The notes under the pieces were generated by a model, which worked only from the letters and a program-made list of their open reading frames with translations, ran no database searches and was not told the DNA's origin. From NCBI GenBank assembly GCA_028712705.1, contig JAQTPP010000003.1:52-64051 (forward strand): DNA of 64,000 bases, written 5' to 3'. Every line of letters begins with the position of its first letter. Positions within the stretch are counted from its first letter, which is position 1. Source of the stretch: Candidatus Daviesbacteria bacterium (GTDB lineage: Bacteria > Patescibacteriota > Microgenomatia > Daviesbacterales > UBA10151). The position numbers and the translations under genes are program-made. Below, piece by piece: positions 1-64,000 of the stretch.

Positions 1-132
1 GGGTTAAATAAAGGAACAACATTCACTGTGGCTTTGCCTGTTGCAACACCTGCTGTTTTGAAAGATATAAATAAATATCAGGTAAAACCAGAAGGTGAAG
101 CCAAGGGATTGGAACCGGCAGTTATTTTATGA
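1..132 (+). CDS. Sensor histidine kinase, C-terminal fragment (HATPase_c end; 5' truncated by window edge)
   Basis: Frame-1 translation GLNKGTTFTVALPV... ending at TGA 130-132. Resembles the G2 box/C-terminus of histidine kinases. Lies directly upstream of a receiver-domain gene. Confidence 0.55.
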   Translation, partial: GLNKGTTFTVALPVATPAVLKDINKYQVKPEGEAKGLEPAVIL

Positions 133-144
133 TATAGATAAACT

Positions 145-531
145 ATGGATAATCAACAAAAGAAAATTCTTCTTGTAGAAGACGACCAGTTTTTAAGGGA
201 GTTTTATCAAGAGCTTTTGCAGGCGGAGGGTTATTTTATAGATGTTGCGGCGGATGGAGAGGTCGGTTTATCTAAAATACAAAGTAATGAATACAACCTG
301 ATTCTTTTGGATATTATGCTTCCTAAAAAAGATGGCGTGCAGATTTTAAGAGATCTTAAACTAAAGCCTGCTAAGTCGTCAAATTTGACTGTTGTCATTT
401 TAACAAATTTAGGGCAGGATTCGGTTGTCAAAGAGTGTTTTGATTTAGGGGCAGCAGGGTATTTAATTAAATCTGCCTTAAACCCGGATCAAGTTTTAAC
501 AGAGGTTAAAAGTTACCTGCAAAAGAGTTAA
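145..531 (+). CDS. Response regulator receiver domain protein (CheY-like, stand-alone REC)
   Basis: KILLVEDD...LILLDIMLPKKDG...AGYLIK, the classic REC motifs with the phospho-acceptor Asp. 128 aa. Confidence 0.85.
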   Translation: MDNQQKKILLVEDDQFLREFYQELLQAEGYFIDVAADGEVGLSKIQSNEYNLILLDIMLPKKDGVQILRDLKLKPAKSSNLTVVILTNLGQDSVVKECFDLGAAGYLIKSALNPDQVLTEVKSYLQKS

Positions 532-1346
532 TGATTATCCCAAAAATTATTTATTCGGATGACCGGTTATTGGTATTGGATAAACCTCCGGGATTAGTGG
601 TTGATCCTGCTGAAAGCGTTAAGGGAGAAACTTTAGCTGATATTTTGCAAAAAGATTTTAACATTAAGCTTTTCCGCGGTGGGATAGCGCACAGGTTGGA
701 TAAAGATACTTCGGGATTAATTTTGATAGCTAAAACTCAAGCAGTTTTGGAAAATTTACAAAGCCAATTTAAAGAAAGAATAGTCAAAAAAGAATATTTA
801 GCATTGGTTCATGGGCATATTAAAGACATTGGGATAGTGGATGCATCTATCATCAGAAATCCATTAAATAGAGAAAAGTTTACTGTAGCCTCGCAAGGCG
901 TCCCCCTGGAGGCTAGGCCCGCCTGCCAGCGCCTGAGCGTAGCGATGGCGGGCAGGGAGGCAGTAACGGAATATGAACCCGTCAAGTTATTAGTTATGAG
1001 TTCGGAGTTGATAGAAAAGATTTTTGAAGGATTCAATAAGATTCAACTTCGTAAACTACGAACTATGAACTACCAACTTTATACTCTTTTAAAGTGTAAA
1101 CCAAAAACTGGACGGACACATCAAATTAGGGTACATTTAAAATATATCAATCATCCGATCGTTTCGGATGAAAAATACTCAGGCAGGAAAATGAATAGAT
1201 TAGACAAAAGATGGTGTCCGAGAATGTTTTTACATGCTGCTAAGATTGGGTTTAAGCATCCGGTAAGCGGGGAGTGGATGGAGTTGGAGAGTGAATTACC
1301 GGAAGATTTAGAGAAGGCGTTAAGTCTATTGTCATCCCAGATATGA
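531..1346 (+). CDS. RluA-family 23S rRNA pseudouridine synthase
   Basis: HRLDKDTSGLILIAKT catalytic Asp motif and GRTHQIRVHL motif. Contains a GC-rich in-frame island at 885-965. Confidence 0.85.
   Translation: MIIPKIIYSDDRLLVLDKPPGLVVDPAESVKGETLADILQKDFNIKLFRGGIAHRLDKDTSGLILIAKTQAVLENLQSQFKERIVKKEYLALVHGHIKDIGIVDASIIRNPLNREKFTVASQGVPLEARPACQRLSVAMAGREAVTEYEPVKLLVMSSELIEKIFEGFNKIQLRKLRTMNYQLYTLLKCKPKTGRTHQIRVHLKYINHPIVSDEKYSGRKMNRLDKRWCPRMFLHAAKIGFKHPVSGEWMELESELPEDLEKALSLLSSQI
885..965. repeat. GC-rich in-frame island inside rluA (palindrome-containing, related to dispersed repeat family 2)
   Basis: The run gtccccctggaggctaggcccgcctgccagcgcctgagcgtagcgatggcgggcagggaggc sits in an otherwise AT-rich gene. 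It shares cctgagcg and cctcgcaa sub-motifs with the atpG and atpD elements. Confidence 0.4.
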
Positions 1347-3049
1347 ACAACATTTTTATACAACTTGCCATTATTTTAAGTTTTTCATCTATCCTGGGGA
1401 TGGTTGTTTATAAGTTTAAATTACCCCTTTTAATCGCTTATCTTGTTACCGGTTTACTGCTTTCTATTGCCGCTACTTTTGATATTAGTAAGTCTTTGGC
1501 TCTATCTTTTTTACCGGATATCGGCATTGCCTTTGTTTTATTTTTAGTGGGGATGGAGCTGGATCTCCGTGAACTTAAGAATTTTGGCAGACAAATCCTG
1601 ACTGCCGGTATTTTGCAAGTGATTATTACCGCTACACTCGGTACATACATTGCCCAGAGTTTTGGTTTTAATACCCGGGAAGCAATATATTTGGGGTTGG
1701 GTTTATCTTTTTCATCAACCATGCTGGTAGTAAAATTGCTGATTGACAAAAAGGACTTAACTTCTTTATACGGAAAACTGTCAGTCGGGGTGTTGCTTTT
1801 GGAAGATTTGCTGGCTGTTGTTATTCTTTTGGTCATAGGTTCTTCGATGTCAATCTTGAACATAGGAGAATCTAATATCATGTTGCTTTCTATCCTGGTT
1901 TTTAAAGTGGTGGTCCTTTTTGCTATGGCGATCTTGATAAGCCGTTATATTTTAGCCGTTGTTTTTAAGGCTATATCTGATTCGGGCGAGCTGCTTTTAT
2001 TAACTGCGCTAGCCTGGTGTTTCGGATTTATCACCTTGTCTATGTTAATGGGTTTTTCCATACTTATCGGGGCTTTTTTGGCCGGGGTGGCTTTGGCATC
2101 CAGCCCTTATCATTTCCATATTCAAGGTAAGATTAAACCCATGCGGGATTTTTTTACCGCCCTTTTCTTTGTCTATTTAGGTACACGGGTTAATTTTTCG
2201 CTAAACAATATCTCTCTGTTGCCGCTGATTTTAATTTTTACAACTTATGTAATTTTAATTAAACCGGTGATTTTCTTGCTTTTGTTTGGGCTATTCGGTT
2301 TCCGGAAGCACACTATGTTTAAAACCGCTATCAATTTATCCCAGGTTTCCGAATTTTCCATGATTATCCTGTTGGTCGGATTTAAGGCAAATCTGGTTAG
2401 CCAGAATGCTTTAACGGTGATTGCCCTGTCTTCTGTTATTTCATTTATTGCATCATCTTTGATGATTTCGAAATCGCATGCGATCTACAAATTGGTTTCT
2501 TCTGCAGTTTCATTTTTTGAAAGAAGAAAGCATCTGGTATTTGAAAAAGAAGCGGATGCGGAATTATCAGATCATGTAGTGGTGATAGGAGCTCACCGGG
2601 TGGGCGGGGAGATAGTCAGGTTTTTAAAAAAGGAAAAATATCCGATGGTAGTTTTGGATTTTAATCCCCATCAGGTTGAAACGTTATTGAAAGAGGAAAT
2701 ACCTGTTATTTACGGGGATATGTCTGATCCGGAAGTTTTAGACATACTGAATTTAGATACGGCAAAAATGATTATTTCAACCGCACCCGACCTTGGGGAT
2801 AGCAAAACTTTACTGGAAGATTTAAAGCTTAGGAAGATAGGTATTCCGATAATAATCAGGGCAGAAACCATCAGGGAGGCCCAGGGATTATATAAACTGG
2901 GAGCGGATTTGGTTATACTGCCGGAAGTGATGGCAGGAGATTTACTGCTGGATATGTTAAGAGATCACTTAAACGAGAAAAGTTATTTTAAGGATAGGCC
3001 CAGGATTGAACTGGAAAAACTCTCCCGTAAAACACTGTCCTGGGGTTGA
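1343..3049 (+). CDS. Kef-type monovalent cation:proton antiporter (CPA2) with C-terminal RCK/TrkA-N domain
   Basis: About 12 TM helices followed by VVVIGAHRVGGEIVRFL, a Rossmann GxGxxG RCK domain. ATGA overlap with rluA. Confidence 0.8.
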   Translation: MNNIFIQLAIILSFSSILGMVVYKFKLPLLIAYLVTGLLLSIAATFDISKSLALSFLPDIGIAFVLFLVGMELDLRELKNFGRQILTAGILQVIITATLGTYIAQSFGFNTREAIYLGLGLSFSSTMLVVKLLIDKKDLTSLYGKLSVGVLLLEDLLAVVILLVIGSSMSILNIGESNIMLLSILVFKVVVLFAMAILISRYILAVVFKAISDSGELLLLTALAWCFGFITLSMLMGFSILIGAFLAGVALASSPYHFHIQGKIKPMRDFFTALFFVYLGTRVNFSLNNISLLPLILIFTTYVILIKPVIFLLLFGLFGFRKHTMFKTAINLSQVSEFSMIILLVGFKANLVSQNALTVIALSSVISFIASSLMISKSHAIYKLVSSAVSFFERRKHLVFEKEADAELSDHVVVIGAHRVGGEIVRFLKKEKYPMVVLDFNPHQVETLLKEEIPVIYGDMSDPEVLDILNLDTAKMIISTAPDLGDSKTLLEDLKLRKIGIPIIIRAETIREAQGLYKLGADLVILPEVMAGDLLLDMLRDHLNEKSYFKDRPRIELEKLSRKTLSWG

Positions 3050-3074
3050 CAACTTTGTAACTATTGTGTATACT
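3046..3074 (+). promoter_or_regulatory. Sigma-70-like promoter (TTGACA-N17-TATACT) with flanking inverted repeat ttgtaact/agttacaa; likely leaderless toxin-antitoxin promoter/operator
   Basis: TTGACA at 3046-3051 and TATACT at 3069-3074, with the ATG at 3084. A palindrome overlaps the -10. Confidence 0.4.
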
Positions 3075-3083
3075 TTAGTTACA

Positions 3084-3362
3084 ATGACTACAGTAATCCA
3101 TATTAAAGCTGATTATGAAGTTAAAAAGAATGCTCAAAAAGCAGCCAAAGATTTGGGATTGTCCTTGTCTGATGTAATCAACGCAGCTCTCCGGAATTTT
3201 ATCAGAACCAGGGAAGTTGTCTTTTCTGATATTCCTCAAATGACTCCTGAACTGGAAAAATTACTGGATAGAGTGGAAGACGATATAAAGCATAACCGTA
3301 ATCTTTCTCCTGCATTTGAAAATGGTGAAGAAATGGATAAGTATCTTGATTCGCTGCGATAA
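3084..3362 (+). CDS. RelB/DinJ-family antitoxin (ribbon-helix-helix)
   Basis: MTTVIHIKADYEVKKNAQKAAKDLGLSLSDVINAALRNFI matches the DinJ N-terminal RHH pattern. Immediately upstream of a YafQ-like toxin. Confidence 0.7.
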   Translation: MTTVIHIKADYEVKKNAQKAAKDLGLSLSDVINAALRNFIRTREVVFSDIPQMTPELEKLLDRVEDDIKHNRNLSPAFENGEEMDKYLDSLR

Positions 3363-3365
3363 TCC

Positions 3366-3623
3366 ATGAGAATCAAGCTTCATAAGGATTTCCTAAAACA
3401 ATACCAGAAGTTGAGAGCAAACGAAAAGAAAAAATTTAAAGAGAGAAGAAATTTATTTTTGCAGGATGAGTTTAATCCTGTTTTGAATAATCATTTATTA
3501 AAAGGTAAGTATTTAGGGTATAGAAGTATTAATATAACGGGCGACCTGCGAGCTATTTATAGAAAGAAAACTACTGAGATCATGTTTGTTGCAATAGATT
3601 CACACAGCAACTTATACGGTTAG
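3366..3623 (+). CDS. YafQ/RelE-family mRNA interferase toxin
   Basis: LKGKYLGYRSINITGDLRAIY...HSNLY aligns with the YafQ core (GxWKGYRDxHIxPDWxLIY...H). 85 aa. Confidence 0.75.
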   Translation: MRIKLHKDFLKQYQKLRANEKKKFKERRNLFLQDEFNPVLNNHLLKGKYLGYRSINITGDLRAIYRKKTTEIMFVAIDSHSNLYG

Positions 3624-3700
3624 GCAATACAAAGGAGGCCTCTATGGGTTATGAGGTACACAATTTTAACTTTGCATACCTCATACACCCATATATAGTT

Positions 3701-3910
3701 TTAAACCGCTGGTGCGCCTCCACCTTGTTCACCGCTTCCATTTTCAGGTTCAGTGGGTAAAGAGGGTGTAGACTCAGGAGCTTGTGGCTCAGGAGTTTGC
3801 GGTACACCTGGCATTTCAGGTTCTGCTGGTGGCGGAGCAGTTGGTTCTGCCGGCTGGTCCTGGTTTGGGTCAGCTGGAACAGCGCCTCCGGGATTATTTT
3901 GATCATCCAT
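3701..3910 (-). CDS. Hypothetical small Pro/Glu/Gln-rich acidic protein
   Basis: ORF with a GGGGGTG RBS about 8 nt upstream. Low-complexity PAEPTAPPPAEPE. An alternative overlapping frame at 3649-3906 was rejected. Confidence 0.35.
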   Translation of the reverse strand: MDDQNNPGGAVPADPNQDQPAEPTAPPPAEPEMPGVPQTPEPQAPESTPSLPTEPENGSGEQGGGAPAV

Positions 3911-3992
3911 TATTTTAATTCACCCCCTTTCATTACTCACTTTAACTAATAACTAGTTGCCAGGTCAATACCCGATTAGGTAACATGAGAGT

Positions 3993-4994
3993 ATGCGGAA
4001 AAAAGGCTGGAAAGATGTTCAATCCAGGACAAAGCAGAACAGAAGAACAAAACTTGCGATTTTCGTTTTAGCACTGGTAGCGGGAATGTTGATTCTGTCC
4101 TGGGCAATTCAATTTACGCAGCGCCTATTTAGCCCTTTAGGAACAGTCAATCAGCAGCGAAATTATGTCTGGAATGGGGAATTTAATATCAATCTGTTAG
4201 TTAGAACTTCACATACCGCTTTGCTCTCTTATAACCCGAAAGAAGAAAAAATAACTATCATAAAAGCGCCGGACGAGCTTTTTTTAGACGTGCCTTTTGG
4301 ATTTGGCAAATGGCAGCTCCGTGCCATATATGAACTTGGACAAACCCAAAAGGAGATGGGTGGAGACCGTTTATTAAAGGAGACATTAACGAGTTTTTTT
4401 GCCGTGCCCATTGACGGGTTTTTGGATTTTAGCTCGCTTCAACCATCAAAATCCGCTTCCGAAATAGTGGAAATACTTAAGAAAAATCCTTTTTCAGGCT
4501 TAAATTTATTATCTTCTTTAAAGACGGATTTAACGGTATGGGAGCTTTTAAGGCTTAAAGTTAGCCTAAGCAATGTGAGGTTTGATAAAGTTAAAGAGCT
4601 GGATCTTATTAGTCTTGGCGTGCTGGAGCGGGAGAATCTTCCTGATGGTACAGGGGTGCTGACAACAGACCCGATTAAGCTGGATAGCGTTTTATCTGAT
4701 TTTATAGATCCTGCGATTGTTTCGGAACATAAAACTATTGCGGTTTTCAATGCAACAGATAAGGTTCAGCTGGCAGGGAAATGGGCCAGGCTGATTACGA
4801 ATCTGGGCGGTAATGTGATTATTACAAATAATGCCAGGGAAAGATTAAAAAAGACAGCAGCGCAGGGAGAGGAGTCGCTTACTTTAAAAAGAATACGGCA
4901 GATTTTTTGTGATACAATCAACTCTTCAGAAGATGTAATTTCTTCTCGCGCCCAGATAGATTTATTTATCGGAGAAGATTACTTAAACAAATAA
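3993..4994 (+). CDS. LytR-CpsA-Psr (LCP) family cell-envelope protein
   Basis: N-terminal TM helix, then FNINLLVRTSHTALLSYNPKEEKITIIKAPDELFLDVP and a C-terminal LytR_C-like region. Confidence 0.65.
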   Translation: MRKKGWKDVQSRTKQNRRTKLAIFVLALVAGMLILSWAIQFTQRLFSPLGTVNQQRNYVWNGEFNINLLVRTSHTALLSYNPKEEKITIIKAPDELFLDVPFGFGKWQLRAIYELGQTQKEMGGDRLLKETLTSFFAVPIDGFLDFSSLQPSKSASEIVEILKKNPFSGLNLLSSLKTDLTVWELLRLKVSLSNVRFDKVKELDLISLGVLERENLPDGTGVLTTDPIKLDSVLSDFIDPAIVSEHKTIAVFNATDKVQLAGKWARLITNLGGNVIITNNARERLKKTAAQGEESLTLKRIRQIFCDTINSSEDVISSRAQIDLFIGEDYLNK

Positions 4995-5006
4995 TTTATT
5001 ATCACC

Positions 5007-5690
5007 ATGATTTTGTGGCTACTACTTTTTTTACTGGTTATCGGGATATCGTTTATTTTAGCATTCCGGTCAATGAGGGATTACCAGGAGATACCTCAAA
5101 AAGTCAATGTGGATTATAGTTTATTTCTCATACGCCAAGTTAAAACTTTTGATGTCAAAATTCTGGATACCATCCGTCAAGAGGTACTTGTCAAAGGGAA
5201 AATAGTTAGTTTTGAAAGGCTTTTAAAAGGGTCCGAGACAGCGCTTACTGTCTTTGGTCCGAAAAATATTCTATGCAGGTTTCAAAACGAGCTAAATCTA
5301 TTAGAATTGGAAGATTATGCGGCGGAATTTACAGACAGTGCAGTTTCCGTTTGGGAAGTAGGAGTAAAAGAGGCTGCCAAGTTAAACCATGATCATTTCA
5401 GTGATATTTTTAGCAATCTTCCTAAACTTGAACCGGATGAGCATTTTTTTTGGCAAGTGATAATTAGTAAAGACCAAGTTCAAATCCGGGCTGCAGTTTC
5501 TTCCAGGGATCCCATACGAAAGAAAATACTTGCATCAGCGCAAAATTTGAATGCCGGAGGACTTGTTAAAATCCCAAAACCGTTTTCAAATAAGCAAATG
5601 ATTGAATTCTACAAAACAAGAAGTTTCAGTAAAGACAATTCCGGATTAATTTTAGACTCCGCAGGGATAATGCGTCTTTTAAAGGTTTAG
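5007..5690 (+). CDS. Hypothetical membrane-anchored protein
   Basis: N-terminal TM helix (LWLLLFLLVIGISFILAF). No recognisable motif. Confidence 0.5.
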   Translation: MILWLLLFLLVIGISFILAFRSMRDYQEIPQKVNVDYSLFLIRQVKTFDVKILDTIRQEVLVKGKIVSFERLLKGSETALTVFGPKNILCRFQNELNLLELEDYAAEFTDSAVSVWEVGVKEAAKLNHDHFSDIFSNLPKLEPDEHFFWQVIISKDQVQIRAAVSSRDPIRKKILASAQNLNAGGLVKIPKPFSNKQMIEFYKTRSFSKDNSGLILDSAGIMRLLKV

Positions 5691-6445
5691 GTTTCTTGTT
5701 CCTCTTCAACATCTTCATCTTCTTCGCTATTGGCTCCATCAAACGAGGTTAAGATGTCTGTTGTGACACTGGAGTTAGAATATTCCAAAAAAGACGGCTG
5801 GTTTTTAAATTTTTTACTTCGGAAAGTTTCTTTAATAATGACGGACAGGCTATTTATTCTGACAGACTTGACAAATAGTTCGTATTTGTTGCCCCCTTTG
5901 GACAGTCTCAACAAATGATGGTTAATGTCGTCGGGCAGTACCCCAAGATAATCCCCGTTTAAATCAGTGATGGTAATTTTTCTGTTTTTTATTACCATTT
6001 CTACCTTCATTCCACAAAAGGCGGAGATAAGTTTTTGAGGTTCGGCTACTTTCAAAAGACTCACAATTTTTGTTTTACCCGGTTCTTGTAAAAAAAGGGA
6101 TGGGGAAAGTTTGGTATGGACGCAGCCGGCTGAGGATTGTTTATTGTTAGGGTCCTGAGTCGTTAGTTTGCACCAGTTGGATTTAAAAGACTTTATAATC
6201 CTTAAGTTTTTTTGGGCAATCGGGTTATAAGGATCAACGCTTAAGGCTTCCGAGTAGTATTTTTTTGCCAAATTCGCTCTGCCAAGTTCCATGTAAGCTT
6301 TAGCTTGGCGATTGAGGGCATCTACGTTTTGCGGGTCAATTTTTATGACTTGTTTATTAAGTTTAATTGCCAGCTCCCAATTGGAATCCAGCGCTGCATT
6401 TATTGCTTGCTCGTGAAGGCTTGCAGGTTCAAAGGAGTTGTCCAT
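5687..6445 (-). CDS. TPR-repeat protein with acidic C-terminal tail
   Basis: N-terminal TPR-like repeats (DPQNVDALNRQAKAYMELG...ALSVDPYNPIA). C-terminus EEDEDVEEEQET. Confidence 0.6.
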   Translation of the reverse strand: MDNSFEPASLHEQAINAALDSNWELAIKLNKQVIKIDPQNVDALNRQAKAYMELGRANLAKKYYSEALSVDPYNPIAQKNLRIIKSFKSNWCKLTTQDPNNKQSSAGCVHTKLSPSLFLQEPGKTKIVSLLKVAEPQKLISAFCGMKVEMVIKNRKITITDLNGDYLGVLPDDINHHLLRLSKGGNKYELFVKSVRINSLSVIIKETFRSKKFKNQPSFLEYSNSSVTTDILTSFDGANSEEDEDVEEEQET

Positions 6446-6513
6446 CTAAGTGATGAAGTATAGATAGAAAGTAGACAGGTTGTCAACATTTCGTGTTTTA
6501 TTCGCAGTCATCC

Positions 6514-6536
6514 AAATTCACCCTAGGGGTGAATTT
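6514..6536. repeat. Perfect 23-bp palindrome AAATTCACCCTAGGGGTGAATTT (AvrII core); a second copy of the 21-bp core lies in murD
   Basis: Seen directly in the intergenic region between divergent genes. The 21-mer CACCCTAGGGGTGAATTTAGG recurs at 24036-24056. Confidence 0.6.
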
Positions 6537-6562
6537 AGGGTGATATGTGAAAGTATAAGCTT

Positions 6563-7033
6563 CTAGCTACTGGTATTAGATTGCTTAATTAACCTACACT
6601 CTTTGACGCGAGAAGTGGTAATTGTCTGCCAGTGGCTATAATCTTCGCTTCCAGAAGGACCATCATGTCTAACCAGCTCTACTCTCATATCTTTTTTGAT
6701 CTGGTGGAGTAGTAACGAAGAGCCACCCCAGGTTGCTCCTTTAATTTCAACATTATCCACCGGTCCTTTGAATTTTTCTTCAAAATATCCTCCATGTATT
6801 GTCCCGCTACATGATCGTCTTTTTTCACCCTCTAGAAAAGCAGGTTCATCCACCCTAAAGACATATATAGAGTTATTTTTAGAGCTAGTGGAAAAAACAA
6901 TGATGTCTCCCTTTTTAACAGTAGAGAGATCCAAGCCTTCTAGAGCATCAGTTTCTTTAGCAAGTGTCGTAATATTCCACCAGGGTAATATCCCACCAGG
7001 GAATCGGGGTTTTTCTTCTGGGGTTTCTGTCAT
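6563..7033 (-). CDS. Hypothetical protein
   Basis: 156-aa ORF. No recognisable motif. Confidence 0.45.
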   Translation of the reverse strand: MTETPEEKPRFPGGILPWWNITTLAKETDALEGLDLSTVKKGDIIVFSTSSKNNSIYVFRVDEPAFLEGEKRRSCSGTIHGGYFEEKFKGPVDNVEIKGATWGGSSLLLHQIKKDMRVELVRHDGPSGSEDYSHWQTITTSRVKECRLIKQSNTSS

Positions 7034-7082
7034 TTTGCTATTATATCAAATAGATTAAAATCATGATAGAATCGTCAAAGAT

Positions 7083-7826
7083 ATGTCCGGGCATTCAAAG
7101 TGGTCAACAATCAAGCGGCAAAAAGGGGTAGCAGATATTAAGCGCGGGCAGACTTTTACTAAGCTTGCCAATGCTATTACTATTGCTGTGAAATTGGGTA
7201 ACTCAGGCGATCCAGAATCAAATCCTCGTTTAAGGATGGTAATGGAGGATGCGAAAGCTGTTAATATGCCTAAGGAAAATGTAGGGCGGGCAATAGATCG
7301 CGGTTTGGGTAAGTTGCCTGGTCAGAGTTTGGAAGAGATGATTTATGAAGGATTTGGACCTGGTAAGGTGGCATTTTTAGTAGAAGGAGTAACTGATAAT
7401 AAACTGCGGATCTTGCAGGAGATTAAAAATTTTTTTGAAAGAAACGGAGGGAATTTAGCCGGACAGGGAAGTGTGGCGTATATGTTTGACAGGGTGGGAG
7501 AAATCAGAGTAAGGAGTAAAGGTGGAAACGCAGAGGAAGAAATGCTGGAACTGATAGATCTTGGCGCGAAAGACGTTGAAGACTATTTGGTAAACAGCAT
7601 ACAAATGTATTTGGTATATACAGAGAGCCCAGAATTAAATACTATGAGTAATAAAATTACTCAGGCAGGATATGGAGTAGAGTCGCAGGAGCTAGTGTTT
7701 AAACCAAATGCCTTAGTTTCAATAAATGATCCGGAAACAGCCAAAAAAGTTTTGGATTTTACAGGGAAGTTAGAAGAGTTGGATGATGTACAAAAGGTGT
7801 ATGCTAATTTTGAGATATTAACATGA
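7083..7826 (+). CDS. yebC: YebC/PmpR-family transcriptional regulator
   Basis: MSGHSKWSTIKRQKGVADIKRGQTFTKL is the hallmark N-terminus. Conserved yebC-ruvC gene order. Confidence 0.9.
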   Translation: MSGHSKWSTIKRQKGVADIKRGQTFTKLANAITIAVKLGNSGDPESNPRLRMVMEDAKAVNMPKENVGRAIDRGLGKLPGQSLEEMIYEGFGPGKVAFLVEGVTDNKLRILQEIKNFFERNGGNLAGQGSVAYMFDRVGEIRVRSKGGNAEEEMLELIDLGAKDVEDYLVNSIQMYLVYTESPELNTMSNKITQAGYGVESQELVFKPNALVSINDPETAKKVLDFTGKLEELDDVQKVYANFEILT

Positions 7827-8356
7827 TTATACTTGGAATTGATCCTGGAACAGCTACCACCGGTTATGGAGTCATAAAAATACCGGATGATATATTAAGT
7901 CGGGAATTTAACTACAATATAGAACTGATAGCTTATGGAAATATCAGCACGCCCAAAGATAAACTAATGCAGGACCGCTTGCATATGATACACAGCGAAC
8001 TAACCTCGGTTATTAAAAAATATCAGCCGGACCAGATGATTTGCGAAATGTTATTTTTCGGGGCCAATACCAGAACTGCCATTATGGTAGGACAGGCGAG
8101 GGGAGTGATTATGTTAACAGCTTCTCAGCATAACATTCCGTTTCAAGACTATACGGGTTTGCAGGTGAAACTTTTGGTTGCCGGGTCAGGTAGAGCTGAT
8201 AAAAATCAAGTCCATGACGGGGTAAGGAAATTTTTAGGAACCTCCGGTAGAAAACGGAATAAGCTAAAAGTAAATTGGAAAGGTGGACACCTGGATGATG
8301 CCACAGATGCGCTGGCAATTGCTATCTGTCATGTGCTTAAATTAGCTGCGAAGTAA
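7823..8356 (+). CDS. ruvC: Holliday junction resolvase RuvC
   Basis: IILGIDPGTATTGYGVI and DATDALAIAICH catalytic motifs. ATGA overlap with yebC. Confidence 0.9.
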   Translation: MIILGIDPGTATTGYGVIKIPDDILSREFNYNIELIAYGNISTPKDKLMQDRLHMIHSELTSVIKKYQPDQMICEMLFFGANTRTAIMVGQARGVIMLTASQHNIPFQDYTGLQVKLLVAGSGRADKNQVHDGVRKFLGTSGRKRNKLKVNWKGGHLDDATDALAIAICHVLKLAAK

Positions 8357-8369
8357 GAAAAAGGGGAGC

Positions 8370-9152
8370 ATGAATTTAAACTTAAATAAAAGACAAAAAA
8401 TAGTTATTAGTTCAGTTTTATTAACTATAGGACTTCTTTCAACGCAACTGGTTGATTTTAATCTAAGATTTAGATTTTTGGGAGGGCTTGCGGTTTTCGC
8501 ATATATTCTTTCCTTCTGGTCTCTTTGGGAGGGTTTAAATGTAACCAAAGCATTTATGCTTTTGATTTTACCGACCTTTTTTACAGTGGCTGTCGCAAGC
8601 TTTTATTTTCTTTTGCCTGTGCGCTGGCTAACGAGACTGCCGGTAGCTTTTATATTTGGCCTGACTTTCTATCTGTTGCTTTTGGCGCAGAATGTATTTA
8701 ATGTGGCATCTTTGCGGACGATTCCTTTATACAGGGCGGCATCAACGGCGAGTTTCCTTTTTACGCTTCTTTCAGCTTTTTTTATATACCATGTAATTTC
8801 CGCTTTTAATTTATTTTTTCTGTGGAATGGGGTAGCGGTCATGGTAGTAAGTTTTTTATTAATTCTACAAGTGCTTTGGACTTTTAAAATGGAGGATACG
8901 ATTTCGGTAGCAATTATTATACAGAGTTTTGTCTTAAGTTTAATCCTGGGAGAGTTGGCCTTAAGTTTTTCATTTTGGCCGTCTCCGACAACAATTTGGT
9001 CGCTATCTTTATCTTCCGCCATGTATGTTCTTTTAGGTTTAACTACTCAGTACTTAAGGGATAAGATGACTAAGAGAATGATGTGGGAGTATTTGATTAT
9101 AGGGGCAATTGTACTTTTGGTTAGTTTTTTTACAACTTCATGGAACGGGTAA
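8370..9152 (+). CDS. Hypothetical polytopic membrane protein
   Basis: About 7 predicted TM helices. No motif. Confidence 0.5.
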   Translation: MNLNLNKRQKIVISSVLLTIGLLSTQLVDFNLRFRFLGGLAVFAYILSFWSLWEGLNVTKAFMLLILPTFFTVAVASFYFLLPVRWLTRLPVAFIFGLTFYLLLLAQNVFNVASLRTIPLYRAASTASFLFTLLSAFFIYHVISAFNLFFLWNGVAVMVVSFLLILQVLWTFKMEDTISVAIIIQSFVLSLILGELALSFSFWPSPTTIWSLSLSSAMYVLLGLTTQYLRDKMTKRMMWEYLIIGAIVLLVSFFTTSWNG

Positions 9153-9366
9153 ATATAATTCAAAGTTCAAAATTATATTGATAGAATAAGCTAAAGTAGG
9201 GAAGTGAGAGAGTTTACACTGAGCGATCCGGCGCAGCCGGAGAGTCGAAGTGTGAAAATTTTCTTTATTTTCGTGAAAAGAATAATTGATGTGGTTTGAT
9301 ATAGTCGACAGGTACGGAAGGCAAAAACTATGGGGTATGTTTTTCCAAAAATTAGGATCGATTCTC

Positions 9367-9434
9367 TGTCATTCTGGCTTGTCCAGAATCAAGATTCTGG
9401 TGTCAGTTGAAGTCTCAACTTCCCCAGAATGACA
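9367..9434 (+). repeat. MITE-like element, family 1 copy A (TIR TGTCATTCTGG...CCAGAATGACA)
   Basis: 68 bp with 11-13 bp terminal inverted repeats and internal palindromes. About 75% identical to copies at 11189-11258 (inverted) and 28931-28997. Confidence 0.7.
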
Positions 9435-10099
9435 TAGGATTGCATATTCTTTTAGCATGGTTTGTGGATAAGTGCTAAATAATACCGGACGTAGGTTTCC
9501 CGAAACCTAACGAAGCCTCCTGGAGAAGAGAGGTGCTTCTCTTTCTGCCTTTATGCAACCTTAATCAGATGTTTATTAGTAGAAATAGGTATGTTTATTC
9601 AGGTGCTGTTTCTGTAATACTCCTCTTTGCGAGAAAGGTTACAAACTTCCCTATATTTTGATGTCGCACAATATGTGAAACAGTAAAAAACGGAGAAGTG
9701 GTTTGGTTACCTACAGGTATGGCATTTAATCGGTAAGGGTACAAAAATAAGGAAAAATTTCATGTACTTAAATTATGGTAATTCCCGTCCAATTTTTCAG
9801 CCAATTTTATTCCATGAATTTTAAAATATCTAATAAGCAATTTAGGGCTTCATATAGAGCTAAAGTCTATATGAGATAACCTACGTCTTATCCCCTGAAA
9901 AGCCGTTTTTGGGCCATTTACGGGCCTCGTGTCTGGCTAGCCTCATTTGCATGCATCCAGCCCTGGCGGGGGTGAGGAAAAATCAAATCAGCAATTTCCA
10001 TAGCCAGACTATTGTGCATACTTATATTCTTCTCCCGCTATCGGCGGGATCAGAATGACAAATTCGCTGGAGAAAACTGAATTAATGCTACTTTAATGC

Positions 10100-10129
10100 T
10101 TGACAAGGCCTGCTTAATCTTGGTATTAT
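10100..10129 (+). promoter_or_regulatory. Sigma-70-like promoter TTGACA-N18-TATTAT upstream of the recombinase gene
   Basis: Consensus -35 and a near-consensus -10 seen directly. A second TATAAT lies at 10133-10138. Confidence 0.4.
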
Positions 10130-11138
10130 GAGTATAATCATTCAAACACTCATTATGTTAAGCTCGTCTATTGAAACAAAAAAGAAAATTCTCTTACCGT
10201 TATTTGATGAGTTTTTATTACATCTGCAAACCGATAACTACTCTCAAGAGACAATGTATAACTATGAACGCGATTTACTCACACTCACCTATTTTTTGGA
10301 ACATGAAGTACAAAAAGAGTTTGAACAAATAACTAAAGTGGATGTGGAACGTTATAAAGCATATCTTTTATCAACAGATCGCAAAACAGCGATTTCGGAA
10401 CAGGAAACTTCTTTAAAATTGCAAAGCGGCTCGATCAATAGGATACTGTCATCTTTTAGGAGTTATTTAAAATTTCTAATTTTTCAGGACTATAAAATAC
10501 CTGTTGTTCCAGAAAGCGTAAGGATGGTTCGTAAAGAGAAAAAGCATTATAAAGTAGCGGAGCTCAACGAATTAATATCATTAATTGAGTCACCTTCAAC
10601 TTTCGAAAAAAATTCTGTAGTAGCTACACGAAACCGAGCCATGTTAGAAGTACTGTTTGCAACAGGGATGAGAATATCGGAGCTTTTGTCTTTGAACCGT
10701 CGCGATATTGATTCATCCGGTAGAATTTTTATTATCGGTAAAGGTAAAAAAGAACGGTTTGTATATTTGACCGAACGGGCCAAATTTTATGTAGATAACT
10801 ATTTAAAACTTAGGAAAGATGCTCTTCCGGCGCTTTTTGTTCCCCAGAAAGGTAAAAGAATGGGCCAAAGGGATTGTCGAATATCTCCGAATTATTTACA
10901 AGCTAAAATCAAAAGTTATCGCGAAAAACTTGGTATTATTGTTCCAACAAGCGCCCATTCTTTGCGTCATGGTTTTGCTACATATTTGGCGGAAGAAGGT
11001 GCTTCTCCTGTGGCCATCCAGATGCTTTTGGGACACGAGTCATTAAATACTACTACCAGATATGTTAATGCTTCTGACCGGTTTGCCGAAGATTCACATA
11101 GACGGTATCATCCCCTGGCTGAAAGACCTGAAAAATAG
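10128..11138 (+). CDS. Tyrosine site-specific recombinase (XerC/XerD-like integrase)
   Basis: ATRNRAMLEVLFATGMRISEL ... HSLRHGFAT ... LLGHESLNTTTRYV give the R..H-R-H..Y catalytic set. The true start may be ATG 10158 (MLSSS). Confidence 0.85.
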   Translation: MSIIIQTLIMLSSSIETKKKILLPLFDEFLLHLQTDNYSQETMYNYERDLLTLTYFLEHEVQKEFEQITKVDVERYKAYLLSTDRKTAISEQETSLKLQSGSINRILSSFRSYLKFLIFQDYKIPVVPESVRMVRKEKKHYKVAELNELISLIESPSTFEKNSVVATRNRAMLEVLFATGMRISELLSLNRRDIDSSGRIFIIGKGKKERFVYLTERAKFYVDNYLKLRKDALPALFVPQKGKRMGQRDCRISPNYLQAKIKSYREKLGIIVPTSAHSLRHGFATYLAEEGASPVAIQMLLGHESLNTTTRYVNASDRFAEDSHRRYHPLAERPEK

Positions 11139-11188
11139 AAAGCCTGCTTTGTAATCGGAAATCTTAATTGATATAGTTTTAGGAAGAC

Positions 11189-11258
11189 TGTCATTCTGGG
11201 GAGCGTTAGCGACACCAGAACCGATCCCAGGTAGGATTCTGGACAAGCCAGAATGACA
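11189..11258 (-). repeat. MITE-like element, family 1 copy B (inverted orientation relative to copy A)
   Basis: tgtcattctgggg...ccagaatgaca. The reverse complement is nearly identical to the gyrB copy. Lies 50 bp downstream of the recombinase stop. Confidence 0.7.
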
Positions 11259-11384
11259 TGGATGGATAATAACACATTTTTCCGTTAACACTGCTTGCAG
11301 GGGTTGACTACGTTCAGTTAACATGACGTAGTTGACAAAGTTATATGATTTGGTCCACTATTAAAGAAAGGTTTATATTCTACG

Positions 11385-13685
11385 ATGGGAGCAATTTTAG
11401 ATTACTTCAAAAACGAAACAGGAAACTTGTTTCGCAATAAAAAAAATCTTGTTAGTCTGCTTGTTTTAGGTATACTTATTCTGGGTATTCCATTGGGTGT
11501 TAATCTTGTCAGGACGCAGCAAATTATTAAATCCCGCGCTGCTGTAGATCCAATTGTATTTACAGGTTCAAATGTTAGTAAAAAGAGTGATGGTACCTGG
11601 GTTACCACCAAGCCTCAGATTCAAGTTCAGCTCACTTCCCCGCTGGGTCCGGCCCAATCTTCTATTCAAACTGTGAAGTCAAAAGACTCATTAATAGGGG
11701 CTTTACCCAAAGGTTTGGTGGAAACTGTGTATGCAGCAGCAACTTGTTCTAATGGAACAAAAAATGTGGGAGATAAATGGCCTGAATGTCATGGTTGTGA
11801 TGAGGGTGTGGTAGAGTGTACAGGACAAGATACTTATGGCTGGACATCTGTCAAGAACCCATCTCCCAATTGTGGAGCAGGTTGTGGTGGAGGCGGAGGT
11901 GGTGTAACTAATGCGTGTAATCCTCCAGGAGTTGGTAGTGCCGAGGGATGTAGTGCTATGAAGAAATGTCCTAATGGTCAAGCCTGTGCATCAGGTCATA
12001 AGTATTGTGTTTGGGACGCAGGTGGTAATCATTGGGGAGATTGCCAGATAGAGATAGATAACTGTGCTACCCAGTGTGCTAGCAGTGGTACAAGTAAGGG
12101 TACTATAGATTGTAAAGCAACTTTTAAACCAAGCGAACTGGGGATTAATAGTCCAGGTGTATGCGACAGGCTACATGAATTCCGTGCTGATTGTAACCGC
12201 TGGTGTCCTCAAAATCCACAATATTATTCTAATCCTAACGAGGATTGTCCAAAAAATACAACCCCAAGTCAACAAGCCTTTATTAATCCTGCCACAAGTG
12301 CCTGGTGTTATGAATTTAAAGGTCCAGCAGGTGACACTCATAATAATAAATGTATGCAACTTTGGTATATTGGGACAGGGTCAGAGCCAAGCTGTGCTTC
12401 GGGAGAAGGTAGCGGTGGACCTGCCGGATGCCAGGGGCTGGATGCATGCAGTGAATGTGTTTTACTGAAAGAAACGAGTATTTTATATAAGTACGCAGAG
12501 TGGGGTTGGGATACAAACTGTAGTAACCAGGCAAAGATTGTTGCGGATTGGTGCAAGATTAATCCGAGCGGTTGCCAGGGTATTAGATCAGGCCAGTGCG
12601 CTTCAAGCTGTGGAGGAGCGTCTGCTACTTCGCCTTCTCCCTCTCCCGCCTCTTCTCCTCCTTCTACTTCAGCTCCTGCCTATACTAAGCAATTTAGGAT
12701 TGCGGAAAATCCGACTGATTTAGCTAGCGCTCCATGGCAGGATTATACAACTGTTGTTGCATCAAACCCGCTTGATTATACTTTCAAGGATGTAACACCG
12801 GGGCAGAAGTTTATCTTTGTGCAATTCATGGATTCTACCAATAAGGTAACCACTGCAGCCGATTGTCCGAAGTGTCAAGCCCAGATTAAACTGCTTGGGC
12901 CTGGTCCGGTTATGACTAGTTGTTCTTTGAGTTTTGAAGACAGCAAGACTACTCTGAATTTAACGGGGCAAAATTTTGGATCAGAAAAGGGTACAGTAAA
13001 AAGCGGTGATACTAATTTGGAAATAAAGTCATGGAGTAATAATAGCATTCAGGCGGTTTTGCAGAATGCGCAAACAGGACAAGTTTTGCCAATAACTTTC
13101 ACAAATACAGACGAACAAACAGGAACCGGCCAGTGCGGTGCTATTTCACAGCTTGCTTTAGGAGCCAGGGTTTTTTGCAGGGCGCCGGCTTCTCATGATA
13201 CGGAGAATGTAGATATGGTTCTGGTGGATGAAACAGGAAAAAAGACACGGCAAACAGTAAAGATCGATAAAAATGGAGTTGTCCAGGGGTTGACTCAAAA
13301 ATTAGAAGTCGGTAAGAGATATATTGTGTCACTTAAGGCGCCGAAATCGTTGCGGAGAATTGCCCGATTTACAGCTGGCGACGGCATAGTCAGCATCCCC
13401 AATTTCATTTTGCCTATTGGCGACATTTTCCCATTGGACGTTCGTGACGGTGCAATAAACCCTTTTGATCATGCACAATTAATCCGCGAGTTTATCATTG
13501 CTGAAGACAGCTGCGACAGACCCGGAGATTTTAATAGAGATTGCAGGGTTAATTCTATTGATTGGGCTTGTATGAGATATGATTTCGGTCAAGTGGATGA
13601 TCCGGAACCAACAGTTTCGTCCTTTGTCACAACCGCCAGTCCAAACCCAACCGCAAGTTCTAGTTCTAGTTCTTCGCCGTTATGA
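11385..13685 (+). CDS. Large secreted Cys-rich surface protein with Ser/Pro linker, TIG/IPT-like region and C-terminal dockerin-like domain
   Basis: N-terminal signal-anchor. About 40 Cys in residues 100-420. Linker SPSPSPASSPPSTSAP. The C-terminal LDVRDGAINPFD...GDFNRDCRVNSID matches the duplicated DxNxDGxxNxxD dockerin Ca-loop pattern. Poly-Ser tail. Confidence 0.7.
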   Translation: MGAILDYFKNETGNLFRNKKNLVSLLVLGILILGIPLGVNLVRTQQIIKSRAAVDPIVFTGSNVSKKSDGTWVTTKPQIQVQLTSPLGPAQSSIQTVKSKDSLIGALPKGLVETVYAAATCSNGTKNVGDKWPECHGCDEGVVECTGQDTYGWTSVKNPSPNCGAGCGGGGGGVTNACNPPGVGSAEGCSAMKKCPNGQACASGHKYCVWDAGGNHWGDCQIEIDNCATQCASSGTSKGTIDCKATFKPSELGINSPGVCDRLHEFRADCNRWCPQNPQYYSNPNEDCPKNTTPSQQAFINPATSAWCYEFKGPAGDTHNNKCMQLWYIGTGSEPSCASGEGSGGPAGCQGLDACSECVLLKETSILYKYAEWGWDTNCSNQAKIVADWCKINPSGCQGIRSGQCASSCGGASATSPSPSPASSPPSTSAPAYTKQFRIAENPTDLASAPWQDYTTVVASNPLDYTFKDVTPGQKFIFVQFMDSTNKVTTAADCPKCQAQIKLLGPGPVMTSCSLSFEDSKTTLNLTGQNFGSEKGTVKSGDTNLEIKSWSNNSIQAVLQNAQTGQVLPITFTNTDEQTGTGQCGAISQLALGARVFCRAPASHDTENVDMVLVDETGKKTRQTVKIDKNGVVQGLTQKLEVGKRYIVSLKAPKSLRRIARFTAGDGIVSIPNFILPIGDIFPLDVRDGAINPFDHAQLIREFIIAEDSCDRPGDFNRDCRVNSIDWACMRYDFGQVDDPEPTVSSFVTTASPNPTASSSSSSSPL

Positions 13686-13729
13686 TGAATTTGGACTGGT
13701 AAAAGTTCGGTAATTGTAGTACAAAATAT

Positions 13730-14362
13730 ATGTATATGGATGATTTAAATGTACAACAAAATAATCAGGAGAATAAGCCTGTAGTGCAAATAAAAAAATT
13801 TGTTTCTCTTCCCAAATTTATTTTTTTGGTTTTAGGATTGATACTTTTGGCGGAATTAATATATGCAATTCGGGTATTAACGTTGCCTGCTCCCCCGGTT
13901 GCAGGTAAGGTTCCACTACAATCAAAAGTGGGGACAATTTCATTAAATGCTCCCAAAAACACATATCGGATAAATGAAATTGTGCCTGTTGCCGTGAATA
14001 TTGAGACGGGTTCACAAGCAATAAATGGGGTTGATGTCATAATACATTATGATCCTAAAGTTCTTGAGGCTACTTCCGGAGGACTAATCAAAGGCCGTCT
14101 TCTTGAGGAATATCCGACTATGGCTGTGGATGCGAGTAAAGGTTTGATCTCTATTTCGGGTATCAACAGTTTGCAGAACGTGTTTAAGGGTAAAGGACAA
14201 TTTGCAAACATAAATTTTAAAGCTAAAACTGCCTCCGGGAAGACATCATTGACTGTTGATTTTAAGGATAAAGGGTCTACTATAGATTCCAACCTGGTAG
14301 AGGCTAGTACAGCTAAAGATATAGTCGAACAGGTTGTAAATTTGGAGCTTGTTGTGCAATGA
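13730..14362 (+). CDS. Cohesin-domain-like protein, N-terminally membrane-anchored
   Basis: N-terminal TM helix, then a beta-rich domain (VNIETGSQAINGVDVIIHYDPKVLEA...GKGQFANINFKAK) resembling cohesin modules. Confidence 0.55.
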   Translation: MYMDDLNVQQNNQENKPVVQIKKFVSLPKFIFLVLGLILLAELIYAIRVLTLPAPPVAGKVPLQSKVGTISLNAPKNTYRINEIVPVAVNIETGSQAINGVDVIIHYDPKVLEATSGGLIKGRLLEEYPTMAVDASKGLISISGINSLQNVFKGKGQFANINFKAKTASGKTSLTVDFKDKGSTIDSNLVEASTAKDIVEQVVNLELVVQ

Positions 14363-15105
14363 TAAAATATGCGATTTCTTTTTTTGCGTTTGTCTTATGG
14401 TTTTTAGTTTCTCCGACCGGAGTTTTTGCCCAGGTGGCCACTTTATCCTTGGATCCGGCCACAGGCACATTTAACAGAAACTGCCCTTTCTCTCTAAATA
14501 TTAATCTTGATACAGGCGGAGCCCAAACAGATGGTACTGATGCAATTTTATTTTATGATTCCTCCAGGCTTAGCATTACTACCAGTTCGATTACTTCAAA
14601 TACAGTCGTGTATCCTGACTTTCCCGGTAATAATGTAGATGAGGCCGCAGGCAAAATTACCATTTCAGGACTTGCTTCTGTGGCGACGCCTTTTACCGGC
14701 AAAGGTACTCTGGCTACCTTGAATTTTACAGTGAAAGATTCGGCGCCCACCGGAGCAACTCAAATTACTTTTGACTTTGATCCCAATAATAAAGCTAAAA
14801 CTACGGATTCCAATGTTGTACAACGGGCAACAATAGTAGATATATTAAACTCGGTCGTAAACGGAAATTATACGGTTGGAACCGGAACCTGCGGTACTAC
14901 CACCCCATCGGCATCCCCGATTGCAGTTGTTTATAAACCAACAGGAAGTTCAACAACGTCTACTCCGTCAGCAACCATTGCGGCGCCCCTGCCAACTAAA
15001 AAGACAGTTCTGCCTCCGGCCGGTTCAGAACAGCTTACTTTTACTGTAGCAATTTTTGGAGGGGTTTTAACTGTACTGGGAATTTTGGGATTAGCGCTTC
15101 TTTAG
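14359..15105 (+). CDS. Cohesin-domain-like surface protein with signal peptide, Thr/Ser-rich stalk and C-terminal TM anchor
   Basis: Signal peptide ending VFA-QVA. Cohesin-like FNRNCPFSLNINLDTG...ILFYDSSRLS...GKGTLATLNFTVK. ST-rich linker. C-terminal hydrophobic anchor. Confidence 0.55.
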   Translation: MIKYAISFFAFVLWFLVSPTGVFAQVATLSLDPATGTFNRNCPFSLNINLDTGGAQTDGTDAILFYDSSRLSITTSSITSNTVVYPDFPGNNVDEAAGKITISGLASVATPFTGKGTLATLNFTVKDSAPTGATQITFDFDPNNKAKTTDSNVVQRATIVDILNSVVNGNYTVGTGTCGTTTPSASPIAVVYKPTGSSTTSTPSATIAAPLPTKKTVLPPAGSEQLTFTVAIFGGVLTVLGILGLALL

Positions 15106-15119
15106 TTCAAAATTCAAAT

Positions 15120-16025
15120 ATGTCCTTATCCTCTCTTATCACAGATTTTCTGGAATATCTGGAACTTGAGCGAAATGCCTCACGGTTAACAATCAGAAAT
15201 TACGATCATTATCTAAAACGATTTTTAGAATTTATCCGTTCGACAGGCTCAGGACAGGATGGTGATATAAACCCGCAGGATATAACCTTAAGCTTAGTTG
15301 GAAAATACAGACTATACCTTTCCAGATGGACGGATCCGAAAACCAAAGAACCCTTAAAAAGAGTGACTCAAAATTATTTTATGATAGCTCTGCGAACACT
15401 CCTCCGCTATCTGGCAGGAACTGGTGTGCAAACGCTTTCGGCCGAAAAAGTTGAATTAAGAAAGAATAATTCCAGGCTTCCTCTTAAAGTGTTGGATGAG
15501 ACTCAACTTAGATTACTCCTTAAAGCTCCGGATACAAGTAAAAAAGATGGACTGCGGGATCGGGCAATCCTGGAGACATTGTTTTCTACAGGTCTGCAAG
15601 TATCTGAACTGGTCGGATTAAACCGTGGTACCATCAACCTGGAAGGATGTGAGTTTAGTATAGTTGGTAAAGGAGGAAAACAGCGGGGGGTATTTTTATC
15701 TGACGGTGCTTGTGAGTTTCTAGGAAAGTACTTAGCAATCCGTCAAGACAAATTTAAACCTCTTTTTATCCGTTTTCAGGGTAAAATTGATCCAGCTAAC
15801 GAAGGTGAAGCTATGAGGCTGACTTCCCGTTCCATTGAACGGATTGTAGAAAAATATGCAAAAAAGCTGAGAATTTCCATCAAAGCTACACCACAAACAC
15901 TGCGTCATTCTTTTGCCGCAGATTTGTTAATTAACGGAGCAGATATGCGGTTAGTTCAGAAGATGCTTGGACATTCCAATATCTCAACTACTCAAATTTA
16001 CCGCCTCTGCTCCGGTAAATTGTAA
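15120..16025 (+). CDS. Tyrosine recombinase XerC/XerD family
   Basis: LSLSSLITDFLEYLELERNAS N-terminal SAM-like domain. RDRAILETLFSTGLQVSEL, LRHSFA, LGHSNISTTQIY. Short C-terminus after the catalytic Tyr. Confidence 0.85.
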   Translation: MSLSSLITDFLEYLELERNASRLTIRNYDHYLKRFLEFIRSTGSGQDGDINPQDITLSLVGKYRLYLSRWTDPKTKEPLKRVTQNYFMIALRTLLRYLAGTGVQTLSAEKVELRKNNSRLPLKVLDETQLRLLLKAPDTSKKDGLRDRAILETLFSTGLQVSELVGLNRGTINLEGCEFSIVGKGGKQRGVFLSDGACEFLGKYLAIRQDKFKPLFIRFQGKIDPANEGEAMRLTSRSIERIVEKYAKKLRISIKATPQTLRHSFAADLLINGADMRLVQKMLGHSNISTTQIYRLCSGKL

Positions 16026-16403
16026 TCACTTTGTTAGTTTCCCTAAATCTTTCAATACCGCATTTAAGATTGTTGCGACAATTGATAAAACAATTGCTGC
16101 CAATATGGCTGGAAGCCATCCTTCAATCTTTACTCCCGGCACCACTGCTGCCACTATGAATAAGACCACTGCATTGACCACAAAAGCAAACAACCCTAAA
16201 GTAACAATTGTTAAGGGTGCGCTTAGAAAGCTTAGGATTGGCTTAATAAAAGTATTAACCACCCCCAAAACTATGGCCGCAAAAATGGCTGTAGTAAAGT
16301 TTTCAACCCGGAATCCAGGTACAATATTAGCCGTTAAAAGCAATGCTGCCGCATTTAAGACCAAGGCTATAAGAATTTGCAAATTTCTCACCCCCCTCTT
16401 CAC
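16026..16403 (-). CDS. Phage-holin-4-like / DUF360 (YvlD-type) small membrane protein
   Basis: 125 aa, four TM helices, GF(R/W)VE..FTTA pattern. Abuts the recombinase stop with no spacer. Confidence 0.6.
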   Translation of the reverse strand: MKRGVRNLQILIALVLNAAALLLTANIVPGFRVENFTTAIFAAIVLGVVNTFIKPILSFLSAPLTIVTLGLFAFVVNAVVLFIVAAVVPGVKIEGWLPAILAAIVLSIVATILNAVLKDLGKLTK

Positions 16404-16428
16404 TTAATAGTGAATCAAATTTTTTAAA

Positions 16429-18783
16429 ATGTCAATGTTTTCTGTTAAACTTAAGATTATGAAATATCCTGCCGAAAAAATTGGATTGACTTCTCATCAG
16501 GCCGGGGAACAGCTAAAAAAATATGGTTTAAATGAGCTGCCGCAGAGAAAAACAACTTCTGCTGCGGAGATTTTCCTGCGGCAGATGAAAACCCCCTTTG
16601 CCTACCTGCTTTTGGGAGCTACCGTTCTTTCGGCCATCATCGGTGATAAATTGGACAGCTTTTTAATCGGCGGGATTTTAGTTTTAAATTCAATTTTGGG
16701 TTTTTGGCAGGAATATAAAGCTTCCAAAGAGCTGGAAGAATTGCGGAAACTGGAGGTGGAATATGCCAGAGTGGAAAGAGGCGGTAAGCAGATGGAAATT
16801 CCCTCATCAGAGATTGTCCCCGGGGATATTGTAATTTTAGAATCCGGCGACAGGATTCCGGCAGACGGGCAAATCTTAGAGAGTTATGCTTTGCAGGTTA
16901 ATGAATCTGTCTTAACAGGCGAATCCTTACCTGTTACTAAATCTGTGAAAAAGGAGGAAAACTTAGTCTTTTTTGCCACCACCGTTGCCTCCGGCCGAGG
17001 CAAGGTTCTTATTTTGCAGACAGGGGCAAGAACTAAATTCGGCGCCTTAGCAGAAACTTTAAGCAGTATTGAAGACGAACAAACTCCTTTTGAAAAAGCT
17101 CTGGCTTCCTTTAGTAAAGTCCTGGGGTTGGGGGCCTTAGCGGTTTCAGCCCTGATTTTTATTTTAAGGATATTGCAGGGTTATGATATGTCTTCCACTC
17201 TTCTTTTCAGCATTGTTTTAATGGTAGCTGTAGTGCCGGAAGGTTTGCCTGCCGTAGTAACTATAATTTTGGCCTTAGGCATGCGGAAGATATACAGGAA
17301 AAAGGCTTTGGTTAGAAAGATGATTGCGATTGAGTCTTTGGGTACTGCTACAGTAATTTGTACGGATAAGACCGGAACTTTAACTAAAAATGAAATGCGG
17401 GTTAAAGAGGTCAGTATTAAAGATACCAAAGAAGCAGATTTTCTAAAATGTGCGGTATTTTGTAACAGCGCCAGTTTGATATTGAAAGAAGATGGAGGCA
17501 GTTTTGATATTTTTGGCGATACAACTGAGGGTGCTCTCTTGCTTTGGGCAAAAAATCAAGGCAAGGATATTGATCTGATGAGATTGCAAGGCAAACTCAT
17601 TGAAGAAATTCCTTTTAATTTGGAAACCCGGAAAATGACTGTTTTATGGGAAGAGGGTAAGATAAAAACAGAATATGCTAAAGGCGCTCCGGAAGTTTTA
17701 CTTTTTGAGTCTGAGTTGTCCGAAGCGGATCAAAAGAAGTGGGAATTTAGGTATCAGCAAATGGCTAAAAAAGGACTACGGGTGTTGGCGTTTTCAAAGG
17801 ATAAAGAGTTTTTAGGGTTAGCGGGGATTGCTGATGAGGTCCGTCCCGAGGTAAAAGAAGCTATTGCGCTGACAAAGCAGGCCGGGATTAAGGTAGTGAT
17901 GGTGACCGGCGATAATGAGCTGACAGCTGGAAGCATTGGTGAAGAGGTTGGGTTATTATCCTCTGGTGATGAAATTATGGTTGGCAGTCAGCTAAACGCC
18001 TTAAGCGAAGAAGATCTTTTACAAAGAATCGGTAAAGTCAAAATTTTTGCCAGGATTACTCCGCAGGAGAAACTTAGAATTGTTAAAGCTTATCAAAGCT
18101 TAGGAGAGGTAGTAGCTGTGACAGGTGACGGGGTAAATGACGTGTTGGCCTTAAAACAAGCAGAAGTCGGGGTTTCCATGGGTAAAATCGGCACTGATGT
18201 GTCAAAAGAAGCCTCAGATATTATTTTGCTTGATGATAACTTTGCGACCCTGACTGTGGCCATTGAGCAAGGAAGACTAATTTACAACAATATCTTAAAA
18301 GTCATTAAGTTTTTACTTGCCGGGAATTTGTCGGAAATGCTTTTGATAGGAGTAGCAGCAATTTTCGGTCTGCCGTCGCCGCTTCTGCCAATTCAGATTC
18401 TCTGGATCAATTTTGTCACAGACGGACCTCCTGCTCTGGCTTTGGGTTTTGATAACGCTTCAAGGCACCTGATGCAAATACCACCCCGCAAGAAATTAGG
18501 TTTACTTAGTAAAGATTCTCTACATTTTATCATTTTCGGCGGGGTGGCAATTTCTGCTTTTTGTTTTTTTGCTTTTTATTTTACCTTTGAAAGTTTAGGG
18601 CTTCAAACTTCCAGAGCCATCACCTTTACCGTTATGATTATTCTGCAAATGATCCTGCCTTTTATTATGAGAAGACATCACGGGATTTTATCCAATAAAA
18701 AGCTTTTTATCTCAGTTGCTGTAGTTATTTTGGTACAAATTTTGATTATTGCGTATCCTCCCTTAAGGACACTTTTCTTTTAA
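16429..18783 (+). CDS. P-type cation-transporting ATPase (type II, Ca2+/Mg2+-like)
   Basis: ICTDKTGTLT phosphorylation motif, TGDN, VTGDGVNDVLAL hinge. About 8 TM helices. The start may be the internal Met at 16459. Confidence 0.85.
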   Translation: MSMFSVKLKIMKYPAEKIGLTSHQAGEQLKKYGLNELPQRKTTSAAEIFLRQMKTPFAYLLLGATVLSAIIGDKLDSFLIGGILVLNSILGFWQEYKASKELEELRKLEVEYARVERGGKQMEIPSSEIVPGDIVILESGDRIPADGQILESYALQVNESVLTGESLPVTKSVKKEENLVFFATTVASGRGKVLILQTGARTKFGALAETLSSIEDEQTPFEKALASFSKVLGLGALAVSALIFILRILQGYDMSSTLLFSIVLMVAVVPEGLPAVVTIILALGMRKIYRKKALVRKMIAIESLGTATVICTDKTGTLTKNEMRVKEVSIKDTKEADFLKCAVFCNSASLILKEDGGSFDIFGDTTEGALLLWAKNQGKDIDLMRLQGKLIEEIPFNLETRKMTVLWEEGKIKTEYAKGAPEVLLFESELSEADQKKWEFRYQQMAKKGLRVLAFSKDKEFLGLAGIADEVRPEVKEAIALTKQAGIKVVMVTGDNELTAGSIGEEVGLLSSGDEIMVGSQLNALSEEDLLQRIGKVKIFARITPQEKLRIVKAYQSLGEVVAVTGDGVNDVLALKQAEVGVSMGKIGTDVSKEASDIILLDDNFATLTVAIEQGRLIYNNILKVIKFLLAGNLSEMLLIGVAAIFGLPSPLLPIQILWINFVTDGPPALALGFDNASRHLMQIPPRKKLGLLSKDSLHFIIFGGVAISAFCFFAFYFTFESLGLQTSRAITFTVMIILQMILPFIMRRHHGILSNKKLFISVAVVILVQILIIAYPPLRTLFF

Positions 18784-18792
18784 ACGAATTTT

Positions 18793-19002
18793 TTAAATTG
18801 GTTTGCCGGCGAGGCCATACATCATAAAGTCTCTTGTAAAACCGATTGCCTGCAGCGGCCAGGTTAAAATAACACTATAAAACCCCGGCGATAAGAAAGA
18901 TAGAAACGGCCAGCGGTAATATATTGCAAAAGCCACAGTAAATACAAACCCAAACATGAAATAAATTATAGCTATGGTAGAAACAAATTTTTCTTTAGAC
19001 AT
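18793..19002 (-). CDS. Hypothetical small membrane protein
   Basis: 69-aa ORF with two TM helices. Starts 1 nt after the gyrA stop. Confidence 0.35.
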   Translation of the reverse strand: MSKEKFVSTIAIIYFMFGFVFTVAFAIYYRWPFLSFLSPGFYSVILTWPLQAIGFTRDFMMYGLAGKPI

Positions 19003-21579
19003 CTATGTTTTTTCTTTAGAACAAACAACCGTAGCTGCTGCTACTTTTTCCCCGGGTCTGACTCTCATTAAGATTACCCCTTGAGTTTGACGCTGCAGGG
19101 TCGGTACCTCTGCCAGGTTCATCTTTATAAGTTGTCCTTTTGTGGAGGTTAATACCAAAGTGTCCATTTTTTTATCAATGGCCTCTGCTGTAACAATCGG
19201 TCCGGTTTTGGCAGTCACCTGTGCAGCTTTAACTCCTTGTCCTCCCCTGCCCTGTCTGCTCCAGGCGGAAAATCTGGTTTTTTTACCTAAACCGTTTTGC
19301 ATAATTACCAAAAGCTCATCATCATTACCTTGGACCAAATTTAGGGAGACTACCTCATCGTTGCCGGTCAGCTTAATTCCTCTTACTCCGGAAGTATCCC
19401 GGTGCGTTGGTTTGACTTGGGTTTCGGAAAAACGAATTGATTTGCCATTTTTTGAAACAATAACGACATCGTCCTTGCCTGAGGTTGGGGTTACCCATCC
19501 CAGTTCATCGCTCGGATCCAACTTGATTGCTACCAGACCATTTTTGCGGATATTGGCATATTCTGTAAGGGAAGTTTTTTTGACAGTGCCCTTTTTAGTA
19601 CACATAAAGAAGTATTTGGCGCTTTCGCCTTTTTGCCTGGTGGTTAAAACTGCCGTGACTTTTTCCTCTTGTTCAACATTGATTAAGTTGACAATAGCCT
19701 GGCCTTTGGCTGCGCGTTGTGTTTCCGGAATTTCCCAAACTTTGATTTGGAAAACCCTGCCTTTGTCGGTAAAGAATAAAATACTGTCATGCGTTTGGGT
19801 ATAGAAAATGTGGGAAACCGCATCTGTTTCTTTGGTGGCGATTCCCATCACTCCTTTGCCGCCCCGCTGTTGTATCCTAAAAGACATCGGAGCCTGGCGT
19901 TTGATATAACCGCCTTCAGTGATGGTAGCAATAGTCATCTCATTTGGTACTAAATCTTCTTCGGAAAATTCCCCGACTTTTTGTTTATAAACACGGGTTC
20001 GTCTGTCGTCTCCATATCTTACTTTAATTTTTACGAGTTCATCCCTGATAACTTTTAAGATTTTTTCCGGATGAGCCAGTAAATCTTCCAAATAGGCAAT
20101 TGTTTCCCGGATCATTTTTAGTTCATCTTCAATTTTTTGGCGCTCCAGCGCAGCTAACCTTCGAAGCTGCATATCCAAAATAGCCAAAGCCTGGATTTCT
20201 GTTAACTTAAATCTGGTCATTAAATTCTGTTTTGCAGAATCTGCATCAGCGCTTTTTTTAATGGTTTCCACAACCGCATCGATATTATCAACAGCAATTT
20301 TTAAGCCTTCTAATATATGTTCTCTTGCTTTGGCTTCGGTAAGTTCAAATTCGGAGCGTTTTCTAATGACTACTTGCCTGTGATGAATAAATTCTTCCAA
20401 CACCCGTTTTAATGTCAGAAGATGCGGGACTCCGTCTGAAAGGGCGACCAGGTTGATATTAAAAACCGACTGCATGGCAGTATATTTATAAAGACTATTT
20501 AAGATTGCCTGGGGTTTGGCGTCTCTTTTTAAGTCAAACACAATTCTGACCATTTGTTTGCGGTCTGATTCATCCCGTAAATCCGCAATGCCCTCTAATT
20601 TTTTATCTTTTACCAGTTCGGCAATTCTGGCAATCAAGGTAGCTTTATTCACCTGGTATGGCAGCTCCGAAACGATAATTTGCATCTTTCCTGCCGCAGT
20701 TTCATCAATTTCAGCCTTGGCTCTCATTACAATCCGGCCCTTACCGGTGGCATAAGCCGCAAGGATTTCGGTTTGGTCATAGATGGAAGCGCCGGTTGGA
20801 AAATCAGGGCCTTTAATAAATTGCAGAAGATCTTCAACAGTGGCAGTGGATTTGAAGCTATCAGTCTTCAGTATCGCTTCGCCCGTTTTTGGCGCGGTTT
20901 CGCTCTCAGCTTTCAGACTTTCTGAATCTGACGACTGACGACTGACGACTGACGACTGTTTTTCCGGATGTTCTATCATGTAAACCAGTGCATCAGTGAC
21001 TTCCCCCAGATTATGTGGCGGGATTTGGGTGGCCATACCAACAGCAATGCCGGAGGCACCGTTTAACAATAGGTTGGGTATAACAGAAGGAAGTAATACT
21101 GGTTCTTGTGTAGTACCGGAATAGTTATCCACAAAATTGACAGTATTTTTATTAATGTCACGAAGTAACTCCTCGGAAATTGCAGAAAGTCGGGCCTCCG
21201 TATACCGCATTGCCGCGGGCGAGTCTCCATCAATTGATCCAAAATTCCCCTGGCCGTCAACCAGCATATATCTCATGGAAAAATTTTGCGCCATCCGGAC
21301 CATAGCTTCATATATAGGAGCATCACCATGAGGATGGAGGTTTTTCATAACTTCACCGACAACTGCAGCTGATTTTTGGAAGCGGGATGTGTGGTGTAAA
21401 CCTTGCTGGTGCATTGCGTAAATAATTCTTCGCTGGACCGGTTTTAGGCCGTCACGGACGTCCGGTAGCGCCCGGGAAACAATAACAGACATGGCATAGT
21501 CCAAATAGGACTTTTGCATTTCTTCAATAATAGGAGTGGTTACAATTTTGCCGATGTTACTCATTGGTTTGGGGTACAA
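19003..21579 (-). CDS. gyrA: DNA gyrase subunit A
   Basis: [23 protein letters not shown]. Active-site region GKYHPHGD, present as HPHGDAPIY. Six C-terminal GyrA-box repeats. About 40-aa insertion before GPDFPTG containing the heptamer tract. Confidence 0.95.
20929..20958. repeat. Tandem heptamer (AGTCGTC)x4 in gyrA coding sense
   Basis: tgacgactgacgactgacgactgacgactg on the plus strand. Encodes [10 protein letters not shown] within the GyrA insertion. Confidence 0.75.
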
Positions 21580-21602
21580 AAAAAGGGTTTAGACCCGAGT
21601 TA

Positions 21603-21632
21603 ATTATACCTTTTTTGATCCTCTTTAAGCAA
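21603..21632 (-). promoter_or_regulatory. Candidate promoter TTGCTT-N18-TATAAT for gyrA (minus strand)
   Basis: Reverse complement of aagcaa at 21627-21632 and attata at 21603-21608. Confidence 0.35.
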
Positions 21633-21649
21633 GGGGTAAAGGGTCTTTT

Positions 21650-22555
21650 TTAGGCCAGTTTTTCTGCGCTGTTTGATGCTAATTTAATCATTTTATCTAA
21701 TAATTTTGGGAAAGTTAATCCGACTGCTGCAGCTGCTTTAGGGAAAAGCGAAGAAGCTGTCAGTCCCGGAATTGTGTTTACTTCTAAGACATACGGCTTA
21801 CCATCTGAAATTATAAAGTCTATTCTTGAATAATGGCCAAGTTTCAAAGTCTTGTGAATCCTAAGAGCTATTTTTTGAACCATTTTTTTAAGCTGAGGAG
21901 TTAAAGATGGAGCATTAGGGATTTCATTGGTATTTCCCCAGTATTTATTTTTGTAATCAAACCAGCCCCCTGCCGGCGGAATAATTTCTATAACCGGTAG
22001 AGCTTTGTCTTTCAATATACCGACAGTCACCTCAATCCCCGGTAAGTATCTTTCCACAAAAAGCGGCAAGCCGGACTTAAGCAATTTCCGGCAAAGATTG
22101 TTTTTAAGATTCTTTGCTGATTTCAAAATTACCACTTCTCTTGACGATCCCCCGCTGGAACTTTTTAAAACACAAGGAAAACCAAATTTGACAATATCGC
22201 TTTGGTTTTTTATTTTTTTCCAAGGCGAGGTTAAAATATGTTCTCTGTCACAAAATTCTTTAAAAGAAATCTTATACCAACCCTGTTGAAATCCTATTGG
22301 GCTGCCTCCTATAAACCGTATACCTAAAGTGGATAATTGCTTTTGTAAACCTCCTCCTTCGCCTTCTTCGCCGTGTAAGACTGGAAAAACTACATCAAAA
22401 TCTTTTACCAAATTTTTGGAAATCCCCTCTTTTTTTAGGTCAAATAATTTAACTTCGTGATTGCTTTCCTCAAGCCCTGCTTTAACACATTTTGCTGACA
22501 TTAAAGAAATTCGTCTCTCAGATGTTGTACCACCGGTGATGATAAGGACCCTCAT
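21650..22555 (-). CDS. ddl: D-alanine--D-alanine ligase
   Basis: MRVLIITGGTTSERRISL... ATP-grasp fold. LHGEEGEGG. Confidence 0.9.
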   Translation of the reverse strand: MRVLIITGGTTSERRISLMSAKCVKAGLEESNHEVKLFDLKKEGISKNLVKDFDVVFPVLHGEEGEGGGLQKQLSTLGIRFIGGSPIGFQQGWYKISFKEFCDREHILTSPWKKIKNQSDIVKFGFPCVLKSSSGGSSREVVILKSAKNLKNNLCRKLLKSGLPLFVERYLPGIEVTVGILKDKALPVIEIIPPAGGWFDYKNKYWGNTNEIPNAPSLTPQLKKMVQKIALRIHKTLKLGHYSRIDFIISDGKPYVLEVNTIPGLTASSLFPKAAAAVGLTFPKLLDKMIKLASNSAEKLA

Positions 22556-23685
22556 ATAATTACCCTTCTGGTTGTTTCTGCCAAATTTACCAAAAGATCA
22601 TAGGGAATAGTTTTGCAAAGTCTGGCAGAGTTTGCAATAGAATTTTTATCTTTGGGGTTGCGGGAATACACAATAACCTCTTGTCCTGCTTTTGAGTTTG
22701 GCAACCGGCTTAAATCAATTATATTTATATTCATACAGACCCTTCCAAGTATAGGACATTCTATATTATCCATTAAAAATGTTCCTTTGTTAGACAATCT
22801 TCTGTCAACACCATCATAATAGCCTATCGGTACAACCCCAATCAGCGTATCTTTTTTAGCAGTGAATGTTCCATCATAGCCTAATTTTTCATCTTTTGAA
22901 ACTTTCTTTATTTGGATAATTTTAGTTGTTAATGTTAAAGCTGGTTTTAGATTTTCATCATAAGTTGATGAGGAGAAACCATATAAAGAAAGTCCTGCCC
23001 GGGTTAAATTGGAAATTTTTTCTATTATTTTTCTTGTTTCAGGATTAATCAGAGCTCCTGTTGCTGAAATATGGATCCATTTGGGATTAATGCCATATTT
23101 TTTACATTTGTCTTTTGCTTTTTTGAATTGTTTTATTTGATTTACAAACAGTGGATCGGTTTTACTTTCGGATGAGGCAAGATGTGACATTAGTCCCTCA
23201 ATTGTTAAATTGTTAAATTGTTTCATTGCTGTTAAGAAATTTGATAAATCCTTTATAGGAATTCCTTCCCGATGCATTCCGGTATCAACAAAAATATGAA
23301 TGCTGCAACCAGGTTGGAATTTATTTAAGACTTTGGCTGTTTCTAGATCAAAAACTGCAAATAAAAACGGCAATTTTTTAATCTTTAGATTTTCCGGATT
23401 GGTATAACCCATTACTAAAACCGGAGTTTTAATTTTGGCTTTTTGTAATTCATAAGCTTCAAATAAACTGTCAACACAGAAAAATGGAGTTTGTAGTGGG
23501 TCTAAAATTTTTGCTACGTTTACAATGCCATGGCCATAACCATTGCTTTTTACAACAGGAGCAATTTTCACTTTTTTATTAAGTGAGGATAAATAATGAT
23601 AGTTGTACAGCAAATTATCCTGCGAAACTTCAATTTTATTTAAAGTTTCATATCCTTTTTTAAAGGAATTTAGAAATTTAAGCAT
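22552..23685 (-). CDS. alr: Alanine racemase
   Basis: KIAPVVKSNGYGHG carries the PLP-Lys motif. Start reassigned to ATG 23685 (MLKFLNSF), which overlaps the murD stop by 8 bp. The longer track ORF to 23853 would overlap murD by 176 bp. Confidence 0.85.
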   Translation of the reverse strand: MLKFLNSFKKGYETLNKIEVSQDNLLYNYHYLSSLNKKVKIAPVVKSNGYGHGIVNVAKILDPLQTPFFCVDSLFEAYELQKAKIKTPVLVMGYTNPENLKIKKLPFLFAVFDLETAKVLNKFQPGCSIHIFVDTGMHREGIPIKDLSNFLTAMKQFNNLTIEGLMSHLASSESKTDPLFVNQIKQFKKAKDKCKKYGINPKWIHISATGALINPETRKIIEKISNLTRAGLSLYGFSSSTYDENLKPALTLTTKIIQIKKVSKDEKLGYDGTFTAKKDTLIGVVPIGYYDGVDRRLSNKGTFLMDNIECPILGRVCMNINIIDLSRLPNSKAGQEVIVYSRNPKDKNSIANSARLCKTIPYDLLVNLAETTRRVII

Positions 23686-25099
23686 CTTTAAAAACTTTTT
23701 TGACAGCCTGATTAAATTTTCTACCCCTATCGAATTCGTTTTGGAATAAATTAAAAGAAGTGGCCGCCGGAGAAAAGAGAATGATATCGTTTGGTTTAAC
23801 AATTTTTTTAATATCTGTAAGCAGATTTTCGAAATTATTGTAAGTTCCTGCAATTTTATCTGATGACTGACGGCTGATAGCCTGTCCGTCCGGCAGGCGG
23901 GCTGACAGCTGTTTCTTTATTTCATCAGTTGAATCCCCTTCCAAAAAGAAAACCTTTTTGACAAATTTGCCAACTACCTCTGCATATTTTGTATAATCCA
24001 TTTTTTTATTCATCCCCCCGCAAATTAAAATTAGACACCCTAGGGGTGAATTTAGGTTGCCACCTAAGGTTTTTATAGCCTGGATTCCTGCTTCCGGACT
24101 GGTGGCAGCAGTGTCATTATAAATCCTTACTCCATGCCAAACTTTAATAAGTTCCATCCTGAATGGGATACCTTTGAACTTTGATAGAATTTTAAGAGCG
24201 GATTTTTTACCAATTCCGAAGGTTCCCCCAACAGTTATGGCGGCAGCAATATTTTCCAGATTATGACTGCCTAAAAGTTTAGGATGAAAGTTTTCTGATA
24301 AATCATTTTTAGAGAAACGGATAATATGAGCCTTAAGCCCAGTCAGAAAATTTGCCTGGTCTATCAATGAGTCGTTTCTTCTTATGAAAAGAAAATCATT
24401 TTGGGTCTGATATTTGCCAATAATCCTTTTGGAGAAAACGTAGTCTTTCATGGTGACATAATAATTAAGGTGATCTGGTGTGATATTAGTGATCACTGCC
24501 CATTTTGGGGAAATCTTGTGCGTATCATATGCTTCCAGTTGGAACGAAGAAATCTCCAAAACTACCAAGCTATTTTTTTTAACAGACGAAATTGTATCCA
24601 GAACGCTTTTGCCGATATTGCCGGCCAAAATAACATTTTTCCAAGGGTGTGTGCGTTGTCCACCCCTGGGGTGGGATAGGTTGACACCTAAGGATTTGCT
24701 GAGTACTTCATAAATTAGCGAGGCAGTAGTGGATTTGCCTTTGGTTCCGGTTACTCCAATGATCTGGTCAGGTCTTACATATTGCAGAAAAATTCCCATG
24801 TCTGTGTCAATCTGTTTACCCAATTTTGTGGCATATTCCAGGTAAGGATTTCCTGGTTTAATTGCCGGGTTTTTGATAATTAAATCTGCCCAATCTATAT
24901 CCTCATTTTTGTGTTCGCCTAAGGTATATTCTATTTGCGGAAAATCTCTTAACTCATCCAAAGAAGATTTTAAAACTTCTTTAGTTTTTAAATCAGTTAC
25001 CCTGACTTCGGCTCCTTGTCTTGCAAAAAATCTGGCAGATCCCACCCCACCTTCATTAAGTCCTAATCCAAAGACCAAAACCTTTTTAAAACTATTCAT
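23678..25099 (-). CDS. murD: UDP-N-acetylmuramoyl-L-alanine--D-glutamate ligase
   Basis: GVTGTKGKSTT P-loop and Mur ligase C-terminal domain. Located in the ddl/alr/murC neighbourhood. Confidence 0.85.
   Translation of the reverse strand: MNSFKKVLVFGLGLNEGGVGSARFFARQGAEVRVTDLKTKEVLKSSLDELRDFPQIEYTLGEHKNEDIDWADLIIKNPAIKPGNPYLEYATKLGKQIDTDMGIFLQYVRPDQIIGVTGTKGKSTTASLIYEVLSKSLGVNLSHPRGGQRTHPWKNVILAGNIGKSVLDTISSVKKNSLVVLEISSFQLEAYDTHKISPKWAVITNITPDHLNYYVTMKDYVFSKRIIGKYQTQNDFLFIRRNDSLIDQANFLTGLKAHIIRFSKNDLSENFHPKLLGSHNLENIAAAITVGGTFGIGKKSALKILSKFKGIPFRMELIKVWHGVRIYNDTAATSPEAGIQAIKTLGGNLNSPLGCLILICGGMNKKMDYTKYAEVVGKFVKKVFFLEGDSTDEIKKQLSARLPDGQAISRQSSDKIAGTYNNFENLLTDIKKIVKPNDIILFSPAATSFNLFQNEFDRGRKFNQAVKKVFKDA
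24036..24056. repeat. Second copy of 21-bp palindromic motif CACCCTAGGGGTGAATTTAGG, in-frame inside murD
   Basis: Encodes LGGNLNSPLGC in MurD, about 5 aa longer than the E. coli MurD equivalent region. Identical 21-mer at 6519-6539. Confidence 0.6.
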
Positions 25100-25715
25100 C
25101 GGGATTTTTGATACCTTTCAGTTCTTTAATAAAAAAGTCCACTCCGTCCGATTCTAATTTAATGAAGGCTGTATTAGAAATAGAATTTGTAAAATATATT
25201 TTTTCTGATAAATGATTTAATAAAACCCTCATTACTCCCCCGTGAGAGACAATCAAAACTGTTTTGCCTAAGTATAAAACAGCGACTTCCCGCAAAAATG
25301 TAATATATCTCCCGATTATTTCTTCATCAGTTTCATAGTTTTCATAGGGTTTGTAACTTAATCTTTCTTTTTTGCTTAATCTTTCCCACTTGTTATAAAA
25401 TTCCTGCATCAATTCTTGAGGTTTGCCATCAAATTTACCATAACGCCGTTCCCGCAAAAAATGGGTTGTTTCTGCGGCCATTCCTCTTTCCAGTGCAATA
25501 ATCTCGGCAGTTTTTTTAGCCCTAATCAAATCAGAAGAAAATACCGCCTCAAATTTAATTTCTTTTAAAATTTGTCTTAGTGCTTGCGCTTGCTTTATAC
25601 CCTCAGCATTTAAAGGGATATCTGCTTGTCCTTGGGTGATCCCTTGGGCATTCCAATCTGTCTGGCCATGACGGGCTAGGTAGAGAGTACAATATGTTTG
25701 ATCAGCTTTTACCAT
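25092..25715 (-). CDS. Histidine phosphatase superfamily protein (phosphoglycerate mutase-like)
   Basis: LYLARHGQTDWN is the RHG catalytic motif. Second His in VSHGG. Confidence 0.75.
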   Translation of the reverse strand: MVKADQTYCTLYLARHGQTDWNAQGITQGQADIPLNAEGIKQAQALRQILKEIKFEAVFSSDLIRAKKTAEIIALERGMAAETTHFLRERRYGKFDGKPQELMQEFYNKWERLSKKERLSYKPYENYETDEEIIGRYITFLREVAVLYLGKTVLIVSHGGVMRVLLNHLSEKIYFTNSISNTAFIKLESDGVDFFIKELKGIKNPDE

Positions 25716-26540
25716 AAATGGTATTATACTTATCTTGTGAAAAACAATCCAATTGGAATTTTTGATTCAGGCATTGGCGGGCTAACTGTTACAAAAGAAA
25801 TTGTTAAACAGTTGCCAAACGAGAGCATCATTTATATAGGAGATACTGCCAGAGTCCCATACGGAACAAGATCAAGAGAAATTATCACCAGGTTTGCCAA
25901 AGAGTTAACGAACTTTCTTTTAAAGAAAAATGTTAAGTGTTTGGTGGTGGCATGCAATACTGTTTCTTCCGTTGCCCTGGAAGAAATAGAAAACCTCTCC
26001 CCTATTCCGGTGCTGGGCGTTGTTGAGCCCACGATACAATTAGCTCTCAAAACAACCAAAAATCGAAAAATTGGTGTTATAGGTACAGTAGGAACAATAA
26101 GCAGTAGAACTTATGATAAAAAAATCCATGAAATAAATCCAAAGATAGAGGTCGATAGCATTTCTTGCCCGCTTTTTGTGCCAATTGCTGAGGAGGGTTT
26201 GGAAGCTCACAAGGCCACAAAACTGCTAGCCGAGGATTATCTTAAGGAATTGAAGAAAAGACAAGTTGATACGCTTATCCTGGGGTGTACCCATTATCCG
26301 CTTCTTAGGAAAATTATTCAGGAAGTGATGGGAAGAAAAGTCAGCTTAGTGGATTCTGCAAAACCAACGGCTCAAAGTTTAAGAAAGATTTTAGAAGAGA
26401 AAAAATTACTTTCAAATAAGAAACCAAGATATGAATTTTATGTCACAGATGCGCCTGAGAGAGTTTTACAGGTGGCCAGCCGATTTTTTGGAAAGATTTT
26501 AAATGGTAAGTTACAACAAATTACCCTACCAACTCTTTAG
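25698..26540 (+). CDS. murI: Glutamate racemase
   Basis: IGIFDSGIGGLTV, CNT, GCTHYP motifs. An alternative GTG start at 25736 gives the typical short N-terminus and avoids the divergent overlap. Confidence 0.85.
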   Translation: MISFYHKWYYTYLVKNNPIGIFDSGIGGLTVTKEIVKQLPNESIIYIGDTARVPYGTRSREIITRFAKELTNFLLKKNVKCLVVACNTVSSVALEEIENLSPIPVLGVVEPTIQLALKTTKNRKIGVIGTVGTISSRTYDKKIHEINPKIEVDSISCPLFVPIAEEGLEAHKATKLLAEDYLKELKKRQVDTLILGCTHYPLLRKIIQEVMGRKVSLVDSAKPTAQSLRKILEEKKLLSNKKPRYEFYVTDAPERVLQVASRFFGKILNGKLQQITLPTL

Positions 26541-27843
26541 CCAGTTTATCTATATTTCCTGCACCCATGAAAAAGACAATGTCCCTTTCTTTGATTTCAG
26601 ATATAATCTTTTCTAGAACTTCTGTTGCACACCCGGTGTGTAACACTGAAGGCCTATTGATGGCGTCTACTAACTGCTTACTAGTGACTAAACCTGTATC
26701 CACTTCTCGTGATGGGTAAATGTCTAGGATAAAAGTTTTGTCAGCAGGCACTTTCCGAAACACCTTGACAAACTCAGCAAAGAGAGCTTTGGTTCTGGAA
26801 AACATGTGCGGTTGATAAATTAGCAATATCCTTTGATCCGGAAATTTTTCCCGTACCGCTTCCATGGTTTTTTCTATCTCTGTGGGGTGATGACCAAAAT
26901 CAGAGTAAACTTTAGCACCACGGTACTCTCCGATACATTCGAATCTTCTCCCTACTCCTAAGTAACCGGATAAACTTTTCTGGATGATTTGGGGATTGAT
27001 TCCTAACAAGAGTCCAACCTGAAATGCTGCCCGGGCATTTGATTTGTTAAATTCTCCGGGAACCTTAAGAGTAATGCCTAATTCATTTTTGGAATAATCC
27101 AGGTACTGTATAGCTGACTGCTTCATGGCAGCTTTTACTACTCCCGCAACGCCGGTATCAGTCATGTTTGCTACAACAGTTATTTTTGTTTGGAGCAGGA
27201 ACTTTTTAAAGCTTTCCTTAACTGCTTCAAAATCTTTAAAATATTCCGGATGGTCCATTTCTATATTAGTTACCACTGTAATATCCGGTTTGGTGGGTAA
27301 AAAATTATCATTAAACTCATCAGCTTCTAAGACAAAATATTCAGGGTTATGAACTTTTTGTCGTGGTATGCGGTAGTTTGTTCCCCAGTTAGGTACTATT
27401 GCTCCCAGGAGTACTGTTGGATCAAGTCCATTATCTTCCAGCATTTTTGCAATCATGGCAGTGGTGGTAGTTTTACCATGGGTACCGCAAACAGCAATTA
27501 CAAATTTATCGCGAGCCAAATACTCTCCTGTAAACTTCTGCCAGGTCATGATTGGGATATTTTTTTCCTTAGCTGCCAAAAGTTCCGGATTTTCTGGATC
27601 CAGAGAAAAAATGGCTGGGGTAACAGCCAAAATATCTATATTTGTGCGACAACCTTTCAGGTTGACGGCTAAATGTTTAGGGTCGTGGTTGGTGAGAAGT
27701 TGGTCAGAGTTAAAGACACCGGTAAATTCGTTATGTGGTTGCAGATCGCAGCCGGTTACTTTAAAACCTTGAGCCTGGGCAATAGCAGCAGCAGCCGATG
27801 CCCCGCTCCCCCCTATTCCCAAAAAATGTATTCTTTTAGCCAT
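26521..27843 (-). CDS. murC: UDP-N-acetylmuramate--L-alanine ligase
   Basis: IHFLGIGGSGASAAA, VCGTHGKTTTTAM. Confidence 0.9.
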   Translation of the reverse strand: MAKRIHFLGIGGSGASAAAAIAQAQGFKVTGCDLQPHNEFTGVFNSDQLLTNHDPKHLAVNLKGCRTNIDILAVTPAIFSLDPENPELLAAKEKNIPIMTWQKFTGEYLARDKFVIAVCGTHGKTTTTAMIAKMLEDNGLDPTVLLGAIVPNWGTNYRIPRQKVHNPEYFVLEADEFNDNFLPTKPDITVVTNIEMDHPEYFKDFEAVKESFKKFLLQTKITVVANMTDTGVAGVVKAAMKQSAIQYLDYSKNELGITLKVPGEFNKSNARAAFQVGLLLGINPQIIQKSLSGYLGVGRRFECIGEYRGAKVYSDFGHHPTEIEKTMEAVREKFPDQRILLIYQPHMFSRTKALFAEFVKVFRKVPADKTFILDIYPSREVDTGLVTSKQLVDAINRPSVLHTGCATEVLEKIISEIKERDIVFFMGAGNIDKLAKELVG

Positions 27844-27909
27844 AAACTTAGTATATTATTTATAATATATGATTTTTCAATTCAAAATGATATTTTTCTC
27901 CCTGGTTAT

Positions 27910-28659
27910 TTACCGACTGAGTATCTTTGTTAAAGTTCGCCAAAGCAAGTAACAATCAAAACCTAAGCTGGCATGTTCAGCATAGAAAGCATCCAGGCGA
28001 TATCTTCTTCTGTCATCTTTAACAGAAGGACCAAGTATTTGATTTAAGCCTGAAAGACCGGGTGTTCCTCTAAAGTAAAATTCTCTCCATCGTTTGTACT
28101 TTTCTTCAGGCCAACAATTCTGCAAGAATCCAAATACATAAGGTGGCGCTGCTCGAATCCCTATAATGGATAATTGGCCAAGAGCAACTTGAGATAATTG
28201 AGGTAACTCTTCAAGCTGGTGGCGTCTCATAAAGGATCCCAACCTGGTATTCCGAGGATCTTCACTAGGGCTTTTGCCTCCTCCAATCTCAAGATTAACA
28301 ATTCCAGCATCACAATTTGAAACCATGCATCTAATTTTAACAACTCCAATACCTCTTTCTCTACTTAATCTCTCTTGAGTAAAAAACATTGATCCTCCAT
28401 CCTCGATTTTTTTTGCAATTGCCAAAACTGTCACTATAGGAATACTGACTAATGAAGCTGGTATGCTGACTGATAGATCTAAAGCTCTTTTCCATCGACT
28501 CTGTCTATAATCAGCGCCCGTAGTGGTTGATAAGAGTCTTAGAATTCTTGCAGGTGTGGAATCCTGTCTCCTGAGATAACGGTCAATTTGATGGGTAAAT
28601 AAATTGGTTGTGGCAGGTTGACCTGTTTGTTGTGCAGTTTCTATAGTTTCTATCGCCAT
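27910..28659 (-). CDS. Polyprenyl-phosphate sugar-1-phosphate transferase (Bac_transf family, WbaP/CpsE C-domain-like)
   Basis: KRALDLSVS...GGSMFFTQERLSRERGIGVVKIRCM...PGLSGLNQI fits the PF02397 pattern. Confidence 0.75.
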   Translation of the reverse strand: MAIETIETAQQTGQPATTNLFTHQIDRYLRRQDSTPARILRLLSTTTGADYRQSRWKRALDLSVSIPASLVSIPIVTVLAIAKKIEDGGSMFFTQERLSRERGIGVVKIRCMVSNCDAGIVNLEIGGGKSPSEDPRNTRLGSFMRRHQLEELPQLSQVALGQLSIIGIRAAPPYVFGFLQNCWPEEKYKRWREFYFRGTPGLSGLNQILGPSVKDDRRRYRLDAFYAEHASLGFDCYLLWRTLTKILSR

Positions 28660-28705
28660 AATTTATAGAAAGTATCAGATTTTAGAGTAAACTTCAACTA
28701 TAGGT

Positions 28706-30769
<2,064 letters not shown>

Positions 30770-30794
30770 TTATAGTTTAACATAAAATTATCTT

Positions 30795-31415
30795 CTAATA
30801 AACTACCTGATAAATCTGGGATGGACGTTGATACAGGGGACGCGATAGAAAAGTTTTAACTTCTGCAAAGGTTTCTGTAAAAGGCCTATCGTTTCGAACA
30901 ACAAGACCATTAGCAGGGTGAGTATTTATGTAAATTGGTTGTTCTCTCATGAAACTATTCCATCCTTCCGGTGAAGAGAGCTTGTCATTGTCAAATTGCG
31001 ATCCGCGTCCTATGAGGTATCCTCTTAAAGTTTTTTCCGGTACCACAACTCGGATAAATTCTACTATTGCATTATATCTTTTAGCTGTCTGCTGATGCCA
31101 TTCTATCAAGCCATTCCAACCTGGTATTTGAACTTCCTTACTATAGACAACATCCGCAACAACATCACACCCGCGAGACAAAAGCACAATTATCACTTTT
31201 TGGATTAGTTCGTACACTTCTGGACGGTATTTTTCTTCGTACTCAAGACCATGTGAGGCCGGAAACACTGAGGCATAAATGTCTTTACTGACAACTGGAC
31301 AACCAAGGTCCTTTCCTAGTGCTTGAGCCAGAGTTGATTTACCTGTACCTGAAGAACCTGTTATAATTACTAGCTTTTTTGGGACCTGTGTATTGCTTTC
31401 TGGATTCAAGCGCAT
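30795..31415 (-). CDS. P-loop NTPase / AAA-domain kinase-like protein
   Basis: ITGSSGTGKSTLAQAL Walker A motif. 206 aa. Confidence 0.55.
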   Translation of the reverse strand: MRLNPESNTQVPKKLVIITGSSGTGKSTLAQALGKDLGCPVVSKDIYASVFPASHGLEYEEKYRPEVYELIQKVIIVLLSRGCDVVADVVYSKEVQIPGWNGLIEWHQQTAKRYNAIVEFIRVVVPEKTLRGYLIGRGSQFDNDKLSSPEGWNSFMREQPIYINTHPANGLVVRNDRPFTETFAEVKTFLSRPLYQRPSQIYQVVY

Positions 31416-31416
31416 A

Positions 31417-32130
31417 TTAATCCTTCCTGGGCAGCTTTAGCATTAGATATTCCAAAATAGCCCTGATATTAACATTTTGCTTGGCCCATTCCTCGGCTTG
31501 CAAGAGCTCTTTTAAAAAGCCTGTTACTTCTGGCCTTGCAAGACCAGGCCTTGCGAGCGTAATAGGTTCAATCATTTTTTGGCGGAAGAAGTATACCATG
31601 TAATGCAAAAATTCTTCCCTCTCTTTTAGTTTTTCAATATATTCAAACCGTTGCTCAAAAGAAGAATTCAGTAGCTTCTCAAGGTCTTCTGAGTATTTAC
31701 TATGATACACTAGTGTATCATCACTTTTAGGTTTAAGTCTGATGATCTCGCATCTCGACAGGATAGTTGGTAAGAGATTGTTATCAGAGGAGGCCCCAAG
31801 AATCAAGATTGCTTCCCGAGAGAGCTCCTCAATGGTTTTTAACAGGGCATTCTGGGCTTCGTGAGTCAAAATTGATGCATCTTCCAGGACAACTGCTCTT
31901 CCGGAAGCAGAATATGGTTTCAAGGAGAAAAATTCTTTTATTCTTTTAGCCTCAGCAATGCCAAGTTTTTCTCCAGCCTGGATGTATAGTAAATCCGGAT
32001 GATTTACGTTTAGGCCCGCCTGCCGCAGTCTGGTGCTGGCGGGCAGGTTTTTGAGGTGCGAAGCTAAGGTTTTGGATAGCTCCTCCCTTAGTTTATCTAT
32101 GGATGTACAAATTAAAAGCCTTGCAATCAT
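31417..32130 (-). CDS. holB: DNA polymerase III delta-prime-like subunit (degenerate P-loop)
   Basis: VLEDASILTHEAQNALLKTIEE...LPTILSRCEIIRL are sensor/box motifs of HolB. N-terminal Walker A absent. Confidence 0.55.
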   Translation of the reverse strand: MIARLLICTSIDKLREELSKTLASHLKNLPASTRLRQAGLNVNHPDLLYIQAGEKLGIAEAKRIKEFFSLKPYSASGRAVVLEDASILTHEAQNALLKTIEELSREAILILGASSDNNLLPTILSRCEIIRLKPKSDDTLVYHSKYSEDLEKLLNSSFEQRFEYIEKLKEREEFLHYMVYFFRQKMIEPITLARPGLARPEVTGFLKELLQAEEWAKQNVNIRAILEYLMLKLPRKD

Positions 32131-32155
32131 ACGGAGATTCTAACATAATGAATAT

Positions 32156-33874
32156 ATGCCCAGTAATCTTGCCCAAAATCCGTCCGGTTCTACGCTGGAG
32201 GAGATCCTTTTTAAAGAAGGGTTGATAAGCTCAGATCAGGTTTCTGCAATAAAGCTGGAAAGTATTAATTCCGGTATCCCGGTGGAAAAAATCTTAATTC
32301 AGCGGAATTTGGTGCCGAACAACAAAATAGCTCAAGCCAAAGCACAGATTTTAAATGTTCCTTATATTTCCCTGGCCGGCCGGGCCATTGCGGCAGATGT
32401 CTTAAATTTAGTGCCGGAAGTTGCAGCCCGCCGTTATCAAATAATTCCATTTGAAAAAAAGGGAGAAGAATTATGGGTGGCAATGGCAGATCCTTTAGAT
32501 ATCCAGATTACTCAATTTGTCGAAAAAAGGACCGGACTTAGAGTGAAGCCGTATTTGGCGCTTGCAGAAGACATCCTGCAGGATATCTCAGATCAATATG
32601 CTCAAAACTTAACTTCAGAAGTAACTTCTGCGCTCAAGGAAGTTGCAGCTGTTAGGCCAATGAAAGAGGTTCAAGTTGGACCCGAGATCTTACGCGAGGC
32701 GCCTGTTTCCAACATTATTGACCAGCTTTTAGAATATGCCATAAAAAATAGGGCCTCTGATGTCCATATCGAGCCTCAAGAAAACAGAACCAGGGTTAGG
32801 TATAGGATAGACGGGATTTTACAAGAGAAAATTCTTCTTCCAAAAGGCGTGCATGATGCGCTTGTTTCAAGAATTAAAATCCTTGCCGTTTTGAAAATTG
32901 ATGAAAAACGTCTGCCCCAGGATGGCAGGTTTACTTTTACCTATGGACAAAATATTGTAGATCTTAGGATTTCCACAGTGCCGACTGTATTCGGAGAGAA
33001 AGTAGTTTTGAGGTTGCTCCCCAAATCAACAGGTGCGCCATCGCTTTTGGAATTGGGTCTGAGAGGAGCTTCTCTTAAAGCTTTGGAAAGCCAATTGCTT
33101 CGCGCGCATGGCATCATCCTGGTTTGCGGACCAACCGGTTCCGGTAAAACCACAACACTTTATTCAATTTTAACCAAGATATCAACCACCAGGGTGAATG
33201 TGGTAACGATTGAAGATCCGGTTGAATACCAGATTCCCGGAGTTAATCAGGTTCAAGTCAATACCGGCGTCGGCTTAACTTTTGCATCGACCTTACGAAG
33301 CTTTTTAAGGCAAGATCCGAATATCATAATGGTTGGTGAGATAAGAGATACCGAAACTGCGGAGTTGGCAATACAGGCGGCGCTAACAGGTCATCAAGTG
33401 TTTTCTACTGTTCATACGAATTCCGCAGCCGGTGCGCCTCCCAGGCTTTTGGATATGGGAGTTGAACCTTTTTTGTTGACGTCTGCTCTAAATGCTATTG
33501 TTGGACAAAGAGTTGTCAGGAAAATTGATCCGCATTGTAAGGTGGAATTTAATGCTCCCCCGGAAGTAATCGGCAATATTAAACAAGTTTTAGGAAAATT
33601 TATTCCGCAATCCCAATCGGCAAATATGAAATTATACAAGGGTAAAGGATGCAGTTTTTGCGGTAATACCGGATATTTAGGCAGGATTGGAATATTTGAA
33701 GTTTTAAGTTTAACAGACAAAATATCCAAGCTAGTCTTAGAGCATACCTCATCCGGCGTAATTGAAGAAGCTGCTGTGGGAGAAGGTATGATCACGATGA
33801 AACAGGATGGTTATATGAAAGTATTGGAGGGTATAACTACCATGGAAGAAGTCCTGAGAGTGGCCCAGGATTAG
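32156..33874 (+). CDS. pilB: Type IV pilus assembly ATPase PilB (GspE family)
   Basis: N-terminal T2SSE_N domain. LVCGPTGSGKTTTLYS Walker A. Tetra-Cys CSFCGNTGYLGR. Confidence 0.9.
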   Translation: MPSNLAQNPSGSTLEEILFKEGLISSDQVSAIKLESINSGIPVEKILIQRNLVPNNKIAQAKAQILNVPYISLAGRAIAADVLNLVPEVAARRYQIIPFEKKGEELWVAMADPLDIQITQFVEKRTGLRVKPYLALAEDILQDISDQYAQNLTSEVTSALKEVAAVRPMKEVQVGPEILREAPVSNIIDQLLEYAIKNRASDVHIEPQENRTRVRYRIDGILQEKILLPKGVHDALVSRIKILAVLKIDEKRLPQDGRFTFTYGQNIVDLRISTVPTVFGEKVVLRLLPKSTGAPSLLELGLRGASLKALESQLLRAHGIILVCGPTGSGKTTTLYSILTKISTTRVNVVTIEDPVEYQIPGVNQVQVNTGVGLTFASTLRSFLRQDPNIIMVGEIRDTETAELAIQAALTGHQVFSTVHTNSAAGAPPRLLDMGVEPFLLTSALNAIVGQRVVRKIDPHCKVEFNAPPEVIGNIKQVLGKFIPQSQSANMKLYKGKGCSFCGNTGYLGRIGIFEVLSLTDKISKLVLEHTSSGVIEEAAVGEGMITMKQDGYMKVLEGITTMEEVLRVAQD

Positions 33875-33881
33875 AAATTAA

Positions 33882-34934
33882 ATGAACATACAACAATTAT
33901 TAGATTTAACTATTCAAAGAAATGCTTCTGATTTACATTTATCTGTCGGATCTCCGCCTATCCTCCGGATACATGGCGATCTTTTTCCCGTACCTGGTGA
34001 AGTACCCACTACTCCGGAACAAATTGATAGCTTGATTCAACCTCTTCTCTCAGATATTCAAAAAAATATCTATAAACAAGTTTTTGAACTTGATTTTTCG
34101 TTTGAATTTGAATCTAAAGCTAGATTTCGGGTTAACCTGTATAGACAAAAAGGTTACCCGTCGGCGGCTTTGCGGCTTATTCCCTATCGCATACCGGAAG
34201 TTGAAGAATTGGGTTTTCCTTCCGTTGTCAACCGTCTGATAGATTTAAAGCAAGGTTTTATTTTAGTGACCGGACCGACCGGTCACGGTAAATCCACGAC
34301 TTTAGCTTCATTTATAAATAAGATTAACAAGACCCGGGCAGTCCATGTCCTTACCGTTGAAGACCCAATTGAATATATGTATCCTCCGGGAAAATCTTTG
34401 ATTGAACAAAGGGAAATGTACTCTGACACAAGATCCTGGGGAAATGCCCTGCGTTCAGCTTTACGGGAAGATCCGGATGTAGTTTTAATCGGTGAAATGA
34501 GGGATTTAGAAACTATATCTTCAGCTATGACTATTGCAGAGACCGGTCATTTGGTTTTTGCAACTCTTCACACAAATTCATCTACGCAATCTATTGACCG
34601 GATTATTGATGTTTTTCCCGAAATACAACAACCACAAATCAGGCTTCAGCTGGCATCGACCCTGGAGGCAATTCTGTCGCTTCGTCTGGTTCCGACCATT
34701 GAACCGGGAAGGATTTTGGCATCTGAAATATTATTCACTACTCCTGCCGTAAGGAATATTATTCGCGAGGCAAAGACATATTTGATAGACAATATTATTG
34801 AAACATCCGCAGAACTTGGGATGCAAACTCTTGAGCGCTCTCTTGCTGTTTTGGTAAAAGCAGGGAAAATTTCCCAGGAAGTGGCATTGAAATTTGCTCT
34901 GCGTCCAGAATTATTAAGCAAGCTTTTGAAATAG
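33882..34934 (+). CDS. pilT: Twitching motility retraction ATPase PilT
   Basis: ASDLHL, ILVTGPTGHGKSTTLAS, and AIRNLIRE-like C-terminal motif. Confidence 0.9.
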   Translation: MNIQQLLDLTIQRNASDLHLSVGSPPILRIHGDLFPVPGEVPTTPEQIDSLIQPLLSDIQKNIYKQVFELDFSFEFESKARFRVNLYRQKGYPSAALRLIPYRIPEVEELGFPSVVNRLIDLKQGFILVTGPTGHGKSTTLASFINKINKTRAVHVLTVEDPIEYMYPPGKSLIEQREMYSDTRSWGNALRSALREDPDVVLIGEMRDLETISSAMTIAETGHLVFATLHTNSSTQSIDRIIDVFPEIQQPQIRLQLASTLEAILSLRLVPTIEPGRILASEILFTTPAVRNIIREAKTYLIDNIIETSAELGMQTLERSLAVLVKAGKISQEVALKFALRPELLSKLLK

Positions 34935-34938
34935 CTGT

Positions 34939-36138
34939 ATGGAATTTATCTACAAAGCAAAGGATATACAGGGTCAGGAGCACGCCGGCAGTGTTAAATC
35001 TCCCGATGCTCATTCTGCTGCTGTGACTATACGAAAGGAAGGTCTGATTGTTATTTCACTATCTCCTAAAACGCCTCCTGTAAACAGATTGCTAGACCGT
35101 TTTATAAATAGGGTAAGCTTTTCTGAAGTAGTTATTTTTACCAGACAGCTGGCAACAATGGTAAGCAGCGGATTAGTTTTATCAGAAGCGATAGATATTC
35201 TGGAAGATCAGCAAACCAATAAAAATCTGAAGAAAGCTTTGAATGACATTTCCCAGGACATCAAAGGAGGTTTAACGCTGGCACAAGCTTTTAGTAAATA
35301 TCCTGATATTTTTCCCCATCTTTATGTTAATTTAATTAAGGCCGGTGAGGCCTCCGGAAAGCTTGATTCTATTCTTTTACAGATGGCTGACGGGTTGGAG
35401 AAAGAAAGAGAATTTCAAGCAAAAATTAAAGGAGCAATGATCTATCCGGTGTTAGTTTTATCTATGATGCTGGTAGTGCTTGTTATAATGATGATTTTTG
35501 TTATCCCGAAGCTTTTAACTTTGTATTCTCAATCAACAATGGAATTGCCGTTGCCTACCAAAATACTGATTGGTATGTCAAATCTTTTTGTGAACTATTG
35601 GTGGTTGGGACTTATTATTTTAATTGGAGGATACATTGGGATAGACAGATGGAAACGGACCCCCGAAGGTAATCTTTTCTTAGGCAAATTGATTCTAAGA
35701 ATCCCAATTGCGGGCAAGGTTGTGGCAAATGTTGCACTGACAAATTTCAACCGTACGTTTGGGCTGCTGATTTCTGCAGGTATACCATTACTTGATTCTA
35801 TTGGTATAGTATCGGATTTAATGGATAATCCCGTGTTTAAAAATGCGCTCAAAGAAAGTTATTCCGGAGTAGAAAAAGGACTGCCGTTTTCTTCTCTTCT
35901 TACAGCCAATATTTTCCCAAAAATTATCAGCCAGATGGTTAGAGTGGGTGAAGAAACAGGAAAAGTAGATGAAATATTTTTTAAGCTGGCCGACTATTTT
36001 GAATCTGAATCAGACCATATGGTTAAGAATTTGACTGTAGCAATCGAGCCAATTGTTTTGATAATTTTGGGTATAGGAGTGGCATTCCTGGTAATCTCGA
36101 TTATCTTACCGATTTACAAATTAACCACGTCATTTTAA
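34939..36138 (+). CDS. pilC: Type IV pilus platform protein PilC (GspF family)
   Basis: Two T2SSF repeats and three TM helices. Confidence 0.9.
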   Translation: MEFIYKAKDIQGQEHAGSVKSPDAHSAAVTIRKEGLIVISLSPKTPPVNRLLDRFINRVSFSEVVIFTRQLATMVSSGLVLSEAIDILEDQQTNKNLKKALNDISQDIKGGLTLAQAFSKYPDIFPHLYVNLIKAGEASGKLDSILLQMADGLEKEREFQAKIKGAMIYPVLVLSMMLVVLVIMMIFVIPKLLTLYSQSTMELPLPTKILIGMSNLFVNYWWLGLIILIGGYIGIDRWKRTPEGNLFLGKLILRIPIAGKVVANVALTNFNRTFGLLISAGIPLLDSIGIVSDLMDNPVFKNALKESYSGVEKGLPFSSLLTANIFPKIISQMVRVGEETGKVDEIFFKLADYFESESDHMVKNLTVAIEPIVLIILGIGVAFLVISIILPIYKLTTSF

Positions 36139-36150
36139 TCAAGATGCTAC

Positions 36151-36181
36151 TTGACTAAGCATTAGAAGTTGTGGATACAAT
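36151..36181 (+). promoter_or_regulatory. Candidate promoter TTGACT-N19-TACAAT upstream of major pilin gene
   Basis: Seen directly. RBS GGGGGTGAG and a TTG start follow. Confidence 0.3.
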
Positions 36182-36203
36182 GTATGTGAGGGGGTGAGAA
36201 ATT

Positions 36204-36734
36204 TTGAAAAAATCTGCTCATGGTTTCACATTAGTGGAACTTTTGGTTGTTATTGCAATTATTGCCATATTGGCAGCAGTCGTTGTTTTAATTATTAACC
36301 CGTTAGAGCTTACCCGTAGAGGTCGTGATGCGGCCAGACTTACTGATTTGTCAAATTTACAGCAAGCAATTAACGTGGCAGTTCAGGAAGCAACCGGATC
36401 TGCGGCTACTATTCTTTGCAGCGGCGATAGTGCGCCATGTAATGGGTTAAGCAATATAGCTGGCAGGGGTTCTGATGGAACAGGCTGGGTGAAGGTTGAT
36501 ATGTCTTCTCAGAAGAGCGTGTCGGTACCCACCTTACCAATAGATCCGATTAATGATGCGACAAATCATTACATATATTGTTCAGACGGCAATGCCTGGG
36601 AGATTGATGCAAAACTGGAATCAACACAGCAATCAGGCAAGATGTTACCTGATGGTGGAGATGATCCAGTATTGTATGAGGTCGGTTCTAATTTGAAGCT
36701 TACTTCTCCTTCGGGAGGAACTTGTACTTATTAA
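36204..36734 (+). CDS. Type IV pilin (prepilin N-terminal cleavage/methylation domain); probable major pilin
   Basis: MKKSAHGFTLVELLVVIAIIAILAAV is a class III signal. TTG start. Own promoter. Confidence 0.8.
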   Translation: MKKSAHGFTLVELLVVIAIIAILAAVVVLIINPLELTRRGRDAARLTDLSNLQQAINVAVQEATGSAATILCSGDSAPCNGLSNIAGRGSDGTGWVKVDMSSQKSVSVPTLPIDPINDATNHYIYCSDGNAWEIDAKLESTQQSGKMLPDGGDDPVLYEVGSNLKLTSPSGGTCTY

Positions 36735-36738
36735 CGCT

Positions 36739-37659
36739 ATGTGGGGATCAGCCGGATTTTTGATCGGTATAGTCTTGGGAAGCTTGGTAAAAGCATTGGC
36801 TGATCGTAGTTTAAGCAATAAATCTTTTTGGGGAAGGTCGTACTGCTTGAGGTGTCGGCATACGCTGGCTGTGTACGACCTTTTTCCTGTTCTTTCCTAT
36901 GTTTTGCTTAGAGGAAAATGTAGATATTGCAAGGATCGGATAAGTATAGAGTATTTGGTTGTTGAGGTGGTAATGGGGATGTTAATTGGGTTTTTGTTTT
37001 GGCAAGAGTTCAGTAGTCTTCAGTCTTCAGCTTTCAGTCTTCAGCTAATTTCAAATTTTAAATTTTTAATTTTTATTTTTGATTTACTTTTTAAGACTTT
37101 TTTTATTGTAATTCTGGCAATTCTTTTTATTACGGATATTAAAAGAATGCTGATTCCGGATAGAATTATTAAACCGGCTATTCTGATCGGGACAATTTCC
37201 CTGCTGGTTATTACCGCATATAAGGTAGGATACTTGTACTACTACTTAGCTCAAACGCCGATCGGTAGACAACTTCTTCCTCCGAGTAGTGGATACTTCC
37301 AAAGACATGCGTTAATGGTAGTCCAGCCGTTTCTCTTATCATTATTGATGGGGCTCTTGATTGGCGGATTTTTCTGGGGGTTGATAATTATTACCCGTGG
37401 AAAAGGAATGGGCGGAGGGGATGTAAAATTAGGAGCATTTATCGGAGTAATGTTAGGGTTCCCCCAAGCTCTTTTAGCCTTAGTTTTGGCATTTTTTACA
37501 GGCGCGATATTTGGAGTAGCGCTTATTATTGCCGGCAAAAAACATTTTGGTCAAACAATTCCCTTTGGCCCATTTTTGGTTTTGGGAAGCTTGATAACTA
37601 TTTTTTGGGGAAATCAGATTATTGGTTGGTATTTAAGATTAAGGGTATTTATCCCTTGA
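36739..37659 (+). CDS. pilD: Prepilin peptidase PilD (A24 family) with N-terminal zinc-ribbon
   Basis: CLRCRHTL...CRYCKDRISI tetra-Cys. Conserved Asp-containing TM core. Low-complexity insertion with heptamer repeats. Confidence 0.85.
   Translation: MWGSAGFLIGIVLGSLVKALADRSLSNKSFWGRSYCLRCRHTLAVYDLFPVLSYVLLRGKCRYCKDRISIEYLVVEVVMGMLIGFLFWQEFSSLQSSAFSLQLISNFKFLIFIFDLLFKTFFIVILAILFITDIKRMLIPDRIIKPAILIGTISLLVITAYKVGYLYYYLAQTPIGRQLLPPSSGYFQRHALMVVQPFLLSLLMGLLIGGFFWGLIIITRGKGMGGGDVKLGAFIGVMLGFPQALLALVLAFFTGAIFGVALIIAGKKHFGQTIPFGPFLVLGSLITIFWGNQIIGWYLRLRVFIP
37015..37042. repeat. Tandem heptamer (AGTCTTC)x4 (one AGCTTTC variant) in pilD coding sense
   Basis: cagt agtcttc agtcttc agctttc agtcttc agct encodes SSLQSSAFSLQL. 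Confidence 0.7.
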
Positions 37660-37732
37660 TACAACTAGTTTACATAATTGTATCTTGACAAACAGTTTAG
37701 TTTGTATGAATAATAAATTAACGAAATAACTA

Positions 37733-38152
37733 TTGTATATGAAAAAATTCCTGCCCAAGTCTACCAACAATCTTTCTGGTTTTACCTTGGTTGAGCTTCT
37801 TGTTGTTGTATCCATTATTGCCGTTTTATCCATTATTGGAATTACTATATTTTCAGGTGTGCAAAAGAATGCGAGAGACGCAAGAAGAAAAGCGGATATA
37901 GATAGTATCAGTAAAGCCTGGGAAGCTAATATTTCTAAAACTTCGCCTTATTATCCGCTCCTGCAAGGAACATGGTTTGCAAGCGGCAATATACCGAAAG
38001 ATCCCAGTACCGGCAGTAGTTATAATTATGCTTCAGGAGCAAATGAATCAGCCGGGGCTGATACATACAAAGTTTGCGCAACACTAGGAGATGCTGCAGG
38101 GACGTGTTCTGCTACCAGCACCACATGTTATTGCCAGTCTAACCAGCAATAG
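37733..38152 (+). CDS. Type IV pilin-like protein
   Basis: LSGFTLVELLVVVSIIAVL prepilin signal. Confidence 0.75.
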   Translation: MYMKKFLPKSTNNLSGFTLVELLVVVSIIAVLSIIGITIFSGVQKNARDARRKADIDSISKAWEANISKTSPYYPLLQGTWFASGNIPKDPSTGSSYNYASGANESAGADTYKVCATLGDAAGTCSATSTTCYCQSNQQ

Positions 38153-38157
38153 CCTTA

Positions 38158-38646
38158 ATGTTTAAAGGTCGCGGTTTCACTTTAATCGAACTTCTTGTAA
38201 CAGTTAGTATTATTGCCATACTTTCTGCAATTGGCCTGGTTGTTTATTCAAATGTCATAAAACAGGGTCAGGATTCAAAAAGACAGTCGGATTTGCGGTC
38301 AATCCAATCGGCTCTGGAGCAGTATTATAGCGACCAGGGTTTTTATCCAGCCGGTAATTTGCCTTTCGGGAGCTCCCTTAATAATTGTACAGGGAATCCG
38401 ACTTCACCTTGTTCGAGCACCAAAACATATATAAATAATGTCCCGAACGATTCAAATGTGAATATCCCGTATAGATATGAAGCTGTAAGGAATGGAAGCA
38501 TCGGTTGTACAAATGCTACTACTGCGACTCAATGTAATAGTTATTGTCTTACTTCTAAATTAGACATTCCTCCTTCCCCCATTCCCTCTTTACCTACGGG
38601 TTGCTCGTATTCTAGCGATTACAATTTCTTCGTCTCTCCTCCGTAA
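38158..38646 (+). CDS. Type IV pilin-like protein
   Basis: GRGFTLIELLVTVSIIAIL prepilin signal. Cys pairs near the C-terminus. Confidence 0.75.
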   Translation: MFKGRGFTLIELLVTVSIIAILSAIGLVVYSNVIKQGQDSKRQSDLRSIQSALEQYYSDQGFYPAGNLPFGSSLNNCTGNPTSPCSSTKTYINNVPNDSNVNIPYRYEAVRNGSIGCTNATTATQCNSYCLTSKLDIPPSPIPSLPTGCSYSSDYNFFVSPP

Positions 38647-38690
38647 AAGGAATGTACAACGTACAATTAACAATGTACAATTAAAGCAAG

Positions 38691-39206
38691 ATGCGCAAAT
38701 CTGCCCAAGGATTTACTCTAATTGAGCTTTTGGTAGTTATTGCAATTACAGCAGTAATAGGAATTTATACACTTATAAATTCCAGATCTTTTGGAGAAGA
38801 CCAGAATCTTAAAAATGCAAGTTTAGATATTCAAAGCCTGCTTCGACAAGCTCAAACAAACGCCACTGCTAATGTAATATGCAATACCGGATATAGCGCC
38901 ACCTGGCAGGTTGAATTTGCTAATTTAGTAACTATTAATCTAAAGTGTATGGAGCCTGCATCTTCCTCGATTCTTAAAAAGACATTGCAACTGGACGCAA
39001 ATAATGTATTGAAACCTCCAATAACCGGAACAGGGTCTAATTGTCCAACACTACCCCCATTTACAATAAGTTTTGACTCACTTACAGGCAAGGTTGGTTT
39101 TGGAGATCCAGGATGCACTTCACTAACAATTACCTTGCAAAACAGTAAAACCGGAAGCACAAAGTCTTTTACTATTGAACAAGGAGGCAGGATTTATGGA
39201 CAGTGA
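38691..39206 (+). CDS. Type IV minor pilin/pseudopilin
   Basis: AQGFTLIELLVVIAITAVI. Confidence 0.7.
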   Translation: MRKSAQGFTLIELLVVIAITAVIGIYTLINSRSFGEDQNLKNASLDIQSLLRQAQTNATANVICNTGYSATWQVEFANLVTINLKCMEPASSSILKKTLQLDANNVLKPPITGTGSNCPTLPPFTISFDSLTGKVGFGDPGCTSLTITLQNSKTGSTKSFTIEQGGRIYGQ

Positions 39207-39708
39207 AAAAGGCCAATCTTTGATAGAAGTAATAGTGGCTGCAACTGTCGGAATTTTAGTAGTTTCGGCCCTGACATTTGCCACCATTTTTTCCCTTAGG
39301 AATGCCAATTTTGCCAAAAATTCTGCTCAAGCCACAAAACTGGCCCAGGAAGGGATTGAGAGTGTGAGAACAGGTAGAGATAGAAATGTGTCAATAGCCG
39401 GTAATTTTCAAATCAATGGTTTTAATATCACTTCGTGGGATCCTGATCTTTGGTCAAATCAAATCAACCCAAACTGTATTCCTAATTGTTACTTTAATAT
39501 AAATTCCTCTGGAGAGTTACGATATCTCATCGGAGCTCTCTCTATTCCTTCAGCAGCGGAGACAATAGGCCAATTTAAACGGGTAGTTATTTTATCTGAT
39601 GAAGCTACAAGCTACACTACTCAAAAAACAGCCACAGTTATTGTCCAATGGAATGACTCCACAGGCTCTCATGACTCAAAATTAACTACAATTTTAAGAA
39701 AGCTATGA
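39175..39708 (+). CDS. Type IV minor pilin-like protein
   Basis: GQSLIEVIVAATVGILVV. Overlaps the previous gene by 32 bp. Confidence 0.6.
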   Translation: MNKEAGFMDSEKGQSLIEVIVAATVGILVVSALTFATIFSLRNANFAKNSAQATKLAQEGIESVRTGRDRNVSIAGNFQINGFNITSWDPDLWSNQINPNCIPNCYFNINSSGELRYLIGALSIPSAAETIGQFKRVVILSDEATSYTTQKTATVIVQWNDSTGSHDSKLTTILRKL

Positions 39709-40328
39709 GAAACAAAGGTTTCACCTTAGCAGAGATTCTGGTGGTTATGGCTATAGTTGCCATTGTAGGAACAATATTGGTATTGATTTTTACAAATACT
39801 TTGCGAGGCAGTAATAAATCCCAGATTCTTTCGATTATGAAGCAAAATGGTCAAGCAGTGCTGGATAGCATAGATAGAACTATCAGGAACTCGGACGGTG
39901 TAGCCTGTCCTGCTTCAGGATCCAGCGATACTATTGTGATTGTAAAAAATGGTACATATAGCAGGTATAGGATTACTTCTGCGAACAGTAGTGCTGGTTC
40001 AGCCCCTGCTGTTTGTATTGGCACGGGAAAAAATGGTTGTATTGTCCTGGATAATCCTACGCCCTCGCCATCGGAAATCACCCCTCAATTATTCCTCAAT
40101 AGAATATGCGGTTCGACCGATCCAATGTCTTCGGCACAGATTCTGACTGATACTAATCCTTTGACCGGAGTTTCAATTGACAGCGGATTATTTACTGTAA
40201 GCGAACCATCTGGTTTCAAAGCTGTTGTTACGGTGAACTTTACCCTGGGACCCGGAGTTGACGTGCCTCAAATAATTAGAAACCAGATAGGTTCTGTAAT
40301 CAATCAGACGACTATTGAGTTGCGGTAA
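39705..40328 (+). CDS. Type IV minor pilin-like protein
   Basis: NKGFTLAEILVVMAIVAIV. Confidence 0.7.
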   Translation: MRNKGFTLAEILVVMAIVAIVGTILVLIFTNTLRGSNKSQILSIMKQNGQAVLDSIDRTIRNSDGVACPASGSSDTIVIVKNGTYSRYRITSANSSAGSAPAVCIGTGKNGCIVLDNPTPSPSEITPQLFLNRICGSTDPMSSAQILTDTNPLTGVSIDSGLFTVSEPSGFKAVVTVNFTLGPGVDVPQIIRNQIGSVINQTTIELR

Positions 40329-40360
40329 GTTGATTGACAATTTAGGAGAAAAAACTGACA

Positions 40361-41248
40361 ATGAGTAATAAAAGGAATCGGTTAATGAGAAACGAAACAG
40401 GACAAGTAATTTTGGTGCTGATTTTAGTGATGACTGTTGCCTTAGCTATTGGAATTTCCGTAATTCAGCGGTCGATATTGGATATTTCAACTGCCTCCAA
40501 AGTAGAACAATCCTCAAGGGCATTTTCCGCAGCAGAAGCCGGGATAGAAAATAAACTAATTGGAGGCTCGGGCAGTGTGAATTTTGCAGAAAATAGTGCA
40601 ACAGCCCAGGTTTCAGGCGGTGATTTGGCGCCGGTAGTTCCTGCTGCAGGTAACCGTCAGGATCCTCTGGAATACCCGCCTTTAGCCAAAGAAGAAGTTG
40701 CCCAGATTTGGCTGGCGGATTATACCTCGAGCTCAAATCCTCCTGCAGCAGCCTATACTCAATCCTCGTTGGATATTTATTGGGGTAATTCATCTACAGA
40801 CAAGGCTGCTTTGGAATTGACACTCATTTATTATGATGGCAGCAAATACACCAGCCGGAAATGGTATCTTGATAATCCTTCGGTCACAAGGGATCCGGCG
40901 AATAACTTTGACAAAAGCGCAAATTGCAATGGGTCTCAACTAGGCTCAAATAATTATCAATGCTATAAACAGCTGGGTAATAGCAGCGGAATAAATAATG
41001 GTCCGTTATCCTCGGGTTTAATGCTGCTTCGTGCGAGACTTTTATATAATACCGCCTCTCAGCCTTTTGCAGTACAGGCAGTCGGTACTTGTGGTGCAAA
41101 TTGTTCCCTTCCTCCACAAGTAAGAAGTATAATTTCTACCGGTACGGCAGGTACAACACAGAGAAAAGTTAAATTGTTCCAAATAAATAAGGTGGTCCCG
41201 TCATATCTCGATTATGCCATCTTCTCTACAGGCGCAATAAATAAGTGA
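40361..41248 (+). CDS. Pilus-associated protein with N-terminal hydrophobic helix (PilX-like)
   Basis: TGQVILVLILVMTVALAIGISV. No canonical G-1/F+1. Confidence 0.5.
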   Translation: MSNKRNRLMRNETGQVILVLILVMTVALAIGISVIQRSILDISTASKVEQSSRAFSAAEAGIENKLIGGSGSVNFAENSATAQVSGGDLAPVVPAAGNRQDPLEYPPLAKEEVAQIWLADYTSSSNPPAAAYTQSSLDIYWGNSSTDKAALELTLIYYDGSKYTSRKWYLDNPSVTRDPANNFDKSANCNGSQLGSNNYQCYKQLGNSSGINNGPLSSGLMLLRARLLYNTASQPFAVQAVGTCGANCSLPPQVRSIISTGTAGTTQRKVKLFQINKVVPSYLDYAIFSTGAINK

Positions 41249-41649
41249 TGAAAAGTGAAAGCGGTTTTTCTCTTGTTGAATCCCTGTTGGTTGTGGTAAT
41301 GGTTGGATTGCTGGTATTTTTGCTTGCAAGTATCCCAAATTCCCTAATGCTTATCACTAAGAGCAAGCACGCGAGCTTGGCCCGGGAAATAGCTGTCAAG
41401 CAGATTGAAGATAAAAGGACAATAAACTATGCGAATTTAGTTACGGATAATTCCCCGATTAGTGATTCGCGTTTGAGCGCATTACCTCAAGGCAATGGAA
41501 CAGTTACTGTCGGAGATTGCGATCCGACCATTTGTACAAATGGAGAACAAATTAAAGAGATCACAGTTTCGCTGAATTGGCTGGATAATAACAAGACACA
41601 AACTCTAACACTCAAAGCAATGATTGGAGAAGGAGGAATTAACCAATGA
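41245..41649 (+). CDS. Type IV minor pilin-like protein
   Basis: ESGFSLVESLLVVVMVGLL. Confidence 0.65.
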   Translation: MMKSESGFSLVESLLVVVMVGLLVFLLASIPNSLMLITKSKHASLAREIAVKQIEDKRTINYANLVTDNSPISDSRLSALPQGNGTVTVGDCDPTICTNGEQIKEITVSLNWLDNNKTQTLTLKAMIGEGGINQ

Positions 41650-42287
41650 ATAGTCTACAGTCTACAGTCTACCGTCTACGGCGATTACGGAAGTCGGAAG
41701 TCGGAAGTCGGAAGACCTTTTCAAACGGATTAACCCTGATTGAAGTCCTGGTGGCTATGGGGATTGCTGCCACAGCGGGAGTGTTGCTCTTAGTTATTAT
41801 TGTAAATAGCGCCGGACTGTTTACAGAACAATCTTCAAAGGTCCAGGAGGGTTTAAATAGCAATGATGCTCTTTCTGCTCTGCGGAGAGATATAAAGCAA
41901 GCGAGCGCAGTGGCGCTGTCTTATACAGACGGTTTAACTACATACTCGTCAAATGCCAGTCAGCTTGTCTTGAAAGTATCTTCTATTGATGATGTCGGTA
42001 ACACCATTGATAATATTTTTGACTATTTTATTTTGTATTTGGATCAGAGGGCTGTTCATCTTAAAATCTTTCCGGATGCGGTAAGTTCCAGAAAAGCGTT
42101 AGACCGCGTCTTTGCGACAAATGTTGATAACTTAAAATTTCAATATTTGGATTCTGCAAATCCTCCGGTTGAAGTAATTCCTGCAAGCGCTGCCAAGGTT
42201 CGCGTCACTTTGACCTTAAACACAAAAATTGGCACCAGCTTTACAACAAGTACGGCTACAACGGAAGCAAATTTGAGAAATGATTAA
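41646..42287 (+). CDS. Type IV pilin-like protein with unusually long repeat-encoded leader
   Basis: SNGLTLIEVLVAMGIAA prepilin signal, preceded by a 28-aa leader encoded by heptamer repeats. Confidence 0.6.
   Translation: MNSLQSTVYRLRRLRKSEVGSRKTFSNGLTLIEVLVAMGIAATAGVLLLVIIVNSAGLFTEQSSKVQEGLNSNDALSALRRDIKQASAVALSYTDGLTTYSSNASQLVLKVSSIDDVGNTIDNIFDYFILYLDQRAVHLKIFPDAVSSRKALDRVFATNVDNLKFQYLDSANPPVEVIPASAAKVRVTLTLNTKIGTSFTTSTATTEANLRND
41651..41713. repeat. Tandem heptamers (AGTCTAC)x3 + CGTCTAC, then (GGAAGTC)x3.7
   Basis: atgaat agtctac agtctac agtctac cgtctac ggcgattac ggaagtc ggaagtc ggaagtc ggaag, at the 5' end of the pilin gene. Confidence 0.75.
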
Positions 42288-44160
42288 AAACTTTTTCAGA
42301 ACTCAAAGCGACAATGGGGGCGAGGCGGGGCAAATTTTCCTTTTAGTCCTTGTGGCTTTAGGTGTGGTTCTTTTTACGGTTTTGTCTATTGTTGCGGGAG
42401 CTCAACTTTATTATCAGAATTCATCTTATTCTTTGGATGTCGAGAAAGCAACAGTAATAGCTGAAGCAGGAGTTGATAAAGCTATTACTTCTTTAAATAA
42501 AACAGGAGGTAGTTATTTGGGAGAAGCGGAAACTACTCTAGGTGACGGATCCTATTCCGTTACAATAACTTCCAAAGACGCTGCCACCAAAATTATTGAG
42601 TCAATAGGTTATATACCGGATAAATCCAAGGCAAAAGTGAAAAGAAGTGTTAAAATAACTGCATCAAGAGGTGTGGGTACAGCTTTTGTTTATGGGGTAC
42701 AAGTGGGAGAAGGGGGGTTGACGTTAGGTAATAGCAATATTATTACCGGGACAATTTATTCAAATGGTTCGGTAAGTACGGTTGGAGGTGGAAACGGAAA
42801 TGAAATTACAGGAGATGTTTGGGTGGCGGGAGGACCACAGGCAATAGCTGACCGGCAGACTGATTGTACCGGCAGCAATTGTACAGATTTTACATTTGGT
42901 ACTTCTGTTTCTGGTTCAAGCCGTCTGGATGTGGCTCAAAGCTTTCAGCCGTCAGTATCAAATATTTTGAATAAAGTGTCTTTAAAAGTGAAAAAAATCG
43001 GTAATCCTTCGGATGTAACTGTACGTATCATGGCAGACAAATCTGGCCAGCCTGATAAGAATCATATTTTAGCAACCGGCACATTATATAGCAATCTGGT
43101 CAGTACCAATTATCCAATTGATAACTGGATAGATGTTACCTTCGACACTTTGTCTAATTTAACAACCGGTGTTACCTATTGGATCATGATTGATACGTCA
43201 TCAAATCCTTCAAATTATTGGGCTTGGCAAAGTGATCTTGCCAAAAGCTACACCTGCGGTAATCCGGATGTTTGTTTAGGAATGTGGTCGTCTGACTGGT
43301 CTTCAGGCAACCCCAGCTGGGCAGCCGTTAGTCCTGGCGATGATCTTTCTTTTAAAACCTTTATGGGAGGTGCTCCAACTATTGTAGATGGCGGAGCAGG
43401 TAAAGGTATTTTAGTTAAAAAAGACGCTCAAGGCAATGGAGGAAATGTCCATGCCAATACTATTAAAAATGTTGATATGCAAGGGGATGCTTATTATCAG
43501 ACCATTGAAAATTCTACAGCTGCAAGCTTACACCCCAATTCTCCTGATTCCCCGCCTAAAGTTTTTCCCATTTCTGATGCCAATGTTTTAGATTGGGAAA
43601 ATCAGGCACGTGATGCCGGTGTAACTACAGGCGATATCACAACTTGTGTCAATGTCTTAGGGCCCGGGAAAATTGTTGGTAATGTTACTTTCGACAGCCA
43701 CTGCGCCATAACCATAAAATCACCCATCTGGATTACCGGAAACTTAACTTTCAATACCAACAATACTCTTACCTTATCTTCGGAATATGGTTTGACATCT
43801 GGAATAATAGTAGTGGGAGACGGGGTTAGTGGCGGTATTGTCAATTTGGGTAGTAATAACCAGTTACGAGGAACAGGGATCGGTAGTAGCTTACTAATGA
43901 TTTTATCTAACTATGATTCCAGATCGAACGGGGTGTCTGCCATTGTTATTAACAATACCGGCAACTCAGGAGTTTTCTACGCTTCAAAAGGTATCATTGA
44001 ACCGGGGAATAGAAATACTTTTAAAGAGTTAACTGCCTGGGGAATAAAACTTATAAATAATGGTATCCTTAATTATGAGACAGGTTTATCTAGTACTCTT
44101 TTCCAGTCAGGACCCTCCGGCACCTATTCCCTGGTTAAAGGAACATATCAGGTAAGGTGA
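42280..44160 (+). CDS. Large pilus-associated protein (possible tip adhesin/PilY1-PilX analogue)
   Basis: 626 aa. N-terminal hydrophobic helix after a GGEAGQ motif. Gly/Thr/Asn-rich beta-like repeats. Position within the pilin operon. Confidence 0.5.
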   Translation: MIKNFFRTQSDNGGEAGQIFLLVLVALGVVLFTVLSIVAGAQLYYQNSSYSLDVEKATVIAEAGVDKAITSLNKTGGSYLGEAETTLGDGSYSVTITSKDAATKIIESIGYIPDKSKAKVKRSVKITASRGVGTAFVYGVQVGEGGLTLGNSNIITGTIYSNGSVSTVGGGNGNEITGDVWVAGGPQAIADRQTDCTGSNCTDFTFGTSVSGSSRLDVAQSFQPSVSNILNKVSLKVKKIGNPSDVTVRIMADKSGQPDKNHILATGTLYSNLVSTNYPIDNWIDVTFDTLSNLTTGVTYWIMIDTSSNPSNYWAWQSDLAKSYTCGNPDVCLGMWSSDWSSGNPSWAAVSPGDDLSFKTFMGGAPTIVDGGAGKGILVKKDAQGNGGNVHANTIKNVDMQGDAYYQTIENSTAASLHPNSPDSPPKVFPISDANVLDWENQARDAGVTTGDITTCVNVLGPGKIVGNVTFDSHCAITIKSPIWITGNLTFNTNNTLTLSSEYGLTSGIIVVGDGVSGGIVNLGSNNQLRGTGIGSSLLMILSNYDSRSNGVSAIVINNTGNSGVFYASKGIIEPGNRNTFKELTAWGIKLINNGILNYETGLSSTLFQSGPSGTYSLVKGTYQVR

Positions 44161-45233
44161 CGCTTTGCGTCAAATATGTTAATCTAGATATAATGTCCAA
44201 AATTAATGTTGGTTTAGATATAGGCTTTTCTTCTATTAAAGTAGTTTCGCTGGCAAAAGATCAAGATCGGTACAAACTTGTTTCTTTGGGTTCTACCCCA
44301 TCTCCCCAACCCGGCATTATTTCTGATGTCGATGAAGACCTGGAGGTTCTTGCAGGCTCTATTAAAAAACTTCTTACAGCTGCAAATATTGATCAAAGAG
44401 AAGTCATTGCGGCGCTACCCGAATCAAAAGTTTTTACAAGAGTTATCGATGATTTGCCTTACCTCACAGATGCAGAGCTTAACAGCGCTATACATTATGC
44501 TGCCGAAGAATTTATCCCGATGCCTCTATCCGATGTCAATTTAAATTGGCAGGTTTTGGTTCGTTCCGAAGCAAAGGGGAAAAATGCTAAGACGGTAGTG
44601 CTGGTAATAGCCTCTCCTAAAAATGCAGTACTAAAATATATCAAAGTTTTGGATAAAGCAGGGCTTCGCGCCAAAGTTTTGGAGACAGAAATAATAGCAG
44701 TTACCAGGTCACTGGTCGGGAATGATCCTTTTTCACCCAGTACTTTGATTATGCAGCTTGGTGCAACAACTACTGATTTTGCTGCTGTTTCTAAGGGTTT
44801 AATATGGCTTACCCGTTCAATTTCAACCGGAGGCATTGCATTGACCAGATCACTGGTTCAGCATTTCAATTTTGAAATGAATCAAGCGGAGCAATATAAG
44901 AAAATCTATGGAATAATGGAGGATCAGCTGGAGGGTAAAGTCTTCGAAGCGCTGAAACCGGTAATAGATATTATAGCCGGAGAAGGACGGCGTGTCATTC
45001 AAGCTTTTGAAACAAAATATCCCTCAAACCCGATAAAAAGAGTAATTGTTTCAGGAGGCGGCGCTAAAATGCCCGGGCTTGTTATTTACCTTGCGAACGT
45101 TTTTGGGTTGGAAGTACAGGAAGCCGATCCATGGTATTCAATTGTGAAGGAAAAAGATGTGGTTTTGAAACTGTCACAAGACAGCTCTTCGTACTCGGCT
45201 GCAGTCGGGTTGGCATTAAGAACTGAAGACTGA
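44157..45233 (+). CDS. pilM: Type IV pilus assembly protein PilM (actin-like ATPase)
   Basis: VGLDIGFSSIKVV, with GG and SGGGA motifs of the actin/HSP70 fold. Confidence 0.85.
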   Translation: MTLCVKYVNLDIMSKINVGLDIGFSSIKVVSLAKDQDRYKLVSLGSTPSPQPGIISDVDEDLEVLAGSIKKLLTAANIDQREVIAALPESKVFTRVIDDLPYLTDAELNSAIHYAAEEFIPMPLSDVNLNWQVLVRSEAKGKNAKTVVLVIASPKNAVLKYIKVLDKAGLRAKVLETEIIAVTRSLVGNDPFSPSTLIMQLGATTTDFAAVSKGLIWLTRSISTGGIALTRSLVQHFNFEMNQAEQYKKIYGIMEDQLEGKVFEALKPVIDIIAGEGRRVIQAFETKYPSNPIKRVIVSGGGAKMPGLVIYLANVFGLEVQEADPWYSIVKEKDVVLKLSQDSSSYSAAVGLALRTED

Positions 45234-45255
45234 TGGCTGACGGCTAGTTAAAAAT

Positions 45256-45795
45256 ATGGCTAGAATTTTAATCAATTTACTCCCGCCCGAAGTTATGGCG
45301 CAGGAGCTAAAAAAAGCGAAATTTTACAAGATTCAATTTGCCGGAATTATTATTGTACTGATAATGGTTTTTCTAGCTTCTTTGACGCTGGCTCTGCGGA
45401 TTTTGCAGAATCAAAGCATTGCGGTTATTCAAGCAACGTTGGCACAGGAGGAACAAAAAGTTTCTGATCTGAAAGGTACCCAGGCATCGTTATTCCTTTT
45501 GAAAAACCGGCTTAACGGAATTGATCAATATTTTGGAAAATCTTCGCAGCAATCATCGATGTATAAATTAATCGATAAATTAATTCCAGTTTCCGTCTTA
45601 GTCAACGCAATTACTATTGATAAGACTGGCGGGGCGGTAGTTCTGGCAACAGTACCCGATTCTGCAAGTTTAGATAACTTAGTTAATAATTTGACGAACA
45701 AAGAAGTAAATGAAAGTAAAATTAGCCAAGTTTCTGTTGAAACCTTGAATCGGGGTCGGGATGGTTTTTACAGAATTGGTTTTAAAATTAAGTAA
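45256..45795 (+). CDS. PilN-like bitopic inner-membrane protein
   Basis: INLLPPE motif followed by a single TM helix. Position after pilM. Confidence 0.6.
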   Translation: MARILINLLPPEVMAQELKKAKFYKIQFAGIIIVLIMVFLASLTLALRILQNQSIAVIQATLAQEEQKVSDLKGTQASLFLLKNRLNGIDQYFGKSSQQSSMYKLIDKLIPVSVLVNAITIDKTGGAVVLATVPDSASLDNLVNNLTNKEVNESKISQVSVETLNRGRDGFYRIGFKIK

Positions 45796-45806
45796 GCCAT
45801 AATAAC

Positions 45807-46505
45807 ATGATAAAAAAAGAGATAGTTTTACAGTTTTATTCCCATTACAAATTGTATATTTTTCCTGCGGTAGTCGCGCTATCAAGCCTTTTTTTGATCA
45901 TATTTGCAATTTATCCTCAAACAGCTAAATTAATCGAAAATCAGAAAGTTGCGGGAGATCTGATGAATAAATCTAAATTTTTAGCAACAAACGTTGCTGC
46001 TCTGGAAAGCGTAAACGGTGAAGATTTAGCTCAAAAAATAGGAATTGCCCTCAATGTTTTTCCTACGGAAAAAGATTATGGTAAGGTTTTAGGTTTGCTG
46101 CAAGGATTGGCTGCGCAGTCGGGATTCATAATTTCTTCCATTACATTAAGTAATACCTCTGGTAAAGTCGGAAATGCGAGCAGTTACGAAATAAAACTGG
46201 AGATTAAAGGGCCCAAGACTCTATTTCAAAATTTCATAACTAATTTGGAAAACTTACCCCGGATAATAAGAGTAAGCAGTATTGATATTTCATCCAATCA
46301 AGCCTCGGAAACTATTAGTACAAACGTTGTCATAGAAGCTTTGTATTCTTCTATGCCCCAAACTTTTGGTGCAGTAGATTCCCCTCTGCCTTCGTTTAGC
46401 CAAACAGAGGAAGAATTACTGATTGCTCTATCAAAGATTAGTTTTACTGCAAGTTCTTCTGCTGTTTCGACTTCTCAAAGAGGAAAAACTAATCCGTTTG
46501 AGTGA
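45807..46505 (+). CDS. PilO-like bitopic membrane protein
   Basis: Single TM helix with a periplasmic domain. Position after pilN. Confidence 0.5.
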   Translation: MIKKEIVLQFYSHYKLYIFPAVVALSSLFLIIFAIYPQTAKLIENQKVAGDLMNKSKFLATNVAALESVNGEDLAQKIGIALNVFPTEKDYGKVLGLLQGLAAQSGFIISSITLSNTSGKVGNASSYEIKLEIKGPKTLFQNFITNLENLPRIIRVSSIDISSNQASETISTNVVIEALYSSMPQTFGAVDSPLPSFSQTEEELLIALSKISFTASSSAVSTSQRGKTNPFE

Positions 46506-47202
46506 GCAGGTCCGGGCGGATTTTTTTGGTTTTTTCCAAAGATTTTTGTTCTCTCCATTTGGCTATCTCGGCATGGTTTCCGGATAATAATACTTTTGGT
46601 ACTTTTGATTCTTCAAATTCTTCCGGTCTGGTATATTGGGGGTGTTCAAGTAATCCTTCTGAAAAAGACTCATTTACAGTAGCTTCGGGTTTTTCTAGGA
46701 CGCCGGGAATCAGTCTGGTGATGGAATCTACAATGACCATGGCCGGGATTTCTCCTCCTGTCAAAACATAATCCCCTATGGAAATTTCTTCATCCACATA
46801 TTTGTCAATAAACCGCTGATCCACTCCTTCGTAATGTCCGCATATGACGATCAGATGATTTATTTTGGAAAATTCCAGAGCTTTTTTCTGTTTATAAGGG
46901 TATCCTGATGCCGACATTAAAATAATTTTTAATCCCTCGACTTCGCTCGGGACAAGTTTTAAATTTTTAATTCTTAAAAGAATAGACTTTAATGCACGAG
47001 TTAAAACGTCAGGTTTCAATACCATGCCTGCCCCACCGCTATAAGGTCGGTCGTCAACTACTTTGTGTCTTCCCCCGCCAAAGTCACGAAGATTAACCAG
47101 CTCAAATTCAACCAAACCTTTTTTTTGTGCCCGTTTAAGGATTGATGAATCTAAAATCGGATTAAAGACTTCCGGAAATAAAGTGACAATGGAGATTTTC
47201 AT
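46489..47202 (-). CDS. trmD: tRNA (guanine37-N1)-methyltransferase
   Basis: [11 protein letters not shown]...DDRPYSGGAGMVLKP and GHYEGVDQR motifs. Confidence 0.9.
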   Translation of the reverse strand: MKISIVTLFPEVFNPILDSSILKRAQKKGLVEFELVNLRDFGGGRHKVVDDRPYSGGAGMVLKPDVLTRALKSILLRIKNLKLVPSEVEGLKIILMSASGYPYKQKKALEFSKINHLIVICGHYEGVDQRFIDKYVDEEISIGDYVLTGGEIPAMVIVDSITRLIPGVLEKPEATVNESFSEGLLEHPQYTRPEEFEESKVPKVLLSGNHAEIAKWREQKSLEKTKKIRPDLLTQTD

Positions 47203-47483
47203 TGCGAGGAAGCCGATTTATCGGCTGACGTGGCAATCTCTTGGGGGGATACAGGTTCGGTTAATTGCAAATTTACTCTGATATTCTCAGCGATGGCTCT
47301 AACAGTTAAAAGCTTGCGGATCGCTCTGATTGTTTGGCCGTTCTTTCCGATAATCAGACCCATGTCTGTCGGGTCAACTGTCAGGTTTAGATTGATATTT
47401 TCGTTGTCTTTTTGTTCCTCAACCGAAACAGCTTCCGGCTTGGTAACCAAATTGGTTACGATAAAATTAAGCAGGTCTTTCAT
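47199..47483 (-). CDS. KH-domain RNA-binding protein (YlqC/UPF0109 family)
   Basis: [17 protein letters not shown] is the KH GXXG motif. Sits between rpsP and trmD. Confidence 0.75.
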
Positions 47484-48036
47484 TTTTCTCGCTTTCTGGG
47501 GTGGGCTCGATGTTAGCCTGCTCGCCAGTCAAACTCGCCTCACTCGCTCCGCTCGTGACCGGCTCGGATGGCGTCACGCTCGTCATAGCTTGAGCCTTTT
47601 GGCCATCCTCACCTGGCTCAGACAAAGACTGGTCTGCGCTGGCTTTAACATCTTCGCTCTTCTCGCCTACCTCTGGCTCGGGTTTTGTTGTCTCTTTGGT
47701 TACCTCTTCTTTAGGAGTTTCTTCTACTTGTTTTTCTGTTTTTACCTGTTCACTGTCACCTGTTGCCTGTTTACTTTCTTTTTTTGGTTTTCTTGGTGGC
47801 CTTTGAGGGGCTTTACCGGTGATTCTAAGGAAACCGGTGGACATCTGTGCCCCTTGTTTAACCCAGTGATCAATCCTGTCTTGCTTAAGCTTAATATCTT
47901 TAGGTTCTGTTAAAGGGTTGTATGTTCCAAGCAATTCTATGCAGGCACCTGTCCTTTTGGCACGTTCATCAACAACTACCACCCGGTAAAATGGCTTTTT
48001 CTTGGCACCGATTCTCATTAAGCGAATTTTTAGCAT
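47467..48036 (-). CDS. rpsP: 30S ribosomal protein S16 with long charged C-terminal extension
   Basis: [23 protein letters not shown] core, about 85 aa. Followed by a roughly 100-aa K/E/P/T-rich extension encoded by a GC-rich tract. Confidence 0.9.
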
Positions 48037-48063
48037 GGGGTTAAGTATATAGATGACGAAGCT

Positions 48064-48753
48064 TTAAGTCAATCCTTGCAAAGCTTGTTTTGCTGCTTGT
48101 TCTTCGGCCACCTGTTTACTGCTACCAGAGCCTCGTCCTGTTTCCTTGCCGGAAATATATACTGCTACAGTGAATTTCTTGGCATGGTCCGGCCCATAGG
48201 TTTGCAAAATTTTATAGTGCGGGGATTCCTTGAATTTTTGCTGGACTATTTCCTGCAATAAGGATTTTGCATCTTTTGGCGGACCCGACTTTAACTCTTT
48301 TTCGAAAAAAGGAAGCAATGTTTTGTCTATAACTTTCCTGGCAATTTCCAAACCCTGGTCTAAAAACAAACTTCCAATCAATGCTTCGTATGTGTTTGCC
48401 AGAAGTTGAGGATTACTTCTGCCTCCTGAAAGTTCTTCTCCTTTGGAAAGGCTTAAATATTTACCTAAATTTAAGTTTTTTGCGGCTTTATACAATGATT
48501 TGGTTTTGACAATATGCGCCCTAAGATTTGTTAAATCCCCCTCTGTGTCTGTAGCTCTTAGGCTGTATAGGTAATAAGAAATTACAAGGGATAAAACAGA
48601 ATCACCCAAAAATTCCAGACGCTCGTTGGATTGAAGGCTAACTTTGACCTCGTTTAAATAAGACCGGTGTAGAAAGGCTTGTTTCAGCAGTTTTGGGTTT
48701 TTGAATTTTAAGTTAAGAGTTTCAAGAAGACCGGTAAAATCATTATTCGACAT
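48064..48753 (-). CDS. rnc: Ribonuclease III
   Basis: ERLEFLGDSVLSLVIS signature and C-terminal dsRBD. Confidence 0.9.
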   Translation of the reverse strand: MSNNDFTGLLETLNLKFKNPKLLKQAFLHRSYLNEVKVSLQSNERLEFLGDSVLSLVISYYLYSLRATDTEGDLTNLRAHIVKTKSLYKAAKNLNLGKYLSLSKGEELSGGRSNPQLLANTYEALIGSLFLDQGLEIARKVIDKTLLPFFEKELKSGPPKDAKSLLQEIVQQKFKESPHYKILQTYGPDHAKKFTVAVYISGKETGRGSGSSKQVAEEQAAKQALQGLT

Positions 48754-48989
48754 TATTCTAATAAATTATCCTCAATTAAAACGATCAGATCATCTATGGT
48801 TTTTAAATCTTCTATCTCCACGGCATCAAAACTTACATCAAATTTTTGAGATAAATCTGAAAGAAGATCGTTTAACTCTATTGGGCCTAAATTTAACTCC
48901 TCTTGCAGCAGCGCATGACGATCCAGATCCTCCGAGGTGAGGCCCAGATGTTCCGCAATCGCTTTAATGATTTCTACTTCGGTATTCAT
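48753..48989 (-). CDS. Acyl-carrier-protein-like protein lacking the conserved phosphopantetheinyl-Ser
   Basis: Aligns with ACP helices I-III (IIKAIAEHLGL...LQEELNLGPIELNDLLSDL...F). The DSL Ser is replaced (GPIEL). Confidence 0.6.
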   Translation of the reverse strand: MNTEVEIIKAIAEHLGLTSEDLDRHALLQEELNLGPIELNDLLSDLSQKFDVSFDAVEIEDLKTIDDLIVLIEDNLLE

Positions 48990-49037
48990 TTATGTTTCAG
49001 GTCCTTACGTTTTTGACGATTAGTCAAAAAGGCAAGG

Positions 49038-49403
49038 TTAAGTCCTTATTTTTTTAATTTCAACTAATTTTCCCAAGGCGCCGTTAATAAAACTCGCAGA
49101 AGAATCAGAGCCGTATTCCTTGCCTAATTCAACTGCCTCATCAATAACCACCTTCGGAGGTGCCTCTTTATCTATTATCATCTCAAAAACAGCAAGACGC
49201 AAGATGGCTAAATCAACTTTATTAATTTGTACAATAGGCCGGTCCGGCGCAGATTCACTAATTAATTTATCAATTTTAGACAAATGAGAAACTATTTCGC
49301 GAATTTGCAGTGGCGGTTTTTTATCATCCTTGAATTGCCAGGAGAATAACTCTTGCACGAGCTTCATTCTTTTCAGGTGCCTTGGGTCAGACTTTTTCTT
49401 CAT
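49038..49403 (-). CDS. nusB: Transcription antitermination factor NusB
   Basis: DLAILRLAVFE...IDEAVELGKEYGSDSSASFINGALGKL. Start reassigned to ATG 49403, which overlaps the rpmF TGA. Confidence 0.8.
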   Translation of the reverse strand: MKKKSDPRHLKRMKLVQELFSWQFKDDKKPPLQIREIVSHLSKIDKLISESAPDRPIVQINKVDLAILRLAVFEMIIDKEAPPKVVIDEAVELGKEYGSDSSASFINGALGKLVEIKKIRT

Positions 49404-49597
49404 GCCTTCGTTACTTTGACTTTTTGCTTTGCAGTTACAGCTTTTCCTCCATAAAATCCACATTCTTTACAGACTACATGAGGTAAAGTTAATTTACTGC
49501 AGTTTTTGCAAGTTACAAGATTAATCGCCAGTTTTATTGCGGCTCTTCTTGTACGTTTGCGTGCTTTAGAATGTCTTCGTTTTGGTTCTGATGCCAT
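49400..49597 (-). CDS. rpmF: 50S ribosomal protein L32
   Basis: PKRRHSKARKRTRRA with a CxxC...CxxC zinc ribbon. Confidence 0.8.
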   Translation of the reverse strand: MASEPKRRHSKARKRTRRAAIKLAINLVTCKNCSKLTLPHVVCKECGFYGGKAVTAKQKVKVTKA

Positions 49598-49645
49598 AAT
49601 AATAGGACCACCTCCGAGGAGTCCATTCGGTCACCTCGTGGACAG

Positions 49646-51775
49646 TTAATCCGGCATCACTTCTGATGCAATATCCTGTAATTTTGCATTGAGGAGCGGG
49701 TATTTGTCAAGGGTGGGGTCTTTTGATAATAAATCTTGCGTTTCCTGTCTGGTTTTTTCCAGCAAGGTAATGTTGGAAAAAGTAGCTATTTTAAACTCAA
49801 ATCTGCCTGATTGCGCAGTACCGAAAATTTCCCCGCTTCCCCGGATTTTAAGATCCAAGTTCGCCAGTTTTAACCCATCAAAAGTAGTTTCCAAATATTT
49901 AAGTCTTCTTGCATCATTGCTTGACACATCCGATGTGTAAAGTAGACAGTAAGACTCTTTTGTTCCTCTGCCTACCCTGCCCCGGAGTTGATGCAGCTGA
50001 GCCAGGCCAAAACGTTCTGCCCCTTCAATGACGATGATGGTGGCATTTGGATTATCCATGCCGACTTCAACTACAGAGGTGGAAACCAGAATATCGGTTT
50101 TGCAGGATCGGAAATCTTTGGTGATAGTGTCCTTGTCAGCTCCTTTCATCCTGCCGTGAAGCAGGTCTAATTTAAGATGGGGAAAAACTTTTTGAAGTTT
50201 TTCAAACTCCACCTTGGCGGTCTTTACGGTTGTTAGAGTTTCCGAAGGTTCAATTAAAGGTGTAATAATATACACCTGGTCACCTTCGGCAACTTTTTTG
50301 GCAATGAATTTGTAGGAGTCCAGTCTCTTCTTTTCAGGTACAACATATGTTTTAACCTGTTGCCTTCCGACGGGTAATTCATCAATAATTGACATATCCA
50401 GATCCCCGTATAAAGTTAGTGCCACGGTTCTGGGTATCGGAGTGGCTGTCATGGTAAGGAAATGCGGGATTTTGGCTCTTTTTCGAAGCAGAGTTCGCTG
50501 CTGTACACCAAAACGCTGTTGTTCGTCTATGACAACCAGTCCGATATTGTCAGTGGGTAGTTTCCGGGAAAGAAGGGCATGAGTTCCAACAATCACCTGC
50601 GCGGGTCCTGCCGGCTCTCCGCCATTGGCGGACCGCCGTGCATCCTCGATCGCTTCGCTCCTGCGGCTACGCGTCGGGGACGCTCGCTTCTGCCCGTCAC
50701 CCGCGCTTCTTGATAGCTGCTTCTTGCTGCCTGTATAAATTCCTACTGTGATTCCGTATGGTTCCAGAAGATTTTTTAAGGTTTCAAAATGCTGGAATGC
50801 CAAAATTTCCGTGGGTGCCATGAATAATGTTTTTAGATTATTTAAGTGGACAAGATATGCAGCAGCGGCAGCTACTACTGTTTTTCCGGAGCCTACCTCT
50901 CCTTGTATTAATCTGTTCATCGGTTGATCCTTTTTAAAATCAACAGTAATTTCCTGCAGGACTTTTTGTTGGGCCCGGGTCAGTTTAAATGGGAGTTTTT
51001 TTATAAATTGGTTTAATTTGTTAGAGTTTATTTTAAATGGTTTGACAAGCGGAATTTTGCTCCATTCCAGACGGGCTTTTTGAGTTGCTAAAGACACAAA
51101 AAAAAGTTCATCAAAACCGAGTCTGTTTCTAGCTTTTTCCGCCTGCTCCCAATTTTCCGGGAAATGAATTTGTTGCAAGGCGGAAGCGAGTGGCAACATT
51201 TCGCCTCGAATCGGGTTTGGTAACGGGTCCCTTATTTCATCTAAGACTTGGGGTAGCAGCTGGGCAATTTTGGTGCGCAGCCACTTAGAGCTTACCCCAT
51301 AGGTTTCAGGATAAACAGGGACCAGTCTGCCTGTATGGAGAGTTGGTAGTTGGTAGTTGGTAGTTGGTAGATTGGAAATCTTTTCCCATCTTGGAGCAAT
51401 TATAGAAAGCTTATTTTTATACTTGCTGATTTTGCCTGAAACCTGTAACCTGTCGCCTGTTTGAATCTGTTTGGTCAGCCAGGAAGAGTTAAACCAGGTT
51501 AACTCTATTGGTGAGGTGCCATCATTAAAGACAGCTTTGGTAATAATTTTTCTGGATCTGGTATAAATATTTTGGATTGTCCAGATTTCTCCCTGCAAAG
51601 TTACAGACTCTCCTATTTTGGCTTGCAGAGCTGAGGTAGTATTGGAAAAATCATCATACCTAAAGGGGAAATGATAAATTAAATCTTCAAGAGTGAAAAG
51701 ATTAAGTCTCTCCAGTCTTTTGGCATACGTATAACCAATACCCGAGAGTTGCAATAAAGGCGTATTAAAATTCAT
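49646..51775 (-). CDS. recG: ATP-dependent DNA helicase RecG
   Basis: Wedge domain, GEVGSGKT Walker A, DEQQRFGV (DEQH variant). Contains a GC-rich in-frame island encoding SRSAGDGQKRASPTRSRRSEAIEDARRSANGGEPAGPA. Confidence 0.9.
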   Translation of the reverse strand: MNFNTPLLQLSGIGYTYAKRLERLNLFTLEDLIYHFPFRYDDFSNTTSALQAKIGESVTLQGEIWTIQNIYTRSRKIITKAVFNDGTSPIELTWFNSSWLTKQIQTGDRLQVSGKISKYKNKLSIIAPRWEKISNLPTTNYQLPTLHTGRLVPVYPETYGVSSKWLRTKIAQLLPQVLDEIRDPLPNPIRGEMLPLASALQQIHFPENWEQAEKARNRLGFDELFFVSLATQKARLEWSKIPLVKPFKINSNKLNQFIKKLPFKLTRAQQKVLQEITVDFKKDQPMNRLIQGEVGSGKTVVAAAAAYLVHLNNLKTLFMAPTEILAFQHFETLKNLLEPYGITVGIYTGSKKQLSRSAGDGQKRASPTRSRRSEAIEDARRSANGGEPAGPAQVIVGTHALLSRKLPTDNIGLVVIDEQQRFGVQQRTLLRKRAKIPHFLTMTATPIPRTVALTLYGDLDMSIIDELPVGRQQVKTYVVPEKKRLDSYKFIAKKVAEGDQVYIITPLIEPSETLTTVKTAKVEFEKLQKVFPHLKLDLLHGRMKGADKDTITKDFRSCKTDILVSTSVVEVGMDNPNATIIVIEGAERFGLAQLHQLRGRVGRGTKESYCLLYTSDVSSNDARRLKYLETTFDGLKLANLDLKIRGSGEIFGTAQSGRFEFKIATFSNITLLEKTRQETQDLLSKDPTLDKYPLLNAKLQDIASEVMPD
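50596..50712. repeat. GC-rich in-frame island within recG (contains GGCGGACC and CGCTTCGCTC motifs shared with the atpG/atpD elements)
   Basis: About 117 bp of locally very high GC inside an AT-rich gene, at the position of a short variable linker in RecG. Confidence 0.45.
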
Positions 51776-51793
51776 GTGGCTATTTTAACACTA

Positions 51794-51895
51794 AAGCGAG
51801 GTTAAAAGAGGCAATAGAGAGAAAAGGATAATTGCCACTCCGGCCACAACAGATAAAATTATCCAGAAAATTTTAAATTTATTTGAGTACATCAT
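51794..51895 (-). CDS. Possible 33-aa hydrophobic micro-protein (MMYSNKFKIFWIILSVVAGVAIILFSLLPLLTSL)
   Basis: Its ATG overlaps the tyrS TGA (ATGATGA). Single TM helix. Below the size cut-off of the ORF track. Confidence 0.2.
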
Positions 51896-53004
51896 TTGCT
51901 AGTTAACCTTTCAATTTCTGCTAAAGCAGCTTTTCTTTTCGGATCTTCAAAGTATTTGCGGGCAGGTTCAAGTTTGGCAATCAGCCATTCTGCTACAGCA
52001 TTTTTTAGATCCATGGGGTGAAGTTTTTTCCCTGCATAATCTTTTTCTAATTCTTCATAAGTAGTGTAAGTTATATCCCCTCCCCATTTTTGATCGCGTT
52101 GAACTTGCAAGGCGTCCCCTTGCGAAGCTGACGGGTAGAAAATTAAATGTTTAGTCCAGTCCAGGATTGGATTAAATTCAACTTCCCCTTCCGGGCAATA
52201 GGCATTTGTGATCTTTTTCTTGATTTCATCCGGCTCATCATGAATAAAGATAGCGCTGTCCGGTTTGGACTTACTCATTTTTGCAGCCTCCAGATCCATG
52301 ACTTTTTTTCCATTTTCATCTGTTTTAAAAACCGGTTGCGCAAGGCCTTGTAACAGGTGGTGATGAATGGCAATTGGTTTTTGCTTACCTATCTTCCCAG
52401 CTGCTTCTCTGGCTACAACATGGACATTTCTTTGGTCCGTTCCTGCATGGGCAATGGTTACACCTAATGCAAATATGTCAGCTGATTGCATTGCAGGATA
52501 AATTAACATGGCACTGTCTGAAATCTCATTTTCTTTCCTGCCCATGATGGTGGTGGAGCGTAGCATTCGGGCTATGGTGGTGGCTTTGGATACTCTTATG
52601 ACATCAGCCCAGTAACTTTGTCCTATTTTTTCATACAATTCGCTTCCCAAAACAAATTCGATTTTATTCGGATCTGCTCCCACACAAAGCGCCGAAGCTT
52701 TAAGTCCCTCTTCAAAATAATCCCCGGCCATCCGCCTTGCCGTTTCCAACGTTCCATCCAATTTCTTGTTTAACCAGGTATGCCAATCAGCCAAAAAAAT
52801 AGTAGTCGAAACTCCGGCTTGTTGCAGATCTTTAATCTTTTGCATCGTGGCAAAGCCGGTTCCCAAGTGTACTTTCCCGGAAATCTCAAAGCCAATATAG
52901 TGTTTAAGGGGTTTTCCGGATTCAATTAAGACTTTTAACTCCTCTTCAGTTAAAACTTCTTCCAGGTTTCTGGTAATTAAATCAAATTTTTCCTCGCTGG
53001 TCAT
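51892..53004 (-). CDS. tyrS: Tyrosine--tRNA ligase, archaeal/eukaryotic type
   Basis: HYIGFEISGKVHLGTG (HIGH variant), KMSKS, and C-terminal ...KLHPMDLKNAVAEWLIAKLEP. Start reassigned to the internal Met (MTSEEKFDL) at 53004. Confidence 0.75.
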   Translation of the reverse strand: MTSEEKFDLITRNLEEVLTEEELKVLIESGKPLKHYIGFEISGKVHLGTGFATMQKIKDLQQAGVSTTIFLADWHTWLNKKLDGTLETARRMAGDYFEEGLKASALCVGADPNKIEFVLGSELYEKIGQSYWADVIRVSKATTIARMLRSTTIMGRKENEISDSAMLIYPAMQSADIFALGVTIAHAGTDQRNVHVVAREAAGKIGKQKPIAIHHHLLQGLAQPVFKTDENGKKVMDLEAAKMSKSKPDSAIFIHDEPDEIKKKITNAYCPEGEVEFNPILDWTKHLIFYPSASQGDALQVQRDQKWGGDITYTTYEELEKDYAGKKLHPMDLKNAVAEWLIAKLEPARKYFEDPKRKAALAEIERLTSK

Positions 53005-53035
53005 AAATTGTGATAATATTACTATAGCACACAAA

Positions 53036-54607
53036 ATGTCAAAAACATTAAATAAATTATCAGCCAGCTTAGTTGCGGCATACGACAGGATTTCTACCCC
53101 AAGCCAGGATAAAACTATTTCAGTTAATCCGCTGGTGGCCGAAATTGCCACCTGGTATGAAAAATTCCGCACGGCGATTGATTACCGGGAGGACGAAGTG
53201 ATACTGCGTTCCACCATTGAGCGGATTTTGAAAAGGAGACTAATTTTAGGAGGAAACGGGCAGACAGTTGCTGCCCCTTTGATTAGAGAACTGGTTTGGG
53301 CCCGCTACTTTCCTGATTCATCTGTGCCCGAAGCATTGGTTAGCAAAGTGGCTGAAGCAATAGATTTGTATTTGAGCCTGGAGGAGCTGATAAATAAAAA
53401 GCACCGCTTTAACAGTGGTTTGGTCAATGAATGGATTTTAAATCTTTTATCCGCCGAGATCGAACATATTCTCAAACCCAATGATTCAAAAGACGTCATG
53501 AGTAATTTTATATTCGGGATTTTCAAAGACAGAATTACTATTCCTGACGATACCGAAGAAACAAGAGACTTACAAACTTTTATTGCGGTAAGAAGGTCGT
53601 ATGCCAATGACGACCTGGCCTTCTTACGTTACCATTTATTTAAGCAGTATTTCGGAGGGTTGACAAAAGGAAATATTGATCGGGTTGCCGAACGCTTCCC
53701 GGAGGCGCTCACTCAAATTGAATATCAATTTCGCTACCCGGCAAAAGATAAAATCTATTCATATATTAAAAATCAGGTTATTCCGTTTTTGATTTTGGAT
53801 GATGTTTTAAGAAAACATCGGGAAAGTGGTTTTTCCATAACTTTGGACAAAGACCTCTTGCACTTCGAAGTGCTGTCTGCCTGTAACAGGAGATACAAGA
53901 CAATTTCCGCAAAAGTCAAAAGAGGAATTATCAGAAGCGTCATTTTTATATTTTTTACAAAAGCAATTTTTGCTTTGCTTGTGGAAGGAACTTTTGAAAG
54001 ATTCATTTACGGTTATGTAATATGGTCATCCATGGCATTAAATACTCTCACGCCGCCGCTTCTGATGATCATAGTTGGGCTTTTCATTAAAAGTCCAGGT
54101 AGAGATAATTCAATGAGAATCCTCCGAAAAATAGATACTATTTTATATGATGATCCTCCGGAGTTAGACCCGCCTTTAGCGGTTAAGAAAAAACCTGGCA
54201 AAACAGGGCCGGTGTTTTGGACACTGTTTATCCTACTTTGGCTGACCACTTTTGTTGTAAGCTTTGGGGTGATGGTGTTTATTTTGACCAAGCTGCACGT
54301 TAATCCACTTTCTCAGGCCGTCTTTATCTTTTTCCTGGCAATTGTATCGTTTGTGACATATCGGATAAATCGGACAGCCAATATGTATACCATGAAAGAC
54401 AGGAAGGATAATTTTGGCTCTTTATTTTTTAACTTTTTCTTCCTGCCGGTTATCCAGGTTGGGAGAAGATTAACTATGGCAATCAGCCAAATAAATATAA
54501 TTCTTTTTATATTTGATTTTATAATTGAAACTCCATTTAAAGGCATTTTTGCCTTTTTTGAACAATGGTTTCTCTTCCTTAGGACCCAAAGAGAAAAACT
54601 GGATTGA
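53036..54607 (+). CDS. Hypothetical protein, about 290-aa soluble N-domain plus 4-5 C-terminal TM helices
   Basis: 523-aa ORF. No recognisable motif. Confidence 0.45.
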   Translation: MSKTLNKLSASLVAAYDRISTPSQDKTISVNPLVAEIATWYEKFRTAIDYREDEVILRSTIERILKRRLILGGNGQTVAAPLIRELVWARYFPDSSVPEALVSKVAEAIDLYLSLEELINKKHRFNSGLVNEWILNLLSAEIEHILKPNDSKDVMSNFIFGIFKDRITIPDDTEETRDLQTFIAVRRSYANDDLAFLRYHLFKQYFGGLTKGNIDRVAERFPEALTQIEYQFRYPAKDKIYSYIKNQVIPFLILDDVLRKHRESGFSITLDKDLLHFEVLSACNRRYKTISAKVKRGIIRSVIFIFFTKAIFALLVEGTFERFIYGYVIWSSMALNTLTPPLLMIIVGLFIKSPGRDNSMRILRKIDTILYDDPPELDPPLAVKKKPGKTGPVFWTLFILLWLTTFVVSFGVMVFILTKLHVNPLSQAVFIFFLAIVSFVTYRINRTANMYTMKDRKDNFGSLFFNFFFLPVIQVGRRLTMAISQINIILFIFDFIIETPFKGIFAFFEQWFLFLRTQREKLD

Positions 54608-54647
54608 GAAAAGTTGACAAAGCAGAGAGAGATAAAATGGGATCATT

Positions 54648-54956
54648 GTGGAACAACAAATCGAAATTAGATCCGAAAAAACTCCTGGGGATTTAAAAAG
54701 AGAAGAAATCGCAGTATCGCTTGGTGAATCGTTTGGTAGTGGATGGCAATTCTGTCGAAATTATATGGTGGGGTTAAAAGAACCAGGAGAAAGCGTAAGC
54801 TTCCTGTCTAAATTAGAATCAGACAGGAGGGATGGAAAAATTAAAGACTGGCGAGCTAGTAAACCAGCCTTCGATGATGATGGGAGGGAATTGCCCTTTA
54901 GCCAGGTAAGGGCTGCCTACATTAAATCTAAACCACCAGAATCAAAAATACCCTAG
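54648..54956 (+). CDS. Hypothetical protein
   Basis: 102-aa ORF, charged. No motif. Confidence 0.35.
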   Translation: MEQQIEIRSEKTPGDLKREEIAVSLGESFGSGWQFCRNYMVGLKEPGESVSFLSKLESDRRDGKIKDWRASKPAFDDDGRELPFSQVRAAYIKSKPPESKIP

Positions 54957-55019
54957 CATGTAAAGTTTCGTCGCTAATGAATTAACCTCGTCACAAAATA
55001 ATTTTTAAATATCTGTAAA

Positions 55020-55730
55020 TTGAAATGGTTTAAAACACTCTCCCACTTGACGAGTGGGAATACAGATATAGATAATAAATGTGTGGTTAATCCTTCATTT
55101 ACTAGCGGTAGCTTTTATCATATTTATAATCGGGGTGTTGAAAAAAGAAAAATCTTTATGGATAAATGGGATTATTTACGATTTTTGGAAACGCTGGATT
55201 TTTATCGTAAATCACCTGTACCGATGAAGCTTTCTGATTACAGAAGAGGTATAATAAAACTTAAAAAGATAGAAAATCAAGCAGAATTAATTCAAATATT
55301 TTGCTATATTCTGATGCCAAATCATTTTCATCTCTTAATTCAGCAATTAATAGATGGTGGTATATCAGGGTTTATGAGAAAGATAGCAGATAGTTATACA
55401 AGATATTTTAATACAAAATACGAGCGAGTTGGTTCTTTATTCCAGGGAGTTTTCAAGATGAAGTTGGTGGAGACCGACGAGTATTTATTGCAATTGTCAA
55501 AATATATTCATCGAAACAGCTTCCCACTTGACGAGTGGGAAGGTAAAGTTTATCCATATTCTTCATATCCTTACTACTTATCAGGGGAACCCCATCCTTT
55601 TTGTGAGACAAGCTTCATTTCTTCCTATTTTTCTAAAACTAATCCTAATTTAAGCTATCAGTCTTTTGTAGAAGAAACAGGAATTGGAGACCCTGCTTTA
55701 TTTGATTTATTAATTGATGCCGATGATTAA
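55020..55730 (+). CDS. tnpA: IS200/IS605-family HuH (Y1) transposase TnpA / REP-associated tyrosine transposase-like
   Basis: FYHIYNRGVEKRKIF, ILMPNHFHLLI (HuH), catalytic Tyr in SKYIHRN. A GTG at 55083 is a possible true start. Confidence 0.75.
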   Translation: MKWFKTLSHLTSGNTDIDNKCVVNPSFTSGSFYHIYNRGVEKRKIFMDKWDYLRFLETLDFYRKSPVPMKLSDYRRGIIKLKKIENQAELIQIFCYILMPNHFHLLIQQLIDGGISGFMRKIADSYTRYFNTKYERVGSLFQGVFKMKLVETDEYLLQLSKYIHRNSFPLDEWEGKVYPYSSYPYYLSGEPHPFCETSFISSYFSKTNPNLSYQSFVEETGIGDPALFDLLIDADD

Positions 55731-55763
55731 AACACATTCCCACATTCCATGTGGGAAGCTAAA
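55041..55763 (+). mobile_element. IS200/IS605-like element with three TTCCCAC-loop-GTGGGAA hairpins (55041-55059, 55521-55541, 55743-55763)
   Basis: Identical 19-nt hairpin tcccacttgacgagtggga occurs twice. A variant hairpin ttcccacattccatgtgggaa sits just after the stop. Typical of subterminal TnpA/RAYT recognition hairpins. Confidence 0.5.
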
Positions 55764-55851
55764 AATAAAGCTTCTTGTAAAATGTTTGGAATTCAAGCAC
55801 AATAATAAATAGATCCTTCGGCTAATCGCCTCAGGATGACAGAGGAGAGTT

Positions 55852-56571
55852 ATGGAACATGCAATAGTACTAAAGCCTGAGATCTTGGGTTATTTTAAAT
55901 TTTTACCGATCACCAATACTCTTTTAGTAAGCTGGATCACAATGCTTGTTCTTATTGTAGTGTCAATCCTTGCTACCCGGAAAGTGCAACTGATTCCCTC
56001 CGGTTTACAAAGTTTATTTGAAATAGTTTTAGATTTTGGCTATACCACAGTTTCGGATTTGGCAGGAGAAAAAAAGACAGCAGTGTTTTTTCCGGTGGTC
56101 ATGACATTTTTTTTGTTTATCTTGGTCGCAAACTGGATCGGACTTTTGCCCGGGTTTGCAACTATTACTTTTGATAAAGAGCCACTGCTTCGTTCCATGA
56201 ATTCCGATCTAAATATGACTTTGGCCCTGGCCTTGACTTCTGCTTTTTTAACCCATGCTTTTGCAATAAGATACCTGGGTTTTTTAGGTTATTTAAGTAA
56301 ATGGTTTAGTTTAAACCCGATATTTTTATTCGTGGGAATTTTGGAGATCGTTTCCGAGTTGACTAAAATAGTATCGTTATCTTTCAGGCTTTTTGGTAAT
56401 ATATTTGCAGGTGAGGTGGTGCTGTCAACGGTTTCATCGATTTTTGCTTTTTTAGCGCCGCTCCCTTTTTATTTTCTGGAAATTATTGTAGGATTTGTAC
56501 AGGCAGCTGTTTTTATGATGTTGACTTTAGTTTTTATGGTTCTTTTATCAGAGAAACATGAAGCTGGTTAA
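55852..56571 (+). CDS. atpB: F0F1 ATP synthase subunit a
   Basis: LSFRLFGNIFAGEVVL carries the essential Arg. Five TM helices. Confidence 0.9.
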   Translation: MEHAIVLKPEILGYFKFLPITNTLLVSWITMLVLIVVSILATRKVQLIPSGLQSLFEIVLDFGYTTVSDLAGEKKTAVFFPVVMTFFLFILVANWIGLLPGFATITFDKEPLLRSMNSDLNMTLALALTSAFLTHAFAIRYLGFLGYLSKWFSLNPIFLFVGILEIVSELTKIVSLSFRLFGNIFAGEVVLSTVSSIFAFLAPLPFYFLEIIVGFVQAAVFMMLTLVFMVLLSEKHEAG

Positions 56572-56594
56572 ACAAAACAAAGAAAGGAGATAAA

Positions 56595-56801
56595 ATGCCA
56601 GAGAATTTTGCATCGGGTTTCACTATTGCATTAGGAGCGATGTTTCCGGCTTTTGCCATCGGTTTGATCGGTTACAAAGCTATGGAAGCAATCGGTCGTA
56701 ATCCGGATGCCCAAACTAAAATTTTGCCGGCCATGCTTTTAAGTATGGCTTTTGCAGAAGCTATTGCTATCTACGCTTTGGTGATAGCTTTTATTAAATA
56801 A
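56595..56801 (+). CDS. atpE: F0F1 ATP synthase subunit c
   Basis: 68-aa hairpin with GLIGYKAMEAIGRNP loop and conserved Glu in helix 2. Confidence 0.9.
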   Translation: MPENFASGFTIALGAMFPAFAIGLIGYKAMEAIGRNPDAQTKILPAMLLSMAFAEAIAIYALVIAFIK

Positions 56802-56943
56802 GCAGCTCATCAGAGCGCAAAAAACCGCTCGCGCGACCAGATCGCTCGCTTGAGGTTTGCTTTGTGCCGAGTATAGATACAGTCATGGGTAAAGTAGTGC
56901 ACAAAGCTGCACCACATTTTTTGACTGCTTCTGATTTCGCTGT

Positions 56944-57447
56944 TTGATAATTATGGAAATATTAAACGAATTTGGGATAAATCCAATACTTTTAGCCGCG
57001 CAAGCAGTTAATTTTGCGATACTTCTTTTTATTTTAAAGAAGTTTATGTATAAGCCAATCTTAAAAGTTTTAGAAGAGCGTAAAAAAAGAATTGCAGAAA
57101 GTTTAAAAAACGCAGAAGAGATAGAGAAAAGATTGCAGGAAACCAATGAGAAAATAGATGTTATGATCGCTAAAGCTGCAAACGAGGCGCAGAAAATAAT
57201 TGATGAATCAAAAAAAGAAGGCGTCCTGTATCTTGAGGAGACCAAGCAAAAGGCCGGCGAGATGGCGCAAGAGTTAATTAAAAAGAGCGAAGAAGCTGCC
57301 CGCGCTGAAACTGCAAAAATGCAGCAGGAAGTAATGAACAAAGTAGCAGAGATTGTAGCTATGGGGCTACAGAAAGTAACAGGTAAGATTTTAAACAAAA
57401 AAGACCAAAGAGAGATAATTGAAAGGAGTGTTAAAAACTTGTCATGA
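56944..57447 (+). CDS. atpF: F0F1 ATP synthase subunit b
   Basis: N-terminal TM helix followed by a long charged coiled-coil. Confidence 0.8.
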   Translation: MIIMEILNEFGINPILLAAQAVNFAILLFILKKFMYKPILKVLEERKKRIAESLKNAEEIEKRLQETNEKIDVMIAKAANEAQKIIDESKKEGVLYLEETKQKAGEMAQELIKKSEEAARAETAKMQQEVMNKVAEIVAMGLQKVTGKILNKKDQREIIERSVKNLS

Positions 57448-57845
57448 CAAAAAAAGAGTTACAAAAAAAAGTCGCTAAATTAGTGAATATCAGCTTTAAA
57501 GACGGCAGAATGGTTGAGTCCTGCGCAGTCAAGTCAATTAAAGCTCTTAAGTCTCTACCAAGATATGAAGCGATTTTTGCTTTATCAGAATATTTGAAAG
57601 GAATACGAAGAATTGAAAGAGAGCATACCTTGTATATTGAAACGCTAGTGCCGCTTTCCCCCGCTCAGGTTAAAAAGGCAAAAAAGTTGGCAGAGAAAAA
57701 GACTCAGATCACTAAAGTTTTGGTGAATATTAACCCGGAAATCTTAGGCGGGTTTAAATTAAAGATCGGTGATGAAATTTGGGATGAATCTGTCTTAGGG
57801 AAAATCAGTCAAGTAAAGGAGGTTATACAAGGCAACTATGAGTGA
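57444..57845 (+). CDS. atpH: F0F1 ATP synthase subunit delta (short form)
   Basis: C-terminal OSCP-like [16 protein letters not shown]. 133 aa. Confidence 0.7.
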
Positions 57846-59353
57846 TCTGGTTGATCAAATAGAATCACAAATTAAAGGTTTGAAACTGGCTGCTCAAAAG
57901 CAAAATGTGGGAGTAGTTACTGAAATTGGTGACGGAGTAGCTAGAGTAGAAGGTTTATCAGATGTTCAATACTCCGAGCTTGTGGATTTTGGTCCTTCGG
58001 CAGACTCAGGACGAGTTTATGGTTTGGCTTTGAATTTGGAACAATACAATGTCGGAACAGTTATTTTTGGAGATTTTACAAAAGTAAAAGAGGGAGACAA
58101 AGTCAAAACTACAGGCGCAGTTTTACAGGTTCCGGTTGGTGAAGGATTAATTGGCCGGGTGGTTGATGGTTTAGGCAATCCAATTGACGGTAAAGGGGTG
58201 ATTAAGGTTAAAGATCACTACCCGGTGGAAAAAATTGCCCCGGGTGTTATTACCAGACAATCAGTCAATACTCCGCTGCAAACAGGCATTAAAGCAATTG
58301 ATGCTATGATCCCGATTGGCCGGGGGCAGCGGGAGTTGATTATAGGTGATAGAAATACCGGAAAAACTACCATTGCCGTAGATACGATTATAAATCAAAA
58401 AGACGTGGTCTGCATTTATGTCGCAATCGGTCAGAAAACTTCCAAAGTGGTCCAACTGGTAGCTAAACTGGAAGAATCCGGAGCCATGGAACACACCATT
58501 ATAGTTTCCGCCTCTGCCTCTGATTCTGTCACCATGCAATATCTGGCCCCGTATGCAGGTTGTGCCATGGGTGAGTATTTCATGGATCAAGGTAAGGACG
58601 TCTTGATTGTCTATGATGATTTGTCTAAACACGCTTGGGCATATAGGCAAATGTCTCTGCTTCTTCGGCGCCCGTCAGGCCGTGAAGCTTATCCCGGAGA
58701 CGTATTTTATCTTCACTCCAGATTACTCGAGCGGGCTGCAAAACTAAATAAAGACTTCGGCGGAGGATCGCTGACTGCCCTGCCGATTATTGAGACACAA
58801 GCAGGCGATGTTTCAGCGTATATTCCGACCAATGTTATATCGATAACCGATGGACAGATCTATTTAGAATCGGATCTCTTTTTTGCCGGAATCAGGCCGG
58901 CTGTTAACGTGGGTTTATCTGTTTCCAGGGTTGGCGGTGATGCTCAAATAAAAGCTATGAAGGCAGTGGCAGGGAAACTCCGGTTAGATCTGGCCCAATT
59001 CAGGGCTTTGCAAGCTTTTGCCCAATTTTCCTCAGATTTGGATGCCGCCACAAAATCCCAGATAGAACGGGGAAAAAGGATTACGGAAATCTTAAAGCAG
59101 GTTCCCTTTAATCCTGTTCCGGTTGAAGAACAAGTGGTTTCTCTTTGGGCAGTCACAAACGGGTTTTTGGATGAGATAGAAGTTGATAAGGTGCGGGAAT
59201 TTGAACAAAAGTATATCGCTCATATTAAACTTCGACAGAAAAAACTACTTGTTGAGATAGCGTCTAAGAAAGAATTGGATGAAAAAATGGTTTTAGAACT
59301 TGAGAAAATAACTAAAGAGTTCGTTGGAGTATTTGCGAAAGGGATGAAGAAAA

Positions 59354-59361
<8 letters not shown>
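57838..59361 (+). CDS. atpA: F0F1 ATP synthase subunit alpha
   Basis: [19 protein letters not shown]-loop. Confidence 0.95.
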
Positions 59362-61793
<2,432 letters not shown>

Positions 61794-61796
61794 AAA

Positions 61797-62108
61797 TTAG
61801 TTTCCCCCAGTCACTAATTCTATAAGCAGATTGGCATATTGGATATCTCTTCTGGTAGTGCGAACTTTCTGCCGGAAACGCTCTGAAGTAAATCTTCTCA
61901 GCCCTCTTTCAACCTTTCTGATGGTATCTGGTTCTGTTATTTCTCCAAATACGATTCCGTTTTCAAGATGAGCAACTAATCCTTGAAACCAACTTTTTCG
62001 AACTTTAAAATTGTTGTTTGGAGAAGTACTATGCAAAATTTCCTCAGGAATTTCGTCACTGTACCCCCCCCGATACCTAATAAGATCTTCTCTAAATTCT
62101 TTATTCAT
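61797..62108 (-). CDS. Hypothetical protein (inserted between atpD and atpC)
   Basis: 103-aa ORF, basic. No motif. Confidence 0.4.
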   Translation of the reverse strand: MNKEFREDLIRYRGGYSDEIPEEILHSTSPNNNFKVRKSWFQGLVAHLENGIVFGEITEPDTIRKVERGLRRFTSERFRQKVRTTRRDIQYANLLIELVTGGN

Positions 62109-62194
62109 AACGGATAGGTATTATACAGCAAACTTGTTGCGATCGTGAGAAAAATGTGTGTTTAGCTTTATACCTTGAAGGCGTCAAACTGAAA

Positions 62195-62467
62195 TTATTT
62201 GTATAGTTGGCTGTGGGTGCCCAGCATTTCAAAAGAAACAACAATATAAGAATTATTTTCCTTTATCACTAAAAATACCGCTCTCCAGTCGCCGGTAATA
62301 TTAATGCTTCTATATCCGGAGTATTTCCCGGAAAGCGGATGATTGTGAAGTTGTGGATAAAAAGGATTTTTGTTAAATAATTCTACGCGTTTTTTAAATG
62401 CCCGTTTTATTTTTCCGTCTGCCCGTTCGTATTCCTTAACGAACTCTCTTGCGTAGCTGATTTTCAT
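62195..62467 (-). CDS. YafQ/RelE-family toxin (paralogue of 3366-3623)
   Basis: LSGKYSGYRSINITGDWRAVF...HSQLY. Shares the GYRSINITGD decapeptide with the first copy. Confidence 0.7.
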   Translation of the reverse strand: MKISYAREFVKEYERADGKIKRAFKKRVELFNKNPFYPQLHNHPLSGKYSGYRSINITGDWRAVFLVIKENNSYIVVSFEMLGTHSQLYK

Positions 62468-62750
62468 ATTTTCTTCTAGGATTATCTAACCAGGCAAACG
62501 CATCTTTCGTATTGTCAAAGGTAGGAGAAATATAACCTTTTCTTCTATCTTTTTTTGCTTCTTCAAGGGATTTTATCAGATATTCGGAAGGTTCCTCGGA
62601 AACATCAAGAATTACTCTTTTGGTTCTAATAAGTTGTTTAATGTAGGACTTCAAAAGGGTACTTAGAGGCACACCAAATTCGCTTGCTATAAGTTGGGCT
62701 TCCCTTTTCATTTTAGGATCAATTTTAAGATTAACTATCGCGTAATTCAT
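62436..62750 (-). CDS. RelB/DinJ-like RHH antitoxin
   Basis: AIVNLKIDPKMKREAQLIASEFGVPLSTLLKSYI RHH pattern. Overlaps the toxin by 32 bp. Confidence 0.6.
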   Translation of the reverse strand: MNYAIVNLKIDPKMKREAQLIASEFGVPLSTLLKSYIKQLIRTKRVILDVSEEPSEYLIKSLEEAKKDRRKGYISPTFDNTKDAFAWLDNPRRKYENQLRKRVR

Positions 62751-62790
62751 GGTATACCCAGTATACCCTCAGTATACCCCTTTGTCAATA
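62751..62790 (-). promoter_or_regulatory. Leaderless toxin-antitoxin promoter with three GGTATAC operator repeats (minus strand TTGACA-N17-TATACT)
   Basis: Reverse complement reads ttgaca aaggggtatactgagggtatactgggtatacc ATG. The GTATAC palindromes overlap the -10. Confidence 0.4.
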
Positions 62791-62814
62791 CATGGAGTTT
62801 GTACTTTTAGATGA

Positions 62815-63183
62815 TTAGCTGGAGACTGTTTCAAATGTCCCGTCAAGGTGAAGATAAATTGTTTCTACTTTTAAATTTTTATCAAAAGCTTCTATTTGAT
62901 TTTTTGCTTCTTCCAAGTCCTGGATATGTTGTTCATGGGTTCCTTCTTCTCCGTATGCCCCGCAATCCTCATGGTTTATTAAAATAACTTTTTTAATATG
63001 GTGCAGCGTGCGTGAGATATCCACTTGTTTTAACATATAATCCAAATCAAATACCCCTCCTGCTATTGCTACCCTATCATATGTTTTTGGGGCAAAATTT
63101 TCCGCAATCCAATTGTTTATATATTCCTGGAATCTGAAATCAATGCAGGTGACGATGATTGTTTCGCAAGTATGAATGTTCAT
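62815..63183 (-). CDS. Small beta-carbonic-anhydrase-like protein (CxDxR ... HxxC motifs)
   Basis: VTCIDFR and INHEDCGAYG are spaced about 58 aa apart as in beta-CA zinc ligands. Only 122 aa. Confidence 0.4.
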   Translation of the reverse strand: MNIHTCETIIVTCIDFRFQEYINNWIAENFAPKTYDRVAIAGGVFDLDYMLKQVDISRTLHHIKKVILINHEDCGAYGEEGTHEQHIQDLEEAKNQIEAFDKNLKVETIYLHLDGTFETVSS

Positions 63184-63217
63184 ATTTCGCCTTAGACAAT
63201 AATGTATAATATCATAT

Positions 63218-63628
63218 ATGGCTTCGCTACAGTTGAAAATTGTTACTCCTGAAAGCCTTATTTTTGATGAGGAAGTCTCACAAGTTAATGTTTCAACTCA
63301 GCAGGGTCAAATCGGCATACTTCCCCATCATGCCAATTTAATGGCCAGGCTTTCACCCGGGGAACTGGTGATTAAAAAAAACGGCAAAGTAGATTCTATG
63401 GCAATCGGAGACGGGTTTTTACAGGTGGCGGATAATACTTTGATTGTGATGACGGATCTGGCAACTTATGCCACAGATATAGACGAAAGGGCTGTTGAAG
63501 AAGCCAAAAAACGGGCAGAGGTGGTATTAACCCAAACCTTGTCTGGTGAGGAATATGCAGAGACTTTTGCAAATTTGCAGAAATCCCTGGCTCAACTTAG
63601 GGTTAAAAGACGACATAAAGTAAGATAA
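63218..63628 (+). CDS. atpC: F0F1 ATP synthase subunit epsilon
   Basis: LQLKIVTPESLIFDEEVSQVNVSTQQGQIGILPHHANL. Confidence 0.85.
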   Translation: MASLQLKIVTPESLIFDEEVSQVNVSTQQGQIGILPHHANLMARLSPGELVIKKNGKVDSMAIGDGFLQVADNTLIVMTDLATYATDIDERAVEEAKKRAEVVLTQTLSGEEYAETFANLQKSLAQLRVKRRHKVR

Positions 63629-63848
63629 CAATATCCTTAGCTTGCTGGCTCGTCGGTGCACAAAGCACCGCTCGGCTAGTAGTTACTGTAGCATTAAAGT
63701 TTCTCTCTAGCCTCGCTATGTGAAGATTTTGCGGTTGGCATCTGCACACAAAATTTTCAGATTGCTTTGGTTGCACTCGACTTCGCCAGCATCTTACTTG
63801 TGAGTTTGCTTTGAGGTTACATTCTGATTGTTATACAATTATCATCAC

Positions 63849-64000
63849 ATGGCAAATAGTGAAAATCCCGAGTTATCCATCATAATCTTAAATTTTAATG
63901 TCAAGGAGTTACTTCTAAATTGTCTAGAATCTATTTTCCAAAGCAAGGGCAAGTTGGATTGGTGGCAAGTTATAGTAGTTGATAACGCTTCAGACGATGG
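63849..64000 (+). CDS. Glycosyltransferase family 2, N-terminal fragment (3' truncated by window edge)
   Basis: LSIIILNFNVKELLLNCLESIF...VIVVDNASDD is the GT2 N-terminal DxD-region pattern. Confidence 0.65.
   Translation, partial: MANSENPELSIIILNFNVKELLLNCLESIFQSKGKLDWWQVIVVDNASDD

Follow-up and report, generated by a model that had tools for sequence, protein, structure and literature searches.

The gene for the epsilon subunit of the F-type ATP synthase (atpC) lies apart from its operon in the Candidatus Daviesbacteria genome studied here. We think it likely that this separation is an old layout common to Daviesbacteria as a whole, in which a beta-carbonic-anhydrase-like gene (Pro_CA_2) is the partner of atpC, atpC has a promoter of its own, and only the toxin-antitoxin pair in the intervening DNA is recent mobile cargo. 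An initial annotation of the 64,000-nt stretch of DNA analysed (the window throughout) had noticed that the canonical abutment of atpD and atpC is broken by four minus-strand genes, as is indeed the case, and its family assignments hold by profile scores, for the toxin at superfamily level. Its view of the four genes as a single 1.4-kb insertion fares differently: Pro_CA_2 is conserved beside atpC across Daviesbacteria and in other lineages, and the block formed by the two genes has 91.5% DNA identity to that of the closest genome (L082), which lacks the toxin-antitoxin pair and the remaining gene, coding for a protein of 103 aa.

Layout of the atp locus

All eight structural genes of the F-type ATP synthase are intact and stand in the usual order and orientation, from atpB (at 55852) to atpD (ending at 61793) and then atpC. 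The last gene of the atpBEFHAGD unit, atpD (F1 beta; 60354–61793, plus strand; TIGR01039, 818 bits), was called mechanically as an open reading frame at 60333–61793 from a GTG at 60333; its likely start is the ATG at 60354, and homologs align from residue 8 onward. The atpC gene (F1 epsilon; 63218–63628, plus strand) is full length, scores 111.1 bits against TIGR01216 (cut-off 67.25), matches both of its domains (PF02823 and PF00401) and encodes a protein 96% identical to the epsilon subunit of GCA_028715175.1. In the canonical operon, atpD and atpC share a strand and adjoin or overlap each other; in the window, 1424 nt separate the atpD stop from the atpC start.

The four genes in between are, from the atpD side, the 103-aa gene (61797–62108), a RelE/YafQ-superfamily toxin of 90 aa (62195–62467), a RelB/DinJ-like antitoxin of 104 aa (62436–62750) and Pro_CA_2 (122 aa; 62815–63183), all on the minus strand. 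We refer to the DNA between the stops of atpD and Pro_CA_2 (61794–62814), a convergent 3'-3' junction occupied here by the 103-aa gene and the toxin-antitoxin pair, as the variable slot, and to the 34 nt between Pro_CA_2 and atpC (63184–63217) as the divergent control region. A search of positions 61000–64000 against Rfam (E≤1) returned no structured RNA match. Elsewhere in the window, an IS200-like gene lies at 55020–55730, 6 kb upstream of the slot.

Conservation of the split and of the Pro_CA_2–atpC link

In each of the 18 Daviesbacteria-like loci, atpD and atpC are 411–5108 nt apart; for 57 other loci the median distance is 46 nt (range −4 to 2078 nt). Where atpC homologs have a source name, it is almost always Daviesbacteria. 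Pro_CA_2 is divergent from atpC and directly upstream of it in 16 of 19 informative Daviesbacteria genomes (a minus-strand Pro_CA_2 in L002, L003, L005–L007, L009–L013, L015, L016, L018, L019, L023 and L082); it is absent beside atpC in three informative Daviesbacteria-like loci (L004, L021 and L022). The minimal state is seen in L010, where Pro_CA_2 is the sole gene between atpD and atpC and the slot measures 21 nt.

Outside Daviesbacteria, atpC is followed by Pro_CA_2 on the same strand in three loci (L025, L036 and L065), and the lineages with this atpD-atpC-Pro_CA_2 order are probably other Patescibacteria. Additionally, a metagenome scan seeded on Pro_CA_2 alone recovered atpC as well in 37 of the 51 loci whose upstream flank was 1 kb or longer, a sample dominated by one clade (39 loci fall into one cluster at 70% identity); the link was found in at least 12 of 21 clusters at 50% identity. 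The arrangement was co-directional in 43 of the metagenome Pro_CA_2 loci, with a median gap of 141 nt, and variant orders occur, for example atpA-CA-atpG-atpD-atpC in L139 and a convergent Pro_CA_2/atpC pair in L142. As atpC was not nearby in the other 14 of the 51 loci, the link is strong and not obligatory. We found no description of it in the literature on carbonic anhydrases and the ATP synthase operon in CPR bacteria.

In some genomes, zeta-type (CDCA) carbonic-anhydrase homologs have been recruited to the same spot. The other CxDxR proteins beside atpC, namely one of 358 aa in L005, one of 495 aa in L004 and the CDCA-like proteins, were considered as Pro_CA_2 homologs and rejected, profile comparison giving motif-level matches only and nothing significant.

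A minimal beta-carbonic-anhydrase-like protein

The 122-aa protein belongs to PF20393 (Pro_CA_2; 65.6 bits, cut-off 30) and falls short of the cut-off of the beta-carbonic anhydrase family PF00484 (15.9 bits against 25.7). It carries the motifs C13-I-D15-F-R17 and H71-E-D-C74, whose C13, D15, R17, H71 and C74 are invariant in an alignment of 26 homologs and correspond to the Cys-His-Cys zinc ligands and the Asp-Arg dyad. An AlphaFold2 model (pLDDT 87.8) was compared with the PDB using Foldseek, and all 50 of 50 among the matches listed were beta-carbonic anhydrases, the best being 1g5c (E 8.5e-6) with a TM-score of 0.75 when normalised by the query and of 0.56 when normalised by the target, the latter value implying that parts of the classical fold are missing from Pro_CA_2. 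By family, residues and predicted fold, the protein is thus beta-carbonic-anhydrase-like, and it may be an active enzyme. Enzymes with this fold also include COS and CS2 hydrolases, so the substrate of Pro_CA_2 need not be CO2. A literature search on PF20393 turned up no experimental data.

A putative promoter of atpC

A consensus −10 box, TATAAT, lies at 63205–63210 within the divergent control region, with 7 nt between it and the start codon of atpC, and the gene lacks a Shine-Dalgarno motif. Of 22 Daviesbacteria-like loci, 19 have this box 4–12 nt ahead of atpC, whichever gene lies upstream, compared with 6 of 57 others (Fisher p=2e-10); Shine-Dalgarno-like motifs show the reverse tendency (3 of 22 against 23 of 57). 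Such leaderless-type promoters are frequent in the window, where they precede 18 of the 63 genes. From these sequence patterns, atpC appears to be a separate transcription unit with a leaderless-type promoter of its own. Our literature search on leaderless mRNAs in Patescibacteria found nothing relevant.

The variable slot and its cargo

Across 15 genomes the slot ranges from 21 to 3345 nt and its cargo is different in each, which bears out the suggestion of the initial annotation that the locus is a site of gene flux. Genes found there in other genomes include ParE-like, DUF433/PIN-like and HicA genes, IS200-like transposases, a glyoxalase, a dCTP deaminase, a deformylase and an HD hydrolase. 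In the comparison with L082 by blastn, atpD homology stops at 61783, nothing in 61794–62815 has a counterpart, and the slot of L082 is 299 nt long with a 77-aa ORF. This difference may be due either to gain or to loss of cargo. We detected no recombinase by domain search of 61794–62814 and no attachment-site motif shared by the slot borders of the 15 genomes. Neither the insert nor the toxin-antitoxin pair is flanked in the window by direct or inverted repeats beyond short matches of chance size, and fragments of atpD, Pro_CA_2, atpC or the 237-aa gene of L082 were found neither in the slot nor downstream of atpC.

The toxin-antitoxin pair has a type II layout, in which the antitoxin comes first, is co-directional with the toxin, overlaps it by 32 nt and is preceded by the one upstream promoter; the pair recurs in L170, L172 and L175. 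The toxin exceeds the cut-offs of PF15738 (YafQ_toxin; 40.0 bits, cut-off 30) and TIGR02385 (RelE_StbE; 45.5 bits, cut-off 27.9) and stays below that of the YafQ-specific TIGR00053 (46.3 bits against 87.25). Of the earlier description as YafQ-like, the RelE/YafQ superfamily therefore stands and the YafQ subfamily proper does not, and the toxin is better placed in the RelE/StbE family. Aligned by eye, the residue that we take to be the equivalent of His63 in E. coli YafQ is an Asn. Its 289 homologs, where a source name is given, come from Daviesbacteria, Amesbacteria or unclassified Patescibacteria. By analogy with its family, the toxin would be a ribosome-dependent mRNA endonuclease. The antitoxin lies just under the cut-offs of PF04221 (RelB; 21.4 bits against 22.4) and TIGR02384 (RelB_DinJ; 33.5 against 45.65), both matches being full length from residue 1; it matches the unnamed antitoxin family phrog_2737 (E 1e-11), and precomputed PF04221 matches exist for its homologous counterparts in L170, L172 and L175. 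For the four proteins encoded between atpD and atpC, PADLOC gave nothing useful and PHROGs returned only the RelE-like toxin and this antitoxin family.

Of all sigma-70-type matches in the 4 kb scanned, the promoter of the antitoxin gene is the best, with TTGACA at 62788–62783, a spacer of 17 nt and TATACT at 62765–62760 (11 of 12 positions). The ATG follows the end of the −10 box by 9 nt, in keeping with the leaderless-type promoter that had been proposed for it. The heptamer GGTATAC occurs 11 times in the window (2.9 expected); three minus-strand copies (62752–62758, 62761–62767 and 62772–62778) cover the −10 box and the start site here, with a palindromic overlap on the plus strand. Promoter and putative operator together span 62752–62788 on the minus strand. 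Both the TTGACA and the repeats are kept in the L170 copy. Through this putative operator, the antitoxin, alone or with the toxin, may repress its own promoter.

Judged by its similarity pattern, which is discordant with that of the adjoining Pro_CA_2, the RelB/RelE-type pair is mobile. In L170, toxin and antitoxin are 91% and 87% identical to those of the window, behind a Pro_CA_2 that is only 63% identical, and the homology ends exactly at the toxin stop codon. Furthermore, homologs with 62–69% identity stand directly behind atpC in L002, L171 and L172–L174.

The 103-aa gene, whose stop lies 3 nt from that of atpD and whose own consensus −10 box (TATAAT, 62120–62125, minus strand) is 11 nt upstream of its ATG, has a different history. 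Its product had no match in Pfam, NCBIfam, PHROG or PADLOC, and larger homologs contained no informative domain; it belongs to a family of small helical proteins, with 267 representative clusters matching at E≤1e-3, whose alignment has conserved motifs, and its AlphaFold2 model is a confident helical bundle (pLDDT 94.4). A fold search of the PDB with this model gave nothing at E<1, and a profile search of PDB sequences gave one weak match (E 0.025) to a 15 kDa RNA polymerase-binding protein. In L166–L169, a 73%-identical homolog adjoins a relic of atpD, a copy of its last ~78 nt, and a cassette of DUF6941, VapB and PIN genes lies between the relic and the real atpD end. Divergence between the two copies of the atpD end in L166 is more readily explained by recombination with foreign DNA than by site-specific integration. 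The 103-aa gene is thus an older resident of the slot, common to at least one other lineage. We considered it as a third component of the toxin-antitoxin system and rejected this in view of its own −10 box, its absence from the L170 copy and its occurrence without the pair in L166 and L165; the separate occurrences in L170 and L166 show, moreover, that the three slot genes are not a single cassette.

Alternative readings of the locus

One explanation, that the arrangement is a mis-assembly or chimera, has in its favour that the window comes from a metagenome-assembled genome and that repeats are present inside its atp genes, and we regard it as practically negligible: an independently assembled Logan contig (L001, identical to L164; run SRR22315508) is 100% identical over 2251 nt from the 3' end of atpD through atpC, covering every junction, so the arrangement is not an assembly artefact, and the same architecture is seen in dozens of independent assemblies. 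This contig was also the only match when the window's atpC and toxin were looked up by exact sequence. Hardly more credible is a single recent insertion of four foreign genes that broke an intact atpDC in this strain. It would account for the orientation of all four genes on the strand opposite the atp genes, for the slightly lower GC content of the insert (0.34–0.39 against 0.44–0.51 in atpD) and for the absence of three of the four from the nearest genome; what it leaves unexplained is a Pro_CA_2 kept in the same place in most of the Daviesbacteria genomes and a split present in all, the high identity of the Pro_CA_2 and atpC block to that of L082, the separate occurrence of the pair and the 103-aa gene in other loci, and the failure to find flanking repeats. 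The initial annotation had itself set a lineage-wide arrangement with a defined atpC promoter against a recent event, and we found both the split in all Daviesbacteria-like loci and a conserved −10 box, alongside toxin-antitoxin cargo that is strain-specific. The insertion is therefore refuted for Pro_CA_2 and for the split, and survives for the toxin-antitoxin pair only.

Two further questions concern the expression of atpC and the meaning of its neighbour. That atpC is expressed by read-through from atpD, antisense to four genes, with the TATAAT a chance match in AT-rich DNA, is unlikely in our judgement. The −35 region of the proposed promoter is indeed poor, −10-like hexamers are frequent in the genome, and a terminator scan predicted no intrinsic terminator downstream of atpD or atpC; against this, the box is kept across Daviesbacteria-like loci, and is rare elsewhere, despite a varying upstream neighbour, atpC lacks the Shine-Dalgarno motif on which a leadered transcript would rely, and a read-through transcript would have to cross 0.4–5 kb of genes that lie mostly on the opposite strand and differ in every genome. 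The adjacency of Pro_CA_2 and atpC, on the other hand, could be inherited gene order without functional meaning, Pro_CA_2 being an ordinary stand-alone enzyme, a reading we find somewhat doubtful and take seriously. It is in line with the metagenome loci where atpC is not nearby, in which Pro_CA_2 has unrelated neighbours (HlyIII, BipA, prephenate dehydratase, DUF2207), and with the lack of Pro_CA_2 in most sampled CPR atp loci, including those of Levybacteria, Uhrbacteria and Saccharibacteria. Less easily reconciled with it is the persistence of the link in at least four arrangements (co-directional after atpC, divergent before it, between atpA and atpG, and convergent) and with Pro_CA_2 diverged to 35–40% identity; in Daviesbacteria the two genes stay joined as all their surroundings turn over, and further genes of carbonic-anhydrase type (CDCA, PF18484) also accumulate at this position. 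A gene kept beside atpC through several rearrangements would fit a protein that works with the ATPase, and our tentative proposal, which we would not yet call probable, is that this PF20393 mini beta-carbonic-anhydrase-like protein serves the F-type ATPase of some Patescibacteria as a dedicated accessory.

Proposed history and significance

Taking the lineage-wide split as our preferred reading, the locus was probably built in three layers. In the oldest, Pro_CA_2 would have travelled with atpC, as in the atpG-atpD-atpC-Pro_CA_2 order of several non-Daviesbacteria lineages, and in Daviesbacteria it would have moved between atpD and atpC on the opposite strand, which takes atpC off the atpBEFHAGD transcript. 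Transcription of atpC would then start from its own TATAAT promoter, ~7 nt before the ATG, giving a leaderless mRNA, back to back with the Pro_CA_2 promoter in the 34-nt spacer. The stops of atpD and Pro_CA_2 converge and no promoter lies at their junction, so insertions there disrupt little. In the intermediate layer, this junction has probably become the slot, with accessory genes entering and leaving it; the 103-aa gene is one such resident, and the arrival of the RelB/RelE-type pair directly behind Pro_CA_2 would be the recent layer.

The use of the F-type ATPase in CPR/Patescibacteria is an open question, as most of them are without a respiratory chain. In this context, the conserved and previously undescribed gene partnership of the regulatory subunit, epsilon, with a minimal carbonic-anhydrase-like protein provides a candidate partner of the ATPase that is testable by cloning. 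If it is indeed an accessory, Pro_CA_2 could interconvert CO2 and bicarbonate plus H+ at the proton-pumping, ATP-hydrolysing ATPase of fermentative cells or, alternatively, act on or with epsilon as a regulator; the two genes would then form, in Daviesbacteria, a separately regulated module with one bidirectional control region of the leaderless type. The locus may additionally serve as an evolutionary example of an operon, among the most conserved in bacteria, that was broken permanently, leaving a detached gene with, apparently, its own promoter and a promoter-free junction on which toxin-antitoxin modules and transposases have since landed. For annotation, it is a reminder that genes found inside an operon need be neither recent nor foreign.

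Comparison with known systems

The toxin-antitoxin pair resembles relBE and dinJ-yafQ in having a small antitoxin gene first, an overlapping gene for a toxin of ~90 aa from the RelE/YafQ superfamily and a strong promoter with possible operator repeats; it differs from them in a toxin that fails the YafQ-specific cut-off, an antitoxin just under the family cut-offs and an mRNA that would be leaderless. Pro_CA_2 shares with the beta-carbonic anhydrases (PF00484), such as Cab of Methanobacterium thermoautotrophicum (1g5c) and Rv1284 (1ylk), the invariant C-x-D-x-R and H-x-x-C-G-A motifs and the predicted fold. It is shorter, however, at 122 aa against 155–223 residues in the matched solved chains listed, and forms the separate family PF20393.

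Like the integration hotspots at the 3' ends of conserved genes (of the tRNA/tmRNA type, as in flexible genomic islands), the slot holds unrelated cargo, including toxin-antitoxin pairs and transposases, between two conserved anchors, and the 3' end of one anchor is duplicated in L166, as at an island boundary. Unlike them, it had no integrase in any slot examined and no attachment-site repeat in the slot of the window, and its anchors are atpD and Pro_CA_2 rather than an RNA gene.

Known splits of atp operons fall at other points, for example with atpBE apart in cyanobacteria and chloroplasts, and we found no description of a split between atpD and atpC in the literature on Daviesbacteria ATP synthase. 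Compared with the canonical atpIBEFHAGDC operon, the locus has kept the eight structural genes intact and in their usual order and orientation; the difference is that 1424 nt of genes on the other strand set atpC apart and that it has, apparently, its own promoter, a detachment that extends across the Daviesbacteria sampled.

A lineage-wide split of atpD and atpC

Between atpD, which ends at 61793 on the plus strand, and atpC (63218-63628, plus strand), both open reading frames that family scans identified unambiguously, lie four minus-strand genes. These are a 103-aa gene (61797-62108) without any match in family scans, a 90-aa toxin gene (62195-62467) scoring above cut-off for both YafQ_toxin (Pfam) and RelE/StbE (NCBIfam), a 104-aa antitoxin gene (62436-62750) with full-length RelB/DinJ matches scoring just below the cut-offs, and a 122-aa gene (62815-63183) whose product clearly belongs to PF20393 (Pro_CA_2, "putative carbonic anhydrase"). 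The positions in the initial annotation agree exactly with the ORFs found here, and family scans support its DinJ-like and beta-carbonic-anhydrase-like (beta-CA-like) assignments; the toxin, however, falls below the cut-off of the YafQ-specific model, which makes RelE/StbE family the better name. The arrangement is not an assembly artefact, since an independent Logan assembly of run SRR22315508 yielded a contig that matches the window with 100% identity over 2251 nt, spanning all junctions. Named homologs of atpC and Pro_CA_2 place the window in Candidatus Daviesbacteria.

We compared 80 loci from species-representative genomes, retrieved by atpC similarity and then mapped for atp genes. In the 57 loci from outside Daviesbacteria, a median of 46 nt (range -4 to 2078 nt) separates atpD from atpC, while the gap measures 411-5108 nt in all 18 Daviesbacteria-like loci with both genes mapped; the split is thus a trait of this lineage. 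The initial annotation had taken the four genes for a recent 1.4-kb insertion separating atpD from atpC. Its observation stands and its interpretation survives in part: a split in 18 of 18 loci is the outcome that it had itself named as refuting a recent insertion. Rather than an insertion of four genes, the region represents an atp locus rearranged throughout the lineage, in which Pro_CA_2 and atpC form a conserved module beside a junction of accessory-gene turnover.

Gene turnover between atpD and Pro_CA_2

Variation at the junction is confined to 61794-62814, a slot bounded by the stop codons of atpD and Pro_CA_2, which face each other. In the 15 genomes compared it ranges from 21 to 3345 nt, with no border motif common to the slots, and its cargo differs in each genome: a ParE-like toxin and antitoxin (L016), a DUF433/PIN-like pair (L018), HicA (L015), IS200-like transposases (L002, L009), and elsewhere a glyoxalase, dCTP deaminase, peptide deformylase or HD hydrolase. 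In L010, Pro_CA_2 is the sole gene between atpD and atpC, with 21 nt between the Pro_CA_2 and atpD stops. Against the closest genome (L082, GCA_028715175.1; epsilon 96% identical), DNA homology runs through atpD up to 61783, is lost, and restarts at 62816, precisely at the stop codon of Pro_CA_2, continuing at 91.5% identity to the end of atpC; L082 has one 77-aa ORF where the window has its three other genes. Some genomes have a second, smaller variable position between Pro_CA_2 and atpC, and a third lies immediately 3' of atpC, where L082 carries a 237-aa minus-strand gene overlapping the atpC end, of which no remnant was detected in the window. The ~220 nt 3' of atpC in the window (63629-63850) hold no ORF and no Rfam match.

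The toxin-antitoxin pair is an ordinary one, and it is mobile. In L170 its toxin is 91% and its antitoxin 87% identical to the window's, and the pair follows Pro_CA_2 in the same position and order, while Pro_CA_2 itself is merely 63% identical; homology stops exactly at the toxin stop codon. Remoter copies (62-69%) lie directly behind atpC in L002, L171 and L172-L174. The promoter of the pair (TTGACA, 17 nt, TATACT) and its overlying GGTATAC repeats are conserved in L170, and the repeats fit a putative autoregulatory operator. The hairpin ACACCCTTGGGGTGT flanks the RelB/RelE cassette on both sides in L170 (269-283 and 921-935) and a further copy adjoins the stop codon of Pro_CA_2 in L006 (5579-5593); the window has no copy, its closest match (at 24035) differing at 2 positions.

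The 103-aa gene belongs to a real, uncharacterised family (267 representative clusters), its product is modelled with confidence as a helical bundle to which no known fold corresponds, and it is older in the slot than the toxin-antitoxin pair. In L166-L169 a 73%-identical homolog adjoins a relic copy of the terminal ~78 nt of atpD, which a DUF6941, VapB and PIN cassette separates from the real atpD end, with an IS3 transposase beyond. An abutment of atpD and the 103-aa gene like that in the window therefore predated arrival of the cassette in that lineage, and cargo can enter by recombination at the conserved atpD 3' end. The two atpD-end copies bracketing DUF6941, VapB and PIN_3 (1394-1471 and 2674-2751 in L166, likewise in L167-L169) lie ~1.2 kb apart and have diverged, which suggests recombination bringing the cassette in with foreign DNA rather than replicative target duplication.

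Repeats and mosaicism in the atp operon

A 40-nt palindrome-containing repeat, GATTGCCACGGTCCGCCAAGGCGGACCTCGCAATGACAA, is inserted in frame in atpG (59988-60027) and atpD (60496-60535) at 95% identity, encoding the same peptide stretch in each. L082 lacks it, its atpG and atpD measuring 303 and 456 aa versus 311 and 479-486 in the window. The repeat resembles a mobile hairpin of the REP type that is tolerated within essential genes. Just upstream of atpB, the window carries an IS200-like Y1 transposase gene (55020-55730, plus strand; PF01797, E 2e-8) that L082 also lacks; transposases of the same family, 36-38% identical, occupy the slots of L002 and L009, and this enzyme may be what moves the hairpin repeats. 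Farther upstream lies a 523-aa ORF (53036-54607, plus strand) without a Pfam match that appears membrane-associated; L082 has a 523-residue gene in the same place before atpB.

DNA identity to L082 across 55771-63627 is mosaic: 87% in atpB-atpE, 88% in atpF-atpA, 76% in atpG, 81% in atpD and 91.5% in Pro_CA_2 and atpC. As atpD is usually the most conserved ATP synthase subunit, this pattern suggests recombination within the operon.

A probable leaderless-type start for atpC

A perfect TATAAT (63205-63210) lies 7 nt ahead of the atpC ATG, with no Shine-Dalgarno motif upstream in the window sequence. Scored as at least 5/6 matching positions 4-12 nt ahead of the ATG, such a box occurs in 19 of 22 Daviesbacteria-like loci (perfect in 13) versus 6 of 57 others (Fisher p=2e-10), irrespective of the upstream neighbour gene, whereas SD-like motifs show the opposite trend (3/22 versus 23/57). 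Among the 63 window ORFs of at least 90 aa, 18 carry, 4-11 nt upstream of the ATG, a -10-like box (at least 5/6 positions), and no more than 15 have an SD-like motif; leaderless-type starts therefore seem normal for this organism, in which they may be a common mode of initiation. From the box and SD pattern, its lineage contrast and these 18 genes, we infer that atpC forms a leaderless transcription unit of its own, and that it and Pro_CA_2 probably share a divergent control region of very short length.

Pairing of Pro_CA_2 with atpC

Of 19 informative Daviesbacteria genomes, 16 have an opposite-strand Pro_CA_2 ahead of atpC, in most cases with a spacer of 13-90 nt, and in three genomes outside the lineage (L025, L036, L065) the gene directly follows atpC on the same strand. 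Metagenome contigs were searched with a Pro_CA_2 alignment led by a non-Daviesbacteria member, so that loci were picked independently of atp genes. Among the 51 loci whose upstream flank reached 1 kb or more, 37 contained atpC; the order atpD-atpC-Pro_CA_2 was found in 43 loci (median gap 141 nt), while L139 has Pro_CA_2 between atpA and atpG and L142 has it convergent with atpC. Clustering at 50% identity gives 21 clusters, and the link recurs in 12 or more of them. One clade predominates in this sample and 14 loci lack any nearby atp gene, so the link, though strong, is not obligatory. Pro_CA_2 seems broken in two genomes, as two ORFs in L019 (3907-4271) and by a frameshift in L065 (6440-6876), which may be pseudogenes or sequencing errors.

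Our literature search found no paper describing the link. This pairing, in which some Patescibacteria have the gene of a minimal beta-CA-like protein associated with that of epsilon, is widespread and apparently undescribed; it merits attention, as does the putative independent leaderless-type atpC promoter of Daviesbacteria. A shared function behind the association is possible, though in our judgement less likely than not.

A minimal beta-CA-like protein

Several Daviesbacteria carry homologs of PF18484, the cadmium/zeta-class carbonic anhydrase (CDCA) repeat, between Pro_CA_2 and atpC. Matches score 39-56 bits (cut-off 29) in L002 (5248-5976), L007 (5268-5987), L014 (1174-1935), L171 (729-1382) and L155 (4376-5056), the last immediately after Pro_CA_2 with atpC not nearby; two distinct CA-type genes thus collect at one spot. 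Two more uncharacterised families lie directly 5' of atpC, one in L005 (4902-5978) and one in L004 (4493-5980), L008 (2-1339) and L014 (91-1110). Most of these proteins have a C-x-D-x-R motif: CSDAR...HFDC in L005, and CIDGR in the other family except the contig-truncated L014 copy, where it was not seen, with an added His-x9-Cys in L004. Neither family has a Pfam match, and in profile comparison neither is significantly similar to Pro_CA_2; any carbonic-anhydrase kinship is therefore unproven.

For Pro_CA_2 itself, the 50 PDB fold matches listed for an AlphaFold2 model (pLDDT 87.8) are all beta-carbonic anhydrases, the best being Cab (1g5c; query-normalised TM-score 0.75, E 8.5e-6). The residues invariant in 26 homologs (Cys13, Asp15, Arg17, His71 and Cys74) are those of the beta-CA motifs C-x-D-x-R and H-x-x-C-G-A. 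In length the 122-aa protein falls short of the solved beta-CA chains that it matches, and it misses the classical PF00484 beta-CA cut-off. It is thus beta-CA-like in predicted fold and metal site, with carbonic anhydrase activity putative.
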